Origin: an uncultured Actinomycetes bacterium
GTDB taxonomy: Bacteria; Actinomycetota; Thermoleophilia; Gaiellales; F1-60-MAGs149
Length of the DNA stretch: 64,000 nucleotides
Assembly: GCA_963779685.1 (NCBI GenBank)
Contig: CAVZZG010000003.1
Location: 1,095,382 to 1,159,381 of the forward strand
Reading direction: 5' to 3'
The stretch's first letter is position 1; each line of letters starts with the position of its first letter. The translations under genes and the position numbers were made by a program. This document shows positions 1 to 64,000 of this stretch, piece by piece. The notes under the pieces were generated by a model, which worked only from the letters and a program-made list of their open reading frames with translations, was not told where the DNA came from and ran no database searches.

Positions 1-88
1 GTTGTCCCGGGTAGTTAACGAGGCCAACCGGGGTCCTCGGCTTGCAGCTCACCACGGATCACGACCACGTCGAAACCAGGTCGCCCCC
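1..88 (-). ncRNA. ssrA: tmRNA, 5' part (truncated by window edge)
   Basis: Minus strand begins GGGGGCGACCTGGTTTCGACG, the typical tmRNA 5' end (GGGG..GA..GG.TTCGAC). A TACAAT -10 box lies at 104-99 and smpB is 3.5 kb away. Confidence 0.85.
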
Positions 89-120
89 GTGCACGCTCAT
101 TGTACCGTGGGCGGACGGGT

Positions 121-615
121 CTACCAGCTTCCGGTCGCGGCTTCGGGTTCGCCGTAGCCGCCGCGCTCGACTACCCACCAGCCGGCGAGCAGCTCGCCGG
201 TGCCGGATGCGCCCAGGAATGAGATCGCATCTGCCTGGGCGTGCGACTCCTCCGTCAGCGGCGTGACGGAGATCCGCAGCGCGCCGCCAACGCGCTCGAT
301 GGCGTACGCCGGCGCGGACAGCTCGCCCGCGAAGGCCGCGCGAACCAGGCCGGCGAGCTGGTCGATGCGCCGGTGCAGGACCTCGCGAGCCTCGCCGACG
401 ACCGGCGCGTCGATGGCCGATTCCGGCACTCGTCCCGGGGCACCCGCGGGGTGGCCCAACGGTGCCGCCGCCGCCCGCAGCAGGCCGCGGCGGGACGAGG
501 CGAGGAAGCGGGCGTCGCAGAGCTCGTCGACCAGAGCGTGCATGCCGGCGGTGCTGTGCGTCCCCGCCGCCTCCACCACCACCGTCACGGTCCGACCTGG
601 TGCCATCTGTCTCAC
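121..615 (-). CDS. hypothetical protein
   Basis: 164-aa ORF filling the gap between ssrA and a divergent gene; no motif recognised. Confidence 0.5.
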   Translation of the reverse strand: MRQMAPGRTVTVVVEAAGTHSTAGMHALVDELCDARFLASSRRGLLRAAAAPLGHPAGAPGRVPESAIDAPVVGEAREVLHRRIDQLAGLVRAAFAGELSAPAYAIERVGGALRISVTPLTEESHAQADAISFLGASGTGELLAGWWVVERGGYGEPEAATGSW

Positions 616-671
616 CCTACGCGATGGCGGCGGCGATTCCTCTGCCCGCGTCGTGTATGACTCCCTGCACG

Positions 672-1661
672 ATGTCGCGCCGAATCCTCAGGGCGGTCGG
701 GCTGACGCTCGTCGCGCTCATCGCCCTCGGAGCGCTGCTCGCCTTCATCCCGGCAGGTACCGGCGGCCTCGACGTCAGCGCCCCGCACCCGGTCGCGGAC
801 TACAAGGCCGCGGCGGCCGCGGTCGCTGCGGACACCGCCAAGCAGGCCGCCGGTCGCGACCCGCTGTGCTCCACGGGGATCCTCTCCCCCGGTCGCCAGA
901 CGGATCGGGTGGTGGTGCTCGTCCACGATCTCGGCACCTGCCCGCTCCAGTACATCGACCTCGCGAAGCAGCTCCAGGCCCAGGGCTACACCGTCTACAC
1001 CCCGCTGCTGCCGCGGCACGGCCGCGCCCAGGGTGGCTCGGACAACCTCGCCGACCTTACCCCCGAGGAGCTCCGCGACGCTGCCGACCACATCGTCGAC
1101 GTCGCCGTCGGGCTGGGCAAGAAGGTCTACGTCGTCGGAACGGGTGCCGGGGGCGTGATGGCCGCCTGGATCGCCGAGCAGCGCAAGGACGTCGCGGGCG
1201 TGGTCGTGGTCAACCCGGCCTTCGGCATCGGCCAGGTCCCCGGGTTCGTCTCGACCGGGACCATGAACCTGCTCAGCCGACTCCCGAACTTCAACGTCCC
1301 GTTGGGCACGTCCCTCGATCACGCCTACGCCGACACCTCGACGCGCGGGGCGGTCGCCGTGTACCGGCTCGGCCAGAGCGTGCTCGACGTCGCGTCGCTC
1401 AGCCGGCCGCTGGTGCTGCAGGTGGCGGTGGTCGCCAACGAGGGCGACTCGAGCGTCCCGAACGATCAGGTGAAGAGCCTCGTCTCGCGCTGGCGGCGCA
1501 AGGGCGCGGACATCCAGTTCGTCGCCGTGCCGTCCGATCTCGGCCTCCCCCACGACCTGATCGACCCCAGGGCCGAGGGCGCGGCGACCGGCATCGTCTA
1601 CCCGATGATCGAGCAGTTGCTGCGGGGCGCCATGCCCGCGGCGCCCATTGTCTCGCGGTAG
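672..1661 (+). CDS. secreted/membrane-anchored alpha/beta hydrolase-fold protein
   Basis: N-terminal TM segment, VVLVHDL, PLLPRHG, and a GTGAGG elbow lacking the canonical Ser. Confidence 0.7.
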   Translation: MSRRILRAVGLTLVALIALGALLAFIPAGTGGLDVSAPHPVADYKAAAAAVAADTAKQAAGRDPLCSTGILSPGRQTDRVVVLVHDLGTCPLQYIDLAKQLQAQGYTVYTPLLPRHGRAQGGSDNLADLTPEELRDAADHIVDVAVGLGKKVYVVGTGAGGVMAAWIAEQRKDVAGVVVVNPAFGIGQVPGFVSTGTMNLLSRLPNFNVPLGTSLDHAYADTSTRGAVAVYRLGQSVLDVASLSRPLVLQVAVVANEGDSSVPNDQVKSLVSRWRRKGADIQFVAVPSDLGLPHDLIDPRAEGAATGIVYPMIEQLLRGAMPAAPIVSR

Positions 1662-1843
1662 TGTCCCGGGTCCGAAGTTCGTCGGCAGGTCGGCGCGAGG
1701 AGCAAACCTGACAAGAAGCAGGCCCGAGAGGCAGGCTGGTGGCCTGACCGAGGGCCCGCGACGATGCCCACCGGCTTAGCCGGTGGGTTTCAGGCGCCGC
1801 TCCGCAGCACCGGGAATGCCGGCGAACTTCCGACCCGGGACAC
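1661..1843. mobile_element. MITE with 27-bp terminal inverted repeats and TA flanks (IS630-like)
   Basis: GTGTCCCGGGTCCGAAGTTCGTCGGCA at 1661 matches the reverse complement of 1817-1843 at 25/27. TA at 1659-1660 and 1844-1845. Internal palindrome CCCACCGGCTTAGCCGGTGGG. Confidence 0.75.
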
Positions 1844-1845
1844 TA

Positions 1846-3540
1846 TTAACGCCGGGGGAGGGCGCGGCGGTAGAGGCCGACGAGTGGGGCCGGGAGGTCG
1901 ACGAGCGACTCCGCGGTGAGGGTCACGAGGGCCGCCAGCGGCAGGTCGCGGCGCTGCTCGAAGGCCGCGAAGCGCGGCTCCCAGGCCGGGAAGAACTTGC
2001 GGTTGAAGTCCAGCAGGCGCTCGACCTGGAAGTAGCGGTCGGCGCGTCCGAGGCACCACTTCAGGCCGTGTTCCCACCGCGCCAGGTCGCCATCCTCGCT
2101 CCGCAGCAGCTCGCCGAAGGCGTTGAAGTTCAGCGACACGCGCTCGATGCCGTGCTCGCGACCCCAGGCGAAGGCAGCGGCGAGCAGGTACTCCATCATC
2201 CCGTTCGGCGTCTCAGGCAGGCGCCGCATCGCGGACAGTGAGAGCGCATGGGCCATCGGCACCGGCACGAAGTGGATGAACCCGTGCGGCCGTCCGTCGC
2301 TGCCGAGCGCGATCACGAACACCGCCGATCCGTGCTCCTCGGCCCAGAGATCGTCCATCGCCATCGAGAAGCCGCGCTCGGGCTGCCCTCCCAGCCACAG
2401 CCGTGACACCCGCAGCAGCCCGGACAGCAGCTCCGGCGTCAACTCCGACCGGCGCAGCACCAGCGACGTGTACCCGGCCTTCTCGGCCCGCGTCACCGAT
2501 TGGCGGACCTTGCGGATGGGCCGCCCCTCCAGCGTGAAGGTCCGGGGATCGACGATCGCCTCGTCGCCGATGTACATCGTCCGCAGCCCGGCCGCCTCGT
2601 AGGCTGGGAGGTGCGACTGACCAACGCCGATCGCCGCCACGCGCCAGTCGTGGCGGCGCGCGAACTCGCGGAAGTCGGCCAGCAGCGGCTGGCAGCAGCC
2701 CGGCGGGCCGATCGGGTCGCCGGAGATCAGCGCGACGCCGCCGGCGACCCGGTAGGCCACCACGGCGGTCCGCCGATCGCTGAAGAAGTAGTCCTTGTCG
2801 CGTCGCAACGCGAAGTAGTCGAGCGTGTCCGAGCCGGCCGTCTCCACCAGGTACCGCGCGTCGGCGCGATCGACCGCGTGGCGCTGCAGGTACTGGCGCC
2901 GTGGCTTCAGCCACAGGAATGCCAGCCAGGCCGCGGCGGCGATGGTGTACACGACGATGGCTCTCGGCACGGCATGCGCGCCACGACCCTGGAGCCGGTC
3001 CGGCCCGAGCCCGACGACCGAGTGCAGGAACTCGGACACCCACTGGATCGGTGACAGCGCGTCGCCCATGAGCAGCGACTGGCCCTCGATCAGCAGCAGC
3101 CCGAGCAGGACGAGTCCGGCGAGGGCGGCGAGGGCGTGGCGGCGGAACGTCGCCGGCGTCTCGGGATCGCCCGGCACGTCGAAGGCGTCGCGGTAGAGCA
3201 CGAGGCCACCGAGCAGGAGCAGCGACGCCGCGGCCTCCTCGATGTCGAGGCCCTTGGCGAGGTGCAGCAGGGCGACGCCGCTGAGCATGCCCACGGCCGC
3301 CTGCCATGCGCGGCGGCGGCGACGGTGCAGGCCGCCTGCGACGATCAGCAGGGTCACCGAGAGGGCGAGCGTCAGGGCTGCGGCGATGGCCGCCAGGCCG
3401 GACGGGATCACCGACGCGACCAGTTCGGAGCGGTCGCGGAGCGCCGGCGTCAGGGCCGAGACGATGCCCACCAGCGCGACGACCGCGAGCCCGATCGAGA
3501 GCAGCCGGACGGCGAGCGTATGGCGCGACCCCGGCGGCAT
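1846..3540 (-). CDS. phosphatidylglycerol lysyltransferase (MprF/LysX-like, DUF2156)
   Basis: TM N-terminus, DTLDYFALRRDK, SGDPIG, ERGFSM, NGMMEYL, FNRKF.PAWEPR. Confidence 0.85.
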   Translation of the reverse strand: MPPGSRHTLAVRLLSIGLAVVALVGIVSALTPALRDRSELVASVIPSGLAAIAAALTLALSVTLLIVAGGLHRRRRRAWQAAVGMLSGVALLHLAKGLDIEEAAASLLLLGGLVLYRDAFDVPGDPETPATFRRHALAALAGLVLLGLLLIEGQSLLMGDALSPIQWVSEFLHSVVGLGPDRLQGRGAHAVPRAIVVYTIAAAAWLAFLWLKPRRQYLQRHAVDRADARYLVETAGSDTLDYFALRRDKDYFFSDRRTAVVAYRVAGGVALISGDPIGPPGCCQPLLADFREFARRHDWRVAAIGVGQSHLPAYEAAGLRTMYIGDEAIVDPRTFTLEGRPIRKVRQSVTRAEKAGYTSLVLRRSELTPELLSGLLRVSRLWLGGQPERGFSMAMDDLWAEEHGSAVFVIALGSDGRPHGFIHFVPVPMAHALSLSAMRRLPETPNGMMEYLLAAAFAWGREHGIERVSLNFNAFGELLRSEDGDLARWEHGLKWCLGRADRYFQVERLLDFNRKFFPAWEPRFAAFEQRRDLPLAALVTLTAESLVDLPAPLVGLYRRALPRR

Positions 3541-3542
3541 CC

Positions 3543-4010
3543 CTAGTCGTCAGAGGCCTGCTTGAGGGCACGCTCGATCTGCCGCTTGGCCTCCCGCTCG
3601 GCGACCGCCTCGCGCTTGTCGCCGGCATCCCTGCCCCGGGCGAGGGCGATCTCGAGCTTCGCCTTGCCGTCCACGAAGTAGATCCGCAGCGGCACGAGCG
3701 TCAGGCCGCGCTCGGCGGTGCGCTGGCGCATCCGCTCGATCTCGCGAGTGTGGAGGAGCAGCCGCCGGTCGCGGTCGGGGCGGTGGTTGGCACGGTTCCC
3801 CTCGGAGTAGGGCTGGATCGTCGCGCCGACCAGGAACACCTCGTGGTCGCGCACCTGCCCGTAGGCCTCGGCGATGCTCGCCTGGCCTGCACGCAGCGAC
3901 TTGACCTCGGTGCCGACGAGGGAGATGCCGGCCTCGAACCGCTCCTCGATCTCGTAGGCATGGAGCGCGCGGCGGTTCGAGACCACCGTCCGGGAGGGCT
4001 TGTCGGTCAT
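3543..4010 (-). CDS. smpB: SsrA-binding protein
   Basis: NRRALHAY, EAGISLVGTEVKSLR, DKRE. Confidence 0.97.
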   Translation of the reverse strand: MTDKPSRTVVSNRRALHAYEIEERFEAGISLVGTEVKSLRAGQASIAEAYGQVRDHEVFLVGATIQPYSEGNRANHRPDRDRRLLLHTREIERMRQRTAERGLTLVPLRIYFVDGKAKLEIALARGRDAGDKREAVAEREAKRQIERALKQASDD

Positions 4011-4013
4011 CGG

Positions 4014-4805
4014 TCAGGAGACCGGCATCTGGACGAGGTTCTGCTCGCTGCCGTCGGCGGCAGAGATCGAGAAGGCCTCGACCACGAGGTCGGACGCACC
4101 GGCCGCGACCTTCAGCGAGCCCTCGAACACACCACGACACCCGGTGCCGCAGGTGGCGGTGAGCGTGCGGGACGCGAGCACCGCCCCCTTCGACACCACC
4201 CTCACCTGCACCGTGGCCTCGAACACGTCCGCCGTGCCGAAGAACGAGACCGTCCGGCCCTGAGCGTGCGCTCGCAGGAGCTCGATCCACGGCGGGTGGT
4301 CCGACCGGTCCGGCGAGGCCAGCATCCGCGCGTCGAGCAGGCTGCCGACCTGCTGTCCGCCGGCGAGGATCTGCACCCAGTTGACGCCCCCGACGTCGAG
4401 CATCGTGCGCGCGATCTGCCCCGTGGCCGCGTCGATGTCGTGGGCGGTCGTCAGGTCATGCGAGAAGCCTGCGCTCAGCACGGCGGAGTCGTTGGCCACG
4501 CGGGCGAGTTGGGTCGAGGCGGGAATCGCGGTCGTCAGGCCGGCGGTTGTCGGCCCGGCCAGCAGCAGCTCGAGCGCCTGGCGCGCAACGGCCACGGTGA
4601 CCGGCGCAGCGACGGTGACGCGGGAGGGCGCCGTGCCCGAGAGGAACCAGAGCGCGACCTGGTGGGTGGCGGCGACCGACGACGACGCCGACGAGGGCGG
4701 CGGGGCCGATGTCGCGCTGCTGGCAGACGGCGATGACCCGCCGCCGCAGGCGGCGAGCAGGCACGCGGCGATCAGGACCAGGACGCTACGCATCGGGAGC
4801 AGCAT
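4014..4805 (-). CDS. GerMN/Gmad2-domain lipoprotein
   Basis: Lipobox LAAC, ALELLLAGPT, GTADVFEATV, ATCGTGCRG. Confidence 0.75.
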   Translation of the reverse strand: MLLPMRSVLVLIAACLLAACGGGSSPSASSATSAPPPSSASSSVAATHQVALWFLSGTAPSRVTVAAPVTVAVARQALELLLAGPTTAGLTTAIPASTQLARVANDSAVLSAGFSHDLTTAHDIDAATGQIARTMLDVGGVNWVQILAGGQQVGSLLDARMLASPDRSDHPPWIELLRAHAQGRTVSFFGTADVFEATVQVRVVSKGAVLASRTLTATCGTGCRGVFEGSLKVAAGASDLVVEAFSISAADGSEQNLVQMPVS

Positions 4806-5730
4806 CCTCGATCGTGATCAGTCGTTCGGCGACGGTGTCCTCGCCGCCGGAGGGGCCCGGTCGCACCATGAGACGGAAGGTAACGGCACCGGTCACGCCC
4901 CACGGCACCTCGAGCGCACCGGTGAAGCGTGCGCAGGGCGCCGGATTCGCGGCGCCGGGCTGGTTGAAGGCCATGTCGGCCCGGTCGAGGTTGCGCACGA
5001 CGCGGCCGTCCTGGATCAGCTGCGCGACGACACGACCGGACTTCCGGGTGGTCACCGCACGGAACCGGACGAAACCGTCGTTCGAGGTGCCGGCAGGCAG
5101 GGGTTCGATCAACCGGAGCGCGGCTTCCCGCCTGGGAAGGCGGCCGGTAGGCTGGCATGCACCCGAGTCGGCGAAACTGGCCGCGGCCACGCCGAACAGG
5201 TCGCGGGTGAGGCTCGCCCCCTCGAAGGTCTGCACCAGCGAGATCGGCTCGCCGTTGAGGCTCACCTGCACGTTCGTGATCTCTGCGAACGACGTCAGCG
5301 TGTAGACGATCTCCTCCAGCAACGCCTGGCGGCGGCGCGCACCGGGGCCGATGTCGGCGAACTTGTCCTGCTGGATCGGCTCGAACGGTCCCACCAGGTC
5401 GACCGATGCTGCACCGTCCTGCACCGTGAAGTTGGCGAGCTTGGCACCGGGCGGGATGGCCGAGGCGAAGCGCTTTCCGCGTTCGACCGCGGTTGGCCCC
5501 TCGAGCAGCGCCCGCAGCGCGGCGCGGGCCAGCGACGGGCTCGGCGCGACCAGTCGCTGCACGGCAGCCGGGCCCCCGTAGCGGATGAAGTAGACATCGA
5601 CTTGCTGGGAGGGCGCGGCCTGGCCCCCCACGACCTCCTGCACCTTCGGCCCCTCGTCGCGGACGCCCGTCGTGGCGCCACAGCCGGCCGCCGCCAGCGC
5701 GCAGGCGAGGCCGAGCACCGCGCGCCTCAT
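4786..5730 (-). CDS. GerMN-domain lipoprotein
   Basis: Lipobox AAGC, ALRALLEGPT..E, SAIP, EIVYTLTSF. Confidence 0.75.
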   Translation of the reverse strand: MRRAVLGLACALAAAGCGATTGVRDEGPKVQEVVGGQAAPSQQVDVYFIRYGGPAAVQRLVAPSPSLARAALRALLEGPTAVERGKRFASAIPPGAKLANFTVQDGAASVDLVGPFEPIQQDKFADIGPGARRRQALLEEIVYTLTSFAEITNVQVSLNGEPISLVQTFEGASLTRDLFGVAAASFADSGACQPTGRLPRREAALRLIEPLPAGTSNDGFVRFRAVTTRKSGRVVAQLIQDGRVVRNLDRADMAFNQPGAANPAPCARFTGALEVPWGVTGAVTFRLMVRPGPSGGEDTVAERLITIEDAAPDA

Positions 5731-7000
5731 GACAGCGCCTCCGCCAGAGGCGTGCGCGCCGTCACCGAACCGGGCAGGCGGAGGGTCACCACCGCGCCAT
5801 CCTCGTCGCGCAGTTCGACCGACCCGCCGATCACGCGGGCCTGGCCCCGGCAGATCGCGAGGCCCAGACCAGTGCCCCGGCCGCGCTCGGGGGCCGCCAG
5901 CGCGAACCGCTCGCCCGCGTACGGCAGGAAGGCGCCGAACCCGTCGCCCGAATCGCGCACCGTGACGATCGCGTCGGCACCGTCGCTGTCGACCGTGACG
6001 ACGTACGGCGGGCGTCCATGGCGGCGGGCGTTCTCGAGCAGGTTCACGAGGATGCGCTCGATGCGCCGCGCGTCGGACACGACCTCGACGTCACCGGCGG
6101 CGATCACCTCGGCCTGCGGCAGGCGCGAGGCGACGACATCGCGCACCAGGCGCAGGAGTGGCAGCGGGTCGACGCGCGCGGTCTCCGACGGCGACTCGAG
6201 CCGCATCACCTCGAGCAGGTCCTCGACCAGCGCGGCCAGCGCGGCGGCGCGCTCGCGCACCATCCGGGCAGGGCGCGAGTCGTCGAGCAGGGCGGCGGCA
6301 GCCACGAGCCCGGTGACGGGCGTGCGCAGCTCGTGGGCGACGTCGCCGGAGAACCGCTTCTCGCGCTGAGCTGCGTCGGCGAGCTCGTGGATCTTGGCTC
6401 CCAGTGCCGCTGCCATGTCGTCGAGTGCGCGGCCCAGCTGCGCGATCTCGTCGCTGCCCCTCGGTGCCAGCCGTGCCTCGAGGTCGCCCGCAGCGAGCCG
6501 GCGGGCGAGCGCGGCCGTTCGCCGCAGGGGCCGGCCGAGCGCGATCGACGCGATCAACCCGAGCAGCGCGCCGACGCAGGCCGCGCCGATGCAGATCTGC
6601 AGGAGCGCCACGCGCAGGTCCGCGAGTGCCTGCACGTCGGCCGCGAACGGCCGCTGGGCGTAGATCCGGGCGCCGTCCTTGGCGCGCGTCCCGGCGATCA
6701 CGACCGGGACGCCGTGGGAGCGCACGATCACGGAGTAGACGTCGCCGTTCACGAGCCGCTGACGGAGGTAGGAGGGCACGTAGGGCGACAGCGAGCCGTT
6801 GGCCGGCTCGAAGATGGCCTGCGCCTGGACGCCGACCCCGTCGTCGTACACCTCGGCGTAGAGGCGGGCGACCTGGGCCGTGCTCTTGCGGGCGCGGTCG
6901 TAGCGGTCGGACTTCTCCTGGCTGTACAGCAGGACGCCGGTGCCGCCGGCGACGAGCCCGGCGATGGTCGCGATCGCGAGCGCCAACTTGAGCCGCAGGC

Positions 7001-7004
<4 letters not shown>
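5727..7004 (-). CDS. HAMP-domain sensor histidine kinase (MtrB/CseC-like)
   Basis: DVAHELRTP, NLLENARRHG, DSGDG, GTGLGLAI. Confidence 0.93.
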
Positions 7005-7716
<712 letters not shown>

Positions 7717-7720
<4 letters not shown>

Positions 7721-9378
7721 CGCTCGGATGATACGGGCGCCAGCGAGATCCTGCCTCGCCGCACGTCCGCGGACTCCACCCGCACTGCAACGACGTCTCC
7801 GAGCCGGAACCGCCGGCCTTCCTCCCCGAGCAGGGCGGTGCCGAGCGCGTTGGGCTCGAAGTGCTCGCGCCCCAGGCGGCGGGACGGCAGGAAGCCCTCG
7901 AACACCTCGCCGAACCGCACGAACAGCCCGGGGCCGATCAGGCCGACGACCTCGCCGCTGAACTCGGTGCCGGGCGCGACGAGCGTGGCGAGCGCGACCG
8001 CCTCGCCGCGGCGCTCGAGGGCCTCCCACTCGCGCTCGCGCTCGGACAGCTCGATCGCGAGCTCCTCGGTGGGGTTCGTCGGCTCGCCGTGCAGGGCCCG
8101 GTGCACGAGCAGGTCGGGATACCGCCGGATGGGGCTCGTGAAGTGGCAGTACGCAGGGCTTGCGAGCCCGCTGTGGCCCGTCGCCGCCAGCGTGTAGCGC
8201 GCCTGCTTGAGCGAGCGCAGCACGAGCATCGCCCAGCCCGCGCCGCTCACCTTGCGCTGGTGCGCATGGCGCGACATCGCGCCGGCGGCGGCCGCGACCG
8301 CCGCGGCAGCCGCGGTCGGCGCGAGCACCTTCGGCAGTGGCGGCGTCGGGACGCCGACATCTTCGAGCTGCGCATAGAGGCGTTCGACGGCCTCGACGTC
8401 GGGCGGGTCGTGGGCGCGGAAGGGCGCGGAGGCACTCTCCGCGATGCGCGCGGCGACGACCTCGTTGGCGAGGATCATCAGCTCCTCGACGAGCATGTGG
8501 GCGACCGGCTCCGCGATCATCCGGGCCGAGACGACGAAGCCGTCGCCGATCTGCAGCTCGCATTCGCCCAGCTCGAGCGCGAGCGCGCCCCGGGCGAGAC
8601 GGGCCGCGCGCAGCCCGCCGGCGATGGCGTGGGCGTGACGCAGCGCCTCGCGGAGATCCGCCGCCACGTCGCCGCGGCCGTCCAGCAGCGCCTCGACCTC
8701 CTCGTAGGCGAACCGGCGCCGCGAACGGATCTGGCTCCGGTAGATCGCGCCGGGCCCTGGCACGAGGTCGCGGGAGAACGGGATCTCGACGGTGACGACG
8801 TCGCGCGGGCGGTCGGGCACGAGGCTGCAGAGCCCGGCCGACAGCCTCGGCGGCAGCATCGGGTCGACGCGGCCGGGCAGGTAGCAGGAGAAGCCGCGGG
8901 TGCGGGCGTCGAGGTCGAGCGCGCCGCCCGTCGGTACCGCCGCGGCGACGTCGGCGATGTGCACCCGCACCAGCGCGCCGTCCGGCGTCGGCACGATCGA
9001 GATGGCATCGTCGTGGTCCTTGGCCGAGCCGGGGTCGACGGTGAAGGCGAGGTCGTCCCGGAGGTCGCGTCGTCCGTCGGAGGGCGAGGCCGGGTCGGAC
9101 GGCAGGCGTTCGGCCTCGGCCTCGGCGCCCGGCGAGAACGGCCGGGCCGCACCGCCCTCGGCAGCGACCGCGTGCAGCACGCAGCGGATGTCGCGGGGCG
9201 AGCCGAGCCGTTCCACCACCCGGCCGCGGTTGCCGTCGGGGCTGCGCTCGACCAGGACGAGCTCGCCCGGATCGGGCTGGTGGCGTCCCAGCTTGCCGAG
9301 CGCGAGCGGCTGGCCGGGCTCGAAGTACGGATCGGCGACGAGGAAGCGACCTCGGCGGACGATCTCGCAGGCGATCAC
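7717..9378 (-). CDS. rnr: RNB-family exoribonuclease (RNase R-like)
   Basis: TVDPGSAKDHDDA, VHIADV, HFTSPIRRYPDL, C-terminal S1 domain. Confidence 0.85.
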
Positions 9379-10286
9379 ACGCGCAGGAACTTGCGCATCG
9401 TCAGCCCGGAGCCGGCGGCCCCGAGCGCGATGCCGGCGACGATCAGGAGGGCCGAGATCTGCCAGAACGCGAGCGCCGACGCGGAGTTCGACGTGGACAC
9501 CCCGTCACCGCTGAGCCAGCCGGAGAGGGCCTCGTACGACAGGAACAGCGCGATCACCGCGCCGATCGAGCCGGCCAGGCCGCAGATCATGCCCTCGAAC
9601 ATGAAGGGCCAGCGCACGAACCAGTTGGTGGCGCCGACGAGCTTCATCACCTCGACCTCGCGCCGGCGGGCGAAGATCGAGAGCCGGATCGTGTTGCCGA
9701 TCAGCAGCACCGCGGCGACGGCGAGCACGATCGCGACGGTCGCGATCACGGCCTCGATGATGCCGGCCGTGCGGATCACCTTGTCGGAGACCGTCGAGCC
9801 GTAGTCGGGGTTCGGCATGTCGTGGGCCGGGTCGGACTTGAGCAGGCCGTCCATCCCCGCGATCGACTTGGCGACCGTGGCGGTGTTGTCGGCGTTGGCG
9901 GCCTTGACCTCGAACCGGGCCTGGAACGGGTTGATCCCGCCGATCTGCTTGAGGGCGTCGCCGTAGCGCTTCTTCGCCTCCTGATAGGCGTCGTCCTTGG
10001 TGAAGAAGCGGACCGAGGACTGGTTGATGCGCGGGTCCTCGCGCAGCTGCTTCTCGATCGCGAGCGTCTGCGCCCGGGTCGCGGTGTCGTCGATCCAGAT
10101 CTTGATCGTCACGTCGTGCTTGGCCGACGACGTGAAGCTGATCATGTAGCTGCCGAGCGCGGCCCCGATGCCCATCAGGAAGAGCACGACGAGCACGGTC
10201 ACCACGGCCGCCAGGGTGGTCGCGAAGTTGTTGCGCAGCGACCGGATGGCCTCGGTGAAGAAGAAGTTGACGCGGTTCCGGCCCAC
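9375..10286 (-). CDS. ftsX: cell division permease FtsX
   Basis: NTIRLSIFARRREVEVMKLVGATNWFVRWPF. Confidence 0.95.
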   Translation of the reverse strand: MGRNRVNFFFTEAIRSLRNNFATTLAAVVTVLVVLFLMGIGAALGSYMISFTSSAKHDVTIKIWIDDTATRAQTLAIEKQLREDPRINQSSVRFFTKDDAYQEAKKRYGDALKQIGGINPFQARFEVKAANADNTATVAKSIAGMDGLLKSDPAHDMPNPDYGSTVSDKVIRTAGIIEAVIATVAIVLAVAAVLLIGNTIRLSIFARRREVEVMKLVGATNWFVRWPFMFEGMICGLAGSIGAVIALFLSYEALSGWLSGDGVSTSNSASALAFWQISALLIVAGIALGAAGSGLTMRKFLRV

Positions 10287-11237
10287 TCAGTGCACCGCCA
10301 CGTCTTCAACGTAGCCGCCGCGGCGGTCGTCACGGACGATGCGGCCGTCCTCGAGCGCGACGACGCGGCGGCGCATCTTGTCGACCATCTCGCGGTCGTG
10401 CGTGGCCATCAGCACGGTCGTGCCGGTGCGCTGGATGCGGTACAGGAGCTGCATGATCCCGATCGACGTGTCGGGGTCGAGGTTGCCGGTCGGCTCGTCG
10501 CAGATCAGGAGCGGCGGGTGGTTGACGAACGCGCGGGCGATCGAGACGCGCTGGGCCTGGCCGCCGGAGAGCTCGTTCGGGTACTTGTCCATCTTGTCGC
10601 CGAGCCCGACCAGGTGCAGGATCTCGGGCACCTTCTGGTCGATGGTCTCGCGCCGGTGGCCCTGCACCTCGAGCGCGTAGGCGACGTTCTCGTACACCGT
10701 GCGGCTGGGCAGGAGCTTGAAGTCCTGGAACACGCAGCCGATGTTGCGCCGCAGCTGGGGCACCTTCGACCGCCGGAGCTTCGACAGCGAGCGGCCGCCG
10801 ACGATGATGTTGCCGCGGGTGCCGTCGATCTCCTTGAGCAGCAGCTTGATCATGGTGGACTTGCCGGAGCCGGACGGACCGACGAGGAACACCCACTCGC
10901 CCTTGTCGATCTGCAGCGACACGTCGCGGAGGCCGATCACGTTGCCCGGGTACACCTTCGTGACGCTCTCGAGCAGGATCATCGCGTTCGACTTCGGAGC
11001 CGGCGGTCGCACCCACTCCTCGGTCGTCGCCGACATGGCCTCGTACGCCTCGAGCCGGCGTCGCCGCGCCTCGTCGTTGGCGCGCTCGATCTCGGAACGC
11101 TGATCCGCAGTCAGCTCGACCGAACGCGGCGCCGGCATTGCCGCCGGTGGCGTGTCCCACTCCGTCGAATCGCTGCGAAGGTCGTCCGCTCCGGGGAGTT
11201 CGAAGTCCCCGGTAGATTGCCCCTCACGCTTCAGCAT
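10287..11237 (-). CDS. ftsE: cell division ATP-binding protein FtsE (start uncertain)
   Basis: GPSGSGKST, VFQDFKLL, LSGGQAQR, DEPTGNLD; adjacent to ftsX. Confidence 0.92.
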   Translation of the reverse strand: MLKREGQSTGDFELPGADDLRSDSTEWDTPPAAMPAPRSVELTADQRSEIERANDEARRRRLEAYEAMSATTEEWVRPPAPKSNAMILLESVTKVYPGNVIGLRDVSLQIDKGEWVFLVGPSGSGKSTMIKLLLKEIDGTRGNIIVGGRSLSKLRRSKVPQLRRNIGCVFQDFKLLPSRTVYENVAYALEVQGHRRETIDQKVPEILHLVGLGDKMDKYPNELSGGQAQRVSIARAFVNHPPLLICDEPTGNLDPDTSIGIMQLLYRIQRTGTTVLMATHDREMVDKMRRRVVALEDGRIVRDDRRGGYVEDVAVH

Positions 11238-11348
11238 GGACTCGGCACCAGAGTAGCCCACCTCTTCGGAGCCACCAAGCAGTAGCGCCCGAAAGTCCTG
11301 CAAAACGCGCTAGTGTCGCGAGTTCGACGAACGTCGGACGGGGGGCGC

Positions 11349-12459
11349 TTAATTGCCGGCCGCGTGGTGGAGCAGGTAGGCGTGGATGAACTCGTCCAGC
11401 TCGCCGTCGAGCACCGCATTCGCGTCGCCCACCTTGGTGCCGGTGCGGTGGTCGTTGACCATCGTGTACGGGTGCAGGACATAGGAGCGGATTTGACTCC
11501 CGAACGAGATGTCCTGCGCCTCGCCGCGCGCTTTCGCCACCTCGTCCTCGCGCCGCTTGATCTCGAGCTCGAGCAACCGCGACTTCAGGACCCGCATCGC
11601 GACGTGGCGGTTCTGCTGCTGGGAGCGCTCGTTCTGGCACTGCACGACGAGCCCGGTCGGCAGGTGCGTGATGCGCACGGCCGAGTCGGTCTTGTTGACG
11701 TGCTGACCGCCGGCCCCCTGCGAGCGGTAGGTGTCGATGCGCAGTTCCTTCTCGTCGATCTCGACGTCGATGTCGTCGTCCAGCCACGGCGCGGCCGTGA
11801 GGCTTGCGAACGCCGTGTGTCGCCGGTGGTCCTTGTCGAACGGCGAGAGCCGCACCAGCCGGTGCACGCCCTTCTCGGCCGAGATGATGCCGTAGACGTT
11901 CTCGCCCGTGAGCGTGAAGGTGACCGACTTCAGCCCGGCCTCCTCGCCCGGCGTCGCCTCGATCAGGTCGGTCTTGAAGCCGCGCCGCTCGGCCCACCGC
12001 AGGTACATCCGCAGCAGCATCTCGGCCCAGTCCTGGGCGTCCGTCCCGCCCGCGCCGGCGTTGATCGACACCACCGCCGGCCCGCCGTCGTACTCTCCGG
12101 TGAACAGCGCCGACTCCTGCAGGCGTCCGATCTCGCTCTTCACGCGGCGCACCGAATCGGCGACCTCCGGCACGAGCTCGGGCTCCTCCTCCGACATCGC
12201 GACCAGCTCGGGCAGGTCCGCGAGCTCCCTCTCCAGCCGCTCGTACAGCTCGAGGTCGCGCCCCACCCTGGCGCGCTCCGCGCTCACCTTCGCGGCCGCC
12301 CTCGGGTCGTCCCAGAAACCCGGCTCCGAGATCGCGGCGTCGAGCCCCTCCAGCCGCCCTACCAGCGCAGCGGGGTCAAAGGTAATCACGGACCCAGGCA
12401 AGCTGGGCCCGCAGCTCCTCGACGGCAACGCCGAGTTCCTGCTCCTGCTCGTCAGCCAC
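11349..12459 (-). CDS. prfB: peptide chain release factor 2 with programmed +1 frameshift
   Basis: 27-codon ORF1 (GTG at 12459) ends TAC CTT TGA C at 12384-12375. ORF2 contains SPF and GGQ. Confidence 0.95.
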
Positions 12460-12470
12460 GCGTGAAGAAT

Positions 12471-12521
12471 ACGGGGACAGCCCCCGAACGGCGCCTCTCG
12501 AGGGTCAGTCCCCGTCACGGA
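12471..12521. repeat. REP-like hairpin, left arm of RAYT locus
   Basis: ACGGGGACAGCCCC...GGGTCAGTCCCCGT self-pairs; 12499-12521 is a perfect 23-bp inverted match to 13168-13190. Confidence 0.75.
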
Positions 12522-12595
12522 GGCCGGACGGACCGGCCGTCGGAGGCCGCGAACTGCGCGCCCGAAGCGCGCTCCGGCCGGCGCAGGATCCGGTC

Positions 12596-13174
12596 ATGGC
12601 CAGACAACCCCGCAAGCGCTCTGCGAACGACCTCTATCACGTCACCGTGCGCGGCACCGGCAAGATCGCCCTGTTCCACGACGACGCCGACCGCCGACTG
12701 TTCCTGATCCTGCTCGGCATCGTCGTCCGCCGCTTCGACTGGCGGCTGTACGACTACTGCATCATGCCCAACCACGTGCATCTCCTGGTCGACGCCGAGC
12801 TCGACGACCTCAGTCGCGGAATGCACCGGTTGCTGACGGGATTCACGCAGACCTTCAACCGCAAGTACGGGCGTGTCGGGCATCTCGTGCAGAACCGGTT
12901 CAAGTCCACTCCGGTCGACACGGACGGCCACATCTCAGCCGTGATCCCCTACATCGCCCTGAACCCCGTGCGCGCAGGCATCACCGACCACCCGGGTGAC
13001 TACCAGTGGTCGGCATTCGGCGCCATCGCCGGCCGCCGCCGGGCTCCTCGCTGGCTCACAATCAGATGGGTGCGGCACTGGTACGCCGAGGACCCGGCCG
13101 AGGGGGCCCAGCGCTACGTCGACGCCTGCGTGCGCCGGATCGTGCCGCCGGTGACGAAACGCGACGATCCGTGA
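12596..13174 (+). mobile_element. REP-associated tyrosine transposase (RAYT, Y1 HUH)
   Basis: YHVTVRG, YCIMPNHVHLL (HUH), YIALNPVRAG, YQWSA. Confidence 0.9.
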
Positions 13175-13220
13175 CGGGGACTGACCCTCGCGAACGGCCG
13201 TGCGGGGTCTGTCCCCGTCA
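13168..13220. repeat. REP-like hairpin, right arm of RAYT locus
   Basis: TGACGGGGACTGACCC...GGGTCTGTCCCCGTCA; inverted copy of the left arm. Confidence 0.75.
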
Positions 13221-13271
13221 AGGACGACGCACGAAAGCGCGCGGGATCGGCCACGGCGCCGGGCGGGGGCG

Positions 13272-15924
<2,653 letters not shown>

Positions 15925-15943
15925 GCCCGAAGCCTACCGCGCG

Positions 15944-17023
15944 ATGGAGCAACTGGCGCTCGCAAGAGCGACCCGCAGCTACGGTTCGGCCGTGGCCGGG
16001 AAGCCCCTCACCGAGCACGCGCGCGACCTCCTCGAGGGCTATCTCGCCCGCCGCTTCACGCTGGCCGACGCAACGGCGGCCGCCCAGGAGATGGGCCCGT
16101 CGAGCGACCCGCTGGTGCGTGCCATGCGTCACCTGTTCCCGGTCGATTCGCGCCGCGCACCCGATCCCTCGGTCGTGGAGCTGGCGCTGCAGGCCCTGAA
16201 CCGCGATGACGACCTCTGGACGGGCGATGCCCTGCTGGCCCTCGCGCTCCGCCGTCCCGTGCTCGCCACGGTGATCGGACGCGCCGAGCGCGACGAGCCG
16301 GTGCCGCTCGACATCCTCCGCCCCGGCTGCCGGGTCATGCTGGGCACCAACGGCGGCCGGCGCGCGCTGCGCTCCCTGGTGGACGGAGACCTGGCGCCAG
16401 CGGCGCGATGGCTCGACACCACCGTGCTCGACGACGACGCGTTCTCGGCGACGACGCTGGACGTGCCGGTCTCCGATCTCGCCGAGCTCGGCGTCCTGGT
16501 CGACCGGCTGGTGCGCGAGACCGAGTCGCTGCCGCCCGGCCGCGCCCGCGCGTCGGTGGCCGACGAGTGGGTGTACGAGGTGATGGTCGACACGCTCGAC
16601 GACGACACCCCCTTCACCGAGATCGTGCGCGTCGTCGGCGAGCGGCTGCTCGAGAGCGACGCCCCGGCCCTGCTGTGGCACGCGGCCAAGCAGCTCTCGC
16701 TGGTGGCCGGGGGCGATCGCCGCGTCGCCGAGCGCGTGCTCGAGCGCTGCCTGCCGCTGGCCCGGCTGGAGGACGGCCGGTCGCCGGCCGCCGCCGCAGC
16801 CCCGTTCCTGACGGTCCTGCCGCCCGACCACGCCGCCGCCGTCATCGAGCGTCTCGCGCCCCGCCTGGACGAGGACGGCTGGGACGCGATCGCGCGAGCA
16901 TTCCTGGCCCGGGCATTCCGCACGCGCTGGCACGACTGGAGCGAGTACGCGGCTCGCTGGCAGGCCTGCGACGACCCGGGCCTCGCTCGCGCTGCCACCA
17001 GCGCGCTCGCACTGGCCGCCTAA
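15944..17023 (+). CDS. hypothetical protein
   Basis: Long ORF with host-like codon use; its stop overlaps the fgd start (TAATG). Confidence 0.6.
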
Positions 17024-18018
17024 TGCGCTACGGCCTCAAGGCATCGGCCGAGCAGTTCGGCCCGCGCGAGCTGATCGACGTCGCGCGCGCCGCGGAGCGA
17101 GCCGGCCTCGACGACGTCGCCATCTCCGATCACTTCCAGCCATGGCGGCACAGCACCGGCCACGCCCCGTCGGCGCTGAGCTGGCTCGGCGCCGCCGGCG
17201 AGGCGACCAGCCGCATCCGCCTCGGCACGAGCGTGCTGACGCCCACGCTGCGCTACCACCCGTCGATCGTGGCCCAGGCCTTCGGCACGCTCGGCGTGCT
17301 GTTCCCGGGCCGGATCTTCCTCGGCGTCGGCACCGGCGAGGCGATGAACGAGACGCCGGCGACCGGCGCCGGCTGGCCCGAGCCGAAGGAGCGGCGGCTG
17401 CGCCTCGCCGAGTCGATCGACCTCATGCGGCGCCTCTGGACGGAAGAGCGGGTCACGTTCGAGGGCACCTACTACCGCACCGATCGCGCCACCATCTACG
17501 ACCGCCCGGCGATGCCCGTACCGGTGTACGTGGCTGCGTCCGGGCCGCTGGCGGCGAAGCTCGCCGGCCGCGTCGGCGACGGCTTCATCTGCACGTCCGG
17601 GAAGCAGCCCGGGCTCTACACCGAACTGGTGGATGCCGTCGAGCAGGGTTCGGCCGATCGCGACGGAGCGGCCATCCGGCGCATGATCGAGATCAAGCTC
17701 TCCTACGACACCGATCCCGAGGCCGCCCTGCGGGCCTGCGGCTGGTGGGCCGCGCTCGCACTGACGGCGGAGGAGAAGACCGGCGTCGAGGATCCGATCG
17801 AGATGGAGCGACTGGCCGACGCCGCGGTCGACCGGGCGCACACGCGATTCATCGTCACCGCCGACCCCGACGAGGCCGTCGAGCGGATCGCACCCTACGT
17901 CGAGCTCGGCTTCACCGAGCTCGTCTTCCACTACCCGGGCGAGGACCAGACCCGGTTCGTCGAGCTCTTCAGCCGCGACCTGCTGCCGCGCCTACGCGAC
18001 CGGTTCGGCGGCGAGTAG
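17023..18018 (+). CDS. fgd: F420-dependent glucose-6-phosphate dehydrogenase-like LLM enzyme
   Basis: [42 protein letters not shown]. Confidence 0.85.
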
Positions 18019-20370
18019 TCCCGGCCTGATCAGCTTCGGTGGCCGCACCAGCCCGGCGTCGTCGTAGGGCGGCGCGTCGGTCGGGGCCAGCGGCGGCGCG
18101 CCGTAGCTGCGCAGCACCTGGCGCGAAGGCGGCTCACCGTACAGCGTCGTGCGCTGCACGGGCGTGCGGCCGGCGGCGCGGATCACCTCGTCCATCCGCT
18201 CCGGCGGGCACTCCTGACCGTGGGAGGCCCCCGCTGCCCGCGAGATGGACTCGTTCATGAGCGTGCCGCCGAGGTCGTTGACGCCGGCGGCGAGCAGCTC
18301 CCCGGCGCCGGCCGGGCCGAGCTTGACCCAGCTCGCCTGAATGCTCGTCACGTACGGGTCGAGAATCAGGCGCGAGGCGGCGTGGAGCACCACGGACTCC
18401 TCGAAGGTCGGGCCACGGCGAGCGCCGCCGCGCAGGGCGATCGGGGCCTCGGCGTGCACGAACGGCAGCGGCACGAACTCGGTGATGCCGCCGGTGTCGC
18501 GCTGGAGGTCGCGCACGGCGAGCAGGTGGCGAGCCTGGTGCACGGGGCGCTCGACCGAGCCGAACATGATCGTCGACGTCGTGCGCAGCCCGAGCTCGTG
18601 TGCGGTGCGCACCACCTCGAGCCACTGCGCGGTCGAGAGCTTGTCCGGGCAGAGCACCTTGCGCACCTCGTCGTCGAGGATCTCGGCCGCCGTGCCGGGC
18701 AACGATCCCAGGCCGGCCGACACGAGACGTTCCAGGTACTCGCGCAGCGTCAGGCCGGCGGTCTCCGCGCCCTGCCACACCTCGAGCGGCGAGAAGGCGT
18801 GGACGTGGATCGCGGGCACGGCGGCCTTGATCGCCGCGAGCAGCTCGAGGTACCAGGCGCCGGTGAAGCCCGGGTGGATGCCGCCCTGCAGGCACACCTC
18901 GGTCGCGCCGCGCGCCCAGGCCTCCTGCGTGCGGCGCACGACCTCATCGATCGAGAGCAGGTAGGCGGGGCCGCGCAGGTTCTCGGCCAGCTTGCCCTTC
19001 GAGAATGCGCAGAAGCCGCAGCGGAAGTAGCAGACGTTGGTGTAGTTGATGTTCCGGCACACGACGTAGGTGACCTCGTCGCCGTTGCGCAGCCGCCGCC
19101 GGTCGTCGGCCTCGGCGATCAGGGCCTGCACCTCGCCGCCACGGGCCGAGAGCAGGGCGGTCGCCTCATCGACGGACAGGTCGCGACCTTCGCGGGCACC
19201 CTCGAGCGCCTGGTCGAAGGCGCCGGAGCGGCCACCGATCGATCGCCAGCGCAGCGGCGGGCTGTCGGTCTCGCCCGCGAACCAGCCGCGCTCGCGGCGG
19301 GCGAGGCCGAGCCCGTCGGACGCCGCCAGCACCGCCGGCATGACGGCATCGTCGACCCAGCGCGCATCGAGGAACCGCGGGTAGACCGCGAGCCGGGGCA
19401 GCAGGGTCAGCCCGGCGGCGGCGGTGGCCCGTTCGAGCCGCTCGATGTCGGGCCACGGCGCCTCGGGGTTGACGTGGTCGGGCGTCACCGGCGAGACGCC
19501 ACCCCAGTCGTTGATGCCGGCCTCGAGCAGGCGCGGGAAGTCGTCGTAGGCGAGGTTCGGCGGGGCCTGGAGCGAGACCTCGGGCGGCAGGATCAGGCGG
19601 GCCGCGGCGATCGTCCAGAGGTGGTCGTCGAGGTCGGGCTCGGGCGCCGCGTGCATCCGCGTGCCCGGCTTGGCCCGGAAGTTCTGGACGATCACCTCCT
19701 GCAGGTGACCGTGCTCGGCGTGCAGGTCGCGGAGCGCCTCGAGCGCCGCGATCCGCTCCTCGCGGGTCTCGCCGATGCCGATCAGGATGCCGCTCGTGTA
19801 CGGGATCGCGAGCGCTCCGGCGCGCCGCAGGGCGGCGAGGCGGACGGCCGGATCCTTGTCGGGCGAGCCGAAGTGCGGCATGCCGCGCTCCGACAGGCGC
19901 GCCGAGGAGGTCTCGAGCATGATCCCCTGCGACGCCGAAACCGCGCGCAGGGCGGTGAGCTCGCCGTCGTCCAGCACGCCCGGGTTGACGTGCGGCAGGA
20001 GCCCGGTCACCCGCAGCACTTCGCCGGCGCAGTGCGCGAGGTAGGCGGCGGTGGTGGCGAAGCCGAGCTCCGCCAGCTCCTCGCGGGCCACCCGGTAGCG
20101 CAGCTCCGGCTTGTCGCCGAGCGTGAACAGCGCCTCGCGACAGCCCGCCTCGGCGCCGGCGCGCGCGATCGCGAGCACCTCGTCGACCGTCAGGTATGCC
20201 CGCTCGCCCTTCCGCGGGGGCCGCGCGAAGGTGCAGTAGTGGCACACGTCCCGGCACAGCGTGGTGAGCGGGATGAAGACCTTCGGCGAGTACGTGACGA
20301 CGGCGCCGAACCCCGCCTCGCGCACCGCCCGGGCCTCGGTGCAGAGCTCGGCGACCGATGCGCGTTCCAT
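17992..20370 (-). CDS. fbiC: bifunctional FO synthase (CofG-CofH fusion)
   Basis: Two radical SAM motifs, CRDVCHYC and CYFRCGFC; TYSPKVFIP; PGTAAEIL. Confidence 0.93.
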
Positions 20371-20389
20371 CCGGCCGGATGGTAGCGGG

Positions 20390-21106
20390 CTAGACGAAGA
20401 GGTCGCGGTCGGCGGGCATGACGGTCTCGGCGGCACCTGCCGACCCCGCGAGCCACCGGTAGCCGCGCACGATCGCGGCGGGCACCCCGCCGGCCGGGCC
20501 GATCACCAGGTCCGCGGCAGCGGCCAGCTCGTCGGCGACGTGGACGATGGTGGCCTCGAAGGGGCGGCCGCGGTCGTCGGGTGCCCCGACGTGCGAGACG
20601 AGCGGCGCGAGGCCGGCGGAGCCGACGGCGACGCCGGTGATGCCCTGCCGGAAGGGCCGCCCGAACGAATCCGAGATGACGACCGCGACACCCTCCCCCA
20701 GCCCGGCCCGCAGCCGACGTGCCGACGCGTCGGGATCTTCCGGCAGCAGGATCGCGGTCTCGGCGGCCGAGGCGTTCGAGCGGTCGACCCCGGCGGCGGC
20801 GCACACGAAGCCATGACGGGTCTCGGCGATGACCAGGCTTCCCCGCCGTCGCACGACGCGGCGGGACTCGCGCAGCACCAGCTCGACCACGCGCGGGTCG
20901 ACCTCCCCGCCGGCGATCGATACCGCCTCCGGTCGCGGCTCGATGCCGGCCAGGGACACCTCACGGCCCTCGACCTTCGAGACCGCCTTCTGCGCGACGA
21001 CCACCACGTCGCCGTCGCGGAGCTCCGCCGCAGCCCGGATCAGCGCCACCAGGTCGTCGCCCGGCGCAAGCGCCGGCAGGCCCGTCACGGGCAGGATCTC
21101 GATCAC
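20390..21106 (-). CDS. cofE: coenzyme F420-0:L-glutamate ligase
   Basis: KAVSKVEGR, AGVDRSN, LLPEDPD.SA, DSFGRPFR.G. Confidence 0.9.
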   Translation of the reverse strand: MIEILPVTGLPALAPGDDLVALIRAAAELRDGDVVVVAQKAVSKVEGREVSLAGIEPRPEAVSIAGGEVDPRVVELVLRESRRVVRRRGSLVIAETRHGFVCAAAGVDRSNASAAETAILLPEDPDASARRLRAGLGEGVAVVISDSFGRPFRQGITGVAVGSAGLAPLVSHVGAPDDRGRPFEATIVHVADELAAAADLVIGPAGGVPAAIVRGYRWLAGSAGAAETVMPADRDLFV

Positions 21107-22020
21107 GGGGCCAGCGCCGCCTCGGCCAGGGCACGCCGGGTGATCTCGTCCCGCATCAGGGCCGGCGCGACGGCGACCCGCATGCCGAGCGCCTCGATGG
21201 CTGGCGCGAGCGCGACATCCGCCTCGTCGATCAGGAACGTGCCGCACAGGCCCGCGTAGTGGCGGGCCACGCCGAGCGCCGAGCGCTCGTGCCCGAGCGA
21301 GTCGAGCATGGCGGCCAACGGGCCCTTGACGGCATCGCCGCGGATGATCGGCGACACCGCGACGACGTCGGCGGCACGCGCGGCGACGGCCGCACGCAGG
21401 CCGTCGACGGCCAGGATCGGGTCGACCGAGATGAACGGGTTGGAGGGCGCGAGCACGACGCGGTCGGCGGTGGCGATCGCCTCCAGGACCCCGGGGGCAG
21501 GCCGGGCGCCGGGTGAGCCCTCGAAGCGGATCGCGCGGACCTCGGGCGCTGCCCGCCTGCCCACGAACCAGCGCTGGAACTCGAGCTCGCCGTCGTCGGT
21601 GGCGATCATCGTGCGCAGCCGGTCGTCCGTGGCCGGCAGCAGGCGTATGCCGATTCCGAAGCGCACGGCGATGTCGGCCATGATCGACGACAGGGGCTGG
21701 CCCGCCCTCAGCCGCTCGGTGCGTACGAGGTGCAGGCCGACGTCGCGGTCGCCGAGGATGAACCAGTCCGGGCCGCCGAGCTCGGCAACGACCGCCATGC
21801 CCTCGCGGGTGTCGCCGCGCACGCCCCAGCCGTGCTCCCCCACCCGCCCGGCAAGCGTGTAGAGCACCGTGTCGAGATCGGGCGAGATCGCGAGGCCCCA
21901 GTGGTCGACGTCGTCGCCGACGTTGCCGACCACCGTCACGGCCGGCGCACCGACGGCGGCCACCAGGCCGGCCGTGAAGCGCGCCCCGCCGATCCCGCCC
22001 GAGAGCACCGTCACCCGCAC
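21103..22020 (-). CDS. cofD: 2-phospho-L-lactate transferase
   Basis: LSGGIGGARF, NVGDD, PDLDT, LGDRD, PSNPFISV. Confidence 0.92.
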   Translation of the reverse strand: MRVTVLSGGIGGARFTAGLVAAVGAPAVTVVGNVGDDVDHWGLAISPDLDTVLYTLAGRVGEHGWGVRGDTREGMAVVAELGGPDWFILGDRDVGLHLVRTERLRAGQPLSSIMADIAVRFGIGIRLLPATDDRLRTMIATDDGELEFQRWFVGRRAAPEVRAIRFEGSPGARPAPGVLEAIATADRVVLAPSNPFISVDPILAVDGLRAAVAARAADVVAVSPIIRGDAVKGPLAAMLDSLGHERSALGVARHYAGLCGTFLIDEADVALAPAIEALGMRVAVAPALMRDEITRRALAEAALAP

Positions 22021-22041
22021 GCGCAGTAGGATGCCCGACCG

Positions 22042-22458
22042 ATGGTCATCGACGCGAACACCCCCATCGGCGCACGAGCGATCGAGCGCCTCAACGCCGA
22101 GCACGTCTCGTGGCTCGTCACCGTGAGCCCGTCCGGCCAGCCCCAGCCGAGCCCCATCTGGCACGAGCTGGACGGCGACACGATCCTCATGTACTCCAAG
22201 CCCGGCATGGCCAAGCTGCGCAACATCGCGGCCAACCCGCGGGTGGCCCTGCACCTGGACGGCAACGGCAAGGGCGGCGACATCGTCGTCATCGAAGGCC
22301 ACGCGGCCATCAGCGACGAGCCGGGCGCCGACCAGCGCCCGACCTACGTGGCCCGCTATCAGGACTTCATGACGCGCAACGGCTGGTCGGCCGGGGACTT
22401 CGCCCGCCAGTACTCGGTACCGGTGCGGATCGTGCCGACCAGGCTCCGCGGCTGGTAA
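22042..22458 (+). CDS. PPOX-class F420-dependent oxidoreductase
   Basis: WLVTVSPSGQPQPSPIW, KLRNIAANPRVAL. Confidence 0.85.
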   Translation: MVIDANTPIGARAIERLNAEHVSWLVTVSPSGQPQPSPIWHELDGDTILMYSKPGMAKLRNIAANPRVALHLDGNGKGGDIVVIEGHAAISDEPGADQRPTYVARYQDFMTRNGWSAGDFARQYSVPVRIVPTRLRGW

Positions 22459-22467
22459 TCGCTCGTC

Positions 22468-22722
22468 AGAGCTGATTTCAGGATGAGGGTCGTGGTCGCG
22501 GGTCGGGGAGCGAGCGGCAGCGACCGGGCGTTCCGCAGGCCTTGCCGACGCAAGGCCAAGGGACGCACGACGCTGCCGCGAAGCCCTTGAAGCCGCCTCT
22601 CCGAGGCGGCGGAAGGGAGCCGAAGCTGATCACGGTTGCCGGAGCCTCGGCTCCGGCGTTCGTGGTCAGCGCAGGACTCTCCCCGGCCATGCGAACGCGC
22701 CGCTCAATCTGAAATCAGCTCT
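22468..22722. mobile_element. MITE-like element with 20-bp terminal inverted repeats
   Basis: AGAGCTGATTTCAGGATGAG (22468) matches the reverse complement of 22703-22722 at 18/20; it sits between convergent genes. Confidence 0.6.
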
Positions 22723-23204
22723 TAGTGGCCGATGAGGTTGCTCTTGACGAGCGCCACGACGAGGCCCGACGCGAGCACCACGGCGGCCGCGACCAACGCA
22801 GGGCCTCTCGCACGGCCCGCCGCGCGCGCCGCCCAGTAGCCTGAGGCGCCGATGAACACCGCCGGCACCACGGCCGCCGCCCGCAGGTTGCCGTCGCTGA
22901 GGACGATCGGAACGCTGCAGAGCAGCGAGACCGCGCCCGCGGCGGCGACCTGAGCGACGCCGATCCGCGCGTCCTGGCGGCCGATGCGCCCGCCGCCGAC
23001 GCCCCGCGCGACCACGCCGAACGCGAACCAGTGGGCGAGGGATAGGCCGACCGCGGTGCCCCAGACGAGCTCGAGCAGTGCGGTTTCCTGAATGTGGACG
23101 TCGCCGCCCCGGAGCGCGGCCATCTCGGCGAGTTCGACGATCGAGATGTACAGCGTCATGGTGACGGCCTCTTGCCAGACCTCGCCATATTTCGCCGTCG
23201 CCAC
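22722..23204 (-). CDS. small integral membrane protein
   Basis: Several hydrophobic segments; start uncertain. Confidence 0.65.
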   Translation of the reverse strand: MATAKYGEVWQEAVTMTLYISIVELAEMAALRGGDVHIQETALLELVWGTAVGLSLAHWFAFGVVARGVGGGRIGRQDARIGVAQVAAAGAVSLLCSVPIVLSDGNLRAAAVVPAVFIGASGYWAARAAGRARGPALVAAAVVLASGLVVALVKSNLIGH

Positions 23205-23329
23205 CGCGCGATGATACCCGCCGAACCGGGAATGCTCGCGAGACGAGCACCGCGCCCGGCGCTTACCAAAGCAGGCTGACGCCCGCGGAGGCGTCCCGCG
23301 AGCCCTCGGGCCCACGGGACGCTTCCACG

Positions 23330-24997
23330 TTAGAGATCGCCACGGGCGAAGCCCGCGATCACCTCCGGGGCGGAGGTGTCGAAGCCGACGACGTCGAGCA
23401 TGCCGGCGTCGTTCGGATCGGCGATCGTGAAGCGGTTCGCGACCATGCCGACCACGACCAGCTTCGCCGGGATGCCGGTCGCCTGGCGGTAGCGGCGGAG
23501 CGCCTCGGCCGGGTGGATGTCACCCGCCCAGGTCTCGGAGTCGGTGTAGATCACGAACGTGTCGACCGCCCGGCCCAGCCGCCGCGCGTAGCGCATCGGG
23601 CAGCGAGCAGTCGGTGGCGCCGAACGGCAGGTCCGACACGGTCTTGACCACGTCGTTCAGCCGCTGCCGGGCCGACATCGCCAGCGGCGTCAGACCCGTC
23701 GGGCCCCAGCCGCGCGCGGCCCGAGCCCGCCCGCCAGCCGCCCCGGCCGGCGTGGAAGCCCACCACCTCGGCGTCCGGGTCGGACGCCAGCGTGACGAGC
23801 GCCATCGCGGCCGACGCCACCCGCGGCGTCAGGCCCGGAGCACGCCGCGACCATGCCCATCTCCATCGAGCCCGAGACGTCGAGCGCCAGCAGGAGACGG
23901 GCTGCCGGTCGGCGTGACGTTCGGGAACGCCAGGTAGAAGGCGCGGTCGAGGGCGTCGACGAGCCGCGCCACCGGCACCCACGTGTGCTGGCCGCGGAGA
24001 CCACGGCCGGCCGCGTACGTGCGCTGGGCCACGAGCAGGGCGATCGGGTGCAGCCGGGCCCGCCGGATCCGGTCGCGGATCGCCAGCTCGCGCCTGCACC
24101 GTGCGGACCGCGTCGGAACCCGGCGCGAGCAGGCCGACCCGGGTCATCGTCGCGAGGTTCCGCACCATGGCCGTCATCGGCATGTCCTCGAGCAGGGCCT
24201 CCCACACCGACGGGGCCGTGAGGTGCTCCGGCTGGAGCGCCTCGCGCGGCAGCCGGTACTCGGCGCACGAGCGCCGCCGACTCCGCCGGCGATCCCGCCC
24301 GCTGTGCGCGGACGAAGCCCTCGACGATCCGCGGCAGGTCCTCGGCCATCGTGCCGCGGACGATCCACTCGAACAGGCGCGCCTGCTCGGGCGACACCCG
24401 AAGCGTCGGGTTGCCGGCCGAGACGGCGGCCGCCGGGTGGGCCAGCCGCAGCACGTCGCGGTGCGTCATGCCCTCGCGCTGGCGGTACTTGACCGCCTGG
24501 TAGGCGAGCTCGTCGACGCCGCGACCGGCGTACCAGCGAGCCCACCGCCCGGCGAAGGGCACGACCCCAGCCGCGCCAGCCGTCGACGTAGCCGACGAAC
24601 TGGAACAGGTGCGTCGCCGTGCGGGCGACCTGCGGCAGCGCCCGCAGCGCCGCCTGGCGGGTGGCCAGGTCGGACGCCGAGGCCGCGCGGGCCAGGGCGA
24701 ACACCGCCGGGTCGTTGCTCGGCGCGCGGCCTGCCTGCGAGACCGCCACGATCTCGGCCACCGTGCGCGGGCCGTCTGCGGCCAGGCAAGCGTCGAGCGC
24801 GTCGGCGTTCTCGAGCGTCAGGCGCCGCTCGCCGGCGTAGAACGAGCCACCCTCGGAGCCCAGGATCAGGAACCGGCGCAGCCGCGTCCACTCGTCGGCC
24901 GAAAGACGAAGCCTCCGGCCGAGTTGCGCACCTGGTCGGCGCGGATGGACTCCCGCTGGTGCGGGGTGCGCTTCGCGAAGCGCGTGAGGTAGGACAT
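23330..24997 (-). CDS. rsr: Ro60/TROVE-domain RNA-binding protein with C-terminal vWA (about 8 frameshifts)
   Basis: Segments in changing frames: QVRNSAGGFVF, RLRRFLILGSEGGSFY, RTATHLFQF, QAVKYRQREG.THRDVLRLAHP, MPMTAMVRNL, RLHP, ALDVSGSM, GATDCSLP, YTDSETW, VVGFDTSAP. RBS GGAAAGGAGG. Confidence 0.9.
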
Positions 24998-25043
24998 GGC
25001 GAACCCTCCTTTCCGGGGCTCGGGGTTGGACGTGCGATGGAGA

Positions 25044-25170
25044 GGCGCGGTCGTGGTGCGCAACTGGCGGTAGGCGCTCTACCGATTGAGCTACGAGGCC
25101 AAGGCCCCGGCAGGACTCGAACCTGCAACCTCCGCACTGAAGCGGTAACCAGCTTGCTCCGGCCCGCGCC
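25044..25170 (-). ncRNA. yrlA: YrlA-type Y RNA (tRNA mimic)
   Basis: Terminal stem GGCGCGG/CCGCGCC with GCCGGAG and CACGA. Internal T-arm GCAGGTTCGAGTCCTGC, loop-closed acceptor CGGGGCC-TT-GGCCTCG, then D-arm TAGCTCAATCGGTAGAGC. Lies between rtcB and rsr. Confidence 0.88.
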
Positions 25171-25186
25171 GGGTCGTTCGGGTCGT

Positions 25187-26631
25187 TCAGTCTTCGGGCT
25201 TCTCGCCGCCGTCGGCCATGCGGACGATCCGTGGCCGGAAGCGGGCGACGATCTCGACGAGATCGGTCTGGCGACCCATCACCTCGTCGATGTCCTTGTA
25301 GGCGAACGGGTTCTCGTCGATGCCGGCCGCCAGCAGCCGGACGCCCCGCTCCCGAAGCAGCGGCTGGACGTCCTTCCAGGTGAACCGCCGCCGGGCCTCG
25401 GTGCGACTCATCGCCCGGCCGGCGCCGTGGGAGGCCGACTCGAGGCTCTCGGCCGAGCCGAGACCGCGGACGACGAAGCCGGGGGCGGCCATCGAGCCCG
25501 GGATCACCCCGAGCACGCCGGCCCCGGCGGGCGTCGCGCCCTTGCGGTGCACGACCACGTCGCGGTCGTCGTGCCGCTCGCGCCAGGCGAAGTTGTGGTG
25601 GTTCTCGACCCCGGCCAGCGCCTCCGCCTTGAGCGACCGGACGACGTTGCGGTGGATCACCTCGTGGCTGGCCGCCGCGTAGTCGCCCATCAGCTCCATC
25701 GCCGCCCAGTACTCCTGGCCCGCCTCGTGATCGAGGTCGAGCCAGGCGAGGTAGGCGAGCTCCTTCGGCAGCTCCGGGTGCAGGCCGCGGGCGACCTTGG
25801 TGTAGTGGTTGGCGACGGCCGCACCAGCGCCGCGGCTGCCCGAGTGGGACAGCAGGGCGAGGTAGCGGCCGGCATCGAGGCCGAGCCCGGCCTCCGCGAG
25901 CTCGAGCTCGCCGAACTCGACGAAGTGGTTGCCGGAGCCGGACGTGCCGAGCTGGGTCGCCGCCTTGTCGCGCAACGTGCGGGTGAGCCCGGTGACGCCC
26001 CAGCATCGGCGTCCATGACCTCGTGGTCGTTCGGCCGGGCAGCCGTCGCGCCGGTGCCGAACACGGTCTGCTTCAGCAGCGCGCGCTCGAGCGTCTCCGG
26101 CGCCGTGTCGATCATCCCCGGGTCGAGGTCGAGCACCGTCAGCCTCATCCGGCAGGCGATGTCGACGCCGACGGCGTAGGGGATGACCGTGCCCTCGGTG
26201 GCGAGCACGCCGCCGATCGGCAGGCCGTAGCCGAGGTGGGCGTCCGGCATCAGCGCGCCGCGGACGGCGCTCGGCAGCCGAGCGGCGTTGCGCATCTGGT
26301 CGACGGCCAGGCGCTCGTCGGGATCGCACCAGACCGCGAAGGGCGCGGGGGCCGGCCGATCATGGAAGACCGGCTCGGTGGCCTCGGCCACGAGACGCGC
26401 CGCGACCGCGCCGAACTGGGCGTGATCGACGTTGCCGGCCGGATCGGCCAGCACGGCGCTCAGCTGATCCAGCGCCGCCTGCCGGCCGAGGCGCTTGACC
26501 GCGCCGGGCAGGATGCGCATGACGTCGCCGAACACCGGGCCCTCCGGCAGGCCGAGCGCACGGAGCTCATCGCCCCGCACTGGCCGGTTTGCCTTGCCGT
26601 CCGCCACGGACGCACGATAGGCGCGACCCAT
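25187..26631 (-). CDS. rtcB: RtcB RNA ligase with N-terminal extension (one frameshift near 26005)
   Basis: MPDAHLGYGLPIGG, VGVDIAC, LGTSGSGNHFVE, SHSGSRG, HHNFA, HRKGAT, PGSM, SHGAGR, AYKDI. Confidence 0.93.
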
Positions 26632-26656
26632 TCGAACACCTCCTTTCTGTCGTTGA

Positions 26657-26729
26657 CTCGCCCGGCTGGATTCGAACCAGCGACCCCGTCCTCCGCAAGG
26701 ACGTGCCCTCTCCACTGGGCTACGGGCGA
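26657..26729 (-). tRNA. tRNA-Arg(GCG)
   Basis: TCGCCCG/CGGGCGA acceptor; anticodon loop TT-GCG-GA; T-loop TTCGAAT. Confidence 0.88.
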
Positions 26730-26734
26730 TCGAG

Positions 26735-26808
26735 TACGCCTGGCACGATTCGAACGTGCGACCTGGTGGGCCGGAACCACCCGCTCATGTCCACTGAGCT
26801 ACAGGCGT
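26735..26808 (-). tRNA. tRNA-Arg(CCG)
   Basis: ACGCCTG/CAGGCGT acceptor; loop TT-CCG-GC. Confidence 0.9.
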
Positions 26809-26816
26809 GCGTGAGG

Positions 26817-26888
26817 TGGAGCACCAGGGATTCGAACCCCGATCCCGGGTTTAAGAGACCCTTGCTCTGGCCGTTGAGCTAGTGCTCC
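26817..26888 (-). tRNA. tRNA-Lys(CTT)
   Basis: GGAGCAC/GTGCTCC acceptor; loop CT-CTT-AA. Confidence 0.87.
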
Positions 26889-26895
26889 GTGAAGG

Positions 26896-26967
26896 CGATC
26901 CAGAAGGGATTCGAACCCTCGCCTTCCCGCTCGACAGGCGGGCGCTCTACCGTTGAGCTACTGGACC
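26896..26967 (-). tRNA. tRNA-Asp(GTC)
   Basis: GGTCCAG/CTGGATC acceptor; loop CT-GTC-GA; G73. Confidence 0.9.
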
Positions 26968-26971
26968 GGGA

Positions 26972-27043
26972 TGCTACGGGCTGGAGTCGAACCAGCGCCC
27001 TCCGGGTTTCAACCGGATGCTCTTCCTGCTGAGCTACCGCAGC
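26972..27043 (-). tRNA. tRNA-Phe(GAA)
   Basis: GCTGCGG/CCGTAGC acceptor; loop TT-GAA-AC. Confidence 0.9.
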
Positions 27044-27056
27044 GCGGGTGCCGTGA

Positions 27057-27128
27057 AGCTGCGGGCCGGGATCGAACCGGCCTCATCCGGTTGGCGGCCG
27101 GACGCTCTGCCTGATGAGCTACCGCAGC
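27057..27128 (-). tRNA. tRNA-Gly(GCC), C33
   Basis: GCTGCGG/CCGCAGC acceptor; loop CC-GCC-AA; U73. Confidence 0.85.
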
Positions 27129-27133
27129 GTGCA

Positions 27134-27206
27134 TGGCTGGAGCAGGACTCGAACCTGCGATCAACCGGTTATGAGCCGGCTGCTCTTGCCGCTGAGCCAT
27201 CCAGCC
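27134..27206 (-). tRNA. tRNA-CAT (elongator Met or Ile2)
   Basis: GGCTGGA/TCCAGCC acceptor; loop CT-CAT-AA. Confidence 0.88.
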
Positions 27207-27210
27207 GGGA

Positions 27211-27283
27211 TAGGCGACCAACGAGTCGAACGTTGCTCTCCGGCGTATCAGACCGGTGTCTTCAACCGATGGACCAGTCGCCT
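27211..27283 (-). tRNA. tRNA-Ile(GAT)
   Basis: AGGCGAC/GTCGCCT acceptor; loop CT-GAT-AC. Confidence 0.85.
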
Positions 27284-27292
27284 GGGCGGAAG

Positions 27293-27366
27293 TGGACGAG
27301 GAGGGCATCGAACCCCCGATCTCCTCTTTGTAAGAGAGGCGCTCTACCAAGCTGAACCACTCGTCC
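27293..27366 (-). tRNA. tRNA-Val(TAC)
   Basis: GGACGAG/CTCGTCC acceptor; loop CT-TAC-AA. Confidence 0.9.
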
Positions 27367-27372
27367 GTGGAG

Positions 27373-27444
27373 ATCCAGGGGGAGGGGTCGAACCTCCGCC
27401 TCCGCGTTCAGAGCGCGGCCACCTGCCATTAGTAGGACCCTGGA
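27373..27444 (-). tRNA. tRNA-Gln(CTG)
   Basis: U1-A72 acceptor TCCAGGG/CCCTGGA; loop CT-CTG-AA. Confidence 0.85.
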
Positions 27445-27515
27445 AGCCGAGTGCAGGAGTCGAACCTGCGTCTGCCGTTTACGAGACGGCAGCTCTCCCC
27501 TTGAGCTAACCCGGC
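27445..27515 (-). tRNA. tRNA-Thr(CGT)
   Basis: GCCGGGT/ACTCGGC acceptor; loop CT-CGT-AA. Confidence 0.9.
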
Positions 27516-27566
27516 GAGTCGTGTTGTCGCGTTCAGCTAGCCGGAACTCCGTTGGGAGTTCCGGCA

Positions 27567-27638
27567 TGGAGCCGAGGGGAATCGAACCCCTGACCCTCTC
27601 CTTGCGAGGGAGGTGCCCGGCCATCGGGCGACAGCCCC
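27567..27638 (-). tRNA. tRNA-Ala(CGC)
   Basis: GGGGCTG/CGGCTCC with G3:U70; loop CT-CGC-AA. Confidence 0.9.
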
Positions 27639-27652
27639 GTGCTACGGGCCGA

Positions 27653-27726
27653 GGTGGCCTGTGGGACTCGAACCCACTGACGCCGGGTTCACAACCCGGA
27701 CCCTCGTCCGCTTCGGGATAGGCCAC
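27653..27726 (-). tRNA. tRNA-His(GTG)
   Basis: GTGGCCT/AGGCCAC acceptor, C73; loop TT-GTG-AA; irregular 8/9 junction. Confidence 0.8.
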
Positions 27727-27728
27727 AG

Positions 27729-27803
27729 CTCGTACGCCAGGCCTCGAACCTGGACCCCGCCGGGTAACAGCCGGCTGCTCTACCGCGATTGAGCTACGTA
27801 CGA
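27729..27803 (-). tRNA. tRNA-Asn(GTT)
   Basis: TCGTACG/CGTACGA acceptor; loop CT-GTT-AC; G73. Confidence 0.88.
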
Positions 27804-27876
27804 CACCTGCGCAAGGATTCGAACCCTGACTTGACCGGGTTGGAGCCGGCCGTGCTCGCCGTTACACCACACAGGT
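27804..27876 (-). tRNA. tRNA-Trp(CCA)
   Basis: ACCTGTG/CGCAGGT acceptor; loop CT-CCA-AC; G73. Confidence 0.87.
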
Positions 27877-27881
27877 ACGGA

Positions 27882-27955
27882 TGACGCCCCTGGGATTCGA
27901 ACCCAGACCGATCCGGGTCTGGGCCGGATTCCTCTGCCAGTTGGGATAGAGCGCC
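27882..27955 (-). tRNA. tRNA-Leu(CAG), short variable loop, C33
   Basis: GGCGCTC/GGGCGTC acceptor; Leu-like D-loop; loop CC-CAG-AC; 5-nt variable region; A73. Confidence 0.8.
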
Positions 27956-27968
27956 GTGGAAGACGAGG

Positions 27969-28052
27969 TCGAGGGAGCGGGAGTCGAACCCGCACAGCCC
28001 GTGGGCACCGGTTTTACAGACCGCTGGGCTCGCCCGTGCCCGGTGTCCCTCG
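27969..28052 (-). tRNA. tRNA-Tyr(GTA)
   Basis: CGAGGGA/TCCCTCG acceptor; loop CT-GTA-AA; long variable arm. Confidence 0.8.
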
Positions 28053-28057
28053 ATGAA

Positions 28058-28147
28058 TGGAGGAGAGCTGGCGAGTCGAACGCCCGGGCCAGTGACCCGT
28101 CACGCCGGCTTTCGAGGCCGGTTGGCCCCCGCGGGCCGAAACTCTCC
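28058..28147 (-). tRNA. tRNA-Ser(CGA), non-canonical fold, encoded CCA
   Basis: GGAGAGTT/AGCTCTCC; loop CT-CGA-AA; long variable arm; ends TCCA. Confidence 0.8.
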
Positions 28148-28154
28148 GTGCGAG

Positions 28155-28227
28155 CGGCTCTGGCGGGAATCGAACCCGATCGTCGCGAGGTTGAGGGCCT
28201 CGCATCCTGCCATTAGACGACAGAGCC
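28155..28227 (-). tRNA. tRNA-Glu(CTC), C33
   Basis: GGCTCTG/CAGAGCC acceptor; loop CC-CTC-AA; G73. Confidence 0.83.
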
Positions 28228-28238
28228 TGGGTTGGAAT

Positions 28239-28321
28239 GCTGCGGTCGTGGGGCACGGCCCGGTGCGAGTCGGATTCGAACCGAATGAGCGCCAGATAAC
28301 CGGGCCGACTCGGCCCGCAGC
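28239..28321 (-). ncRNA. Y RNA-like gene with a T-arm only
   Basis: GCTGCGG-GCCGAG...CACGA-CCGCAGC terminal motif as in YrlA; 9-bp CGGCCCGGT/ACCGGGCCG stem; TCGG-TTCGAAT-CCGA hairpin. Confidence 0.75.
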
Positions 28322-28328
28322 GAGTGGA

Positions 28329-28402
28329 TCTGGCCGGCAGGAGTCGAACCTGCGGTCTCCGGCGCCCGAAGCCGGTGGGGTGGCCGGCTCCCCTACAGCC
28401 AG
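28329..28402 (-). tRNA. tRNA-Pro(CGG)
   Basis: C1-G72 CTGGCTG/CGGCCAG; loop TT-CGG-GC; A73. Confidence 0.9.
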
Positions 28403-28415
28403 GTAGGTGCGGAGC

Positions 28416-28490
28416 TGCGCGGTCGTGTCGTCCCGACCGGGTGTGGGTTTCGATGTGCAGTTCGAGAACCGGAAGGGTCCGGCCCGCGCA
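28416..28490 (-). ncRNA. Y RNA-like gene without tRNA-like arms
   Basis: TGCGCGG-GCCGGA...CACGA-CCGCGCA terminal motif; inner CCC/GGG and CCGG/CCGG pairing around a large loop. Confidence 0.65.
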
Positions 28491-28499
28491 TCTCCGGCA

Positions 28500-28572
28500 T
28501 GGCGCGGGCAGGAGTCGAACCTGCTCTCTCGAGCTCATGAAGCTCGCGGGATCCCCGTTTCCCCACCGCGCG
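28500..28572 (-). tRNA. initiator-like tRNA-fMet(CAT)
   Basis: CGCGCGG/CCGCGCC with C1xC72 mismatch; loop TT-CAT-GA. Confidence 0.83.
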
Positions 28573-28864
28573 TTGCGTGTGCCTCTGTCGGTCGGGCCGT
28601 TGGGCCAGACGTCCTGTTCATGCCACTCGCCCACCCTTCGACCCTGGATCGCCAAGACGGCGTCCTCCGTGGAGGGGTGCTGGAGCCCGGAGCCTCAAGA
28701 TCTGTCATGTGTCAGGGCACGCTGACGCACATCTGCCACATGACAGATGGCTATGACATCTCGAGAGGGCCTTTCTCTCTCGGGCGGGGCCTCGATGGTT
28801 GAATTGACTTCTTCAAGATGGGCGGCTCACTGGTTGGGATTGGACGAGCGACTGGTGGAGGACG

Positions 28865-28892
28865 AAAAAGGCGACCGCTTCGGGTCGCCTTC
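28865..28892 (-). terminator. intrinsic terminator (putative attenuator)
   Basis: AAGGCGACC-CGAAGC-GGTCGCC followed by TTTTT. Confidence 0.75.
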
Positions 28893-28919
28893 GCGTCGAA
28901 CCGGGATGCAGCCAGGGAT

Positions 28920-29030
28920 CTAGCGTGCATTCCTCCCGACGCGGAGGCTTGTGGGTGCGTAGGCGCGATCGAGCCACAGACTCGGTCGGCCTTCGGCAGA
29001 ACATGGATCGATTGCGTGGAACAACATCAC
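28920..29030 (-). CDS. putative leader peptide (36 aa)
   Basis: GTG ATG TTG...CGC TAG = MMLFHAIDPCSAEGRPSLWLDRAYAPTSLRVGRNAR. Starts at the predicted TSS; its 3' end overlaps the antiterminator strand. Confidence 0.5.
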   Translation of the reverse strand: MMLFHAIDPCSAEGRPSLWLDRAYAPTSLRVGRNAR

Positions 29031-29037
29031 GGGTCTC

Positions 29038-29066
29038 ACCTTACACGGTGGAGCGGACGGATGCAA
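29038..29066 (-). promoter_or_regulatory. sigma70-type promoter for the leader/tRNA array
   Basis: TTGCAT (29066-29061), 17-nt spacer, TAAGGT (29043-29038). Confidence 0.6.
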
Positions 29067-30558
29067 GTGCTACTTGACAATTCGTCGGTGCCGAACGTGA
29101 CCCCGCATACGCGTGTAGCCAACTCTCGAGCGCGAGCAACTGCCACAACTTCATCCCACGACGGCCCGTGGGGACATCCGGATCGAGGAGCCGCTCGAGG
29201 TACTCGCGCCGGATCAGACCGCGCGGCGCCAGGCCGTCCAGCAGGCGCTCGCGCGCGTAGCGGGACAGCGAACCGGTCAGCCACCCCGTGACGGGCACCC
29301 GCATGCCCGACTTGGGGCGATCGATCACCGCGTCGGGCACCAGCCCACGCGCGACCTGCTTCAGCACGTGCTTCTCCGTCGTCCCGTGGAGCCGCAACGA
29401 CGCCGGCAGTGACGCCGCGAGCTCGGCGACCGCACGGTCGAACAGCGGCGATGCGGGCACGACGCTTGCAGCCGCACCCAGGTGCTCGACCTTGGGCAGG
29501 ATGTGGCTGGCGCCCTTGAGGGTGATGTTGGCCGCCATCAGGCGGCCCACCAGCGTCGGCCACCGGTTGTCCGAGAGCATCGGTTGCAGCTCCGCCGCGA
29601 GACCGCCCGCGTGGGCGGCCAGCTCGGGCTCGAGCATCGTCTGCAGGTCCGCGTAGCAGCGGCGATGCGCGAGGAGGTAGGCCTCCGCCCGCTCCTGGCC
29701 GTACAGGTCAGCGGCCAGCATCGGCAGGTTCTTCGGTCCGCCGAAGCAGGGGTCGCCGCCCTCCCCGTTCAGCAGCACCGGCACGCCCACCTCGGCGAAG
29801 AGCCTTGCATTCGGCACGGTCAGCGGGTCGCCGTTGGGCGACGACAGCGACGCCATGGTCGAGTCGAGCCGTTCGACCACGTCGCGCGGCCCGACCTCGA
29901 CAACGTGGTGCTGTCCGCCCAGGTGGCCGGCGACGAGCCGCGCGTACTCCAGCTCGTTCGGGTACTCGGGCCCGAAGGAGAGCGACCACAGCACCGGGCG
30001 TTCCCCCTGGGCGAACGCGAGCGCCGCTACCAGACTCGAATCGATGCCGCCGGACAGGCTCGCCGCGCCGGCCCAGACGGCCCGTCGAGACACGGCACCG
30101 GCCAGGGCCTGGCGAAGCCGCGCGACCGCCTCGGGCTCTTCGATCTGCCGCTCGGCGGGGAGCGACCAGAACCGCCGGCTCGTCACGTGGCGGCCGTCGT
30201 AGACCACCTCCTCCCCGGGCCGCACCGATCGCACGCCGTCGAGCAGCGTCCGGGGCGCGGGCACGTAGCTGTAGGAGAGGTAGGCGGCGAGCGCCTCCGG
30301 ATCGATGGCGGGGTCATCCGCCAGGTCGCGCGAGCGGGTCGAGAACCGGAGACCGCCGTCAACCAGGGAGTAGAAGAGACTGCAGGCGCCGACGGCGTCG
30401 CGCGCGAGGTGGATCGTGCCCGCCGCGTCGCGCCACGCCATGGCGAAGCCACCATCCACCTCGCCGAGTGCCCCGGCGGCGATGGCCCGCTCCCACGATC
30501 GCCCCTGGCCGGGCGATGTCCACGGCTCCGTGGCGAGAAGGAGCACCTCAGCCGTCAT
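29041..30558 (-). CDS. asparagine synthetase-like ATP-dependent amide ligase
   Basis: LARDAVG, SLSGGIDSS, LNGEGGD, EKHVLK, RPKSG; no N-terminal catalytic Cys. Confidence 0.8.
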   Translation of the reverse strand: MTAEVLLLATEPWTSPGQGRSWERAIAAGALGEVDGGFAMAWRDAAGTIHLARDAVGACSLFYSLVDGGLRFSTRSRDLADDPAIDPEALAAYLSYSYVPAPRTLLDGVRSVRPGEEVVYDGRHVTSRRFWSLPAERQIEEPEAVARLRQALAGAVSRRAVWAGAASLSGGIDSSLVAALAFAQGERPVLWSLSFGPEYPNELEYARLVAGHLGGQHHVVEVGPRDVVERLDSTMASLSSPNGDPLTVPNARLFAEVGVPVLLNGEGGDPCFGGPKNLPMLAADLYGQERAEAYLLAHRRCYADLQTMLEPELAAHAGGLAAELQPMLSDNRWPTLVGRLMAANITLKGASHILPKVEHLGAAASVVPASPLFDRAVAELAASLPASLRLHGTTEKHVLKQVARGLVPDAVIDRPKSGMRVPVTGWLTGSLSRYARERLLDGLAPRGLIRREYLERLLDPDVPTGRRGMKLWQLLALESWLHAYAGSRSAPTNCQVALASVRSTV

Positions 30559-31480
30559 CGGTATCGCCACCCCAGGCGAACACCGACATGTCCCAGCCGT
30601 CGCCGCCGCCGTCGTGCACGGCGCTGCCGAATGGCGGGGGCGGAGCGAAGACCGCGCCGACGGCCGCCAGCGTGACACGCGGAGGCATCGCCGTGAGGTC
30701 GAGCCGGTTCCTCCGCAGCCACCTGCGATCGCGTCTCGTGCCCCAGTCGATCCCCGCTCCGCGCACCTCGTTGACGGCGAGCAGCCCGCGCCCGCGCCGG
30801 CGGGCCACGTCGACCGAAAGGCCGGCATCGACGACCCGCGCACGGCCGTCGAGCACCTCCCGCTGGAACCAGGCATCGTCGCCCAGGAGGCGTCGCGGGA
30901 GCCCGACTCCGGCCGTGTCGGCGTCGTGGAGGGCAACGACGGTGAGCGACTCCGACCGCCGCACCGCCGGCAGCGCGCGGGCGAAGACCGCCTCGGGGTA
31001 GCCGTCGACCGCGACGATCGGCGCCACCGTTTCCATGTGCGCGCGGTTCGCGATCAGGAAGTCGGCGGTCGTTCGCGTGTCGCAGACCACCAGGCGGTCG
31101 AAGACGGCGCCGTCGAGATCCGGAACGTCGACGGACGGCTCGTACACCGGCGCGGCGGTCAGGAGGCCCGGCGTCGCATTGCCGGCTGCGCGCCAGCGGG
31201 CGAGGTCGACGTCGAACCGGTACCGCGACACCGGCCGAAGTCGGTGGAGGGCCCGCCGTAGCCCGGACTTGAGGTAGCGCCGGCAGAGCTCGCCGTGGAG
31301 ATGACCGTCGGTGTAGCGGAGGCCGTCCGCCCCGGCCAGCGACGTCATCGCCCGCGACCACACGAGGTCGGAGACGAGATCGCCGGACTTCTTCCCGAAC
31401 ACGAACCGGTAGCCGCAACCCGCGCAGACCTCGCCTGCGAACGAGGGCCGGACGCTGTGCTGACAGGTCGGGCAGATCAT
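30548..31480 (-). CDS. Zn-ribbon protein with possible TOPRIM-like domain
   Basis: CPTC...CAGC; VDGYP; VVALHDADTAG. Confidence 0.55.
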   Translation of the reverse strand: MICPTCQHSVRPSFAGEVCAGCGYRFVFGKKSGDLVSDLVWSRAMTSLAGADGLRYTDGHLHGELCRRYLKSGLRRALHRLRPVSRYRFDVDLARWRAAGNATPGLLTAAPVYEPSVDVPDLDGAVFDRLVVCDTRTTADFLIANRAHMETVAPIVAVDGYPEAVFARALPAVRRSESLTVVALHDADTAGVGLPRRLLGDDAWFQREVLDGRARVVDAGLSVDVARRRGRGLLAVNEVRGAGIDWGTRRDRRWLRRNRLDLTAMPPRVTLAAVGAVFAPPPPFGSAVHDGGGDGWDMSVFAWGGDTDDG

Positions 31481-31512
31481 GAACGCGACGCTACCGCGAC
31501 GTCGCTCGGCCC

Positions 31513-31535
31513 GCCTCGGGAACGTTCCCGGTCTT
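31513..31535 (-). promoter_or_regulatory. palindromic operator-like site, copy A
   Basis: AAGACCGGGAACGTTCCCGAGGC; 21/23 identical to 36706-36728. Confidence 0.55.
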
Positions 31536-32506
31536 CAGCCGCGACGGCGACGGTCGTCGAGGTAGGCGGCGCCGACCAGGGACCCGGTCGCCAGCGCAGC
31601 GGCCGCCAGCATCTCCCGGGTTCCGGTGCGGATCGCAACTCCGGCCATGGCGAGCCCGACGACGGGCGCGGTGACCGCGCCGGCCGTCCGGTACCACGGT
31701 CGCTGGGCGGGAGGCGGCGGAGCGATGCCCTCGAGGGCGCGACGGGCGGCGGATGCGGTGGGACGGTCGCCCGGCCGGCGCCGCAGCATCGCGTCGATCG
31801 TTTCGGCGAACGGCGGGCTGAGCCCGACGACGAGGGTCGACAGCGGCGGTACGTCCTCCCGGATCCGACGCCGCTCGTCGGCCGCGAACGGCACCGTGCC
31901 CGTCAACAGTTCGTGCGCGACCACCCCGAGCGCGTAGACGTCCGTGGGCGACTCGGCCTCGCGCCCGGACAGCTGTTCAGGAGCCATGTAGCGCCGCGTG
32001 CCGATGACGTGACCCGCGGTCGTGGCATGCGGGTCGCCCATGCGCCGGGCGATGCCGAAGTCCGAGACCTTGACCGTCCCCTGACGGGTCTTGAGGAGGT
32101 TCGCGGGCTTGACGTCGCGGTGCACCATCCCGATCGCGTGCGCATCGGCCAGTCCGTACGCGGCGTGGATCAGGTACTCGCGCACGACCTCTGTCGACCC
32201 GCAGCCGATGTCCTGCCTGAGGTCGCCGCCGTCCATGTACTCCATCAGGATGAAGATGCGCCCCTCGTGCTCGTCGACCCCGTATACCGTGACGACATGC
32301 GGCGAGCCCGACAGCTTGGCGAGGCGCCTTGCCTCGTCGTGAAGGTCCATGTGGCGCGTCATGTCCGCCCGCGCTCTCGCCAGCTTCAGTGCCCGCAACA
32401 CGTCGAGCGTGCCGTCCCACACCAGGAACACCTCTGCTGCGGCGCCGTCGCCGATCTTCCGGATCACCCGGTAAGGCCCGATGTAGAGGTCGTCGCCCTC
32501 GTTCAC
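31535..32506 (-). CDS. Ser/Thr protein kinase
   Basis: ALK, HRDVKPAN, DFG, YMAPEQ, DVYALG. Confidence 0.92.
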   Translation of the reverse strand: MNEGDDLYIGPYRVIRKIGDGAAAEVFLVWDGTLDVLRALKLARARADMTRHMDLHDEARRLAKLSGSPHVVTVYGVDEHEGRIFILMEYMDGGDLRQDIGCGSTEVVREYLIHAAYGLADAHAIGMVHRDVKPANLLKTRQGTVKVSDFGIARRMGDPHATTAGHVIGTRRYMAPEQLSGREAESPTDVYALGVVAHELLTGTVPFAADERRRIREDVPPLSTLVVGLSPPFAETIDAMLRRRPGDRPTASAARRALEGIAPPPPAQRPWYRTAGAVTAPVVGLAMAGVAIRTGTREMLAAAALATGSLVGAAYLDDRRRRG

Positions 32507-34035
32507 CAGTAGTAGCCCATCCTGCGATAGGCCTTCCCAGGGTCGTCCTTGACGAGCCCGAAGACGTCGCCCTTCGAGGCCCGCGCGAGGTCATCGAGCA
32601 CCGTCCGCGCGCCCGTGCACGCGACCGAGAAGACGCGTACCCGGTCGGGGCGATCTCCGCCGCCCGCCGTCTCGATGTGACGCCACAGATCGGACAGCTC
32701 GGTCGCGCTCCCGGAGTCCTTGCCGGAACTGATCAGGATCACTCCGGCCATGCGGGACGGCCCGGAGATCGTCCGCAACCACGCGATGTTGTCGAATGCC
32801 CGCGCGAGCGCGTCGTACCACGGGTACGACACGCCGCTCGCGGCCTGCACCCTGAGCGCATCGATCAGGCGATTGCGGTTGGTCGCAAGGAGACCGACCG
32901 GCACCGGTGCCGACCCGGCGACCCACAGGCCGACCCGATCGTCCGGCGACATCCGATCGAGCATGCCGGCGACGTAGGAGTGGAGCCGCCCGGTGGTCGC
33001 ACAGGCCGGATCGACCACGATGCCGACGTCGGCGTGCTTGCGCACGTACGGCCAGTCGGCGAGGGCGCCGGTGAGGACTCGCGTCTCGGGCTGGACGGTC
33101 GACGCCAGTCCACTCGTATCCCGGCGGAAGCCCGCCTCGGCGATCAGGCGGTCATCGACGTGGTCCTCGATGTAGGCGCGGAGGTCGCGGGCGGCCTGCG
33201 CCTGCTGCCCACTGGCACCGGGCGAGCGGACGACGACCAGGGGGTAACGGGCGAGGTACGTCCCGTCCTGGGGCAGCGATCCGACCAGCGGCCTGGACGG
33301 ATTCGTCGCGTTGTAGCGCCTCAGCGAGTTCTCCTGCACCACGGCACCGCCGGCGTACTGGCTGCCCCACCGCCCGAGCTGGTCGAGGAACTCGTTACCC
33401 GTGTCGGCGTAGTGCACGACGCGCGTCTCGAGGTCGGCGACGCGGGCCAGCACCGCCGGGTCGTGGATGTCGTCGACGGTCGGCTCGCGGCGCGCCGCCC
33501 AGCGCAGCTCGGCGGCGAGGTCGAACAGGCCCGACGTGGAGTAATCGGGATTCGTGTGCCCGAACAGGAGCCGCCGCTGCTGCACGCGGTCGAACAGCTC
33601 CTGCCAGGTGGTGGGTGGCGAGGCGGAGCCGGCGCCGGATGGCTGCACGAGCACCAGCGGCGAGACGACCAGCGGTGCCCGGTTCCATTCCGCGCGCGAG
33701 ACCCGTCCGCTCGTCTCGGCCCAGTACTGCGACGCCGGGAGCCAGAGGTCGACCGGCTTGCCGTCTCGAATCTGCGCCTGGGCGTCGCCGGACGCGAGCG
33801 GCGTCGCCTCGACGACCACGCGCCGGCGCGGCATCCCGATCGCGTGGTCGCCGGCATTGAACCGGGCGACGAGATCGTCGCCGGGCTTCGCCACCAGGTC
33901 GGCGGCGTCCGGCGAGTAGACGAATGCGACCCGCACCGGGTCGCGCTCCCACACCCAAAGCGACCAGGCCGCGCCGGCCACGAGCAGCAGGGCCAGCGCC
34001 CGCAGCGACCAGACCGCCGCGCGGAGGGCGTTCAC
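32503..34035 (-). CDS. substrate-binding domain protein with degenerate vWA domain
   Basis: DLWLPAS, SPLV, HTNPDYSTSG, VVQENS; C-terminal VILISSGKD. Confidence 0.7.
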   Translation of the reverse strand: MNALRAAVWSLRALALLLVAGAAWSLWVWERDPVRVAFVYSPDAADLVAKPGDDLVARFNAGDHAIGMPRRRVVVEATPLASGDAQAQIRDGKPVDLWLPASQYWAETSGRVSRAEWNRAPLVVSPLVLVQPSGAGSASPPTTWQELFDRVQQRRLLFGHTNPDYSTSGLFDLAAELRWAARREPTVDDIHDPAVLARVADLETRVVHYADTGNEFLDQLGRWGSQYAGGAVVQENSLRRYNATNPSRPLVGSLPQDGTYLARYPLVVVRSPGASGQQAQAARDLRAYIEDHVDDRLIAEAGFRRDTSGLASTVQPETRVLTGALADWPYVRKHADVGIVVDPACATTGRLHSYVAGMLDRMSPDDRVGLWVAGSAPVPVGLLATNRNRLIDALRVQAASGVSYPWYDALARAFDNIAWLRTISGPSRMAGVILISSGKDSGSATELSDLWRHIETAGGGDRPDRVRVFSVACTGARTVLDDLARASKGDVFGLVKDDPGKAYRRMGYYW

Positions 34036-36659
34036 TCGGGGTGGGTGTCGAGCCAATTGATGAGCTCCACGGGGTTCGACGTTCCGGTCTTGCGACGGAT
34101 GTTCTGGACGTGGTAGTCCACGGCCTTGAAGGACAGGTAGAGGTGGCCGGCGATCTCCTTGTACGGCATCCCGGCCGCGCGCATGACGGCGACTTGACGC
34201 TCCCGTCTGGTCAGAGCGTCGCGGTCTCCCCGATGTCCCGACGTCGCAGGGCCGACGGCCTGATCGTCGCAGCGTCGGGCCCAGGCGACCGCCCCGAGCC
34301 GCTCGAAGGCCGCCCAGGCCGAATCGATCAGATCCTTCGCCCGGGTGAGCCGACGCTGCTTCCGCAGCGCCCTCGCGGCCGTGAGTTCGACCCGCGCCCG
34401 GTGATAGGGATGCAGTGGCGCCAGCTCCGCCGCGAGCGCCACGGCACGCTCCAGGCTCTCGATGTCGTCTCCGGCCGTGGCGGCGGCGAGGCGGGCGACC
34501 AGCCACGGGTGGTGTCGGTCGGGCGCCGCGACCGTCTCGCCTGCGTCGGCGAGATCGGCGAGCGCGAGCAGCCCGATCGCACCGTCGTCGGTCGACGCGA
34601 CGTCGGCGAGGGCGGCCCGGGCTCCCGGCAGATCGGCACGAGACAGGCAGAGCGCGCCCGCGCAGTAGGCGGCCAGGCGGGCGAAGTCCTCCGGGGAGAG
34701 ACCCTCCGCGGCCGCACTCAGCCACGTCTCATGGCGATCGGCGTCTCCGCGCATGGCGCTGAGCCGCGCCAGTTCGCCCGCGGCGGCGGCCGCGACGGAC
34801 TCCTGGCCCGAGGCGCGGAAGAGCTCGACCGCATCCTCCAGCGCGCCGGTGGCAGCGTCCCACTGGCCCTCCAGCTCGCGACGCCCGGCCAGGGCCAGCA
34901 GCGCGTGCGGGATGACGGCCGTACGCTGACGACTACGCGCGGCGTGGACGGCCCGCTCGCAGAAGCCGCCGTCCAGCTCTCCGCCGGCACGGGCGGCGAG
35001 CAGGAGCAGGTCGGGATCGTCTGCGAAGGCCGGGTCGGCCTCCAGCGCGGCGATCCCGCCGTCCGCGTACGGCCCCGCCTCGTCCGGACGGTCGACGGCG
35101 CGGAGCGCCGCGGCCAGACAGAGCCGGGCCCGCACCCAGAGGGCGTCGCGCTCCGGTCCGGCCAGCTCGACCGCACGCGTCAGCATGGCCACCCGCTCCT
35201 CCGGCGGCGCGATCGATCCGGCGGTGATCAGCATCGCGGCGGCCCGTCGTGGATCGACCGGAGCGATCTCGTCGACCGCGCGCTGGAGACGGTCGAGCAC
35301 GGCCACGGGGCGCAGCTGGCCCAGGTCGAGAACGGCACCGAGATGCTCGCAGTCGGCCCGCTGCGCCGCGTCCTGGGCGAACTCGCCCGCCTCCGCCAGG
35401 AGCCGGCGGGCGCTGTCCGCCTCGGCGGCGAGGCGCGCCGCCGAGGCACCGGCCAGCAGCCGCCGGCAGCGATCGCCATCGGCCGGGCTCAGCTGGGCTG
35501 CGCGCTCGTACGCGGGCCAGGCGCCGGCCGGTCCGCCGCGTCGCTCGACCTCGGAGCCGGCCCATTCGAGCTCGGACGCGACGTCCTCATCGGGCCCGAG
35601 TGCGGCATGTCCCATATGGATCGCCCGCCGGGCGCGGTACCGCGGCGCGGTCATCGTCGCGGCGATCTTCGCATGGGCCGCGCGCAGCTCGGCCGGCGAC
35701 GCAGCAGCAACGATCGCCTCGTGGATCAGCGGATCGGTGAACCGAATGACCCGCCCGTCCACGACCAGTATGCCGCGGGCCTCCGCGGCCCCGACGGCGT
35801 CGCCACCGCCCGGGAGCCGGCCAAAGACGGTCAGCGCTTCGGTGTCGGCCACCGCGGCCTCGAGGAGGAACGCAGCCGTGTCCGTCGCGACCGGGACCCG
35901 ATCGACGATCTCCTGCCAGCGATCTCGCCGGAGGAGGACCGACGACAGGCGCTTCTTGCCCAGCAACTGCTCGCGCGTCATTCCCCGCGCGGCATGGACG
36001 AGCTTGAAGGGATTCCCACCGCAATCGTCGAGCAGTCTTCGCAGGACTGCGGGCGCGATCGTCTCGTTCGGCTCCAGGTTCCGGGCCTCCGTCCTGAGGA
36101 TCTGCCGGGCGGGGCGTTCCTCGAGCGGACCGAGGTCGATGACGGGTAGCCCGGAGGCGACGGGAAACCCGGGGTCGCGGGTGGCCATCACGATCACGAC
36201 CGACTCTCGCTCCAGCCGGCGCGCAGCCATCACGAGCGTCGCGGCCGACGCTCGATCGAGCAGCTGCGCGTCCTCCACCACGACGAGCAGCGCATCGTCC
36301 CCGGCACCGGCGAGCAGCGAGAGCGTGGCCGCCGCGAGGGCAAGCGGATCCACGGTGCCGCCATCCCCCTCGGCGAAGGCGTTCTCGAGGGCGCGGCGCT
36401 GGCCGTTGCCGAGCTCCGCGGCCGATGCGAGCAGCGGATGGAGCAAGCGGTGGAGGGCGGCGAACCCGATCTCGCGCTCGTTGGACACGCCGGCCACCTC
36501 GATCACCGACAGGCCCTCGCGGTGGCGGATCGACGCGAGCAACTCGGACTTGCCGATCCCCGCCGGGCCGCGCACGATGACGCAACCACTGCGACCATCG
36601 CGGGCGGCACCGATGAGGTCGGCGAGACGGCGCTCCTCCACGGTGCGTCCCAGCAGCAC
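34032..36659 (-). CDS. large ATP-binding LuxR-family regulator
   Basis: GPAGIGKS, VVEDAQLLD, GGNPF, C-terminal LTRRERQVA HTH. Confidence 0.9.
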   Translation of the reverse strand: MLLGRTVEERRLADLIGAARDGRSGCVIVRGPAGIGKSELLASIRHREGLSVIEVAGVSNEREIGFAALHRLLHPLLASAAELGNGQRRALENAFAEGDGGTVDPLALAAATLSLLAGAGDDALLVVVEDAQLLDRASAATLVMAARRLERESVVIVMATRDPGFPVASGLPVIDLGPLEERPARQILRTEARNLEPNETIAPAVLRRLLDDCGGNPFKLVHAARGMTREQLLGKKRLSSVLLRRDRWQEIVDRVPVATDTAAFLLEAAVADTEALTVFGRLPGGGDAVGAAEARGILVVDGRVIRFTDPLIHEAIVAAASPAELRAAHAKIAATMTAPRYRARRAIHMGHAALGPDEDVASELEWAGSEVERRGGPAGAWPAYERAAQLSPADGDRCRRLLAGASAARLAAEADSARRLLAEAGEFAQDAAQRADCEHLGAVLDLGQLRPVAVLDRLQRAVDEIAPVDPRRAAAMLITAGSIAPPEERVAMLTRAVELAGPERDALWVRARLCLAAALRAVDRPDEAGPYADGGIAALEADPAFADDPDLLLLAARAGGELDGGFCERAVHAARSRQRTAVIPHALLALAGRRELEGQWDAATGALEDAVELFRASGQESVAAAAAGELARLSAMRGDADRHETWLSAAAEGLSPEDFARLAAYCAGALCLSRADLPGARAALADVASTDDGAIGLLALADLADAGETVAAPDRHHPWLVARLAAATAGDDIESLERAVALAAELAPLHPYHRARVELTAARALRKQRRLTRAKDLIDSAWAAFERLGAVAWARRCDDQAVGPATSGHRGDRDALTRRERQVAVMRAAGMPYKEIAGHLYLSFKAVDYHVQNIRRKTGTSNPVELINWLDTHPE

Positions 36660-36705
36660 GTGCCGATTCTCTCACGCGGATCGTGCCCTGTGGGGCCTTC
36701 GCGAC

Positions 36706-36728
36706 AAGACCGGGAATGTTCCCGATGC
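36706..36728 (+). promoter_or_regulatory. palindromic operator-like site, copy B
   Basis: AAGACCGGGAATGTTCCCGATGC between the divergent LuxR gene and pyk. Confidence 0.55.
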
Positions 36729-36783
36729 CAGGCGAGACGGCCGCCTGCAAGCTTGGATAGGAGTCAGCCGAAGCGGAGTTGCC

Positions 36784-38238
36784 ATGCGCCAGGATCACCT
36801 CACCGAACTCGAGCCACGACCCAGGGCGACCAGCACTCGCCGCCGCCGGCAGACGAAGATCGTGTGCACGCTCGGGCCGGCCAGCTCCGACCTGGAGACC
36901 GTCATCGCGCTCGCGGAGGCGGGCATGGACGTGGCGCGGATCAACCTCTCGCATGGGACGCAGGAGGACCACCAGGCCCGGATCGCGCTCGTCCGCGCGG
37001 CCAGTGCGGAGCTCGGTCGGCCGATTGCGATCCTGGCAGACCTCGGCGGCCCGAAGATCCGGGTCGAGAACCTCGAGGCCCCGCGTACCGTGGCCGCCGG
37101 CGATGAACTCGTGCTGTGCAGCGTCGGCGGAGGCGCGCAGGGTGATCTGGAGATCTCCTTCCCGGGCATCGCCGAGGTCGTCCAGGTCGGCGATCCGGTG
37201 CTGATCGACGACGGCCGGATCCGGCTGCGCGCGACCGGAAGAGACGGACGCCGGCTGGTGTGCCGGGTCGAGACGGGCGGCACGATCACCATGCGAAAGG
37301 GTGTCAACCTGCCTGGGACGAACCTGCCCATCCCCTCGCTCACCGCGAAGGACCGCGCGGATCTCCCGTTCGTCCTCGATCAGGGCGCCGACTTCGTGGC
37401 GCTGTCGTTCGTGCGCAGCGCCAATGACGTCGCCGAGCTCCGCCGCCTGATCGAGGAGGCCGGGTCACGGGCGCGGATCATCGCCAAGATCGAGATGGCC
37501 GAGGCGCTCACGGAGCTCGACGCGATCATCGCGGCTAGCGACGCCGTGATGGTCGCCCGTGGCGATCTCGGCGTCGAGGTCGGCGTGGCCCGCGTGCCGG
37601 TGCTGCAGAAACGCATCATCGAACGCTCGCTGGCGGCCAAGAAGGCCGTCATCACGGCCACCCAGATGCTCGAGTCGATGATCGAGAACCCGGAGCCAAC
37701 CCGGGCCGAGGCAACCGATGTGGCCAATGCCATCGTCGACGGCACGTCGGCCGTGATGCTGTCGGCCGAGACCGCCTCCGGGAAGCACCCGGTGGCAGCG
37801 GTGCGGTTCATGAACGAGATCGCCCTCGACATCGAGCCAACGCTGGGCTACGGCGAGCCGGCCGTGGCACCCGCCCGACTGCAGGGCATCCTCGCCCGCT
37901 CGGCCTGCGACATCGCGGAGCGGCTCGGGGCGGCCGTGATCGCGGTGCCGACCGCGTCGGGCGAGACGGCACGGGAGATCTCGCGGTCGCGGCCGCGGCG
38001 CCCGGTCGTTGCGGCCAGCGACGACGAGACCGTGCTGCGCCAGCTCGCGCTCGAGTGGGGCGTCGCGCCGCTCGAGGTCGCGCCGGCGGAATCGGCGGAA
38101 GAGCACTGGCTCGCGATCCACGACGCGGTGGTCGGTGCCGACCTGGCCGGTCCGGGCGAGACGATCGTCTACGCGGGTCGCACGGAGCTGTCGCTGCCAG
38201 GCGAGACCGTCCACGTCCTGGTGCACGAGGTGAGCTGA
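36784..38238 (+). CDS. pyk: pyruvate kinase
   Basis: TKIVCTLGPAS, MVARGDLGVE, ATQMLESM, PTRAE, MLSAETA. Confidence 0.96.
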   Translation: MRQDHLTELEPRPRATSTRRRRQTKIVCTLGPASSDLETVIALAEAGMDVARINLSHGTQEDHQARIALVRAASAELGRPIAILADLGGPKIRVENLEAPRTVAAGDELVLCSVGGGAQGDLEISFPGIAEVVQVGDPVLIDDGRIRLRATGRDGRRLVCRVETGGTITMRKGVNLPGTNLPIPSLTAKDRADLPFVLDQGADFVALSFVRSANDVAELRRLIEEAGSRARIIAKIEMAEALTELDAIIAASDAVMVARGDLGVEVGVARVPVLQKRIIERSLAAKKAVITATQMLESMIENPEPTRAEATDVANAIVDGTSAVMLSAETASGKHPVAAVRFMNEIALDIEPTLGYGEPAVAPARLQGILARSACDIAERLGAAVIAVPTASGETAREISRSRPRRPVVAASDDETVLRQLALEWGVAPLEVAPAESAEEHWLAIHDAVVGADLAGPGETIVYAGRTELSLPGETVHVLVHEVS

Positions 38239-38345
38239 TGCTGCACCTGGCGGAGAACTGGCTCCTGATCCTTCTCGTCGGCTCGATCCTCTACGGGTGC
38301 GACGAGGCGGACAAGAAACGACGGCGGAGACGGCGGCGGCGATGA
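38238..38345 (+). CDS. small membrane peptide with poly-Arg tail
   Basis: TGATG coupling to the pyk stop; [35 protein letters not shown]. Confidence 0.45.
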   Translation: MLHLAENWLLILLVGSILYGCDEADKKRRRRRRRR

Positions 38346-38364
38346 GCCAACGCCACGACCCCGG

Positions 38365-38994
38365 CTACGGCACGGTGAAGGCGCCGCGGGCGGCGGCGCA
38401 GACCGGGCGGGCGAAGCACCCCTCGAGGTGGTCGTTGACGAGGCCCATGGCCTGCATGAAGGCGTAGGCGGTGGTCGGGCCGACGAAGCGGAATCCGCGA
38501 CGGCGGAGGTCCTTCGAGAGCCGGTACGAGGCCGGCGTAGTCGGCATGGCGAACAGGGCGTCGCGGTCGAGCCTCTCCGGCCGCTCGGCGGGCGGAGGCT
38601 CGAACCCCCACAGGTAGGCGGCCAGCGAGCCGAACTCCTCGATGACCGGCAGGGCGGCGGCGGCGTTGTTGATCGTCGCCTCGATCTTGCCGCGGTGGCG
38701 GACGATGCGAGAGTCGCCCAGCAGGCGGTCGACGTCGGCCGGCGTGAAGGCGGCGACGGCAACGGGATCGAATCCGTGGAAGACCTCGCGGAACGCCTCT
38801 CGCTTGCGGAGGATCGTGAGCCAGGACAGACCCGACTGGAACCCCTCGAGGCAGAGCTTCTCGAGCAGGCGGCGGTCGTCGGCGACCGGCAGGCCCCACT
38901 CGCCGTCGTGGTAGCGACGGTAATCCTCGTGGTCGCCGCCACCCCAGAAGCACCGCACGCGTCCGTCCTCGCCGATCTTCAGCCCGTCGTCCAT
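38365..38994 (-). CDS. tag: DNA-3-methyladenine glycosylase I
   Basis: RCFW, YHDGEWG, LEGFQSGLSW.TIL.KRE, NDHL..C. Confidence 0.93.
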   Translation of the reverse strand: MDDGLKIGEDGRVRCFWGGGDHEDYRRYHDGEWGLPVADDRRLLEKLCLEGFQSGLSWLTILRKREAFREVFHGFDPVAVAAFTPADVDRLLGDSRIVRHRGKIEATINNAAAALPVIEEFGSLAAYLWGFEPPPAERPERLDRDALFAMPTTPASYRLSKDLRRRGFRFVGPTTAYAFMQAMGLVNDHLEGCFARPVCAAARGAFTVP

Positions 38995-39022
38995 CTCCGT
39001 GAAGTTTGCCTAGACTTGGGCG

Positions 39023-39511
39023 ATGCAGCCAGCGCGGGCTGTCGCCGGGAGCGCGCTCTTCCTCTTCGTGGCACCGGGGACGGTGGCCGGCGCGCTGCCC
39101 TGGTGGCTCACGCGGTGGCGGTCGCACCCCGCACCCACCGAGGTCCGCATCGCCGGCGCCGTGCTGATCGCCGCCTCGCTGCCGGTGCTGGCGAACAGCT
39201 TCGTCCGCTTCGCGCGCGAGGGCCGCGGCACCCCGGCGCCCGTGGCGCCGACCGAGGATCTGGTCGTGACGGGCCCCTACCGCCACGTTCGGAACCCGAT
39301 GTACCTGGCCGTGGAGGGCGCGATCCTCGGCCAGGCGATGCTGCTCGGCCGGCCCATCCTGGTCGGGTACGCGGCCGTCGCCGGCGCGGCCATGACCGCC
39401 TTCGCGAAGCTGCACGAGGAGCCGGCCCTGAGCCGCCGCTACGGCGAGGCCTACGAGAGCTACCGGCAGGCGGTGCCGGCCTGGATCCCCAGACTCAGGA
39501 GGTCTTCGTAG
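39023..39511 (+). CDS. isoprenylcysteine/phospholipid methyltransferase family protein
   Basis: GTPAP, LVVTGPYRHVRNPMY, EE..L...YG..Y..Y. Confidence 0.85.
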   Translation: MQPARAVAGSALFLFVAPGTVAGALPWWLTRWRSHPAPTEVRIAGAVLIAASLPVLANSFVRFAREGRGTPAPVAPTEDLVVTGPYRHVRNPMYLAVEGAILGQAMLLGRPILVGYAAVAGAAMTAFAKLHEEPALSRRYGEAYESYRQAVPAWIPRLRRSS

Positions 39512-39848
39512 CCGGCGCTGCGGCGGCGGGTGCCGAGGCCGGCGCCGCGGACGGACCGCTGACCGACGTGCTCGCCGAGACGACGGTTGCCGCGGCCTTG
39601 GCCTGCGCCAGCGTGGCGGCGGCGAGCGTCTGGTAGCGACGGACCAGGACCTTCTGGGCCCGGGTGACGGCGCGGTCGTGCGCCACGGCCTGGTTCGCGA
39701 CGGTCTGCCACTGCGCGAGCTCGCCCTTCCACGCGGCGTTCGTCCGCTTGGCCTGGGCCAGCTCCTCGTGGGCGTCGACGGCGACCGCGACGGCCCCGCC
39801 GGCGATCAGCGCGACGCCGACCGTGTAGATCTTGATGACGCCGAGCAT
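39495..39848 (-). CDS. small exported protein
   Basis: Signal-like N-terminus, Ala-rich tail; coupled to the upstream ORF. Confidence 0.5.
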   Translation of the reverse strand: MLGVIKIYTVGVALIAGGAVAVAVDAHEELAQAKRTNAAWKGELAQWQTVANQAVAHDRAVTRAQKVLVRRYQTLAAATLAQAKAAATVVSASTSVSGPSAAPASAPAAAAPATKTS

Positions 39849-40180
39849 CAGTCCGACTCCCCGCTGTCGTCGCTCTCCTTGCCAGTGCCGCTGGGTGCGG
39901 TCGTTGCCGCCGCGACCCTCGAGATCGACCGCACGACCGGCGATGGCGCCGGGACGACGGTGACCTTGCGGCGGATCTTCGGTCGCTTGACGACCTTCGG
40001 CAGCGTGATCGGCCCGAGCGAGCCGAGGTAGGCCTCGGCGCGGGCGCGGTCGGTGAGTGCCTTCATCAGCGCCGCATCGGTGGGCTGCGTGGCGCTGGCG
40101 CGGGAGGTGCCGAGGGCGTAGCCGCCGGCCCCGGTGAGAGCGGCGGTAGCTGCGGCGACGGCGATGATGCCTGTCTGCAT
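39848..40180 (-). CDS. small exported protein
   Basis: Signal-like N-terminus and acidic tail. Confidence 0.5.
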   Translation of the reverse strand: MQTGIIAVAAATAALTGAGGYALGTSRASATQPTDAALMKALTDRARAEAYLGSLGPITLPKVVKRPKIRRKVTVVPAPSPVVRSISRVAAATTAPSGTGKESDDSGESD

Positions 40181-40297
40181 GGGGGCATCGTCGCCAGTGC
40201 GCATCAGACTGGTGTGAGGGTCGCATGAGATGGCGCTTACGACGCCGCCCGACCCCCGCCGTGGCACCATGTGAGGCATTCACCGAAAGGGCAGTCG

Positions 40298-41827
40298 ATG
40301 AGCGCCACCGCTTCCGCACCCCAGTCCACCGGGGTTCGCGTCCTCTCCAACTACGTCGGGGGCGCATGGGTCGCGTCGTCCTCGTCGCAGCTCCTGGACG
40401 TCACCAACCCGGCCACCGGCGAGGTGCTGGCCCGGGTGCCGCTGTCCACCAAGGCCGAGCTCGATGAGGCCGCGCGCGTCGCTCGCGGCGCCTACGAGAC
40501 CTGGCGCAAGGTGCCGGTGCTCGAGCGCACGCGCTGGCTCTACGACATCCGGCACGCCTTCGCCGAGCGGCTCGACGACATCGCCGCGTCGATCACCCGC
40601 GAGATGGGCAAGACCTACCCGGACGCCCAGGCCGAGGTCGCGCGCACGATCGAGAACGTCGAGGGCGCCTGCGCCGTGCCGACGATGATCCAGGGCAAGA
40701 TCCTGGAGGGCGTCGCGACCTCCGTGGACGCCGAGACGATCCGCCAGCCGGTGGGCGTGGTCGGCAACATCGTGCCGTTCAACTTCCCGGCCATGGTGCC
40801 GTTCTGGTTCCTGCCCTACGCCGTCGCCTGCGGCAACGCCTACGTGCTGAAGCCCTCGGAGCAGGTGCCCATGACGCAGGCCCTGATGTGGGAGATCATG
40901 CACGACGTCGGCGGGCTGCCGGCGGGCGTGATCAACCTCGTGAACGGCTCCGTCGACGTCGTCAACGCGATGCTCGACTCGCCCGACATCGACGCCATCA
41001 GCTTCGTCGGCTCGGCCAAGACCGCGCGCTACATCTACTCGCGCTCGGCCGAGAACGGCAAGCGCGTGCAGGCGCTCGGCGGCGCCAAGAACCACATGAT
41101 CGTCATGCCCGACGCCGTCATGGACAAGACCGCCGACAACATCATCGGCTCGGCCTTCGGCGCCGCCGGCCAGCGCTGCATGGCGGGCTCGGTCGTGGTC
41201 GCCGTCGGCGACGCCAAGAAGCCCCTCTTCGACGAATTGATCCCGAAGGTCGAGGCGCTGCGGGTCGGCGACGGCATGGAGAAGGGCATCAGCGTCGGAC
41301 CGGTGGTGTCGTGTGCCGCGCGCGACCGCATCCGCGGCATGATCGAGACCGGGCTCGGCGAGGGCGCGACCCTCGCGGTCGACGGCCGCGAACCGGGAGG
41401 CGACCCCAAGGGCGCCTTCATCGGACCGACCATCCTCGACGAGGTCACGCCCGAGATGAGCGTCGCCCAGGACGAGATCTTCGGCCCGGTGCTGTCGGTC
41501 ATCCACGCCGACTCGCTCGAGGAGGCGATCCGGATCGTCAACAACTGCCGGTACGGCAACGGCACGTCGATCTTCACCGAGTCGGGCGCCGCCGTCCGCA
41601 AGTACCGCGAGGACGTCCAGGTCGGCATGATCGGCGTCAACGTCGGCGTGGCCGCCCCCGTCGGCGTCTTCCCGTTCACGGGCTGGCGCGACTCGTTCCT
41701 CGGCGACATGCACGCGCAGGCGGGCGACGCCGTCGACTTCTACACCCGCAAGAAGACCACCACCAGCCGCTGGTTCTCGGGCGGCCCGGTCGGCAAGTTC
41801 TTCGTCGAGCATGGAGACACGCACTGA
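40298..41827 (+). CDS. mmsA: CoA-acylating (methyl)malonate-semialdehyde dehydrogenase
   Basis: PFNFPAMVP, GGAKNH, GAAGQRCMA, EIFGP. Confidence 0.92.
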   Translation: MSATASAPQSTGVRVLSNYVGGAWVASSSSQLLDVTNPATGEVLARVPLSTKAELDEAARVARGAYETWRKVPVLERTRWLYDIRHAFAERLDDIAASITREMGKTYPDAQAEVARTIENVEGACAVPTMIQGKILEGVATSVDAETIRQPVGVVGNIVPFNFPAMVPFWFLPYAVACGNAYVLKPSEQVPMTQALMWEIMHDVGGLPAGVINLVNGSVDVVNAMLDSPDIDAISFVGSAKTARYIYSRSAENGKRVQALGGAKNHMIVMPDAVMDKTADNIIGSAFGAAGQRCMAGSVVVAVGDAKKPLFDELIPKVEALRVGDGMEKGISVGPVVSCAARDRIRGMIETGLGEGATLAVDGREPGGDPKGAFIGPTILDEVTPEMSVAQDEIFGPVLSVIHADSLEEAIRIVNNCRYGNGTSIFTESGAAVRKYREDVQVGMIGVNVGVAAPVGVFPFTGWRDSFLGDMHAQAGDAVDFYTRKKTTTSRWFSGGPVGKFFVEHGDTH

Positions 41828-43182
41828 TGGCCACCACCGCCCGCCTCACCAACGACGAGCTCCGGCAACTCGAGAAGGCGCACGTCTTCCACTCCTGGAG
41901 CGCGCAGGGGCAGATCAACCCGCTGCCCGTCGAGCGCGCCGAGGGCGTCTACATGTGGGATCACGACGGCAAGCGCTACCTCGACTTCTCGTCGCAGCTC
42001 GTGAACGCGAACATCGGCCACCAGCACCCGAAGGTGGTGGCCGCGATCAAGGAGCAGGCCGATCTGCTCTGCACCGTCGCGCCCCAGCACGCCAACGCGA
42101 AGCGCGCCGAGCTCGGGGCGCTGGTGGCCGAGCTGGCACCGGGTGACATCGACATGGCGTTCTTCACGAACGGCGGTGCCGAGGCCACCGAGAACGCCAT
42201 GCGCATGGCCCGCATCTACACCGGCCGTCACAAGATGCTCGCGACCTACCGCTCCTACCACGGCGCCACCGGCGGCTCGATCGTCATGACCGGCGACCCG
42301 CGCCGCTGGGCGGCAGAGCCGGGCATGGCGGGCGTCGTGCACTTCTGCGGGCCCTACCTGTACCGCTCGTCCTTCCAGGCGACCACCGAGCAGGAGGAGT
42401 GCGAGCGCGCACTCGCCCATCTCGAGGAGATCCTGATGTACGAGGGCGCGCACACCGTGGCGGGCATCATCCTCGAGTCGATCGTGGGCACGAACGGCAT
42501 CCTCGTGCCGCCGGACGGCTACCTGCAGGGCGTCCGCGAGCTCTGCACGCGGCACGGCATCGTCATGATCTGCGACGAGGTGATGGCGGGCTTCGGACGC
42601 GCCGGCGCCTGGTTCGCGTGCGACCTCTGGGACGTCGAGCCCGACCTGATCACCTGCGCCAAGGGGATCAACTCCGGCTACGTACCGCTCGGCGCCCTGC
42701 TGATCTCGCGGCGCATCGCCGACACCTTCATGGACCGGGCGTACATGGGCGGCCTCACCTACTCGGGCCATCCGCTGGCGTGCGCCGCCGCGGTCGCCTC
42801 GATCGAGGCCTTCAAGGAGGAGGGCATCGTCGAGAACGCCCGCATGATCGGCGAGGACGTCCTCGGCCCGGGCCTGCGCGCCCTCCAGGAGCGCCATCCC
42901 TCGATCGGCGAGGTGCGCGGCCGCGGCTGCTTCTTCGGCGTCGAACTGGTCAAGAACCGCGAGACGCGGGAGATGCTCGCGCCGTTCAACGCGTCCGGTG
43001 CCCAGTTGGGCGCCGTCGGCACGCTCCAGAAGCGCTGCTGGGAGCTCGGCCTCGCGACCATGATGCACTGGAACGTGATCATGGTGGTGCCGCCGCTCGT
43101 GATCTCGCCGGAGGAGGTCCGCGCCGGCCTGGATCTGCTCGACGCAGCGCTCGAGGTTGCCGACGCCGCCTACGAGGGCTGA
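41827..43182 (+). CDS. class III aminotransferase (beta-alanine/taurine:pyruvate-like)
   Basis: HVFHSWSAQ, SYHG, DEVMAGFGR, AKGINSGY. Confidence 0.9.
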   Translation: MATTARLTNDELRQLEKAHVFHSWSAQGQINPLPVERAEGVYMWDHDGKRYLDFSSQLVNANIGHQHPKVVAAIKEQADLLCTVAPQHANAKRAELGALVAELAPGDIDMAFFTNGGAEATENAMRMARIYTGRHKMLATYRSYHGATGGSIVMTGDPRRWAAEPGMAGVVHFCGPYLYRSSFQATTEQEECERALAHLEEILMYEGAHTVAGIILESIVGTNGILVPPDGYLQGVRELCTRHGIVMICDEVMAGFGRAGAWFACDLWDVEPDLITCAKGINSGYVPLGALLISRRIADTFMDRAYMGGLTYSGHPLACAAAVASIEAFKEEGIVENARMIGEDVLGPGLRALQERHPSIGEVRGRGCFFGVELVKNRETREMLAPFNASGAQLGAVGTLQKRCWELGLATMMHWNVIMVVPPLVISPEEVRAGLDLLDAALEVADAAYEG

Positions 43183-43188
43183 CGCCGG

Positions 43189-43806
43189 GTGCAGGTCCTC
43201 GTCCCGGTCAAGGGTCTCGACACCTGCAAGCAGCGCCTGGCCGAGGTGCTCGATCCCGGCCAGCGCCGGTCGCTGATGCTCGGGCTGCTGGAGGACGTGA
43301 TCGAGCAGGCCTTTGCCGCCGAGACGGTGTCGGGCGTGAGTTGCGTGACGACCGACGAGGACGCCGCCGAGGTCGCCGTCCACCTCGGTGCGCGCGTGAT
43401 CTCGGACGGCGGCCTGGCCTGGAACGAAGGCCTGCGCCACGCCCTGCGCCAGATCGCGCCCCGCCCGGCGGCGGTGGCGTTCATCTCGGCCGACCTGCCG
43501 CACCTGTCGCCGGGCGACATCGACGCCCTCGCCGAGGCCCTCTCCGTTCGCGCCGTCGTCATCGGCCGCGCCCGTGACGGCGGCACCAACGCGCTCGCGC
43601 TGCAGCCACCGCACGCCATCATGCCCGCGTTCGGCCGGCGGGCGAGCGCCGCCGTGCACGCGCGGCTCGCCGAGGCCGCCGGGATTCCCCCGATCGTGAT
43701 CGACCGGCCCGGCCTGGCCTGGGATCTCGACACGCCCGACGACCTCGAGCACGCCATGACCGTCGGCACCGGCGGCCGTGATCGGGCCTGGCGGACGTCG
43801 TTGTGA
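43189..43806 (+). CDS. cofC: 2-phospho-L-lactate/PEP guanylyltransferase
   Basis: VPVK...KQRL, ADLP, DGGTNAL, DLDTPDDL. Confidence 0.88.
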   Translation: MQVLVPVKGLDTCKQRLAEVLDPGQRRSLMLGLLEDVIEQAFAAETVSGVSCVTTDEDAAEVAVHLGARVISDGGLAWNEGLRHALRQIAPRPAAVAFISADLPHLSPGDIDALAEALSVRAVVIGRARDGGTNALALQPPHAIMPAFGRRASAAVHARLAEAAGIPPIVIDRPGLAWDLDTPDDLEHAMTVGTGGRDRAWRTSL

Positions 43807-45017
43807 GCTCGTCGCGGGTCGTCGCCGACCTCCGCCGGCTGGCGGAGATCACCGGCGGCCCGGACGGGGCTCGCCGCGTGGCCTGGACGCCGGAATGGGC
43901 CGCGGCGCGCACGCTGCTGCACGAGCTGCTGGCCGAGCTGCCGGTGCAGGTCGAGGTCGATGAGGCCGGCAACCTGTGGGCCTACCTGCGGGGTGCATCG
44001 CCCGAGACCGTGGTGGTGGGCTCCCACCTCGACTCGGTCGCCGAAGGCGGATGGCTGGACGGCGCGCTGGGTGTGATGGGCGGGCTCGAGGTGCTGCGCC
44101 GCGCCGCGGCCGCCGGTACGCCGCCCCGCACGGTGGCCCTGGTCGACTTCGCCGACGAGGAGGGGCAGCGATTCTCGCGCAGCCTGGTCGGATCCTCCGC
44201 CGTGTCGGGTGCGTTCGACCCGCAGGCGTTCGCCGAGCTCCGCGACGCCTCCGGCGAGCGCGCCGAAGACGTCCTACGCGACTGCGGGATCGAGGTCGCC
44301 CGCATGCTCGATGCCCGCAACCGGCTCGCCCACGCCGTCGCCTACTTCGAGCTGCACATCGAGCAGGGGCCTCGCCTGGAGCGCGAGGGCCTGGCCGCCG
44401 CGGCCGTCAGCGGCTGCGTCGGCGTCGTCCGCCAGCGGGCGACGTTCACGGGCCGGGGCGCGCAGGCCGGATCACCCATGGACGGCCGCCACGACGCGCT
44501 GGTGGCGGCCGCCCGCACGACCGTCGCGCTGCAGGAGATCGCGCGCCGCTACCGAGGCAGCGGCACCGCCTCCACGATCGCGACCCGCCCCGGCAGCCCG
44601 GCCGCGGTGCCGTTCCACGCCGCTGCGGTGCTCGACGCCCGGCACGAGGACGCCGGGCGGCTGGCGGCGATGCAGAACGAGCTCGAGAGCGCCGCCCGCG
44701 AGGCTGCCGAGACCGAGGGCTGCGAGGTGGCGTTCGAGCCGATCTGGCGGATCGCGCCCACCCATTTCGACGCCGGGTTGGTGGAGATCGCGCGCGAGGC
44801 GGTCACCGCGACGACCGGGGTCGAGCGCACGCTGGTCAGCGGCGCCCTGCACGACGCCGCGGAGATGCAGAAGCGGATCCCCGCGGCCATGCTGTTCGTG
44901 CCGTCGCGCGATGGCGTTACCCACGCGCCCGACGAGGACACGGCGCCCGAGCACATCGATCTCGGCGTCGAGGCGCTGGTGCGGGCCGTGACCCGCGCCG
45001 GCGAGCTACCGGGGTAG
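43803..45017 (+). CDS. M20 Zn-dependent N-carbamoyl-amino acid amidohydrolase
   Basis: GSHLDSV, DGALG, DEEG.RF, ELHIEQG, SGALHDA. Confidence 0.88.
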   Translation: MSSSRVVADLRRLAEITGGPDGARRVAWTPEWAAARTLLHELLAELPVQVEVDEAGNLWAYLRGASPETVVVGSHLDSVAEGGWLDGALGVMGGLEVLRRAAAAGTPPRTVALVDFADEEGQRFSRSLVGSSAVSGAFDPQAFAELRDASGERAEDVLRDCGIEVARMLDARNRLAHAVAYFELHIEQGPRLEREGLAAAAVSGCVGVVRQRATFTGRGAQAGSPMDGRHDALVAAARTTVALQEIARRYRGSGTASTIATRPGSPAAVPFHAAAVLDARHEDAGRLAAMQNELESAAREAAETEGCEVAFEPIWRIAPTHFDAGLVEIAREAVTATTGVERTLVSGALHDAAEMQKRIPAAMLFVPSRDGVTHAPDEDTAPEHIDLGVEALVRAVTRAGELPG

Positions 45018-45028
45018 CAGGGCCAGCC

Positions 45029-45397
45029 TCAGGCGGTCGCCTGGAGACCGCTGTCGGGTGGGATCACCGCGCCCGGCTTGACCGCGTGGTGCGGCTTCTT
45101 GACGTAGCGGCGGTCGTGGAGATCGGCCATTTGCCGCCGTATCCGGTCGGCGAGACCGTCGATTGCCGCGTACATGTCGGCGTCGGCGTTGCGGGCGCGC
45201 AGTGTCTGCCCCCGCGTCACCACCGTCGCCTCTGCCACCTGGGCGGCGGAGATCCGTGGGTTCCGCTCGATCGCGAGTTCCACGTCGATCACGCAGTCCC
45301 GGGTGAACAGGCGCGCCAGTCGCTCGAACCGCTTGTCGACGTACCCTCTGAGCGGGTCGGTGACGGGCAGGTTTCGACCTCGAACCTTGACCTGCAT
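45029..45397 (-). CDS. hpf: ribosome hibernation promoting factor
   Basis: GRNLPVTDPLRGYV, DMYAAID; follows comF. Confidence 0.88.
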   Translation of the reverse strand: MQVKVRGRNLPVTDPLRGYVDKRFERLARLFTRDCVIDVELAIERNPRISAAQVAEATVVTRGQTLRARNADADMYAAIDGLADRIRRQMADLHDRRYVKKPHHAVKPGAVIPPDSGLQATA

Positions 45398-45428
45398 TCG
45401 AGTTTCCCTTCCGCGAGTTTCTGCCTCC

Positions 45429-46142
45429 TCATCGTACCGCAGACGGTGCCGGTGTCCGGGCAAACGTGACGACATCGACACATCTCGCGCCGGCGCCTCG
45501 CAGGATGCGAGCGCAGGCGTCCGCGGTCGCGCCGGTGGTGTACACGTCGTCCACCAGCACGACCCGGCGGGGGCAGGGCCCGGCGGCGGCGAACGAGGCT
45601 CGGGCGTTCCGCCGGCGCTCACGGCGATCGAGGCCACGCTGGGGCCGACGGCCCGTGCGGCGCAGCACGTCGGCCACCGCGACGCCCCACTCCTCGGCCA
45701 GTAGTGAAGCGAGCGCCGCCGGCGGGTCGACGCCTCGCCAGCGGGCCCGGTCGCGATCGGACGGCACCGCCACGATCGCGTCGGCGGCCGGTGCCGCGAT
45801 CACCTCGCAGACGACGCGTGCCGCAGTCTCCGCGAGCCGGCGCAGACCGCGGTCCTTCCAGCACGCGACGATCCGCGCCGCGCGCGCGTCGAGCTCGACG
45901 GCGGCACTCGCCGACCGGAACGCCAGGCGCCGCCCGGCACACTCGCGGCAGTCCGCGACCTGGAGCACCGTGGGCCGGCCACAGCGCGCGCAGCGACGGT
46001 CGCCGATCCGCAGCAGCCGGCCGCTGCACGCAGGGCACACGAGCGGGCCGGGGGCGCGGCAGGACACGCATCTGCTGGGGGCGAGGAGATCGGCGAGGTC
46101 GATGATGGATGGTTGCCGCCGCCCCGCGGCCGGCGCTGCCAC
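45429..46142 (-). CDS. comF: ComF family protein (start uncertain)
   Basis: Double Zn ribbon, LVDDVYTTGAT. Confidence 0.85.
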   Translation of the reverse strand: MAAPAAGRRQPSIIDLADLLAPSRCVSCRAPGPLVCPACSGRLLRIGDRRCARCGRPTVLQVADCRECAGRRLAFRSASAAVELDARAARIVACWKDRGLRRLAETAARVVCEVIAAPAADAIVAVPSDRDRARWRGVDPPAALASLLAEEWGVAVADVLRRTGRRPQRGLDRRERRRNARASFAAAGPCPRRVVLVDDVYTTGATADACARILRGAGARCVDVVTFARTPAPSAVR

Positions 46143-46215
46143 GGGATGTCACGATCGAGTGGCGGTTTCGCCCCGAATGCAGGCACAACGCCGACGAAGG
46201 TGGCATAGTGGCCCG

Positions 46216-47118
46216 ATGGTGACCCGGAGCCATTCCGCGGGTCGGGCTTTCGGACGCGCCCCGCGTGCCCTGAGGATCGGCGCGTACGTGATCGCGGCCC
46301 TTGCGGTGGTCGCGGCGTTCGTGCTGCTGCGTCCGGGGTCGCACTCCAGCTCGCCGCCTGCCGCCTCCGGGCCCGTGACGCCCACGCTGACCCACCTGAC
46401 GCCGCCCGGTGCGCCGCCGATCAAGAGCACGACGGTGCGCCGCTGGGTGGTTGGGCCGGCGGCCCTGGCCTCGGTCCCGGTCACCTCCGCCGTCGCCAAG
46501 GCCGGCACGGGACGGGCCGAGGTCGCCCTCACCTTCGACGACGGCCCCTCCATCTACACGGCCGCGGTGCTGCGCGCCCTGCGCGCGCGTGGCGCCCGGG
46601 CGACGTTCTTCGTGATCGGCCGCCAGGTTGCCGGCAACGAAGCCCTCCTGCGCCGCATGGTCGACGAGGGCGACGAGATCGGCGACCACACCTGGTCGCA
46701 CTCACCGCTCACCGCCATCGACCGCAGCGCGGCCAAGTCGGAGATCGCCGGTGCGGCGGAGGCGATCGTCTCGGCATCCGGCTCGCCACCGGCCGTCTTG
46801 CGGCCGCCCTACGGCGTCATGCAACCTGGCACCAACCGGCTGGTGCGCGAACTCGGTCTCGTACCGATCGTCTGGTCGGTGGACACGCGCGACTACCGCA
46901 ACCCCACCGCGCGCCAGATCGTGCGGGCCGTGCTCTCGCACGCCACGCGCGGGTCGATCATCCTCCTGCACGATGGTGGCGGCGACCGCACCGCCACCAT
47001 CGAGGCGCTGCCGCGCATCCTCGTCGGACTCCGCCACCTCGGGCTCCGGCCCGTCACCGTGACGCAGCTCCTCAACGACGCACCGCCCACACCCGGTGGG
47101 CTCGTCGAGAAGGAGTAG
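46216..47118 (+). CDS. polysaccharide deacetylase
   Basis: LTFDDGP, HTWSH, RPPYG, LLHDGG. Confidence 0.9.
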   Translation: MVTRSHSAGRAFGRAPRALRIGAYVIAALAVVAAFVLLRPGSHSSSPPAASGPVTPTLTHLTPPGAPPIKSTTVRRWVVGPAALASVPVTSAVAKAGTGRAEVALTFDDGPSIYTAAVLRALRARGARATFFVIGRQVAGNEALLRRMVDEGDEIGDHTWSHSPLTAIDRSAAKSEIAGAAEAIVSASGSPPAVLRPPYGVMQPGTNRLVRELGLVPIVWSVDTRDYRNPTARQIVRAVLSHATRGSIILLHDGGGDRTATIEALPRILVGLRHLGLRPVTVTQLLNDAPPTPGGLVEKE

Positions 47119-47136
47119 GCCGGGCCGCCGCGCCGG

Positions 47137-48710
47137 CTACGCCGCGTCGCGCAGCTCTTGGCTGCCGCCGTCGAGCATCGTGACGACGGCTTCGACGACG
47201 GCGGGGTCGAAGTGGGTGCCGGCCGAGCGGCGGAGCTCCTCGCACGTCGCGTCATGGTCGAGCGCCGCCTGGTAGTGGCGGCCGGCGCGGATGGCGGAGT
47301 AGGCGTCGGCGACGGCGACGATGCGCGCGTCGATCGGGATGTCCTCGCCGGCCAGGGCGTCGGGGTAGCCGGTGCCGTCCCACCGCTCGTGATGGTGGCG
47401 GACGGCGTCGCGGGCGATCCGCAGCGACGACATGCTCGACACGATGTCCGCGCCGAGCTGGACGTGGGATCGCAGCAAGGCGCGATCCTCGTCGTCGGTG
47501 ACGCGCCCCTGGAGCACGCGGTCGGGGACGCCGAGCTTGCCGACGTCGTGGAGCCAGCCGCCGAGACGACACCGCATGACGACCGCGTCGCCGAGGTCGA
47601 GGCTCGCCGCGATGTCGGCCGCCATCTCGGCGACCTCCTCGCAGTGGCGCTCCGGCGAGGCCTCCCGCACCGAGGTGGCGAGCGCCAGGCCACGGGCGAG
47701 CGTGATCGCCTCCGGCTCCTCCGCCACGAGCTCCTGCTCGGTCAGCGAGGAGAACGTCCGCAGCTGGTTGCGTCCGCCGCGCTTGGCGGCGTAGAGGCCG
47801 GTGTCGGCCTGATCGAGCAGCTCCTCGAACGTCGACGCGGGCGTCCAGAGGGCGGCGCCTGCGGACGCCGTGACGTCGAGGTCGGCGCCGTCGGGAAGCG
47901 GGATCGGACGTGCCGAGATGGCGCAGCGGACGCGCTCGCCGATCCGCTGGAGCTGCTCCTCGTCGACGACGCCGCGCACCAGCAGCGCGAACTCCTCGCC
48001 GCCGAAGCGCGCCACGACATCGGACTCGCGGACGGCTGCGGAGAGGCGGGCGGCGACCTCGATCAACACGGCGTCGCCGGCCGGGTGGCCGTAGGTGTCG
48101 TTGATGCTCTTGAACTTGTCGATGTCGAGGATGACGAAGCCGATGCCTCCGCTGACGACCGCCGGCCTGCTCGAGCGTGTGCGTGACGCACTCCATGAAG
48201 TAGCGGCGGTTGAACGCGCCTGTGAGGGCGTCGGTGCGGGACTTCAGCTGGGCCTCGCTGATGAGCAGCTCGTTCTCGACCTGGAGGTTCTGCGCCTCCG
48301 TGAGCGCGGCGAGCAGCTCGTCGTGGGCGCGCTCGGCGCTGCCCGCGTCCTTGAGGATGCCCTCGATGACCATGCTGTCGGCGTCCGGGGCTGCAGACGC
48401 CGTGCAGGGTGATGAGGTGCGGGTAGCCGTCCGGCATCATCGCGCGCACCGTCTCCCTGACCTCGGGGACGCCGGACAGGGCGGCGCTCAGCCAGTCCTC
48501 GAGCAGGCGCAGGTCCTCCTCGAAGATCCGGGTGCGCAGCGCCGCGATCGGATCGGCTTCCTCGACGCCGAGGAACGAACCGATCGGGCGGCTCTCGAAG
48601 GCGACCGTGCACCGGCCGGCGGCGTTGAAGTGCCATGCGAACAGGTAGTCGTCGACCGCCGAGACGATCGACACCAGGGTTCGCAGCAGCTGCTCGGTGC
48701 GGTCGGGCAT
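47137..48710 (-). CDS. GGDEF plus HD-GYP c-di-GMP enzyme (frameshifts near 48390 and 48155)
   Basis: DALTG, DIDKFKSINDTYGH, GGEEF, LHDVGK, HHERWDGTGYP. Confidence 0.85.
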
Positions 48711-48757
48711 CGTGTGTGTGCATCGGCACGCCCTCCCGTTTCCTGAATACTTGGCGC

Positions 48758-49840
48758 GTGCACACCTTCTGGCATCCCCACGCGCTCCTTCACGACACCG
48801 GCTCCGGTCTGTTCGACACGCCGGACCCCGGCTTCCTCGAGGTGCCCGAGCTCCACGCCGAGAATGCCGAGCGCGTCCGCAACATGCACGGCGCGCTGCG
48901 GTCGCTGGGCGACGTCCTGACCTGGCGGGACGGGCGCCATGCCAGCGAGGACGAGCTCGCCTGGCTCCACGATCGCGACTACATCGCGCAGGTGCGCGAT
49001 GCCTGCGGGACGTTCACGCGCGTCACCAAGACGACGGTGCTCGGCCCCGGCTCGTGGGAGGCGGTGCGGGCCGCGGCGGGCACGTCGATCGCCGCTACCG
49101 ACGCGGTGGTCGGCGGCGAGACCGCCCGCGCCTACGCCCTTGTGCGGCCGCCCGGGCACCACGCCGGCCGTCGCACCGCAGACGGCTACTGCTTCTTCAA
49201 CAACACCGCGCTCGCGGCCGAGTCGGCCCGCAGGGCGGGCGTCGACCGGGTCGCGATCATCGACTGGGACACGCACCACGGCAACGGCACGCAGTCGCTG
49301 TTCTACGACCGCGCCGACGTGCTGACGGTGTCGTTCCACATGCGGCACGGCTCGTGGGGGCCGAGCCATCCGGAGACGGGGGCGCCGGACGAGGCCGGCG
49401 AGGGCGCCGGCGAAGGGCACAACGTCAACGTCGAGCTGCCGCTCGGCAGCGGCGACTCCCACTATCTCGAGGCGTTCGACCGCATCGTGGCGCCGATCGT
49501 GACGGCGTTCCGGCCCGGCCTGGTCGTGATCGCGAGCGGGCAGGACGCGAACCAGTTCGATCCCAACGGGCGTCAGTCCGTGACGATGGCGGGATTCCGT
49601 GCGCTCGGGCAGCGCGCGCGGGGACTGGCGGACGCCCTCTGCGACGGCCGGCTGGTGCTGGTGCAGGAGGGTGGCTATGCCCGCACGTACTCGGCCGCGT
49701 GCCTGCTGGCGACGGTGGAGGGCGTGCTCGGCCTGCCGGCGTCGCGCGACCCGCTAGCGTTCCTGCCCGAGGATCCGGATCATGCGCGGGCTGCAATCGA
49801 GCGGATCATCGCCGTGCAGTCCCGCTACTGGGAGGTGTAG
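48758..49840 (+). CDS. histone deacetylase family amidohydrolase
   Basis: RPPGHHA, GYCFFNN, DWDTHHGNGTQ, QEGGY. Confidence 0.92.
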   Translation: MHTFWHPHALLHDTGSGLFDTPDPGFLEVPELHAENAERVRNMHGALRSLGDVLTWRDGRHASEDELAWLHDRDYIAQVRDACGTFTRVTKTTVLGPGSWEAVRAAAGTSIAATDAVVGGETARAYALVRPPGHHAGRRTADGYCFFNNTALAAESARRAGVDRVAIIDWDTHHGNGTQSLFYDRADVLTVSFHMRHGSWGPSHPETGAPDEAGEGAGEGHNVNVELPLGSGDSHYLEAFDRIVAPIVTAFRPGLVVIASGQDANQFDPNGRQSVTMAGFRALGQRARGLADALCDGRLVLVQEGGYARTYSAACLLATVEGVLGLPASRDPLAFLPEDPDHARAAIERIIAVQSRYWEV

Positions 49841-49843
49841 GCG

Positions 49844-51151
49844 TTGGAGACCATCGCTGAAGCGGTCGCCGCGGCCGAGGCTCGCTACGTCGGTCGCAAC
49901 CCCGAGTCGGAGCGCCTTCACGAGCTGCGAGCGCGCTCGATGCCGGGCGGCAACACGCGCACGGTCATCCACCTGCCGCCGTTTCCCCTGACCATCGCGA
50001 AGGGCGAGGGGGCGACGCTGACCGACGTCGACGATCACACCTACGTCGACTTCCTCGGCGAGTACACCGCGGGGCTCTACGGGCATTCCAACCCGGTGAT
50101 CATGGCGGCGGTGCGCGAGGCGCTGGCGGACGGGATCGTGCTCGGCGCGCCGAACACCTACGAGGCGGAGCTGGCCTCGGTGGTGTGCGACCGGTTCCCG
50201 TCGATCGAGCTCGTGCGCTTCTGCAACTCCGGCACCGAGGCGAACCTGCTGGCCCTGTCGCTGGCGCGGGCCGCGACCGGCCGCGAGGCCATCATGGTCT
50301 TCGAGGGCGGCTATCACGGCGGCGTCTTCTTCTTCGCCACCGCAGAGGGCTCGCCGATCAACGTGCCGTTCCCGTACGTGATCGGGCAGTACAACGACGC
50401 CGAGGGCGCTGCCCGGCTCATCGCCGAGCATGCGCACCGCCTGGCGGCGGTGATCGTCGAGCCGCTCCAGGGCAGCGCCGGGTGCATCCCGGCCGACCCC
50501 GCCTTCCTGCAGACCCTGCGCGACGCCACCCGCGCCCACGACGTGCTGCTGGTGTTCGACGAGGTGATGACCTCGCGCCTCTCGCACGGCGGGTTGCAGC
50601 TCGCGCTCGGCATCACGCCGGACCTCACGTCGCTGGGCAAGTACATCGGCGGCGGGCTGACGTTCGGCGCCTTCGGCGGCCGCGCCGACCTGATGGGGCG
50701 CTTCGATCCGTCCCGGCCGGACGCCCTCCCCCATGCCGGCACGTTCAACAACAACGTGCTGACCATGTCTGCTGGCCTCGCCGGGCTGACGCAGGTCTAC
50801 ACCGCCCAGGCGGCGGCCGATCTGAATGCCTCCGGCGATCGTCTCCGTGAGCGGCTCAACGCCACCGCCGACGCCGCCGACGTGCCCTTCCAGGCCACCG
50901 GCCGCGGCTCGATGCTCGGCCTGCACTTCGGCCGCGACCCGATCCGCCGCGCCAGCGACGCCACCTCTCCCAACGACCTGCGCTCGCTGCTGCACCTCGA
51001 CATGCTGGACTCGGGCTTCTCCTACGCCCGCCGCGGCTTCATCAGCCTCTGCCTCCCCCTCACCGCGGCCGACCACGATGCCTTCGTGGCCGCCTTCGAT
51101 CGCTTCTGCACGGCCCGCGGCGACCTGGTTCGCGCCACGCTCGCGGCGTGA
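49844..51151 (+). CDS. class III aminotransferase (GSA aminomutase-like)
   Basis: PGGNTR, NSGTEA, FDEVMT, GKYIGGG, HAGTFNNN. Confidence 0.88.
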   Translation: METIAEAVAAAEARYVGRNPESERLHELRARSMPGGNTRTVIHLPPFPLTIAKGEGATLTDVDDHTYVDFLGEYTAGLYGHSNPVIMAAVREALADGIVLGAPNTYEAELASVVCDRFPSIELVRFCNSGTEANLLALSLARAATGREAIMVFEGGYHGGVFFFATAEGSPINVPFPYVIGQYNDAEGAARLIAEHAHRLAAVIVEPLQGSAGCIPADPAFLQTLRDATRAHDVLLVFDEVMTSRLSHGGLQLALGITPDLTSLGKYIGGGLTFGAFGGRADLMGRFDPSRPDALPHAGTFNNNVLTMSAGLAGLTQVYTAQAAADLNASGDRLRERLNATADAADVPFQATGRGSMLGLHFGRDPIRRASDATSPNDLRSLLHLDMLDSGFSYARRGFISLCLPLTAADHDAFVAAFDRFCTARGDLVRATLAA

Positions 51152-51187
51152 TGCGGAGTTTCGCGGCACGGCACGCAACGCCGCACG
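51152..51187. repeat. inverted partial copy of the 52.1-kb repeat
   Basis: TGCGGAGTTTCGCGGCACGGCACGCAACGCCGCACG is the reverse complement of the unit's 3' half with one extra base. Confidence 0.75.
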
Positions 51188-51218
51188 TGACGAAGCGCGC
51201 GCGCCGCGCGCGCACGGC

Positions 51219-52037
51219 TCAGATGGACGACGAGACCCAGTCGAAGCCCAGGACGTCGGCCAGGTACCGCTCGTAGGCCGCGGTGCCCGACCGGCCGACC
51301 GCGATCATCCGCTCGGCGTCCTCGCCGACCCTCACGTGCAGCGGCCCGCGATCCGCCGCCAGCCAGTCGACGATCGCCGTAGCCACCGCCTCGGGTGCGA
51401 TCGCGACGGGCGACATCCGCGGGTAGACCTCGGCCGCGCTCCGGCGGAGTGCCGCGTACGGCCCGGCGTCGTCAAGGCCCTCCGCCGGAACCATGTTCGC
51501 CGAGAAGTCGCTATCCGTGAGCCCCGGCTGCACGCTCGCGACGCGGATGCCGAACCGCCCGACCTCCAGCTCGAGCGTCCAGGTCAACCCTTCGACCGCG
51601 AACTTGCTGGCCCGGTAGGCGCCGATGTTCGGGAACGGCACCTGGCCACCGAACGATGAGACGTTGACGATCGCCCCACCGCCCCGCGCCCGCAGCGGCC
51701 CGAGCGCGAGCCGGCACAGGCGCCACACGGCGAAGACGTTGACCTCGAACTGCCGCCGCAGCTCGTCGTCGCCCACCTCCTCGACTGCACCCTCGAGGCC
51801 GTAGCCGGCGTTGTTGACGAGAATGTCGACGCCGTCTCCAACCGCGGCGGCGCACGAGCCCGCGTCGCAGACATCGAGCGCGACCGGCACGATCGCCGGA
51901 TGGAGCCCAGCCAGGCGGTCAGGCGTCCGCGAGCCGGCCCGGACGCACGCGCCGGCGCTCGCGAGGCCCAGGGCCGTCGCACGGCCAATGCCGGTCGACG
52001 CCCCGGTGACGAGACAGGTGGCGCCCTCGAGGTTCAC
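51219..52037 (-). CDS. SDR family oxidoreductase
   Basis: TGASTGIG, NNAG, YRASK. Confidence 0.92.
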   Translation of the reverse strand: MNLEGATCLVTGASTGIGRATALGLASAGACVRAGSRTPDRLAGLHPAIVPVALDVCDAGSCAAAVGDGVDILVNNAGYGLEGAVEEVGDDELRRQFEVNVFAVWRLCRLALGPLRARGGGAIVNVSSFGGQVPFPNIGAYRASKFAVEGLTWTLELEVGRFGIRVASVQPGLTDSDFSANMVPAEGLDDAGPYAALRRSAAEVYPRMSPVAIAPEAVATAIVDWLAADRGPLHVRVGEDAERMIAVGRSGTAAYERYLADVLGFDWVSSSI

Positions 52038-52075
52038 AGCTCGGGCGAGTCTACCGCGGCCCCGGTGCCTCGCGA

Positions 52076-52238
52076 CGACCGCGCGGATCGTGACTGCCGC
52101 CGCGCGGAACGCGCCGTGCGGCGTTGCGTGCCGTGCCGCGAAATCCGCAGCCGGGTGCGCGCTCGACCGCGCGGATCGTCACGGCCGCCGCGCGGAACGC
52201 GCCGTGCGGCGTTGCGTGCCGTGCCGCGAAATCCGCAG
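52076..52238. repeat. two direct 75-bp repeats (88-bp period)
   Basis: 52076-52150 and 52164-52238 differ at 2 positions. Confidence 0.85.
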
Positions 52239-52245
52239 ACCGAGC

Positions 52246-52413
52246 TCAGACGGGGTCGGGCACCTCTTCGGCGACGGCGAGGATGATGTCCTCGAGTTCG
52301 AAGCTCGCGTGCGCGTCGCGGACGTGGGCGTTGACCGCCTCCACCAGCCCCTCCTCGTCAGGACCCTCGATGACGGCGTCGCAGCCGGCCTCGAGGCAGC
52401 GCCAGCGCAGCAT
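52246..52413 (-). CDS. small metal-binding protein (DUF1059-like)
   Basis: C...GC...H...H pattern; coupled to the upstream gene. Confidence 0.6.
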   Translation of the reverse strand: MLRWRCLEAGCDAVIEGPDEEGLVEAVNAHVRDAHASFELEDIILAVAEEVPDPV

Positions 52414-53372
52414 CAGCCGGCCTCGACGCCGACCACGAAATCGATCTCGGGGTCGAGGATCTGCTCGATCAGCGTCTCGTCGGGCGCGATGCCCATCTCG
52501 CGGCACCGGTTGCGGTAGTGGCGCACCTTCTGCAGCTGGTACTTCTGCACGTCGAGGCCCGGCACGGCCTTCTGGTACTCGACCAGGCCGACCAGGTTGC
52601 CGCGGTACTCGTCGAACACCTCGTGCACGGCGTCGGCGTACGACGGGTTGGCGGCGATCAGCTGCCGGCAGGCCTCGGTGCCGAACGTGATGTGCCGGCC
52701 CTCGTCGGCCAGGATCATCCGGAACCCCTGCTTGAGGCCCGGGAAGGCGCCCCACAGGTCGCAGGTGTCGATGGCGATCTCGTAGGACGGCATCGTCAGC
52801 ACGCCCTCGGCGAACGCGTTGTAACAGGCCGAGAACTGCACGAACGCCCGCTCGATCTCGGCCTGCGTCCCGTGCATGGCGGCATGGGTGAGCGCCTCGC
52901 CGTAGCGCGGCAGGCCCTCGTGGAGGATGTCCTTGACCTCGAACCGGCCGGTCGGATCGACCGTCTTCGACCGCACCAGGAAGTACTGCGCGACCTCCTC
53001 GGGATCGAGGGCGCCGACCACGTCGCGGTGCCAGCGCATGAACATCTCGGCGTGCTTGGCCTCCTCCATCAGGAACGTCGAGAGCATCATGATCCAGTCG
53101 AACTTCCGCAGCGCGTGGGCGGCGGTCAGCATCGGGATGACCTCGTCCGTCACCGCCTGCTCGCCGGCCAGGAACCGCACGGTGACGCCCAGCAAACCCC
53201 GCTGCTGCGCCTCGTTGATCCGCTTCCAGTCCTGCACGTCCTGGGTGAAGTCGAGGTCGTCGACCGTCCAGAACTTCCGCATCGCCTTCTCGTACTTGCG
53301 ATAGATCGGCCCTGCAATCAGCTCGCGACTGAAGTAGAACCGGCTCGCAACCTCAGCATCCACTTTCGCCAT
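52413..53372 (-). CDS. R2-like ligand-binding oxidase (ferritin-like)
   Basis: FLAGEQAVT, EEAKH, EGVL, DEGRHITFG. Confidence 0.8.
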   Translation of the reverse strand: MAKVDAEVASRFYFSRELIAGPIYRKYEKAMRKFWTVDDLDFTQDVQDWKRINEAQQRGLLGVTVRFLAGEQAVTDEVIPMLTAAHALRKFDWIMMLSTFLMEEAKHAEMFMRWHRDVVGALDPEEVAQYFLVRSKTVDPTGRFEVKDILHEGLPRYGEALTHAAMHGTQAEIERAFVQFSACYNAFAEGVLTMPSYEIAIDTCDLWGAFPGLKQGFRMILADEGRHITFGTEACRQLIAANPSYADAVHEVFDEYRGNLVGLVEYQKAVPGLDVQKYQLQKVRHYRNRCREMGIAPDETLIEQILDPEIDFVVGVEAG

Positions 53373-54378
53373 GCCCGGCAGGGTAGTACAGGCCGCGAGA
53401 CCGGAGAACCGCCTCGATCTCGGGCCGGCGCTGCTGCAACTCGTCGTGGTCCTTCGCCGGCAGGAACCGCGACGCCGCGCCGGTGCGCGGGACGTGCACG
53501 AAGCGCGTCTCGAGGTGGCTCGTCAGCTCGCCGAGCAGCCGCTCGAGCTGCACCGCCGGGCGGCCGTCGACCTCCTTCTCGACCCGGAACCACGTCCACT
53601 GGCCGTTGTGGGCCGCCAGCGCCATGGCATCGACGTGGAACGTGTTGGTGTTGAAGACCGTCACGGCCGACCGGTCGAAGTCCGCCGGCAGCCGGAAGTC
53701 CTCGAGGATCACGGGACGCCCGTTCCAGCGCACGGGCAGGCCGCCCCGGTCGGCTCCGCGGTCGACCACCTCGGCCGTCAGGGGCGCGCCGTGCATGCGG
53801 TGGTAGCCCACCAGCAGCGGGTCGAGCGTCGCGCCGAGGTTGTCGAGGTTCGCGAGCATCAGCGTCTCACCGCCGCCCTCGATGAACCGCTCGAGCAGGC
53901 CCGAGTCGACCAGCGCGTCGACCAGGTCGCCGTGGCCGCGGGCGTACTCGCTGGGCCGGCCGTCGGCGTCGAGGAAGACGTCGCCGTCGGGTGTCATGCG
54001 GTGGCCGACGCCCTGCCGGAACACGTGCACGTCGTCGCCGGCACCGGCCAGGGCCGCGCGGATGGCCTGGTCGGTCGCCATGCTCGTCATCAGGAGCAGC
54101 GGCGGGCGCCGCCCGTAGCGCTGCTCGAGCAGCTCCATCTCGCGCAGGCGCAGGTCGAGGAACGTGCAGCCGTCGATCACCTCCACCAGCGCCTTCACCA
54201 CGCCGCCCATGCGGGTGGCCATGCCCCCCGCCAGCACGACCAGGCCGACCGTACCGGCTTGAAGCGCGTCGGCCCCGACCGCGGCCATGGCGGCCCGCTC
54301 GGCCGTGCCGGGTGCCGGCAGCGACTCCACGTCCCCGGGCCACGGCGCCTCGACGGTGCCGGCGACCACGTTGGTCAC
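53353..54378 (-). CDS. UDPGP-family UTP--glucose-1-phosphate uridylyltransferase
   Basis: LAGGMATRMG..VK, GHGD, NLDNLGA, FNTN, QLERL, RFLPAK. Confidence 0.8.
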   Translation of the reverse strand: MTNVVAGTVEAPWPGDVESLPAPGTAERAAMAAVGADALQAGTVGLVVLAGGMATRMGGVVKALVEVIDGCTFLDLRLREMELLEQRYGRRPPLLLMTSMATDQAIRAALAGAGDDVHVFRQGVGHRMTPDGDVFLDADGRPSEYARGHGDLVDALVDSGLLERFIEGGGETLMLANLDNLGATLDPLLVGYHRMHGAPLTAEVVDRGADRGGLPVRWNGRPVILEDFRLPADFDRSAVTVFNTNTFHVDAMALAAHNGQWTWFRVEKEVDGRPAVQLERLLGELTSHLETRFVHVPRTGAASRFLPAKDHDELQQRRPEIEAVLRSRGLYYPAGHGESGC

Positions 54379-55409
54379 GGCCGTTCGCCGCCCAGGTCGA
54401 AGGGCGGGCGCACCACGCCGCGCTCGGTCACGATGGCCGTGATCAGCGTCGCCGGGGTGACGTCGAAGGCGTCGTTTCGCACCGGCGTCCCCGTGGGCGC
54501 CACGGACACGCCGGCGACGTGGCGCACCTCGTCGGCCGACCGCTGCTCGATCGGGATCGCGGCGCCGTCGGCCGTTGCCGGGTCGATGGTCGAGGTGGGT
54601 GCCACCACGTAGAACGGCACGTCGTGGTAGCGGGCCAGCACCGCGAGCGTGTAGGTGCCGATCTTGTTGGCCGTGTCGCCGTTGCGGGCGATGCGGTCGG
54701 CGCCGACGACCACGCCGTCCACGGAGCCCTCGCGAAACAGCGCCCCGGTGGCGTTGTCGGTGACGAGCGTGTGCCGGATCTGCTCCTGCGCGCACTCCCA
54801 CGCCGTCAGCCGCGAGCCCTGCAGCAACGGCCGCGTCTCGGGCACCCAGACATGCGGGTCGCCGCCGCGCTCGGCCACGGCCCGGATCACGCCGAGCGCG
54901 GTGCCGTACCCGCCCGTGGCGAGCCCGCCGGTGTTGCACTGGGTGAGGATGCGAGCGCCGTCGGCGAACAGCGCCGCCCCGTGCGCGCCCATCGCGCGAC
55001 AGCGGGCGACCTCGTCGGCGTGAATGGCGCGGGCGCGGGCCGCCAGCCGGCCGCGCGCCTCGAGCGCCGTCGCGACGTCGCGGTCGAGCTCCGCCATCGC
55101 CTCCCCCACGCCCCAGGCGAGGTTGGTCGCCGTCGGCCGGGCGGCTGCCAGGGCCGCGGCCTGCTCGCCGACGTACTGGCGCAGGCCGCGAGGATGCTCG
55201 GGCGCCGAGACGGCCGCCAGCGCGACCCCCATGGCCCCCGCCACGCCCAGGAGCGGCGCGCCGCGCACGGCCAGGCACTGGATGGCGTCGATCAGCTCGG
55301 CGACCGTGGTGCACGTGCGCTCCACCCGCTCGCCCGGCAGGCGCGTCTGGTCGAGCAGGACGATCGCGCGGTCGTCGAGGCGGATCACATCCGCCGCGGC
55401 GAGCGTCAC
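54375..55409 (-). CDS. mtnA: S-methyl-5-thioribose-1-phosphate isomerase
   Basis: LDQTRLP, VRGAP, RPTA.NL, CNTG.LAT, ETRP.LQG, NKIGTY. Confidence 0.95.
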   Translation of the reverse strand: MTLAAADVIRLDDRAIVLLDQTRLPGERVERTCTTVAELIDAIQCLAVRGAPLLGVAGAMGVALAAVSAPEHPRGLRQYVGEQAAALAAARPTATNLAWGVGEAMAELDRDVATALEARGRLAARARAIHADEVARCRAMGAHGAALFADGARILTQCNTGGLATGGYGTALGVIRAVAERGGDPHVWVPETRPLLQGSRLTAWECAQEQIRHTLVTDNATGALFREGSVDGVVVGADRIARNGDTANKIGTYTLAVLARYHDVPFYVVAPTSTIDPATADGAAIPIEQRSADEVRHVAGVSVAPTGTPVRNDAFDVTPATLITAIVTERGVVRPPFDLGGERP

Positions 55410-56662
55410 GTACCCTCCGACCAGGACGCCAGGTACCGCTCCTGCTCGGCGCTGAGGTCGTCGATGGCGACGCCCAGCGTCGCCAGCTTGAGCCGGGCGA
55501 TGTCGCGGTCGAGGACCTCCGGCACGACGTAGACCCGCCGATCGAGGGTCGAGCCGTGGGTGATGAGGTAGTCGACCGAGAGCGCGTGGTTCGAGAAGTT
55601 CATGTCCATCACGGCGCCGGGATGGCCCTCGGCCGCGGTCAGGTTCACGAGCCGCCCCTCGGCCAGCAGGAGGAGGCGCCGGCCGTCCGCCATCCGGAAC
55701 TCCTGGACGTGCTCGCGCACCGTCCGCACCTCCGTCGCCAGGGACTCCAGTCCCGGCACGTCGATCTCGATGTTGAAGTGCCCGGCGTTGGCGAGGATGG
55801 CGCCGTCCTTCATCAGCTCGAAGTGCTCGGGGCGGAGCACGTGCTTCGAGCCGGTGGCGGTGCAGAACAGGTCGCCCTCCGCCGCGGCGTGGGCGACCGG
55901 CATCACCCGGAAGCCGTCCATGGTGGCCTGGAGCGCGCGGATCGGGTCGACCTCGAGCACGATCACGATCGATCCGGCGCCGCGGGCGCGATCGGCGATG
56001 CCCCGGCCGCACCAGCCGTACCCGCCCACCACGAACGTGCGGCCCGCGAGCAGGATGTTGGTGGCGCGCACGATGCCGTCCACCGCCGACTGGCCGGTGC
56101 CGTACCGGTTGTCGAAGAGCTGCTTGGTCTGCGCCTCGTTGACGGCGATCACCGGGAAGGCCAGCACGCCCTCCTCCTCCATCGCCTTCAGCCGCACGAC
56201 CCCGGTCTGGGTGCCCTCGGTCGCGCCGATGATGTCGTCGATGTGTTCGCGGCGATGGGCGTGGAGGGTCCCGATCAGGTCGGCGCCGTCATCGAGCACC
56301 ACGTGCGGCCGGTGGTCGGCGGCGGCGTTGATGTGACGGTAGTAGGTGTCGTGGTCCTCGCCCTTGATCGCGTAGGTGCGGATGCCGTGGAACTGCACCA
56401 GCGCGGCCGCGACATCGTCCTGGGTCGAGAGCGGATTCGCGGCGCACAGCACGATCTCGGCCCCGCCCGCGGCGAGGGCCCGCATGAGGTTCGCCGTCTC
56501 GGCCGTGACGTGCATGGAGGCCGCGATGCGGCGGCCGACGAAGGGGCGCTCGGCGGCGAACCGCTCGCGGATCGCCGCGAGCACGGGCATCTCCCGGTCA
56601 GCCCATTCGATGTGGCGCTGGCCGGCCTCGGCCAGGGAAATGTCGCTCACGTCATGGTCCAC
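55406..56662 (-). CDS. ahcY: adenosylhomocysteinase (start uncertain)
   Basis: NPLSTQD, FDNRYGT, GYGWCGRG, GHFN.EI, EGRLVNL, GHP..VMD. Confidence 0.95.
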   Translation of the reverse strand: MDHDVSDISLAEAGQRHIEWADREMPVLAAIRERFAAERPFVGRRIAASMHVTAETANLMRALAAGGAEIVLCAANPLSTQDDVAAALVQFHGIRTYAIKGEDHDTYYRHINAAADHRPHVVLDDGADLIGTLHAHRREHIDDIIGATEGTQTGVVRLKAMEEEGVLAFPVIAVNEAQTKQLFDNRYGTGQSAVDGIVRATNILLAGRTFVVGGYGWCGRGIADRARGAGSIVIVLEVDPIRALQATMDGFRVMPVAHAAAEGDLFCTATGSKHVLRPEHFELMKDGAILANAGHFNIEIDVPGLESLATEVRTVREHVQEFRMADGRRLLLLAEGRLVNLTAAEGHPGAVMDMNFSNHALSVDYLITHGSTLDRRVYVVPEVLDRDIARLKLATLGVAIDDLSAEQERYLASWSEGT

Positions 56663-56723
56663 CGTCGGTAAGAGTCTAACGACGCGCTCTTGTGTTGCGG
56701 GCGACCTGCGGCACCATACGGTC

Positions 56724-57167
56724 ATGAGCGAGTCCGTCCGGACCGGCGCGACCGTGTGGCACGAGCGCCGCACGCGCCCGGTGGTGGCCCTGTTCGGGGT
56801 GCCGACGGCCTTCCTGATCGTGATGGCGTTCGCGGCGCATCCCTGGCAGTTGCAGGCCGTGGCGGGCCTCGCGGCGGTCGTCTTCGGCGCACTCGGAGTG
56901 CGCGCCTGGCCGCGCGCCCTGATCGAGGCCTACACGGTCACGGACGAGGCGATCCGGGTCGAGCGCCCGCACGAGCCCGACGTATCGGTGCCGCTCCAGG
57001 CCATCGAGCGCGCTGTCCTGCGCGGCGACCGGGTGTCGTTCGACACCCAGCGCGGTGACCTCACGCTGCACTTCGTGCGGCACCAGCGCTCGCTGCTGCG
57101 GGCGCTCGAGCGGGTGGCCCCGAACGTCGTCATCGAGCGCAAGCTCGACGCCTTCTGCCGCACCTGA
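56724..57167 (+). CDS. membrane protein
   Basis: Two TM segments followed by a soluble domain. Confidence 0.6.
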   Translation: MSESVRTGATVWHERRTRPVVALFGVPTAFLIVMAFAAHPWQLQAVAGLAAVVFGALGVRAWPRALIEAYTVTDEAIRVERPHEPDVSVPLQAIERAVLRGDRVSFDTQRGDLTLHFVRHQRSLLRALERVAPNVVIERKLDAFCRT

Positions 57168-57198
57168 GGGATTCGCTGGTAGACCCGCCGGGCGCGGG

Positions 57199-58203
57199 TC
57201 ACAGCAGCCGGGAGGCCGCCAGCCGCGCCTTGATCGCGGTCAGGCGCTCGATGTCGAGCGCGTCCACGCCCTCGGCGTCGGCCAGGGCGATGCTGGCGAA
57301 GTCGCCGAGCGCGAGCAGCCAGAAGAGGCGCGAGACCTCGTCCTCGCCCTGCCCGCTGAGGGTGATCACGTCGGCCCCGTCGGCCGCCGCGGACTCCGCC
57401 ACCGCGTCGGTCAGCTCGGTCGCCTGGGCCGCGTCGGCGGGATCGCGCAGGAACACGGCCACCTGCCGGAACGCCCCGCGGCGCAGCTGCTGCCAGCCGA
57501 GCACCTCGTTGTGCGCGATCTCGGGCAGCGCGCCCGTGAACGCGAGCACCTTGGCGTTCTCGTTCAGCTGGTTCTTGATCCGCAGCGCCGCCGCCGCTCG
57601 CGGCCCGGTGCCGTACAGCACCGCCACCCGCCCCAGCAGACCGCCGGCGAGATCGCGTGCGGCCTCGCCGCCCCGGTCGCCGGCGAGCGCCCCGGCGCCC
57701 TTCGCGGCCCGCGCCAGCAGACCGGACGGGTCGGGGACGACGCCGGCCTCGTGCAGCGTGGCGAGCAGCGCCGACAGCAGCAGGCCGAGCGCGAAGCGCG
57801 GCGCGTAGCCGCCCTCGACGACCACCGCCGGCTCGCCGGCGCCGGCCGCGCGCGCCCCGAGCTCGCCGCCGGAGCAGATCGCGACCCTGGTCGCGCCGCG
57901 CGCGCCGGCCTGCTCGTACCAGTCGAGCGCCTCGATGGTGCCGCCGGAGTAGGACGTGACGCAGACCAGCGTGCCGGGGCCGACCCAGCCGGGCAGCGCG
58001 GTGTCCTGCACCACCACCACCGGCACGGCCAGCTGATCGCCGAGCAGCGAGACCGCCAGCCGGCCGCCGGCCGCCGACCCGCCGAGGCCGCAGAGGGCCA
58101 CGGCGCGGAATCCCGATCGTCCGGCGAGCAGGCCGGGCGGCGGGGCCGTCCGCAGCTGGGTCGCGAACATCGCCGCCTGCGCGACGGCCGATTCAGGAGC
58201 CAT
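57199..58203 (-). CDS. bifunctional phosphoglucose/phosphomannose isomerase (SIS)
   Basis: GLGGS, SYSGGT.E, KNQLNENAK, PEIAHNE. Confidence 0.88.
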   Translation of the reverse strand: MAPESAVAQAAMFATQLRTAPPPGLLAGRSGFRAVALCGLGGSAAGGRLAVSLLGDQLAVPVVVVQDTALPGWVGPGTLVCVTSYSGGTIEALDWYEQAGARGATRVAICSGGELGARAAGAGEPAVVVEGGYAPRFALGLLLSALLATLHEAGVVPDPSGLLARAAKGAGALAGDRGGEAARDLAGGLLGRVAVLYGTGPRAAAALRIKNQLNENAKVLAFTGALPEIAHNEVLGWQQLRRGAFRQVAVFLRDPADAAQATELTDAVAESAAADGADVITLSGQGEDEVSRLFWLLALGDFASIALADAEGVDALDIERLTAIKARLAASRLL

Positions 58204-59134
58204 CGAAGACCTCCCCGGCTGCGACGATCGTCCCGTCGGCCACCACGGCCCCGGCGGCCACGCGGGCGCCCCGGCCGATCACCGCGCGGTGCACGCGCGC
58301 GTCGCGGCCGACCACCGACTGCTCGTGCAGCACCGACTCCTCGACGGTCGCGCCGGCTTCCACGCGGGCGCCCTCGCCGATGGCGCAACGCACGATGGTG
58401 GCGGTGGCGTCGACCGCCGCGTCCGCGGCGATGACGCCGTCGCCGATCAGCGCGAGGTTCGCGGCCAGGTAGCTGGCGGGCGTGCCGATGTCGTTCCAGT
58501 ACCCGGTGGCGTGGAAGCCGACCAGGCCGTGCCCGACGAGCCGCGGGAAGACCTCACGCTCGATGTTCACGCGACGGCCCGGTGCGATGAAGTCGAACAC
58601 CGCCGGGTCGAGTGCGTAGGCGCCGGCGTTGATCCAGTAGGGGGGCGGCCCCGGGTCGGTCGGCTTCTCGACGAACGCGGTCACGTTGGCGGCATCGTCG
58701 GTGAGCACGAGTCCGTAGCGGGCCGGGTCGTCGACGGCGGTGAGCGTGAGCGTGGCGGTCGCTCCTCGCCCGACGTGCATGTCGAACAGGTCGGCCAGGC
58801 TGGCCTCGGCGATGATGTCGCCGTTCAGGGCCAGGAACGGGCCGTCCACCTCGCCGAAGGCGGCGAAGCGGATCGCGCCGGCCGTGTCCATCGGCTCGGG
58901 CTCCACGGCGTAGTCGAGCCGCATGCCGGCGTAGTGGTCGCCGAAGGCGGCCACGATCGCGTCGGGCAGGTAGCCACACGAGAAGATCACCCGGTCGACC
59001 CCGGCTGCGGCGATGCGGTCGAGCATGTGGGCCAGGAACGGCCGGCCCGCGACGGGCAGCATCGGCTTGGGCCGATCGAGCGTCAGCGGCCGCAGCCGGG
59101 TGCCCTCGCCACCCACGAGGACGACGGCGATCAC
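58193..59134 (-). CDS. NDP-sugar pyrophosphorylase (mannose-1-phosphate guanylyltransferase-like)
   Basis: LVGGEGTRLRPLT..RPKP, NGD, FVEKP, WNDIGT, LbH tail. Confidence 0.9.
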   Translation of the reverse strand: MIAVVLVGGEGTRLRPLTLDRPKPMLPVAGRPFLAHMLDRIAAAGVDRVIFSCGYLPDAIVAAFGDHYAGMRLDYAVEPEPMDTAGAIRFAAFGEVDGPFLALNGDIIAEASLADLFDMHVGRGATATLTLTAVDDPARYGLVLTDDAANVTAFVEKPTDPGPPPYWINAGAYALDPAVFDFIAPGRRVNIEREVFPRLVGHGLVGFHATGYWNDIGTPASYLAANLALIGDGVIAADAAVDATATIVRCAIGEGARVEAGATVEESVLHEQSVVGRDARVHRAVIGRGARVAAGAVVADGTIVAAGEVFDGS

Positions 59135-61821
59135 GGCGCGACGGGCGCCCGACGAGGGCGGCCGATCGAGTCGTACTCGAAGCCCGCGCGGGCTGCCTCG
59201 CCGGGGTCGAGCAGGTTGCGACCGTCGATCAGGAGCGGCCGCGCCATCAGGTCGCGCAGGTGCGGGTCGAGCACGGCCCGGAACTCGTTCCACTCGGTCA
59301 CGATCACCGCCGCATCGGCCCCTTCCAGGGCCTCGGCGACGGTGGCGCACACCCGCGCGCCGACCTGGGTCAGCTGGGTGCCGGCCGCGATCGGGTCGTA
59401 GGCGCGCACCTCGGCCCCCTCGGCCACCAGACGGGAGGACAGGACCAGGCTCGAGGCCTCGCGGACGTCGTCGGTGTTGGGCTTGAAGGCGATGCCGAGC
59501 AGCGCCACGCGCCGGCCGCGGAGGTCGCCGAGGTGCGTCTGCAGCTTCGCGATCACGCGGCGCTTCTGCAGCTCGTTGACCTCGATCACGGCCGTCAGCA
59601 GCTGGAAGTGGTAGCCCGTGTTGCCCGCCAGCTGCTTGAGGGCGCGGACGTCCTTGGGAAAGCAGTTGTGCACGACCAGGCCGTGGGTCGTGACGAACGT
59701 GTGCGGCCCGGGCACCTCGAGCGAGTAGACCGGGCCGGCGAACGGCACCTCGTCGACGCGGGTGACCCGGACGAGCGCGTCGCCGCCGCGGGAGCGGTAG
59801 CCGGTCGGCAGGGCGGTGTCGGGCTGCGCCGAGATCGAGGCCCGGATCGTCTCGCGATCGTCGGGCCGGACGAACTCGAGCACCTGCCCGATCTGGCCGG
59901 CACCGGCGATGCGGATCCAGAAGGTGTCGCAGGTGGCCTTCCCGGCCCGGCCGACCTTGAGGCCGGCCGTGATGCCGATGCTCGAGAGCAGCCGCAGCAC
60001 GCCGTCGGCGAGCTCGCGGCTGACCGTTCCGTACTCGAGCACGACGCTCGAGCCGTCGCCGCCCACGTAGGACCACGATCCCTGGCCGCGCCACAGTCCC
60101 GCCAGCAGGGCCCGGCGCTCCGGCTCCGGCCGGGCGAAGATCAGGCCCGGGATGGCGTGGTCGTGGCCGCCACGGCCGAGCCCCAGCGCGTCGAACAGGC
60201 CGGCCAGCAGGTGCGACGACACGCTGACCTCCATGCTCGCGGCCAGCCTGCGCGCCGAGGCCCTGACCCCGAGCACGGCCAGGTAGTCGCGCACCTCGTC
60301 GGCCAGGCTTCGCTCGCCGGTGGGGCTGAACGACCAGGAGAGACGCCGGCGACCGCCATCGGCGGCGATGCGCCCGCCGGCCAGGTACAGCCCGACCACG
60401 CGCCAGAAGGCCTCGTCGGCAGCGAGCTCGATCGGGACGTCGGCGACGTTCGTGAGCGCGGCCACCGGCGTCATGCCCGGCCCGGCGACGCCCAGCCCTT
60501 CGAGCTCCTCGAACCGCTCGCGGGTGGCACGCGAGCGGGCCAGCGCCACCTCCCGGACGGTGAGCTGCGCCGCGTCGACCATCTCGACGGGCTCGTCCGG
60601 CATGCGGACGAACACGCTCCCCTCGTCGGGGCCCGCGTACTCGACCACGGACAGCATCGGAGTGGCACCCGCAGGTGCCACCGGCGCGTCGCCGGCGAGC
60701 GGGAGCCAGCACGTCCGGTCGAGATCGCGAGCCAGCACCACGCGGGTCGCACCGGAGTCGGGATCGACCACGACGAACGGGTGATCGTCGGTGCACTGGA
60801 CGCGACGGCCCATCCCGGTCTGCACCTCGACCATGCGACCCGTACCGGACAGCCGGGTGATGGCCGAGACCGCGTACCAGGCGGGCAGGCCGCCATCCCA
60901 GGCCAGCACCTCGATGCCGGACGGCTCGAGCAGGGCCGCATCGTCCGGCATGCCCTTCGAGGTCGCCGTGTCGCGATGCAGGTCGGCGAGCTGGACGAGC
61001 TGGGTGCCGTGATCCGTTCGCACCAGCACCGTCTCGTCCCCGACCAGGCAGCTACCCCCGAATCCCAGCCCCGGGCGCAGGAAGCTGGCGCCGATGCGGC
61101 GGTCGAGCCCCATGCCGCGCGCCACCTCGGCGACGTCGGCGCCGACCGTCTCGCAGACGTTCGCGATCTCGTTGATGAACGAGATCTTGGTGGCCAGGAA
61201 CGCGTTGGCGGCCAGCTTGATCATCTCGGCACTGGCGACGTCGGTGCGGACGATCTCGGCATCGATGCCGTCGTAGAGCCGGGCCACGCGGTCGGCGTCG
61301 GCCACCGAGTCGGCGCCGATCACGATCCGGTCGGGCGCCATGAAGTCCGGGACGGCGGCACCCTCGCGCAGGAACTCGGGGTTCGAGAGGTAGGCCACCC
61401 CCTGCAGGCCGGCGGCGTCCAGTTCGGCCCGCACCTTGCGCCCCGTACCGACCGGCACGGTCGACTTCATCACCAGGGCCGCGCCGTCGGCGCTGGCCGG
61501 GATCGCGCCGATGACCGCCTGCACCCGCGAGAGGTCGGCGTCGCCCGAGGGCATCGGCGGCGTGTCGACGCAGATGAACGCGAGCCGCACCTCCCGGAAC
61601 AGCTCCTCGAGGTCGAGCGTGAACGTGAGCCGGTGGCGATTGCGCCGTAGCAGCTCCTCGAGGCCGGGCTCGTGCAGGGGCACCTCGCCGCTGCGGAGCC
61701 GCGCGACCTTGTCGGCGTCGATGTCGCGGCAGAACACGCGGTGGCCGAGGTCGGCGAAGCAGGTGGCCGTGACGAGCCCGACGTAGCCCACTCCGATCAC
61801 GCCGATCGGCTCGCCGGCCAC
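59131..61821 (-). CDS. ugd: UDP-glucose 6-dehydrogenase containing an intein
   Basis: GVGYVG, KSTVPVGT, NPEFLREG, GFGGS|intein|CFPKD, AFKPNTDD.RE. Confidence 0.93.
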   Translation of the reverse strand: MAGEPIGVIGVGYVGLVTATCFADLGHRVFCRDIDADKVARLRSGEVPLHEPGLEELLRRNRHRLTFTLDLEELFREVRLAFICVDTPPMPSGDADLSRVQAVIGAIPASADGAALVMKSTVPVGTGRKVRAELDAAGLQGVAYLSNPEFLREGAAVPDFMAPDRIVIGADSVADADRVARLYDGIDAEIVRTDVASAEMIKLAANAFLATKISFINEIANVCETVGADVAEVARGMGLDRRIGASFLRPGLGFGGSCLVGDETVLVRTDHGTQLVQLADLHRDTATSKGMPDDAALLEPSGIEVLAWDGGLPAWYAVSAITRLSGTGRMVEVQTGMGRRVQCTDDHPFVVVDPDSGATRVVLARDLDRTCWLPLAGDAPVAPAGATPMLSVVEYAGPDEGSVFVRMPDEPVEMVDAAQLTVREVALARSRATRERFEELEGLGVAGPGMTPVAALTNVADVPIELAADEAFWRVVGLYLAGGRIAADGGRRRLSWSFSPTGERSLADEVRDYLAVLGVRASARRLAASMEVSVSSHLLAGLFDALGLGRGGHDHAIPGLIFARPEPERRALLAGLWRGQGSWSYVGGDGSSVVLEYGTVSRELADGVLRLLSSIGITAGLKVGRAGKATCDTFWIRIAGAGQIGQVLEFVRPDDRETIRASISAQPDTALPTGYRSRGGDALVRVTRVDEVPFAGPVYSLEVPGPHTFVTTHGLVVHNCFPKDVRALKQLAGNTGYHFQLLTAVIEVNELQKRRVIAKLQTHLGDLRGRRVALLGIAFKPNTDDVREASSLVLSSRLVAEGAEVRAYDPIAAGTQLTQVGARVCATVAEALEGADAAVIVTEWNEFRAVLDPHLRDLMARPLLIDGRNLLDPGEAARAGFEYDSIGRPRRAPVAP
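59665..61050 (-). mobile_element. intein (462 aa) with LAGLIDADG-type endonuclease domain
   Basis: Starts CLVGDETV; block B CTDDHPF; block F VYSLEV..PHTF; ends VVHN before Cys+1. Confidence 0.93.
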
Positions 61822-61829
61822 GGGCTCGC

Positions 61830-63788
61830 CTACCTGACCGAGCGGACGCTACGTGCGATCGCCCACATCGTGGAGTTCGACAGCGACTCCCCGAGCGTGT
61901 TCGACAGCCACATGGTCGTGCCGTTCGCCGTCCACGCGATGCGGTCGATGGCAGCGCCGTTCAGGTAGAGCCGGTAGGTGATGCCGTTCTGGACCTTGGT
62001 GCCGTTCGGTGCGTCGAGGATGGGCGGGTTCGACCACTTCAGCGCCTGGATCCCGAAGGCGGTCGCGCCCGGGTTGCTCGGCAGGTAGTAGGTGACGTGC
62101 AGCGCCCCCCCGCCGTGGAGGCCGTAGATGTGGAAATGCGGGTACGCCGGGAACTCGGGATCGCCCGTGACGGCCCCGGTCGGGAGCACCGTCGGCATCA
62201 TCAGCTGGAGCCGCGAGTGGTGCTCGGCGGACTTCCAGTCGGACAGGTCGCGGGTCGGGTTCGAGGTGACCTCGGCCTTGAGCCTCGGCGGCAGCGGCCG
62301 CACCGCGGGCTTCACCACCTGGTCGAAGGTCGAGCCGATCACCAGCACCACCTGCGAGGCGTCCTGCACCTTCCAGTGGGTCGTGTTGAGCCGGGCGATC
62401 ACCGCGGACGTGAGCGGCGCGGTGTCGGACGGCTGGACGGCCGCAGACAGCTTCTTCGCGGCGGCCAGGGCCGTGGCGTCGTTCGGGCGGTAGTAGATCT
62501 CGCTCTTGAAGTAGGTCGCGACGTCCGCGTCGCCGTTGGCCGTGGCCTTCGTCCAGCTGGCCTGGTTGAGCTCGCTCTGCGCGTTCGCGGCCGCGCCGAG
62601 CTGGCCGTTGCCGTTGCGCACCTCGACCGTGATCTTGGACGGATCGATGCCGGGCCCGGACTTCACCCGCTGGCCCGTCGCCTGCTGGGCGGCGCGCATG
62701 GCCTGGGTCGGGTCGGGGTTCTCGAAGGCGCTGCGCGCGGCCGCGACCTCGCTGTCGCTGATGTCGATCCGCCCGGGCTGGTACGCGTCGGCGGAGCCCT
62801 GGAGCCGGATCGAGATGACGTTGTTCATGTCGATCTGGCGCAGCAGGTTCATGTACGACATCAGCTGGTCCTCGCCCATGGGCTTCCGGCCGATGATCTT
62901 GACGTCGTCCTTGGCGATGTTGATCAGCGTGATCAGGTTGGTCGACAGCGTGGAAGGGTCGAGCTCGTGCTTGAGGGCGCGCATGAACCGCTGCTGGCGG
63001 GCCAGCCGGTAGAGGTCGCTGTCGGTGTGGCGGTAGCGCACGTAGGCGAGCGCCGAGGCTCCCCCGAGCTTCTGGTAGCCGGGGTGGATGTCGATCGACA
63101 TGTAGTCGCCGGCCGAGCCCGGGGCGTTGCCGGGGTTGATGTGGTAATACCGGCGCTCGACGTCGATGTAGGTGCCGCCGACGGCGTTGACGGTGCGGCT
63201 GAAGCTCTTGAAGTCGACGCGGGCGTAGTAGTTGGGCCGGATGCCGGTGGCGTACGCGACGGCCTGGATCGCGAGGTTCGGACCGCCGAGGGCGTAGTAG
63301 TTGGTGATCCCCTGCCGGGAGTAGCCGGGCAGCGCCACCAGCCAGTCGCGGGGCATCGAGAGCAGCGTCACGATCTTCTTCTGCGGGTCGAGCCTGGCCA
63401 GCATCAGCGTGTCGGAGCGGCCGTACTTGTCGCCCGGACGGGCGTCGGCGCCGATCAGCAGGAAGGTGGTCGGGGACTTCGGCGTGGGCAGCGCCCCCGC
63501 CAGCTGCTCCGAAGCGCCCTTGTCGATCACCTTGTCCGGGGTGACGATCTGCTGGTAGGCGCCGTGGAGGTAGTAGTAGACCGCCCCCGCGGCGGCGACC
63601 GCCAGGATCAGCAGCACCCCGAATGTCCACAGGGTGACCCGCAGCCAGCGGCGCTTGCGCTTCTTCCCGGGCGGCTCCGCCTTGTAGACGCGCATGGCTG
63701 CGCGAACGGGCGGCCCACCGTTGCCGCCGTCTCCAGAGCCGCCGCCTGGCAGGCGGACGGGCGACTGAGATGGCTTGGTCGTCTCCAC
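61830..63788 (-). CDS. LCP family glycopolymer transferase with LytR_C domain
   Basis: LLIGAD, RSDTLML, SMPRD, YVRYRH.DSD..R..RQQ, VRNG.G..G.A. Confidence 0.9.
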   Translation of the reverse strand: METTKPSQSPVRLPGGGSGDGGNGGPPVRAAMRVYKAEPPGKKRKRRWLRVTLWTFGVLLILAVAAAGAVYYYLHGAYQQIVTPDKVIDKGASEQLAGALPTPKSPTTFLLIGADARPGDKYGRSDTLMLARLDPQKKIVTLLSMPRDWLVALPGYSRQGITNYYALGGPNLAIQAVAYATGIRPNYYARVDFKSFSRTVNAVGGTYIDVERRYYHINPGNAPGSAGDYMSIDIHPGYQKLGGASALAYVRYRHTDSDLYRLARQQRFMRALKHELDPSTLSTNLITLINIAKDDVKIIGRKPMGEDQLMSYMNLLRQIDMNNVISIRLQGSADAYQPGRIDISDSEVAAARSAFENPDPTQAMRAAQQATGQRVKSGPGIDPSKITVEVRNGNGQLGAAANAQSELNQASWTKATANGDADVATYFKSEIYYRPNDATALAAAKKLSAAVQPSDTAPLTSAVIARLNTTHWKVQDASQVVLVIGSTFDQVVKPAVRPLPPRLKAEVTSNPTRDLSDWKSAEHHSRLQLMMPTVLPTGAVTGDPEFPAYPHFHIYGLHGGGALHVTYYLPSNPGATAFGIQALKWSNPPILDAPNGTKVQNGITYRLYLNGAAIDRIAWTANGTTMWLSNTLGESLSNSTMWAIARSVRSVR

Positions 63789-63874
63789 GTGAAGTTCGAG
63801 CCGGGCGCGGACCGGCCTCGGGCGGCCAGACGTTCCGCGGCAGTATAGCGTCGGGGTTTCGCCCCTCGGCCGGT

Positions 63875-64000
63875 CTACCCTGCGTCGCGGATGGCGCGGA
63901 CGGCGTTTACATGATCCCGCACCCAGGCTCTCGGGTCGGGAGTCGGATCGGCCACCTGAAGGCCGAGGTCTTGAAGGTACGCGACGACCATGGCCCTAGT
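63875..64000 (-). CDS. 3' end of a CDS truncated by the window edge
   Basis: Open frame ...MVVAYLQDLGLQVADP...DAG*; too short to identify. Confidence 0.3.
   Translation of the reverse strand, partial: TRAMVVAYLQDLGLQVADPTPDPRAWVRDHVNAVRAIRDAG

What the first reader, a model, noticed from the sequence alone, without database searches (positions are those of the whole stretch)
23330..29066. Candidate tRNA replacement and RNA repair operon: 21 tRNAs, 3 Y RNAs, RtcB and Ro60 in one unit
Seen: on the minus strand the order is fMet-Y-Pro-Y-Glu-Ser-Tyr-Leu-Trp-Asn-His-Ala-Thr-Gln-Val-Ile-CAT-Gly-Phe-Asp-Lys-Arg-Arg-rtcB-yrlA-rsr. Spacers are tiny, I saw no internal U-tailed terminator, and there is roughly one tRNA per amino acid (19 of 20; Cys missing). 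I saw no phage or integrase genes around it. Known: rsr/Y RNA/rtcB modules respond to tRNA cleavage, and tRNA arrays occur separately, including a translation-stress-induced one in cyanobacteria. Inference: this is one inducible kit that both re-ligates broken RNA and supplies a nearly complete spare tRNA set, possibly against anticodon nucleases or ribosome antibiotics. No RtcR-type regulator is adjacent.
Basis: partly seen in the sequence, partly recalled or inferred. Interest (0 to 1): 0.92.

Follow-up and report, generated by a model that had tools for sequence, protein, structure and literature searches.

The report
tRNA array fused to Ro60/Y-RNA/RtcB operon
A spare set of 21 tRNA genes, three Y RNAs, an RNA ligase (RtcB) and the RNA-binding protein Ro60 sit head to tail as one apparent unit, and similar units recur in other soil and sediment bacteria, which links two RNA-stress systems that have been studied separately.

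Summary
ARAGORN finds 21 minus-strand tRNAs (26657-28572) in the stated order. A covariance model built only from relatives' Y RNAs picks out exactly three elements in the window and in the whole genome: 28414-28492, 28237-28323 and YrlA at 25042-25172. rtcB (25187-26631) and rsr (23330-24997) follow, with 25-nt and 44-nt spacers.

As assembled, rtcB has one frame break and rsr has eight. The assembly carries about 545 such breaks with the same +1 bias, including in secA, zwf and alr. I therefore read them as long-read consensus errors, not pseudogenes.

The linkage is conserved:
- 9 of 15 metagenome loci with the closest Rsr carry same-strand tRNAs beside Y RNAs and rsr.
- One of them has tRNAs-rtcB-Y-YrlA-rsr with an unrelated RtcB.
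- A second genome of the phylum has 21 tRNAs with an embedded YrlA-like RNA upstream of a divergent TROVE gene.

The array tRNAs are 53-75% identical to host isoacceptors, all 20 anticodons are redundant, and they match the top codon for 16 of 19 amino acids. The module is missing from 40 relatives.

Co-transcription, induction and function are inferred; no RNA data exist. Verdict: a new variant joining an L-array to an Rsr/Y RNA/RtcB operon.

The parts
28862..28893 (-). Terminator-like hairpin (GGCGACC / GGTCGCC, 6-nt loop) followed by TTTTT. It lies about 290 nt upstream of the first tRNA and downstream of the AsnB-like gene.
   Evidence: Read directly from the sequence; the consensus scan did not list it. 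Similar GGGCGACC-type hairpins lie 250-320 nt upstream of the first tRNA in L184, L190 and L177.
28700..28748 (.). Inverted repeat with 16-nt arms (94% complementary, 17 nt between them) in the leader or promoter region. Candidate operator or leader hairpin; function not shown.
   Evidence: the repeat finder I15. Not found upstream of the related arrays.
26657..28572 (-). Array of 21 tRNA genes covering 19 amino acids. No Cys and no encoded CCA. 11 tRNAs per kb.
   Evidence: ARAGORN; Rfam tRNA. 53-75% identity to host tRNAs with the same anticodon. All 20 anticodons are also present among the dispersed tRNAs. The anticodon matches the top codon for 16 of 19 amino acids.
28414..28492 (-). Y RNA 1, a short stem-loop type, between tRNA-Met(CAT) and tRNA-Pro. 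It has a lower stem UGCGCGG/CCGCGCA, the 5' motif GGGCCGGA, GGUUCUC, and the 3' motif CACGACC.
   Evidence: Model R1: 42.2 bits, E 2.2e-5. Fold z-score -3.41. Shares its motifs with YrlA and Y2.
28237..28323 (-). Y RNA 2, YrlB-like, with a T-arm-like hairpin UCGGUUCGAAUCCGA, between tRNA-Pro and tRNA-Glu.
   Evidence: Model R1: 48.4 bits, E 1.8e-6. Same design as L176:2277-2387 and L163:2217-2328.
27540..27565 (-). 11-bp hairpin in the 51-nt spacer between tRNA-Ala and tRNA-Thr. Possible processing site or U-less terminator.
   Evidence: strand folding: -22.9 kcal/mol, z -5.2, 0 of 200 shuffles as stable.
25187..26631 (-). rtcB (3'-phosphate/5'-OH RNA ligase) with an N-terminal extension of about 85 aa. 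It has one frame switch at about 26005 in the assembly. The ATG lies 25 nt after tRNA-Arg(GCG) and is preceded by GAAAGGAGG.
   Evidence: Pfam RtcB profile 1-89 in one frame and 138-423 in another. Frame map. PHROG 'tRNA splicing ligase'.
25042..25172 (-). YrlA-type Y RNA with a T-arm, an acceptor-like hairpin and a D-arm, between the rtcB stop and the rsr ATG.
   Evidence: Rfam YrlA: 46.5 bits (below the gathering score of 69), E 2e-8. Model R1: 39.8 bits.
23330..24997 (-). rsr (Ro60 orthologue, TROVE + vWA). It is read in 9 frame segments in the assembly, with switches near 24902, 24566, 24262, 24090, 23896, 23833, 23693 and 23595.
   Evidence: Pfam TROVE and vWA_Ro60 pieces. The segments tile residues 54-618 of the intact Rsr ORF of L177, losing at most 2 residues at seven of the eight junctions; ORF residues 487-497 are uncovered at the eighth. 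76% identity to L176 over 520 columns.
23291..23322 (-). 8-bp GC hairpin (GCGUCCCG/CGGGACGC) starting 8 nt after the rsr stop. Candidate U-less terminator.
   Evidence: Read directly. Not tested further.

Best explanation
What it is. This is a horizontally acquired, chromosomal composite RNA-maintenance operon. A long tRNA array (L-array type, 21 supernumerary tRNAs tuned to the host's commonest G/C-ending codons) is fused head to tail with an Rsr(Ro60)/Y RNA/RtcB module.

Most likely mechanism (inferred):
- One promoter, in the roughly 290 nt between the upstream hairpin/T5 and the first tRNA, drives a polycistronic transcript.
- RNase P and RNase Z cut at the tRNAs. This releases the 21 CCA-less tRNAs and the two Y RNAs that lie 5-11 nt from flanking tRNAs. 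It also releases an rtcB-YrlA-rsr mRNA whose 5' end is made by 3' processing of the last tRNA.
- The products then act on a damaged tRNA pool. The array replaces tRNAs, RtcB re-ligates cleaved tRNAs, and Rsr with its Y RNAs directs degradation or quality control of unrepaired or misfolded RNA. The tRNA-like Y RNAs may also act as decoys.

Shown here: the parts, their order and spacing, their foreign and redundant nature, and the recurrence of the tRNA-Y RNA-rsr (+/- rtcB) linkage elsewhere.

Inferred: co-transcription, processing, inducibility, and the trigger (anticodon nucleases, ribotoxins or translation stress).

The frame breaks in rtcB and rsr are most likely consensus errors of the assembly.
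For: Parts: and (three Y RNAs found by a model trained only on other loci, with no other hit in the genome).

Structure of the Y family. On the 13 relatives' elements, 84.1% of cells are paired against 65.5% in shuffles. 13 pairs change on both sides. The covariation score is 0.408 against 0.137, with 0 of 500 shuffles as high, and the slid controls give 0.06-0.09. One relative's short element passes Rfam's sbRNA (nematode Y RNA) gathering score, 40.6 against 38.

Unity of the locus. All parts are on one strand. The spacers are 25 nt (tRNA-Arg to the rtcB ATG, with GGAGG), 14 nt (rtcB stop to YrlA) and 44 nt (YrlA to the rsr ATG, with GGAGG).

Conserved linkage.
- 9 of 15 metagenome loci with Rsr 56-78% identical carry same-strand tRNAs next to Y RNAs and rsr. 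6 of these 15 have 6-23 tRNAs, in 3 distinct array types.
- L190 has 6 tRNAs-rtcB-Y-YrlA-rsr with an RtcB only 33-36% identical to the window's. The window's RtcB clade is otherwise never linked to rsr or arrays: 0 of 80 bacterial loci. That points to independent recruitment of rtcB to the same slot.
- G087 has 21 tRNAs with an embedded YrlA-like RNA directly upstream of a very divergent TROVE/vWA gene.
- The Rsr of the window groups with the tRNA-flanked L176 and L177 (support 99/100).
- In 5 of 6 related loci the Y RNA starts 0-2 nt after a tRNA.

Foreign and supernumerary nature.
- tRNA identity to host isoacceptors is 53-75%.
- TROVE was found in 0 of 40 relatives.
- In G014 and G010 the genes flanking window positions 22.46-40.34 kb are adjacent.
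- No flanking protein gene is shared with the related loci.

Frame breaks as artefacts.
- There are 545 stop-less frame switches genome-wide, 432 of them +1, as are 7 of the 8 in rsr. They form 40 clusters.
- secA, G6PD and alanine racemase are also split across frames.
- The rsr segments tile an intact homologue, losing at most 2 residues at seven of eight junctions; 11 ORF residues (487-497) are uncovered at the eighth.

Literature. rtcB lies near cyanobacterial L-arrays and is co-induced with the Anabaena array (PMC8421152, passages read). rsr, Y RNAs and rtcB form an operon regulated by damaged tRNAs in Salmonella (PMC7790460, passages read).
Against: - There is no expression evidence of any kind.
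- No sigma-70-like promoter was found.
- A very stable hairpin inside the array (27540-27565) could terminate or segment transcription.
- As assembled, both protein genes are broken. The one public run that holds related sequence gave no information at the break sites, so real pseudogenisation is not excluded.
- Several array tRNAs are non-canonical: C33 in Glu, Gly and Leu; tRNA-Leu(CAG) is a 74-nt type I tRNA with a 3-bp D stem; Rfam does not list the Gln tRNA. Some may not be chargeable, or these oddities may be assembly errors.
- Linkage is a minority state. Among the 13 TROVE-positive genomes of 401 sampled in the phylum, only G000 and G087 have an array beside the gene.
- The rtcB slot is empty in the L176-type, L177 and L186 loci.
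- No nuclease or toxin that would supply the damage was identified nearby.
Confidence: 0.6

Rival explanations
1. Decaying cargo of an actinophage or another mobile element. The array, Ro60 and RtcB arrived together from a phage that uses them during infection. They have no host function, and rtcB and rsr are real pseudogenes.
For: - 321 actinophage records encode a Ro-like protein up to 56.6% identical to the window's Rsr piece.
- RtcB and Ro have PHROG families.
- 10 of 70 viral contigs with RtcB carry 4-18 tRNAs nearby.
- A viral contig (L201) has 2 tRNAs just upstream of its Ro gene.
- Distribution among relatives is sporadic.
- There are nine frame breaks as assembled.
Against: - No integrase, capsid, tail or other phage family was found among the flanking proteins tested.
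- Flanks of the related loci are ordinary chromosomal genes: MMPL, SDR and EndoIII in L190; purU and a two-component system in G087.
- The frame breaks follow a genome-wide artefact pattern that also hits secA.
- Each break costs at most 2 residues, except one junction where 11 ORF residues (487-497) are uncovered; there is no in-frame stop, and flanking identity is 53-84%.
- In phage Dandelion the Ro gene is not fused to an array.
- The window's Rsr clusters with metagenome chromosomal-type loci, not with the phage row.
Confidence: 0.12
2. Chance or merely historical adjacency. Y RNAs arise from tRNA arrays (the dimeric-tRNA origin model), so arrays and rsr/Y loci sit together for evolutionary reasons. 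The array and rtcB-yrlA-rsr are expressed and used independently.
For: [quoted passage not shown]
- Y2 and YrlA carry T-arm and D-arm modules.
- Array order and content are not conserved between loci, and same-anticodon tRNA identity between loci is 54-77%.
- There is a strong hairpin inside the array.
Against: - There is no room for a promoter in the 25 nt before rtcB.
- Two different RtcB lineages occupy the same slot between tRNAs and Y RNAs in the window and in L190.
- A very divergent TROVE gene (G087) is again array-linked with an embedded YrlA-like RNA.
- tRNAs also follow rsr in L176 and L177.
Confidence: 0.12
3. Plain gene-dosage array. The 21 tRNAs simply raise the supply of tRNAs for the commonest codons in fast or high-level translation, and the neighbouring repair genes are incidental.
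For: - The Watson-Crick codon of the array anticodon is the most used codon for 16 of 19 amino acids and the second most used for Ala and Thr.
- Identity elements such as G3:U70 in tRNA-Ala are present (read).
Against: - The tRNAs are only 53-75% identical to the host's own.
- Three have C33 and the Leu tRNA is type I.
- The module is missing from all 40 relatives searched.
- The studied L-arrays are silent in normal growth (PMC8421152, passages read).
- Y RNAs are interleaved with the tRNAs.
Confidence: 0.08

Closest known systems
Salmonella Typhimurium rsr-yrlBA-rtcBA RNA repair operon (RtcR/sigma-54 controlled; PMC7790460, passages read)
   Same: It combines Rsr, a tRNA-like YrlA, a second shorter Y RNA and RtcB in one co-oriented unit. 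It is linked to tRNA damage.
   Different: - No RtcA or RtcR family match in this genome.
- The gene order is reversed, with rtcB upstream of rsr.
- There are three Y RNAs, two of them inside a tRNA array.
- 21 tRNA genes belong to the unit.
Mycobacterium smegmatis rsr locus with YrlA and YrlB (PMC4201824, passages read)
   Same: - It is an actinobacterial-type Rsr without RtcR.
- YrlA lies directly 5' of rsr.
- YrlB contains a T-arm, as Y2 does here.
- YrlA is cut by RNase P and receives CCA, which fits maturation by tRNA enzymes.
   Different: No tRNA array or rtcB is described at that locus in the passages I read. That study discarded candidate hits that overlapped tandem tRNA genes. Its supplementary tables could not be opened.
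Long tRNA arrays: L-arrays, e.g. the Anabaena PCC 7120 trn operon (PMC8421152), and tRNA array units of Mycobacterium (PMC5966550, PMC12803027)
   Same: - 20 or more co-oriented, densely packed, supernumerary tRNAs.
- Sporadic distribution, as with horizontal spread.
- rtcB occurs in the neighbourhood of cyanobacterial L-arrays and is co-induced with the Anabaena array by translation inhibitors.
   Different: - 'Y RNA' has 0 occurrences in PMC8421152; Ro60/TROVE were not among the terms searched there. 'TROVE' has 0 occurrences in PMC5966550 and PMC12803027, and 'Ro60' 0 in PMC12803027.
- No HNH endonuclease turned up among the flanking proteins scanned here.
- Here rtcB is fused to the array with a 25-nt spacer, not merely nearby.
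Actinophages carrying a Ro-like protein and many tRNAs (Bixzunavirus / cluster C such as Dandelion; Streptomyces phages)
   Same: A Ro60 homologue up to 56.6% identical over 106 residues, together with phage-borne tRNAs and, in other phages, RtcB (PMC7824862, passages read).
   Different: In Dandelion the Ro gene stands alone, with only two tRNAs about 2.8 kb upstream. The window and the related loci lie in chromosomal contexts with no phage genes detected.

Membership tests
tRNA array unit / L-array | At least 20 tRNA genes at 2 or more per kb (definition quoted in the abstract of PMC4758250) | tested here: met
   21 tRNAs in 1916 bp, which is 11 per kb.
tRNA array unit / L-array | Same orientation and close enough to be co-transcribed | tested here: met
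   All are on the minus strand. 17 of 20 spacers are 14 nt or less. Transcription itself was not tested.
tRNA array unit / L-array | Supernumerary: adds isodecoders, not new anticodons; foreign origin | tested here: met
   All 20 anticodons are also present among the dispersed tRNAs. Identity to them is 53-75%. The region is absent between the same flanking genes in G014 and G010.
tRNA array unit / L-array | Silent in normal growth, induced by translational stress (the Anabaena case) | not testable with these tools
   No RNA run was listed for this sequence.
Bacterial Y RNA (YrlA/YrlB type) | Long stem formed by the 5' and 3' ends | tested here: met
   - 5-6 of 7 outer pairs in each of the three window elements.
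- 24 of 30 elements have 5 or more of 7 pairs, against 22% in the shuffled-flank control.
- Covariation on the relatives' alignment.
Bacterial Y RNA (YrlA/YrlB type) | Conserved Rsr-binding 5'-strand motif (GNCGAAN0-1G, as named in PMC4201824) | tested here: inconclusive
   The window elements read GCCGGAG, GCCGGAC and GCCGAGU, which are near matches. Relatives such as the L177 YrlA read GCCGAAG. All share GGGCCGR ... GGUUNYC ... CAYGNCC.
Bacterial Y RNA (YrlA/YrlB type) | tRNA-like domain (T-arm before D-arm) in at least one Y RNA per species | tested here: met
   Rfam YrlA positions 23-89 match at 25068-25134. The score of 46.5 bits is below the curated 69, with E 2e-8.
Bacterial Y RNA (YrlA/YrlB type) | Encoded within 4 kb of rsr (the criterion used in PMC4201824) | tested here: met
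   YrlA ends 44 nt before the rsr ATG. Y2 and Y1 lie 3.2 and 3.4 kb upstream of it.
Bacterial Y RNA (YrlA/YrlB type) | Bound and stabilised by Rsr | not testable with these tools
   Needs immunoprecipitation.
rsr-Y RNA-rtcBA operon (RtcR regulon) | Rsr (TROVE + vWA) and RtcB encoded together | tested here: met
   Pfam. Both genes are frame-broken in this assembly, and I judge the breaks to be artefacts.
rsr-Y RNA-rtcBA operon (RtcR regulon) | RtcA cyclase in the operon | tested here: not met
   PF01137 has no match in the genome, which is 94% complete.
rsr-Y RNA-rtcBA operon (RtcR regulon) | Divergent RtcR (CARF-sigma54 activator) | tested here: not met
   PF06956 has no match in the genome. 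One related metagenome locus without tRNAs, L189, does have RtcR.

The most novel reading that the evidence does not exclude
A mobile, self-contained 'tRNA emergency cassette' exists in high-GC soil and sediment bacteria. A promoter drives a tRNA array in which Y RNAs are punctuated by tRNAs and matured by RNase P and RNase Z, like tRNAs. The array tRNAs have diverged and in part have atypical anticodon loops (C33). They replace or shield host tRNAs attacked by anticodon nucleases, while RtcB re-ligates the cut tRNAs and Rsr/Y RNA clears the debris. The independent recruitment of two unrelated RtcB lineages, and of a very divergent TROVE protein, to the same architecture would mean selection for the combination, not for the parts. 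That would give bacterial Ro60/Y RNA its first clear physiological partner, the tRNA pool.
Probability: 0.3. Interest if true: 0.8.

Novelty: new variant of a known kind. Interest (0 to 1): 0.62.

Why it matters
Two puzzles of bacterial RNA biology have been studied apart: what long, horizontally spread tRNA arrays are for, and what bacterial Ro60 and its tRNA-like Y RNAs do. This locus and its relatives put both in one apparent transcription unit with the tRNA ligase RtcB.

This yields concrete, cheap tests:
- Are Y RNAs cut out of a tRNA array transcript by tRNA-processing enzymes?
- Are the array tRNAs, Y RNAs and Rsr co-induced?
- Does the cassette protect against anticodon nucleases or ribosome-targeting drugs?

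It also gives natural evidence bearing on the proposal that Y RNAs arose from tandem tRNA transcripts.

A practical caution follows too. In this assembly frame breaks are frequent, so broken genes should not be read as pseudogenes.

Tried and rejected
Reads. The look-up of sequencing runs listed one DNA run (X1, sediment metagenome, share 0.15) and no RNA holder. Read laying on X1 gave only short, low-depth contigs of related strains and other organisms. Nothing usable lay at the rsr and rtcB break sites, so it neither supports nor refutes the artefact reading. It did show strain variants, which are listed under Noticed in passing.

Rfam. Rfam alone does not call the two short Y RNAs, so I built my own model.

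Alignment. MAFFT on the three window elements misaligned their 5' ends. I dropped that alignment.

Regex. A loose motif regex gave 548 hits per Mb and was useless. A stricter one gave 7 hits in the genome, 3 of them at the locus.

tblastn. A whole Rsr protein run against the window produced read-through HSPs across frames. I replaced it with a segment-wise blastp.

Break-site context. Nucleotide alignment of rsr to L176 and L177 did not show a clean homopolymer context at the break sites, so I draw no argument from it.

Promoter and terminator scan. It found nothing, and it also missed a hairpin+T5 that is visible by eye. I therefore do not use it as evidence of absence.

Upstream operator. 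I found no motif shared between loci.

PrfH. A PrfH partner for this RtcB clade appeared near 1 of 150 loci. Rejected.

Defence genes. PADLOC on 10 proteins (7 neighbouring genes plus the RtcB and Rsr pieces) hit only the Ser/Thr kinase (a generic kinase match to PD-T4-6) and a weak CARF fragment in the LuxR protein. I do not read either as a defence system.

Flanking genes. No flanking protein gene is shared between the window and the related loci.

Papers. Burroughs & Aravind 2016 (NAR) and the 2020 Annual Review on bacterial Ro60 were not held. They may already describe tRNA genes beside Ro/Y RNA loci. Supplementary tables of PMC4201824 and PMC8421152 were not opened (closed) and may list such cases.

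My claim that the fusion of a tRNA array of 20 or more genes with Y RNAs and rsr is not described rests only on searches and on the passages read.

Full report
**The observation**

Rfam's tRNA model lists 17 at gathering score and 18 in the E-value search. The type II Tyr and Ser appear only as sub-threshold tRNA-Sec matches, and the Gln tRNA is not listed, although ARAGORN draws a regular cloverleaf for it. Seventeen of the 20 spacers are 14 nt or less. The exceptions are 51, 101 and 97 nt. Downstream, Pfam finds RtcB, TROVE and the Ro60 vWA domain. The genome carries a full dispersed tRNA set besides the array.

**The two protein genes are not open frames in this assembly**

A three-frame reading and a GC3-phase hidden Markov segmentation that I wrote both show one frame switch in rtcB, near 26005. 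Both show eight in rsr, near 24902, 24566, 24262, 24090, 23896, 23833, 23693 and 23595. I therefore asked whether this is peculiar to the locus.

The same segmentation over all four contigs gives 545 same-strand frame switches with no stop codon at the switch, or 12.8 per 100 kb. Of these, 432 are in the +1 direction, as are 7 of the 8 in rsr. There are 40 clusters of three or more, and four other clusters hold 7-9 switches. These candidates were not verified one by one. Those I looked at lie in conserved genes:
- secA inside the window, split at 14554 within the SecA P-loop domain;
- a glucose-6-phosphate dehydrogenase, in at least three frames;
- an alanine racemase.

The nine rsr segments tile residues 54-618 of the intact Rsr ORF of metagenome locus L177. 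At most two residues are lost at seven of the eight junctions (ORF residues 487-497 are uncovered at the eighth), there is no in-frame stop, and identity is 53-84% per segment. I conclude that the breaks are most likely consensus errors of a long-read assembly (4 contigs, 94% complete). This is an inference. The one public run holding related sequence gave no information at the break sites.

**The Y RNAs**

Rfam supports only the tRNA-like core of a YrlA between rtcB and rsr, at 46.5 bits against a gathering score of 69, with E 2e-8. It gives nothing for the two large gaps in the array.

Direct-repeat analysis showed that the three regions share a 5' block (GCGGGCCGR...GGUU) and a 3' block (CACGACCGC). 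The same blocks flank elements upstream of rsr in related loci. One of those elements, L183:4122-4191, passes Rfam's gathering score for the nematode stem-bulge RNAs (40.6 against 38). That these sbRNAs are Y RNA homologues is recalled knowledge, not shown by any search.

I aligned 13 short elements from other loci only. On that alignment I wrote out a structure with a lower stem, a bulged helix and an upper stem. 84.1% of cells pair, against 65.5% in shuffles. 13 of the 21 pairs change on both sides. The covariation score is 0.408 against 0.137, with 0 of 500 shuffles as high, and sliding the partners by 1-3 columns drops it to 0.06-0.09.

A covariance model built from this alignment, run with filters off over the whole window, gives three hits:
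- 28237-28323, 48.4 bits;
- 28414-28492, 42.2 bits;
- 25042-25172, 39.8 bits.

The next hit scores 19.4 bits. Over the whole genome the same three are the only hits at E <= 0.01. Y2 carries a T-arm-like hairpin, as described for M. smegmatis YrlB (PMC4201824, passages read). Y1 is a plain stem-loop type.

**Anatomy of the unit**

Reading 5' to 3' on the minus strand:
- A GC hairpin followed by TTTTT lies at 28893-28862. I read it; the scan missed it.
- A leader of about 290 nt follows. It contains a 16-nt-arm inverted repeat at 28700-28748.
- tRNA-Met(CAT) comes next, with an unpaired 1:72.
- Y1 follows, 7 nt after the preceding tRNA and 11 nt before the next.
- tRNA-Pro follows.
- Y2 follows, 5 nt after the preceding tRNA and 9 nt before the next.
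- Nineteen more tRNAs follow.
- 25 nt containing GAAAGGAGG lead to the rtcB ATG at 26631.
- The rtcB stop is followed by YrlA after 14 nt.
- 44 nt containing GGAAAGGAGG lead to the rsr ATG at 24997.
- The rsr stop is followed by an 8-bp GC hairpin at 23322-23291.

There is no room for a promoter between the last tRNA and rtcB. None of the tRNAs encodes CCA.

**The array is foreign and redundant**

Each array tRNA is only 53-75% identical to the host tRNA with the same anticodon. All 20 anticodons are also present in the dispersed set. The Watson-Crick codon of the array anticodon is the host's most used codon for 16 of 19 amino acids. It ranks second for Ala and Thr and fourth for Val.

Three array tRNAs (Glu, Gly, Leu) have C33, whereas host tRNAs with a regular cloverleaf have U33. 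The Leu(CAG) tRNA is a 74-nt type I molecule with a 3-bp D stem. G3:U70 is present in tRNA-Ala (read).

**Genomic context**

The flanks are ordinary chromosomal genes:
- To the left lie ssrA, smpB, ftsEX-like genes, prfB, secA, three genes I take from their translations to be F420-biosynthesis genes (no family search was run on them) and a PNPOx-family gene.
- To the right lie an AsnB-like gene, a Ser/Thr kinase, a solute-binding protein, an AAA-LuxR regulator, pyruvate kinase and Tag glycosylase.

No integrase or phage structural family was found. PHROG hits were confined to RtcB, Ro and the AsnB-like protein.

TROVE was found in none of 40 relatives. In two same-family genomes (G014, G010) the PNPOx-family gene is directly followed by the aldehyde dehydrogenase that sits at 40340 in the window. 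About 17.9 kb, including the module, is therefore absent there. No RtcR or RtcA family match exists in the genome.

**Conserved linkage**

The closest RtcB homologues are 61-70% identical and come from Verrucomicrobiota, Planctomycetota, Acidobacteriota and others. They are never next to rsr or to three or more tRNAs (0 of 80 loci). Ten of 70 viral contigs with more distant RtcBs carry 4-18 tRNAs, and none has an Rsr match.

The picture changes when Rsr is the query. Fifteen metagenome loci encode an Rsr 56-78% identical. Nine of them carry same-strand tRNAs beside rsr; Y-type elements were detected in eight of these nine, not in L184's short gap:
- The L176, L179 and L184 type has 20 tRNAs, then a Y element (two in L176, and a Y plus a YrlA in L179 and L182; none detected in L184), then rsr, followed by three more tRNAs in L176. 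L182 is a fragment of this type.
- L177 and L180 have tRNA-His, Y, Y, YrlA and rsr, followed by three tRNAs in L177.
- L186 has 10 tRNAs, a Y RNA and rsr.
- L185 has tRNA-Pro, a Y RNA and a YrlA-like element before rsr.
- L190 has six tRNAs, rtcB, a Y RNA, YrlA and rsr.

Many of these contigs are cut short, so nine is a lower bound. L176, L179, L184 and L182 are one array type and are not independent.

The RtcB of L190 is only 33-36% identical to the window's. Two different ligase lineages therefore occupy the same slot. In five of six loci the first Y RNA begins 0-2 nt after a tRNA.

In a sample of 401 genomes of the phylum, 13 have a TROVE match (this tally includes the unpublished G088, on which nothing else rests). 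Besides the window's genome, only G087 has an array beside the gene. There, 21 tRNAs with a YrlA-like match embedded between tRNA-Val and tRNA-Lys (38.2 bits) lie directly upstream of a very divergent TROVE/vWA protein, in a chromosomal context. That TROVE gene is the only one among 151 genomes sampled from its order. G305 and G307 have a single tRNA upstream, and G307 reads tRNA-Arg, YrlA, rsr. The other loci examined have no tRNA within about 6 kb.

On an Rsr tree the window groups with L176 and L177 (support 99/100). The actinophage and viral rows fall elsewhere, and G087 sits on a very long branch. No flanking protein gene is shared between the window and the related loci. What recurs is just tRNAs, Y RNAs and rsr, with or without rtcB.

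**Interpretation**

The best-supported reading is a composite, horizontally acquired operon that couples an L-array to an Rsr/Y RNA/RtcB module. The tight spacing and the interleaving of Y RNAs with tRNAs suggest a single precursor cut by RNase P and RNase Z. This would also generate the Y RNA ends and the 5' end of the rtcB-YrlA-rsr message. It fits the report that M. smegmatis YrlA is an RNase P substrate and receives CCA (PMC4201824).

Function is inferred from the families. RtcB re-ligates cleaved tRNA. The Salmonella operon is switched on by damaged tRNAs (PMC7790460). The Anabaena L-array and rtcB are co-induced by translation inhibitors (PMC8421152). Ro60/Y RNA tethers PNPase for structured-RNA decay in Deinococcus (abstract of PMC4201824). 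Replace, repair and remove is thus a coherent division of labour, but none of it is shown here.

The rivals cannot be excluded without RNA data and accurate reads. They are a decaying phage-derived cargo, a merely historical adjacency because Y RNAs are born in tRNA arrays, and a plain tRNA dosage array.

**Comparison with what is known**

Each pairwise link is already in print:
- rsr, Y RNA and rtcB together (Salmonella);
- rtcB near L-arrays (PMC8421152);
- Ro-like genes in tRNA-rich actinophages (PMC7824862).

I did not find a description of the full fusion: an array of 20 or more tRNAs with Y RNAs inside it, joined to rtcB and rsr and recurring across loci. Two relevant reviews or surveys and all supplementary tables could not be read, so prior description is possible.

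I rate the finding a new variant of a known kind, with interest 0.62. It is well above ordinary because the linkage is conserved, partly convergent and directly testable.

Noticed in passing
whole genome; in the window at 14554, 39578, 48160, 48386: The assembly carries about 545 stop-less same-strand frame switches (12.8 per 100 kb, 79% of them +1). They are strongly clustered, and some fall in secA, a G6PD gene and an alanine racemase gene. Broken genes in this genome should not be read as pseudogenes without accurate reads.
   Followed up: partly
window 22458-22730: A MITE-like element of about 265 nt with 14-nt terminal inverted repeats (AGAGCTGATTTCAG / CTGAAATCAGCTCT). Six further near-full copies at 91-97% identity, plus fragments, occur in the genome. 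It lies at the left edge of the 17.9-kb stretch that is missing in G014 and G010.
   Followed up: partly
whole genome; array 26657-26729: ARAGORN finds no tRNA-Arg(ACG) anywhere in the four contigs (94% complete). tRNA-Arg(GCG) is present instead, both in the host set and in the array. The arrays of L176 and G087 also carry Arg(GCG).
   Followed up: no
window 27030-27114 and 28405-28477 (run X1): Contigs of a related strain in a sediment metagenome differ in two ways. One skips 85 nt, which removes one of the two similar neighbours tRNA-Gly and tRNA-Phe and leaves a 20-tRNA array. Another replaces 73 nt inside Y1 by 98 other letters. The depth is only 3.5-3.9, so these are weak observations.
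   Followed up: no
window 27882-27955, 28154-28227, 27057-27128: Array tRNAs Leu(CAG), Glu(CTC) and Gly(GCC) have C at position 33, where host tRNAs have U. The Leu tRNA also lacks the long variable arm. These may be real features, possibly nuclease evasion, or assembly errors.
   Followed up: partly
L184:1073-1100, L190 about 7078 and 7295-7325, L177 about 1082; window 28862-28893: A GC-rich hairpin of the GGGCGACC type, in some cases followed by a T-run, sits 250-320 nt upstream of the first tRNA in the window and in three related loci, as if the cassette carried its own upstream insulator.
   Followed up: no
window 31553-32506: The Ser/Thr kinase upstream of the module matches PADLOC PD-T4-6 and mad6 kinase models (E 1e-59). 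This is probably a generic kinase similarity. No partner defence genes were seen.
   Followed up: no
window 1-88 and 3546-3986: The 5' end of tmRNA lies at the window edge (Rfam; the full gene appears in ARAGORN), with an smpB-like gene about 3.5 kb away (identified from its translation; no family search was run). This is an ordinary housekeeping context.
   Followed up: no
window 26361-26631 (RtcB residues 1-85): RtcB has an N-terminal extension of about 85 residues outside the Pfam RtcB profile. Many of its closest homologues share it, for example L006, L013 and L026. Pfam detects no family in it at E <= 0.01.
   Followed up: partly

Follow-up and report, generated by a model that had tools for sequence, protein, structure and literature searches.

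Organization of the locus

Within the window, that is, the whole 64,000-nucleotide stretch of DNA that was analysed, an RNA-repair island of about 5.3 kb is located between intact F420 and asnB-like genes. Its genes are arranged on the minus strand in the order tRNA-Met, Y3, tRNA-Pro, Y2, 19 more tRNAs, rtcB, Y1 and rsr (Ro60). The first gene of the tRNA array, tRNA-Met(cat) (28500..28572, minus strand), was identified by ARAGORN and by the Rfam tRNA model (53.7 bits); its CCA is not encoded, and its trailer begins with U. It is followed by Y3 (28416..28490, minus strand), a Y RNA-type element of 75 nt with 53.8 bits in our covariance model R1, by tRNA-Pro(cgg) (28329..28402, minus strand; ARAGORN and Rfam), and by Y2 (28239..28321, minus strand), a Y RNA-type element of 83 nt with 64.9 bits in R1. 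The spacers are 9 and 13 nt between Y3 and its neighbours tRNA-Met and tRNA-Pro, and 7 and 11 nt between Y2 and its neighbours tRNA-Pro and tRNA-Glu (28154-28227), so that two RNAs are indeed embedded between tRNAs, as the earlier note on this DNA had claimed. The 19 further tRNA genes, from Glu to Arg (26657..28227, minus strand), are separated by spacers of 0-14 nt, with one exception of 51 nt that contains a hairpin. The array thus holds 21 tRNA genes in 1916 nt in one orientation and is the genome's only tRNA cluster of three or more. Each of its anticodons has 1-5 copies elsewhere in the genome (86 tRNAs in total), and by definition it is an L-array (at least 20 tRNA genes, at least 2 per kb, same orientation, supernumerary).

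Downstream of the array, rtcB (25187..26631, minus strand), which encodes an RNA 3'-phosphate ligase, was recognized by Pfam RtcB on two pieces (218 and 70 bits). Y1 (25044..25170, minus strand), a YrlA-type RNA of 127 nt (46.5 bits with Rfam RF02553 and 78.1 bits with R1), starts 16 nt past the rtcB stop and ends 46 nt ahead of the ATG of rsr. The rsr gene (Ro60/TROVE; 23330..24997, minus strand) was recognized by Pfam TROVE on three pieces, by a frame plot and by a frameshift-aware alignment. The distance from rsr upstream to Y2 is 3.2 kb and to Y3 3.4 kb (about 3.2-3.5 kb), and all three RNAs are on the rsr strand and within 4 kb of it, which is the placement criterion of Chen et al. 2014. 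Upstream of the array, 128 nt from its first tRNA, a 16-nt inverted repeat (28700..28748, no strand assigned; 94% complementary, arms 17 nt apart) may serve as an operator of the array. A simple scan gave no site resembling a promoter or a terminator, and a single transcript of the array is for this reason an assumption. Flanking att repeats were looked for around the island and none were found, and a TROVE gene was present in none of the 40 relatives searched.

Reading frames of rsr and rtcB

In the earlier note, the three RNAs were proposed to serve one Ro protein. A single rsr is indeed present, as the genome's only TROVE gene, but its assembled sequence contains 8 frame changes, and that of rtcB contains one, which splits the gene across two frames near 26000. 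These frame changes may mark pseudogenes or consensus errors. In the frameshift-aware alignment rsr is full length and collinear with intact orthologues, and the frame-corrected gene has no in-frame stops and shares 405 of 544 codons with an orthologue (74%). The absence of stops and this identity point toward assembly error, as does a likely essential RNase Z gene elsewhere in the genome that is likewise split across two frames; a generally poor assembly is disfavored, since rpoB, rpoC and all genes flanking the island are intact. Were the frame changes genuine, the three RNAs would be left with no partner, and the locus would show an island in decay.

Three RNAs with one handle and different distal modules

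The terminal stems (GGCGCGG/CCGCGCC in Y1, GCUGCGG/CCGCAGC in Y2 and UGCGCGG/CCGCGCA in Y3) are each paired at 7 of 7 positions on the minus strand. After the 5' stem strand, Y1 and Y3 have GCCGGA and Y2 has GCCGAG (consensus GCCGRR), and CACGA directly precedes the 3' stem strand in all three, which bears out the 7-bp stem, the GCCG(G)A and the CACGA that had been described at these positions. In addition, a further common block, CYGGUUAYC, is present in the three RNAs and had been missed by the earlier note. Its CYGG and a CCRG some 9 nt ahead of CACGA pair to make a second helix, which in Y2 comprises 8 bp (GGCCCGGU/ACCGGGCC).

Beyond the handle, the three RNAs differ as had been described. 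The distal module of Y1 consists of a T-arm, a closed acceptor-like hairpin and a D-arm, aligned at positions 23-89 of the Rfam YrlA model, in agreement with the full permuted tRNA mimic claimed before. Y2 contains a T-arm (UCGG-UUCGAAU-CCGA) and no other tRNA arm. Y3 has neither T-arm nor D-arm; where a large loop had been seen, it has the second helix and a small inner hairpin. The search with Rfam Y RNA models that had been suggested was productive only for Y1, which matched RF02553 at 46.5 bits (E 1.9e-8 for 3.8 kb), below the gathering cut-off of 69 bits and with its handle left unaligned, whereas no Rfam family matched Y2 or Y3 at E ≤ 10. By single-sequence folding, the three RNAs gave z-scores of -0.87, -2.22 and -2.60, which is weak support, and the minimum-energy folds of the single sequences were better by 3.8-8.1 kcal/mol than the family-consensus folds. 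Taken on their sequences, the data support three paralogous Y RNA-type genes with one handle and three distal modules.

The 3' half of the Ro-binding element, GACC, is known from the vertebrate helix. Its 5' half is a GNCGAA-like motif according to Chen et al. 2014 (PMC4201824), and the handle of Y1, Y2 and Y3 resembles this element. Compared with the published motif GNCGAAN0-1G, Y1 (GCCGGAG), Y2 (GCCGAGU) and Y3 (GCCGGAC) show one or two departures each, and the exact GCCGAAG is present in homologues from three related loci (L014c, L025c and L039b).

Specificity and covariation of the handle

The bare motifs of the handle are not rare in this DNA of 72% G+C. The two bare 9-mers were matched 20 and 7 times in the window, where 14.3 and 3.7 matches would be expected, the gapped handle pattern gave 7 matches in the genome against 6 for a reversed control, and a loose regular expression gave 6 matches in the window, 3 of them unrelated. 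The full handle is specific, though its bare motifs are near chance frequency. With R1, a covariance model built from the handle as the earlier note had proposed, only Y1, Y2 and Y3 were found, both in the window (E ≤ 0.1) and in the 4.26-Mb genome (E ≤ 1, among the 150 candidates scored out of 11437 first-look ones). In four of five other whole genomes the sole matches were rsr-adjacent training elements, and among 150 other genomes of the phylum matches were obtained in two, where three of four loci adjoin rsr. In the window and 29 related loci (356,374 bases), all 62 matches are on the rsr strand, and 59 of them precede rsr, by coordinates, by no more than about 1 kb; the others are Y2 and Y3 of the window and one weak match in L039. 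Matches outside the training set were L027:2726-2865 (84.9 bits), L024:2401-2471, L033:3204-3274 and L032:132-230.

Covariation in homologues, on which the earlier claim also hung, was observed. Using the window and the 29 related loci, and without selecting on the outer stem, we collected 64 5' cores, 44 of which have GACCG 40-260 nt downstream, giving 36 unique elements. The outer three stem positions were fully complementary in 26 of the 36. When the partners were shuffled 2000 times, this number averaged 4.0 and never exceeded 10. Eight different triplets occur at the outer positions. At one pair of the second helix (20-146 of the MAFFT alignment A2), C-G was found 15 times, U-A 3 times, U-G twice and other combinations 4 times. 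In the R1 alignment of 52 distinct rows, which is fitted to the model, 93.7% of the cells pair compared with 72.3% after shuffling and 25-40% in slid controls, and both sides change in 11 of 15 pairs. Most training rows were chosen for a fully paired stem, so their 99% stem pairing is by construction.

Recurrence in related loci and a phage

Related loci and mycobacteriophage ET08 have the handle too, upstream of rsr and with compensatory changes, and the three classes of RNA (YrlA-type, T-arm-only and armless) recur in related loci. One cultured carrier is Solirubrobacter soli DSM 22325, with homologous RNAs at L013:9707-9795 and 9806-9887. Y RNAs and tRNA genes are 2-13 nt apart in the window and in 10 of the 29 related loci, where the first Y RNA begins 2-7 nt past a tRNA. 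Particularly, L014/L029 have two Y RNAs between tRNAs in the same arrangement as the window. The armless elements of L012, L024 and L033 are 71 nt long, and the same position is occupied in L027 and L030 by a full YrlA of 140 nt whose ends are nearly identical; judged by these ends, the armless form looks like a deletion derivative of full YrlA. In a related strain (sediment run), 98 other letters replace 73 nt (28405-28477) including most of Y3, so Y3 is not strictly conserved.

ET08 is listed as a host of YrlA in the legend of Fig. 1D of Chen et al. 2014 (PMC4201824). R1 matched three elements, none of them used in its training, directly upstream of the Ro-like gene of ET08, with scores of 51, 39 and 23 bits. 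The set comprises two armless RNAs, of 75 and 72 nt, and a full YrlA of 146 nt that scores 37.4 bits with Rfam, and all three have one common handle. The sequence of that handle (CAG-GCCGA ... CAUGU-CUG) differs from that of the window, and the nearest annotated tRNAs in the phage are about 2.4 kb upstream, whereas they are adjacent in the window.

Discussion

What is known of bacterial Y RNAs comes from very few experiments, and to our knowledge their biogenesis has barely been studied. We read the locus, with a probability of about 0.7, as an RNA-repair island of 21 supernumerary tRNAs, rtcB and rsr with three Y RNAs of a common handle, two of which (Y2 and Y3) would be released by tRNA processing. 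The 2-13 nt spacing between Y RNAs and tRNAs suggests such a release, by position and by analogy to known Y RNAs. If the array is transcribed as a single precursor, RNase Z would cut past the discriminator of the upstream tRNA and RNase P at the 5' end of the downstream tRNA, and Y2 and Y3 would be freed with short tails, which exonucleases would trim back to the stem. RNase Z cleaves right behind the discriminator and is inhibited by C at that site (PMC7479834); none of the 86 tRNA trailers in the genome starts with C, and U follows 20 of the 21 array tRNAs. The 7-bp end-closing stem, the conserved bulged segment (GCCGRR opposite CACGA) and the second helix would form a handle for docking to Ro60, and binding by Rsr would stabilize Y2 and Y3. 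The distinct distal modules could give the Ro60 particle distinct partners, as proposed for YrlA/YrlB; both Ro binding and the tethering of effectors are suggested by position and analogy.

Compared with the M. smegmatis YrlA/YrlB system as described by Chen et al. 2014 (RNA 20:1715; PMC4201824), the window has several similar features. First, at least two Y RNAs precede rsr and share its strand, and in M. smegmatis both come from one common precursor. Second, a full T-arm/acceptor/D-arm mimic is accompanied by a second RNA with only a T-arm, which is called "possible" in YrlB; the likeness of Y2 and Y3 to the YrlB type rests on that description. Third, a motif resembling the 5' GNCGAA type is present, but it reads GCCGGA or GCCGAG here. 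M. smegmatis YrlA is a substrate of tRNA enzymes: RNase P cleaves it, and CCA is added to it. Unlike in M. smegmatis, Y2 and Y3 are flanked by tRNAs and separated from rsr by 19 tRNAs and rtcB, and both strands of the handle are conserved here, whereas in the RNAs from Salmonella and M. smegmatis its 5' strand alone was recognized by Chen et al. 2014. In Salmonella, whose YrlA (RF02553) belongs to the rsr-yrlBA-rtcBA operon, rsr and rtcB are neighbors as they are here, and Y1 has all three tRNA-like parts of that RNA, yet scores below its cut-off. The proposal that the embedded forms are uncatalogued classes was overstated: Y2 and Y3 are absent from Rfam, but several Y RNAs with one common Ro handle, a second Y RNA with only a possible T-arm (M. 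smegmatis YrlB) and hairpin types are all described in Chen et al. 2014 (PMC4201824). Y1, Y2 and Y3 belong to a kind of RNA that is already known; only the location of Y RNA genes between or close to tRNA genes is unusual and newer. The 2014 survey sought only the tRNA-like form and dropped hits overlapping tandem tRNA genes (PMC4201824).

Y2 and Y3 could instead be functionless, decaying remnants of a duplicated YrlA whose tRNA-like modules were deleted, beside pseudogenes of rsr and rtcB. The 8 frame changes in rsr and the one in rtcB, the 71-nt armless element standing in place of the 140-nt full YrlA in related loci, and the replacement of most of Y3 in the related strain would fit such decay. 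However, the terminal stems of all three RNAs are perfectly paired, the handle is maintained with compensatory changes over 52 distinct sequences, and T-arm-only and armless RNAs turn up again in several lineages, phage ET08 included. The corrected rsr, free of stop codons and 74% identical to an orthologue, is also unlike a product of long decay, and we regard this explanation as unlikely.

Far less probable is that Y2 and Y3 are structured spacers of a tRNA operon, such as processing or stability signals or attenuators, which look like the Y1 stem and are not ligands of Ro60. They are only 7-13 nt from tRNA genes and match no Rfam family, and in two tRNAs of this array, tRNA-Gly(gcc) and tRNA-Phe, the 5' strand of the acceptor is identical to the GCUGCGG of the Y2 stem. 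Against this, nothing similar occurs in the array's other 18 spacers, the handle is confined to rsr loci in the whole-genome searches (three of four loci in the phylum sample adjoin rsr), and it is found upstream of rsr with no tRNA near in L016-L019, L034, L037 and L046-L048. A chance likeness of G+C-rich words, to which the near-chance frequency of the bare motifs would point, was rejected as wholly improbable by the shuffle test of the outer stem, the specificity of R1 with its restriction to rsr loci, and the covariation.

If Y2 and Y3 are released as we propose, from Y RNA genes set between tRNA genes with tRNA-like spacing, the enzymes that process tRNA ends would produce the partners of Ro60. 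This idea links spare tRNA arrays, the RtcB ligase and Ro60, which are co-located here and in related loci. Annotation pipelines miss such RNAs, since Rfam places none of the three above its cut-off. More tentatively, mobile long tRNA arrays of actinobacteria and their phages may routinely carry Y RNAs as cargo that RNase Z and RNase P excise together with the tRNAs, a generalization that we hold to be possible and somewhat doubtful. If it is true, the array, RtcB, Ro60 and the Y RNA set would be one transferable cassette of phage origin that answers tRNA damage with spare tRNAs, a resealing ligase and clearing Ro60/Y particles, and each Y RNA module would select its own partner. Mycobacterium arrays contain tmRNA and a 430-nt structured RNA, and the main texts of the three array studies (PMC8421152; Tran et al. 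2015, PMC4758250; Morgado and Vicente 2018, PMC5966550) do not describe Y RNAs as array cargo. In cyanobacteria, rtcB adjoins long tRNA arrays and is co-regulated with them (PMC8421152), and rtcB is likewise next to the 21-tRNA array here. In L039, rtcB lies between the tRNAs and the Y RNAs, as in the window.

Anatomy and identity of the three RNAs

On re-reading of the sequence, the coordinates and motifs that the earlier note had assigned to the three RNAs proved exact. In transcription order along the minus strand, tRNA-Met (28572-28500) is followed by Y3 (28490-28416), tRNA-Pro (28402-28329), Y2 (28321-28239), tRNA-Glu with 18 further tRNAs (28227-26657), the RNA 3'-phosphate ligase gene rtcB (26631-25187), Y1 (25170-25044) and, last, the Ro60 gene rsr (24997-23330). 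All three RNAs are closed by the proposed common 7-bp stem (NNNGCGG/CCGCNNN), the 5' strand of which is followed by GCCGGA in Y1 and Y3 and by GCCGAG in Y2, and CACGA precedes the 3' strand in each of them. We also found a further common block, CYGGUUAYC, which was absent from the note and the CYGG of which forms a helix with a CCRG lying about 9 nt 5' of CACGA. The stem, the GCCGRR/CACGA segment and this second helix are here called the handle, the presumed Ro60-docking part. Its 3' CACGACC is presumably similar to the other strand of the vertebrate Ro-site helix.

Beyond the handle the RNAs differ as had been claimed: the T-arm/closed acceptor/D-arm mimic of Y1 aligned to positions 23-89 of the Rfam YrlA family (RF02553), Y2 carries a T-arm only, and Y3 has neither T- nor D-arm. 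In the Rfam search that the note had proposed, Y1 scored 46.5 bits against YrlA, under the gathering cut-off of 69 bits, and no Rfam family was found for Y2 or Y3 at E<=10. Since the short motifs by themselves are at least as common as expected by chance in DNA of 72% G+C, and the single-sequence folds of Y1-Y3 are not striking, the case for Y RNAs rests on comparison with other loci.

Some further likenesses were seen within the window. The sequence GCUGCGG forms both the 5' strand of the Y2 stem (28315-28321) and the 5' strand of the acceptor stems of tRNA-Gly(gcc) (27057-27128) and tRNA-Phe(gaa) (26972-27043) in the same array, and the stems of Y1 and Y3 are similar to that of the first tRNA-Met. 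In addition, the Y1 handle has a 3' strand (25045-25065) that is 81% complementary over 21 nt, with 10 nt perfect, to rsr around codons 19-25 (24922-24942). In DNA so rich in G+C this complementarity may be fortuitous; alternatively, it may allow a second pairing through which the folding of Y1 is linked to the translation of rsr.

Conservation of the handle in related loci

With an intact 115-aa segment of the Rsr encoded in the window as the query, we gathered 9 genome loci (from Solirubrobacter soli, Solirubrobacteraceae and Actinomycetes MAGs, a Capsulimonadaceae MAG and alphaproteobacterial MAGs), 3 viral contigs and 17 metagenome contigs. In most of these loci, the 5' core GCCG...GGUUAYC occurs in 2 to about 8 copies just upstream of rsr. 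The outer stem was examined without selecting on it, by taking the first GACCG downstream of each 5' core and comparing the next bases with the three before GCGG. Full complementarity was found in 26 of 36 unique elements, compared with 4.0 on average and at most 10 for shuffled partners; two of the 10 failures have one terminal mismatch, and the other eight belong to other clades in which the 3' motif is not GACCG. The second helix showed a C-G to U-A exchange in a MAFFT alignment of 24 elements, in which the near-perfect pairing of the first stem is by construction because the rows were picked for that stem.

The scan with a covariance model of the terminal motif that the note had suggested was carried out with a model of the handle (R1), which recovered Y1-Y3 together with the rsr-linked elements of related loci. 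R1 gave 62 matches in the window and the 29 loci, all on the rsr strand and some outside its training set. When the 52 distinct rows were aligned by fitting to the model itself, 93.7% of cells paired, versus 72.3% when shuffled and 25-40% when slid, and 11 of 15 pairs changed on both sides. The model was also specific. First, in the window's own genome it matched Y1-Y3 only (150 of 11437 candidates scored). Second, in four other whole genomes only rsr-adjacent elements were matched. Third, across 150 other genomes of the phylum it matched two, and three of the four places adjoin rsr. In mycobacteriophage ET08, R1 matched three elements immediately upstream of the Ro-like gene; excerpts of Chen et al. 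2014 (PMC4201824) name this phage as a YrlA host.

Two loci of this survey had peculiar elements. One R1 match of 61 bits (L045, G128:C105:152261-152395) lies in a 3.1-kb locus without rsr, while an rsr-linked pair is on another contig of the same genome; the match may represent an orphan Y RNA or else a further locus of the kind. The Capsulimonadaceae MAG (L011:8800-9870) repeats the 5' core (GCCG...GGUUAUC) at least seven times within roughly 1 kb on the upstream side of rsr. Split T-arm and D-arm parts occur in some of these copies; their 3' motif differs (UUGCC), and no more than four of them were matched by R1 at E<=0.1.

Judged from these comparisons of sequence, Y1-Y3 are genuine Y RNA paralogues, and RNAs of this kind are known already. 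According to excerpts of Chen et al. 2014 (PMC4201824), YrlA and YrlB of M. smegmatis are derived from a single precursor encoded upstream of rsr, a T-arm is possible in YrlB, and the 5' motif GNCGAAN0-1G is similar to the vertebrate Ro site GGUCCGA. Compared with that excerpted consensus, the motifs of the window are off by one or two bases, whereas some homologues are exact. The three classes (full mimic, T-arm only and armless) recur in L014, L025, L012/L024/L027/L030 and ET08, and therefore one handle with several modules is not new. What stands of the earlier interpretation is that three Y RNA paralogues have a common handle and different modules, in an arrangement interleaved with a tRNA array and rtcB.

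In closely related loci with 20 tRNAs, the second Y RNA is either a full YrlA of 140 nt (L027:2726-2865, L030:769-909) or an armless form of 71 nt (L012:9788-9858, L024:2401-2471, L033:3204-3274) with nearly the same ends, and, judged from its sequence, the armless form seems to have arisen by the clean loss of the tRNA-like module.

Y RNAs among tRNA genes

Y2 and Y3 lie within the tRNA array, 3.2-3.5 kb from rsr, and their spacers (7-13 nt) are like the inter-tRNA spacers of the array (0-14 nt). Similar placements were found elsewhere: the first Y RNA starts 2-7 nt after a tRNA in 10 of the 29 related loci, two Y RNAs lie between tRNAs in L014 (with identical elements in L029), and in L039 rtcB lies between the tRNAs and the Y RNAs, the same as in the window. 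In the locus of Solirubrobacter soli DSM 22325 (L013), a tRNA-Arg is followed by elements at 9707-9795 and 9806-9887. In Streptomyces phage Sham, the Ro-like gene is inside a tRNA cluster, and a weak YrlA match (35 bits, 3008-3125) between tRNA-Asp and tRNA-Ser starts 12 nt after tRNA-Asp. The rsr-linked elements of the phylum sample had no tRNA within 1.5 kb, so the link between Y RNAs and tRNAs holds for a subset of loci only.

An annotated 62-nt 'tRNA-Ser(cga)' of Sham lies inside a weak R1 match with a T-arm and GGUUAUC (L044:4074-4177), and it may be a misannotated Y-like RNA.

Excerpts of Chen et al. 2014 (PMC4201824) state that matches overlapping tandem tRNA genes were thrown out, and the main text of three tRNA-array papers, including the excerpted PMC8421152, mentions neither Y RNA nor Ro60. 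In our literature search, which had incomplete coverage and did not include supplements, we saw no account of Y RNAs encoded among the genes of a tRNA array. Thus, the kind of RNA is already known, and its interleaving with a long tRNA array and rtcB is an arrangement that we did not find in print and that offers a concrete, testable biogenesis hypothesis.

We propose that the array would be transcribed as one precursor, and that the cuts maturing the tRNAs would also release Y2 and Y3. RNase Z would cut after the discriminator of the upstream tRNA, RNase P would act at the 5' end of the downstream tRNA, the leftover tails would be trimmed back to the stem, and Rsr would then bind the handle. 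According to excerpts of PMC7479834, the RNase Z cut falls immediately behind the discriminator, and a C at that position is inhibitory. An encoded CCA behind the discriminator is absent from all 86 tRNAs of the window's genome, which means that RNase Z should be required; none of their trailers starts with C, and in 20 of the 21 array tRNAs the next base is U. We also considered whether the stem of the Y RNAs might be processed directly, as a tRNA-like minihelix, but dropped this idea because the 3' flanks of the homologues have no common trailer.

The island and its strain variation

The 5.3 kb look like an inserted island because the flanking housekeeping genes (three F420-biosynthesis genes and PNPOx-like, asparagine-synthase-like and Ser/Thr kinase genes) are intact. 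The own genome of 4.26 Mb carries the TROVE (Ro60) domain at this locus only, and the domain was found in 0 of 40 relatives searched. The array is the only cluster of at least three tRNA genes in the genome, and all of its 21 anticodons have copies elsewhere in it, which fits the long, horizontally spread 'L-array' type as excerpts of Santamaria-Gomez et al. 2021 (PMC8421152) describe it. A direct-repeat search for the insertion borders gave tRNA-derived repeats only, and a search of phage DNA with the whole island gave distant rtcB and tRNA matches only, with no close phage relative.

As assembled, rsr has eight frame changes (seven of +1 and one of -1) and rtcB has one. These rsr frames were obtained by a windowed scan and frameshift-aware alignment; plain tblastn of an intact Rsr gave overlapping multi-frame matches. 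In the frameshift-aware alignment, rsr ran collinearly with an intact orthologue over its full length, with 405 of 544 aligned codons identical and no stop. The frame changes are either those of real pseudogenes, in which case the Y RNAs would be orphaned, or those of a locally faulty consensus. The assembly is not generally poor, because rpoB, rpoC and all neighbours of the island are intact. The best RNase Z candidate (TIGR02651; G000:C3:390793-391678), a gene that is probably essential, is split into two matches that differ in frame (169 and 108 bits), which hints at sporadic assembly frameshifts; Pfam Lactamase_B_2 was too generic for naming RNase Z in this genome, and TIGR02651 was used instead.

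A search of sequencing runs for the window gave one DNA run, which shared a small part of its words, and no RNA run. Short contigs of related strains were obtained from this sediment run, and they neither confirm nor remove the frame changes of rsr. In the contigs of one related strain, 98 other letters replace 73 nt (28405-28477) comprising most of Y3, and 85 nt (27030-27114), including most of tRNA-Gly(gcc), are skipped. The island therefore varies between strains, and such differences could have spoiled the consensus.

A scan of 22600-29100 for promoters (sigma-70-type sites only) and terminators found none. The gap of 468 nt that precedes the first tRNA contains a 16-nt inverted repeat (28700-28748; 94% complementary, 17 nt apart), which could be an operator of the array. 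Between tRNA-Ala and tRNA-Thr, the one long spacer of the array (27516-27566, 51 nt) contains a perfect hairpin of 10 bp (CCGGAACUCC/GGAGUUCCGG, 4-nt loop) without a U-tail. About 0.6 kb downstream of rsr, a 41-nt inverted repeat (22468-22722; 76% complementary, ends AGAGCUGAUUUCAG / CUGAAAUCAGCUCU) surrounds 173 nt. Finally, positions 1-88 on the minus strand hold the 5' part of a tmRNA gene (Rfam, 47.8 bits), cut by the window edge.

What the first reader, a model, noticed from the sequence alone, without database searches (positions are those of the whole stretch)
28865..29066. Putative ribosome-sensing attenuator whose leader samples nearly all amino acids
Seen: promoter TTGCAT-N17-TAAGGT, with a GTG ATG start 8 nt after the -10 box (leaderless). 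The 36-codon ORF uses 18 amino acids, and 13 different residues occur in the 14 codons from the ATG. A terminator follows at 28892-28865. GCCTCCGCGTCGGG (28948-28935, late codons) can pair with TTCGACGCGAAGGC (28900-28887) at 13/14 positions including 2 G-U, sequestering the terminator 5' arm. Known: this is classical attenuator geometry, but known leaders are enriched for one amino acid. Inference: loss of almost any tRNA stalls the ribosome early, permits antitermination and induces the spare tRNAs. Caveats: the promoter overlaps the last codons of the upstream gene, and 13/36 codons end in A/T, which could also mean the ORF is non-coding.
Basis: partly seen in the sequence, partly recalled or inferred. 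Interest (0 to 1): 0.88.

Follow-up and report, generated by a model that had tools for sequence, protein, structure and literature searches.

The report
Possible attenuator guarding a tRNA array
A short open reading frame followed by a strong transcription stop signal sits in front of a block of 21 spare tRNA genes and RNA-repair genes, built like this genome's own amino-acid attenuators, so it may switch the spare tRNAs on when protein synthesis falters, though no expression data exist.

Summary

Points in favour of a real leader:
- TANNNT followed 6-10 nt later by ATG/GTG is this genome's standard leaderless gene start.
- TAAGGT is the only such hexamer on this strand between 31200 and 26977.
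- The terminator is one of 9 strict ones in 4.26 Mb. Two of the others follow a WWWW leader before trpE and a leaderless 7-codon Leu leader before leuS.
- The trpE leader has the same geometry: stop inside a hairpin, terminator next to it, 4 nt of overlap.
- Unrelated actinobacterial plasmid arrays carry a conserved uORF plus terminator before their first tRNA.

Points against:
- The antiterminator overlaps only 4 of 9 arm bases, with an equilibrium probability of 0.2-0.3%.
- GC3 is 0.64 against 0.93 for genes.
- TAAGGT overlaps a TAA stop codon.
- There is no ortholog and no RNA data.

Downstream lies one apparent operon: 21 supernumerary tRNAs, rtcB, a YrlA-like Y RNA and a Ro/TROVE gene.

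Verdict: probably (about 0.45) a translation-sensing attenuator, a new variant of a known kind. It is unproven.

The parts
29041..30936 (-). Upstream co-directional gene, Asn-synthase family (631-aa ORF; the true start may lie further in). Its TAA stop is at 29043-29041.
   Evidence: ORF list. Pfam Asn_synthase E 3e-53. Every NCBIfam hit is below its cutoff, and the lasso-cyclase models score only 48-80 bits.
29038..29066 (-). Promoter-like TTGCAT-N17-TAAGGT; the -10-like TAAGGT is at 29043-29038.
   Evidence: Sequence. It is the only minus-strand TANNNT between 31200 and 26977. TANNNT is this genome's -10. The PWM score is neutral, and TAAGGT occurs in 3 of 706 leaderless promoters.
28920..29030 (-). 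Candidate leaderless leader ORF: GTG 29030 (ATG 29027), 36 sense codons, TAG at 28922-28920.
   Evidence: GC3 is 0.64 against 0.93 for genes. 18 amino-acid kinds. 16 of 36 codons are readable by array tRNAs.
28950..29003 (-). Predicted upstream hairpin inside the ORF (core 28992-28961).
   Evidence: Minimum-energy folds. Prediction only.
28892..28943 (-). P1 hairpin, 21 bp. Its 5' arm is the last codons of the ORF, and the UAG stop pairs near its tip. It abuts the terminator.
   Evidence: Pair probabilities 0.87-0.99.
28887..28948 (-). Basal extension of P1 (28948-28945 with 28890-28887).
   Evidence: It is present in folds of the transcript before the terminator 3' arm exists. It lies 3.8 kcal/mol above the terminator state, with equilibrium probability 0.002-0.003.
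28865..28891 (-). Intrinsic terminator: 9-bp stem, 6-nt loop, U5.
   Evidence: One of 9 strict terminators in 4.26 Mb.
28573..28864 (-). 292-nt spacer without any TANNNT. It holds a 16-nt inverted repeat (28748-28733 and 28715-28700).
   Evidence: Fold z-score -2.04. No Rfam match at E up to 1.
26657..28572 (-). Array of 21 tRNA genes covering 19 amino acids (no Cys; 2 Met, 2 Arg). It is supernumerary to a dispersed set.
   Evidence: ARAGORN, Rfam, whole-genome tRNA list.
25187..26631 (-). rtcB (RNA ligase). AGGAGG plus ATG begin 26 nt after the last tRNA. The reading frame shifts near 25990-26000.
   Evidence: Pfam RtcB E 3e-64. The two frames are shown. Start context.
25068..25134 (-). YrlA-like Y RNA (tRNA-like domain).
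   Evidence: Rfam RF02553, 46.5 bits, E 2e-8, below the gathering score of 69; model positions 23-89 only.
23330..24997 (-). Ro60/TROVE (rsr-like) gene, read in at least three frames.
   Evidence: Pfam TROVE E 3.5e-7. Frames. Start.

Best explanation
The stretch 29066-28865 is the 5' leader of one long transcription unit: a 21-tRNA array, rtcB, a YrlA-like Y RNA and a Ro/TROVE gene.

Proposed steps, all inferred from motifs and folds:
1. A sigma-A type -10 (TAAGGT) starts a leaderless mRNA at or near G29030.
2. Ribosomes translate the 36-codon ORF.
3. The last codons of the ORF are the 5' arm of hairpin P1, which stands directly against a strong intrinsic terminator.
4. When translation runs normally, the ribosome reaches the end of the ORF and holds P1 open. 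The terminator then folds unhindered and transcription stops after about 165 nt.
5. When the leader ribosome fails to start, or stalls anywhere in roughly the first 25 codons, P1 folds first. Its 4-bp basal extension holds the first bases of the terminator's 5' arm, so some polymerases read through into the spare tRNAs and the RNA-repair genes.

Shown directly: the sequence elements, their rarity, their match to this genome's leaderless gene starts and to its own trpE and leuS leaders, and the absence of another -10-like hexamer before the array.

Inferred only: the transcript start, translation of the ORF, the kinetic competition, and the read-through.
For: 1. TANNNT is the -10 of this genome. 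It is present in 44 of 59 upstream regions of dispersed tRNA genes, against 0.064 expected per 110 nt.
2. Long high-GC3 ORFs start 6, 7, 8, 9 or 10 nt after a TANNNT 320, 241, 145, 104 and 95 times, against about 35 at other offsets. The window has TAAGGT-N7-GTG.
3. On the minus strand between 31200 and 22300 there are 5 TANNNT. The others lie inside the array (26976), inside rtcB (26619), at the rsr stop (23332) and beyond (23216). rtcB starts 26 nt after the last tRNA.
4. Only 9 strict terminators exist in 4.26 Mb. One follows a 30-codon WWWW leader before trpE. One follows TATACT-N7-GTG plus a 7-codon, 2-Leu ORF before leuS.
5. The trpE leader's hairpin also holds its UAG stop and abuts the terminator. 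Before the 3' arm exists, 4 of 8 of its 5'-arm bases are paired elsewhere, against 4 of 9 in the window and 6 of 9 in the leuS leader.
6. The combination of -10, leaderless short ORF and terminator occurs at 8 loci genome-wide. One of these is the leuS leader and at least one is an artefact inside a tRNA.
7. Non-homologous analogues exist. Three Micrococcaceae plasmids share a promoter, an SD-led uORF of 52, 51 and 50 codons (20, 19 and 20 kinds; in-frame indels; 13 nonsynonymous against 5 synonymous changes between two of them), a terminator, and the first tRNA about 50 nt later with no TANNNT in between. A Miltoncostaea plasmid has an ORF plus terminator 224 nt before its first tRNA. In that case the terminator disappears in folds with the ribosome on early codons.
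8. A metagenome contig about 96% identical covers 28478-29573 with 47 substitutions and no gap.
Against: - The competing pairing is only 4 bp. It is 3.8 kcal/mol less stable than the terminator state and has equilibrium probability 0.2-0.3%.
- The terminator forms in the minimum-energy fold for all 37 simulated ribosome positions. That test also reports a terminator at every position for the trpE and leuS leaders, so it cannot decide.
- GC3 of the ORF is 0.64 against 0.93 for genes, and 13 of its codons are rare, as expected for non-coding DNA.
- An ORF of this length arises in 22% of shuffles.
- TAAGGT contains the TAA stop of the upstream gene. Its third-position A is seen in 4% of leaderless promoters. 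The promoter score is at the 20th percentile of true ones, and 37% of other TANNNT sites score as high.
- Leaderless short ORFs as a class are not enriched at offsets 6-10.
- The terminator is 292 nt from the first tRNA, against about 16-18 nt to the trpE and leuS starts. That leaves room for a promoter of another type.
- 20 of the 36 codons are not read by any array tRNA.
- rtcB and the Ro gene appear frameshifted, so the island may be decaying.
- No homologous leader was found in 40 relatives, in 400 genomes of the phylum, or in plasmids and phages.
- 3 of the 6 array lineages examined (L097, L104, L109) have no T-tract terminator within 300 nt of the array start.
Confidence: 0.45

Rival explanations
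1. The hairpin plus U-tract is an ordinary terminator or insulator that ends the upstream Asn-synthase-family operon and shields the horizontally acquired tRNA island. TAAGGT, the GTG and the ORF are coincidences. The array is either silent or driven by an unrecognised promoter in the 292-nt spacer.
For: - The terminator lies 150 nt after a co-directional gene's stop.
- The -10-like hexamer is built on that gene's TAA stop, and its score is neutral.
- The ORF has non-genic codon usage, and its length is expected in 22% of shuffles.
- The spacer is long and holds a 16-nt inverted repeat that could be an operator.
- The one L-array studied experimentally (Anabaena) is controlled by a repressor at its promoter (PMC8421152 passages; PMC10272220 abstract).
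- One other strict terminator follows a GroEL-like gene end.
Against: - Strict terminators are very rare at gene ends here: 9 in the genome, of which 3 have a long gene ending within 400 nt upstream. One of those three is a tRNA terminator and one is the leuS leader.
- 5 of the 9 have a TANNNT within 150 nt upstream, against about 0.8 expected (my own estimate from the TANNNT rate).
- There is no TANNNT in the spacer, although 44 of 59 tRNA genes have one within 110 nt.
- My rough estimate, not a simulation, is that chance alone would give about 0.35 loci with the full -10/leaderless-ORF/terminator combination genome-wide. Eight are observed.
Confidence: 0.27
2. The unit is a self-contained small gene: the promoter at 29043 gives a transcript of about 165 nt that always ends at the terminator. 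It encodes a 36-aa protein or acts as a small RNA, with no role in array expression.
For: - In this genome, strict terminators mostly end short transcripts that begin at a nearby TANNNT, such as a tRNA and a possible sRNA.
- The terminator is predicted to form whatever the ribosome position.
- The Micrococcaceae uORF keeps some residues across its three copies.
Against: - The array, rtcB, the Y RNA and the Ro gene would then have no -10-like element of their own.
- The peptide matches no NCBIfam family (the 48-aa frame).
- The non-genic codon usage argues against a conserved protein.
- There is no Rfam match.
Confidence: 0.15
3. It is a real attenuator, but the sensor is not the ribosome. A protein or an RNA, for example damaged or uncharged tRNA, binds the leader (P1 or the upstream hairpin) and decides between termination and read-through. 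The ORF is incidental.
For: - The leader RNA is more structured than shuffles (z -2.66).
- The ribosome-linked competing pairing is weak.
- The rsr-Y RNA-rtcB operon of Salmonella is switched on by tRNA fragments through RtcR (abstracts in the search listing).
Against: - No T-box or other Rfam family matches at E up to 1.
- No regulator gene was recognised next to the island.
- The -10 to GTG spacing and the stop-in-hairpin geometry match this genome's leader-peptide attenuators.
Confidence: 0.1

Closest known systems
Leader-peptide transcription attenuators of amino-acid operons (trp, leu, his type), including this genome's own trpE and leuS leaders
   Same: A promoter, a short ORF, a hairpin that includes the end of the ORF, and an intrinsic terminator ahead of the regulated genes. 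The same genome has a WWWW leader before trpE with the same stop-in-hairpin geometry and the same 4-nt overlap, and a leaderless TATACT-N7-GTG Leu leader before leuS.
   Different: No amino acid is enriched (18 kinds in 36 codons). The regulated genes are tRNAs and RNA-repair genes, not a biosynthetic operon or a synthetase. The terminator is 292 nt from the first downstream gene, not about 16-18 nt. No anti-antiterminator (1:2) pairing was seen.
Leaderless polycysteine short ORFs that act as attenuators in mycobacteria (Canestrari et al., bioRxiv 10.1101/834739; abstract read)
   Same: A leaderless short ORF as the first cistron. The position of the ribosome on it changes the downstream RNA structure and so the expression of the operon.
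   Different: Those ORFs sense one amino acid through a Cys tract and free a sequestered ribosome-binding site, which is translational control. Here there is no tract, an intrinsic terminator, and non-coding downstream genes.
toiL, a uORF that senses several classes of ribosome-targeting antibiotics (Baniulyte and Wade, bioRxiv 10.1101/682021; abstract read). Recalled, not looked up: the antibiotic-sensing leaders of erm, vmlR and bmrCD.
   Same: The idea of a general translation-stress sensor: stalls at different positions in one uORF change the leader structure and switch on downstream genes.
   Different: toiL acts through ribosome-binding-site occlusion and Rho-dependent termination upstream of a toxin-antitoxin pair. 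Here there is an intrinsic terminator upstream of tRNAs.
Long tRNA arrays (L-arrays) and their control in Anabaena (PMC8421152, passages read; TrcR repressor, PMC10272220, abstract read)
   Same: A supernumerary array of 21 tRNAs next to rtcB. In Anabaena the array and rtcB are induced together when translation is impaired.
   Different: Anabaena uses direct repeats at the promoter and the RHH repressor TrcR. The words 'attenuat', 'leader' and 'terminator' do not occur in the main text of PMC8421152. Here no such repeats were sought at the -10, and a terminator sits in the leader.
The rsr-yrlBA-rtcBA RNA-repair operon of Salmonella (abstracts in the search listing; YrlA paper PMC4201824, passages read)
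   Same: A Ro/TROVE gene, a YrlA-like Y RNA and rtcB are linked.
   Different: The gene order is different, and the module is fused behind a tRNA array. No RtcR or sigma-54 control was recognised. rtcB and the Ro gene appear frameshifted.

Membership tests
Ribosome-mediated (leader-peptide) transcription attenuator | A promoter and transcript start just upstream of a short ORF | tested here: inconclusive
   TAAGGT-N7-GTG fits the genome's leaderless spacing, but the hexamer overlaps a stop codon and scores neutrally. No RNA run holds the stretch.
Ribosome-mediated (leader-peptide) transcription attenuator | The short ORF is translated | not testable with these tools
   No ribosome profiling is available. 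GC3 of 0.64 against 0.93 neither proves nor excludes translation of a leader.
Ribosome-mediated (leader-peptide) transcription attenuator | An intrinsic terminator between the ORF and the regulated genes | tested here: met
   9-bp stem plus U5 at 28891-28865. One of 9 strict terminators in the genome.
Ribosome-mediated (leader-peptide) transcription attenuator | An alternative pairing that excludes the terminator and is governed by ribosome position | tested here: inconclusive
   Only 4 of 9 arm bases are shared, the energy difference is 3.8 kcal/mol, and the probability is 0.002-0.003. The overlap is the same as in the genome's trpE leader (4 of 8). The masked-ribosome test fails on that control too.
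Ribosome-mediated (leader-peptide) transcription attenuator | Regulatory codons enriched for the amino acid being sensed | tested here: not met
   18 kinds in 36 codons with no run. It is therefore not a classical single-amino-acid attenuator; at most it works like one.
Ribosome-mediated (leader-peptide) transcription attenuator | The downstream genes depend on read-through (no promoter of their own) | tested here: inconclusive
   No TANNNT in 28864-28573. Promoters of other sigma factors cannot be excluded.
Ribosome-mediated (leader-peptide) transcription attenuator | The ORF and hairpins are kept in relatives | tested here: inconclusive
   No homologous leader in 40 relatives, 400 genomes of the phylum, plasmids or phages. 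One contig about 96% identical has no gap, but the positions of its 47 substitutions were not shown.
Long tRNA array (L-array / tRNA array unit) | About 20 or more tRNA genes at high density, additional to a full dispersed set | tested here: met
   21 tRNAs in 1916 nt. The genome also has a dispersed set.
Long tRNA array (L-array / tRNA array unit) | Patchy distribution and horizontal origin | tested here: inconclusive
   The array was not found in the 40 relatives or the 400 genomes of the phylum searched. The nearest rtcB relatives are in other phyla. No flanking repeats or integrase were seen.
Ro60-Y RNA-RtcB RNA-repair module | A TROVE protein, a YrlA-type Y RNA within a few kb, and the RtcB ligase | tested here: met
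   Pfam TROVE and RtcB. RF02553 at 46.5 bits, E 2e-8, below the gathering score. Both genes are read in more than one frame.
T-box or other described cis-regulatory RNA | A match to a curated covariance model | tested here: not met
   No Rfam hit in 28573-29100 at E up to 1.
Lasso-peptide precursor beside an Asn-synthase-like cyclase | A cyclase-type Asn-synthase homologue, a B protease/RRE gene, and a precursor with a Thr at -2 and a Gly1...Asp/Glu7-9 core (features recalled, not looked up) | tested here: not met
   The lasso and macrolactam cyclase models score 48-80 bits against cutoffs of 300-525, below the general Asn-synthase models. No B or RRE family was found in the neighbours. The peptide lacks the Thr at -2.

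The most novel reading that the evidence does not exclude
The leader is a general translation-failure sensor. Its ORF carries nearly every amino acid and many rare codons. Loss or cleavage of almost any tRNA, or any block to initiation or elongation, keeps the leader ribosome away from hairpin P1 and lets RNA polymerase pass the terminator. That switches on a spare tRNA set together with the RtcB ligase and a Ro/Y-RNA particle. It would be a cis-acting counterpart of the RtcR and TrcR circuits. The same design (uORF plus terminator before the first tRNA) would have arisen independently in Micrococcaceae and Miltoncostaea plasmid arrays.
Probability: 0.3. Interest if true: 0.85.

Novelty: new variant of a known kind. 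Interest (0 to 1): 0.68.

Why it matters
Long tRNA arrays are widespread, mobile and poorly understood. The only one studied in depth (Anabaena) is induced by translation stress through a repressor.

A leader-peptide attenuator in front of an array would be a second, purely cis-acting way to tie spare tRNAs and RNA repair to the state of the ribosome. It would also be the first attenuator whose leader is not tuned to one amino acid yet controls tRNA genes.

It links three topics that are usually treated apart: tRNA arrays (proposed as stress or anti-defence devices), the Ro/Y-RNA/RtcB repair module, and leaderless sensory short ORFs of Actinobacteria.

The idea is directly testable with end mapping and reporter fusions. 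The plasmid analogues found here give a second, better conserved system in culturable Arthrobacter relatives.

I found no paper that joins tRNA arrays with attenuation or leader peptides. In one search, the one listed paper that holds both kinds of term is about CRISPR spacer uptake.

Tried and rejected
Searches for homologous leaders, none found:
- DNA of 28573-29100 in 40 relatives: 0 matches.
- Array plus spacer in 400 genomes of the phylum at E 1e-25: 0 matches.
- Phages and plasmids: single-tRNA matches only.
- Exact 25-nt terminator pattern in viral contigs: 0.

Searches through neighbouring proteins:
- Asn-synthase gene in 300 genomes of the order: 12 matched at E 1e-30. The 6 loci scanned held at most one tRNA.
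- The same protein in metagenome contigs: 1 weak locus.
- rtcB in genome contigs: 80 loci kept. 13 of them hold 1-2 tRNAs and none holds an array.
- A TROVE piece in viral contigs: 2 loci, with 2 and 0 tRNAs.

tRNA family search in the order:
- 5 genomes with many candidates were searched again and gave 49-67 tRNAs. No long array appeared among the 150 of 280 rows listed. This does not show absence.

Peptide search: the Arthrobacter uORF peptide had no candidate among proteins of 28-91 residues. The window's own peptide was not searched this way.

Sequencing runs:
- No RNA holder is listed.
- Three DNA metagenome runs were laid. Most pieces were under 90% alike, from other organisms.

Equilibrium folding with a masked ribosome footprint was rejected as a test. 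It also calls 'terminator' at every position for the trpE and leuS leaders.

Genome shuffles in 200-nt blocks as a null for terminators were rejected. They create about six times more T-runs than the real genome (2117 against 346).

Retention of amino-acid diversity among the three plasmid uORFs is not significant (P 0.49 and 0.06).

Other readings set aside:
- Lasso-peptide precursor: rejected.
- Sigma-54 or ECF promoter in the spacer: looked at by eye only, nothing convincing.
- A TGTCAT-rich stretch at contig C1 about 77340-77410 resembles the spacer's repeat, but the alignment is at chance level.

Not available or not used:
- Supplementary files were not opened. Those of PMC8421152 (promoter mapping, array synteny) and PMC4201824 (lists of Y RNAs) may bear on how arrays in Actinobacteria are arranged.
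Full report
WHAT IS THERE. All features are on the minus strand.
- An Asn-synthase-family gene (30936-29041; Pfam E 3e-53) ends with TAA at 29043-29041.
- That stop is the start of TAAGGT (29043-29038). TTGCAT lies 17 nt upstream of it.
- Seven nt after the hexamer comes GTG (29030), then ATG (29027).
- The frame stays open for 36 sense codons to TAG at 28922-28920.
- The minimum-energy fold of 29032-28855 is -70.1 kcal/mol, z -2.66. It shows a hairpin inside the ORF, a 21-bp hairpin P1 (28943-28892) with the UAG stop near its tip, and directly beside it a 9-bp terminator (28891-28868) whose T-run is 28869-28865.
- A 292-nt spacer with a 16-nt inverted repeat follows.
- Next come 21 tRNA genes (28572-26657).
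- rtcB starts 26 nt after the last tRNA.
- A YrlA-like Y RNA follows (46.5 bits, E 2e-8, below the gathering score), then a Ro/TROVE gene.
- The genome has a full dispersed tRNA set besides the array, so the array is supernumerary.

Each holds.
- The ORF has 18 amino-acid kinds, 13 of them within codons 2-15, and 13 of its 36 codons end in A/T.
- The pairing of 28948-28935 with 28900-28887 has 13 pairs in 14 positions.
- Nine of those pairs are simply the base of P1 and do not touch the terminator.
- Only the 4-bp extension (28948-28945 with 28890-28887) competes with it.
- That extension forms in folds of the nascent transcript before the terminator's 3' arm exists. It is 3.8 kcal/mol less stable than the terminator state and has an equilibrium probability of 0.2-0.3%.
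- The tool's consensus scan found no promoter and no terminator here. By my own count from the sequence (no call), the two hexamers match the E. coli consensus at 3 of 6 each. The stem uses two of the five T.

IS IT MORE THAN CHANCE?
- The ORF length is not: 22% of 5000 shuffles give an ORF of 36 or more codons.
- The amino-acid diversity lies in a 0.5-2% tail under four nulls, but it was picked after the fact.
- The codon usage is unlike genes: GC3 is 0.64 against a mean of 0.93 in 2653 proxy genes.
- The terminator is rare. A strict search (perfect stem of 7 or more, loop 3-8, T4 or more) finds 9 in 4.26 Mb.
- Block shuffles are a poor null for this, because they make six times more T-runs than the real genome.

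THE GENOME'S OWN RULES CHANGED MY READING.
- 44 of 59 upstream regions of dispersed tRNA genes carry a TANNNT, mostly 10-16 nt before the mature 5' end. The expectation is 0.064 per 110 nt.
- Long high-GC3 ORFs begin 6, 7, 8, 9 or 10 nt after a TANNNT 320, 241, 145, 104 and 95 times, against about 35 at other offsets. Leaderless genes are therefore the norm here, and TAAGGT-N7-GTG fits the peak.
- On the minus strand from 31200 to 22300 there are only five TANNNT.
- Cautions: the hexamer rests on a TAA stop. A at its third position is seen in 4% of 706 leaderless promoters. A position-weight score puts it at the 20th percentile of true promoters, and 37% of other TANNNT sites score as high. 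Leaderless short ORFs as a class are not enriched.

IN-GENOME CONTROLS. I looked at the other eight strict terminators.
- One follows a 30-codon ORF ending ...CGWWWWTDGRDARR and precedes an anthranilate synthase gene (TIGR00564, 467 bits).
- One follows TATACT-N7-GTG and a 7-codon ORF (VSLAPLR) and precedes leuS (TIGR00396, 1005 bits).
- The rest are: one after a tRNA-Arg, a two-way terminator counted on both strands that lies beside a tRNA-like end, one after a GroEL-like C-terminus, one inside a gene, and one possible small RNA.
- So leader-peptide attenuators with canonical terminators exist in this genome, one of them leaderless with the same spacing as the window.
- In the trpE leader the hairpin before the terminator also holds the UAG stop and abuts the terminator.
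- Before the 3' arm exists, 4 of 8 bases of the trpE terminator's 5' arm are paired elsewhere, against 4 of 9 in the window and 6 of 9 in the leuS leader.
- My equilibrium test with a masked ribosome footprint reports a terminator at all 37 positions in the window. It does the same at every position of the trpE and leuS leaders. It therefore says nothing either way.
- Genome-wide, the full combination occurs at 8 loci: a TANNNT, ATG/GTG 6-10 nt on, an ORF of 4-80 codons, then a hairpin of -12 kcal/mol or better plus T4 or more within 60 nt. These include the leuS leader and at least one artefact inside a tRNA.

RELATED SEQUENCES.
- No homologue of the leader was found anywhere.
- Neither the Asn-synthase gene nor rtcB led to another array.
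- A metagenome contig about 96% identical covers 28478-29573 with 47 substitutions and no gap. It lacks 73 nt between two tRNAs. The positions of the substitutions were not listed.

INDEPENDENT ARRAYS. I examined other tRNA arrays on actinobacterial plasmids.
- Three Micrococcaceae plasmids (L099, L100, L101) share:
  - a TACAGT -10 and a Shine-Dalgarno sequence;
  - an ATG ORF of 52, 51 and 50 codons with in-frame indels and 20, 19 and 20 amino-acid kinds;
  - near-neutral change (33 identical codons, 5 synonymous and 13 nonsynonymous differences between two of them);
  - a strong terminator, and the first tRNA about 50 nt later with no TANNNT in between.
  - The last codons of this ORF can pair with the terminator's 5' arm.
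- A Miltoncostaea plasmid (L098) has an ORF and an orphan terminator 224 nt before its first tRNA. There the terminator disappears in folds with the ribosome on early codons.
- Three Mycobacteriaceae arrays (L097, L104, L109) have no T-tract terminator within 300 nt of the array start. They share a conserved, apparently structured block instead.
- None of these leaders is alignable with the window's.
- A uORF plus terminator before an array therefore recurs in 3 of 6 lineages examined, counting the window. It is not universal.
- Retention of amino-acid diversity among the three plasmid ORFs is not significant.

WEIGHING.
- For a translation-sensing attenuator: the leaderless spacing, the lack of any other -10 before the array, the rarity of strict terminators and their use in leader units here, the geometric match to the trpE leader, and the analogues.
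- Against it: the small overlap, the non-genic codons, a -10 built on a stop codon, the long spacer, the possibly decaying rtcB and Ro genes, and the complete lack of transcript, ribosome or comparative data.
- My odds are 0.45 for the ribosome-sensing attenuator, 0.27 for a plain terminator with coincidental features, 0.15 for a self-contained short transcript, and 0.10 for an attenuator with another sensor.

COMPARISON WITH WHAT IS KNOWN.
- It works like a leader-peptide attenuator, but it fails one defining feature of the classical family, enrichment for one amino acid. I therefore file it as a possible new variant, not a member.
- The nearest published relatives are the leaderless polycysteine ORFs of mycobacteria (translational control; abstract) and toiL (many antibiotics, Rho-dependent; abstract).
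- The studied L-array of Anabaena is controlled by promoter repeats and the TrcR repressor.
- My searches found no paper linking tRNA arrays with attenuation.

Noticed in passing
window 25187-26631 (-) and 23330-24997 (-): rtcB is read in two frames, with the switch near 25990-26000 beside a G-run. The Ro/TROVE gene is read in at least three frames, with the first shift near 24905 at a T-run. Elsewhere the assembly gives normal-length frames (median 343 codons in 2322 high-GC3 frames). These are therefore either local errors or real decay of the island.
   Followed up: partly
window 25068-25134 (-): A YrlA-like Y RNA (tRNA-like domain, RF02553, 46.5 bits, E 2e-8, below the gathering score) lies between rtcB and the Ro gene. 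The tRNA array is thus fused to a Ro/Y-RNA/RtcB repair module.
   Followed up: partly
window 28700-28748 (-): A 16-nt inverted repeat (15 of 16 complementary, 17 nt apart) sits in the spacer between the terminator and the first tRNA. Its 12-nt core occurs nowhere else in the genome. It could be an RNA processing hairpin or an operator.
   Followed up: partly
L113 281-457 (G000:C3:1333781-1333957): A classical trp attenuator: a 30-codon leader with four consecutive Trp codons and a UAG stop inside a hairpin, then a strict terminator, then the start of an anthranilate synthase gene about 16 nt later.
   Followed up: yes
L112 144-276 (G000:C3:174544-174676): A leaderless leader before leuS: TATACT, 7 nt, GTG, a 7-codon ORF with 2 Leu, then a strict terminator 13 nt before the leuS ATG. 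I recall no leucyl-tRNA synthetase controlled by a leaderless Leu leader peptide, and I did not search for one.
   Followed up: partly
L099 4020-4374; L100 and L101, the equivalent stretch before tRNA-Trp: Micrococcaceae plasmid tRNA arrays begin with a conserved promoter, a small hairpin, an SD-led uORF of 50-52 codons (19-20 amino-acid kinds, in-frame indels) and a strong terminator about 50 nt before the first tRNA. This looks like an attenuator. The plasmid gene table lists no gene there.
   Followed up: partly
L098 5563-6003: On a Miltoncostaea oceani plasmid, an ORF whose UAG stop lies in a hairpin loop is followed by an orphan terminator 224 nt before three tRNAs. The neighbouring upstream gene is divergent. 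The predicted antiterminator covers the whole 5' arm.
   Followed up: partly
L097 3400-3886; L109 5330-5823; L104 1740-2361: Mycobacteriaceae plasmid arrays share a conserved block upstream of the first tRNA with complementary segments (GCTTCCGG / CCGGAAGC, and a CAGGAA...TTCCTG hairpin). The conservation is not periodic in three, so it is probably a structured RNA rather than the ORF that the frame suggests.
   Followed up: no
window 28405-28477: A metagenome contig about 96% identical to the window lacks these 73 nt between tRNA-Pro and the first tRNA-Met. The length is that of a tRNA, so this gap may hold a decayed tRNA gene.
   Followed up: no
window 26971-26976 (-): The only TANNNT inside the array (TAGCAT) lies at the 3' end of tRNA-Phe, 9 nt before tRNA-Asp. 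It could be an internal promoter for the last four tRNAs and rtcB.
   Followed up: no
G000:C3 about 208769 (+) and G000:C1 about 1268460 (-): Two further candidates of the form leaderless short ORF plus terminator (peptides MIVCAHVAPGL and MDRQGNRD). Their downstream genes were not identified.
   Followed up: no
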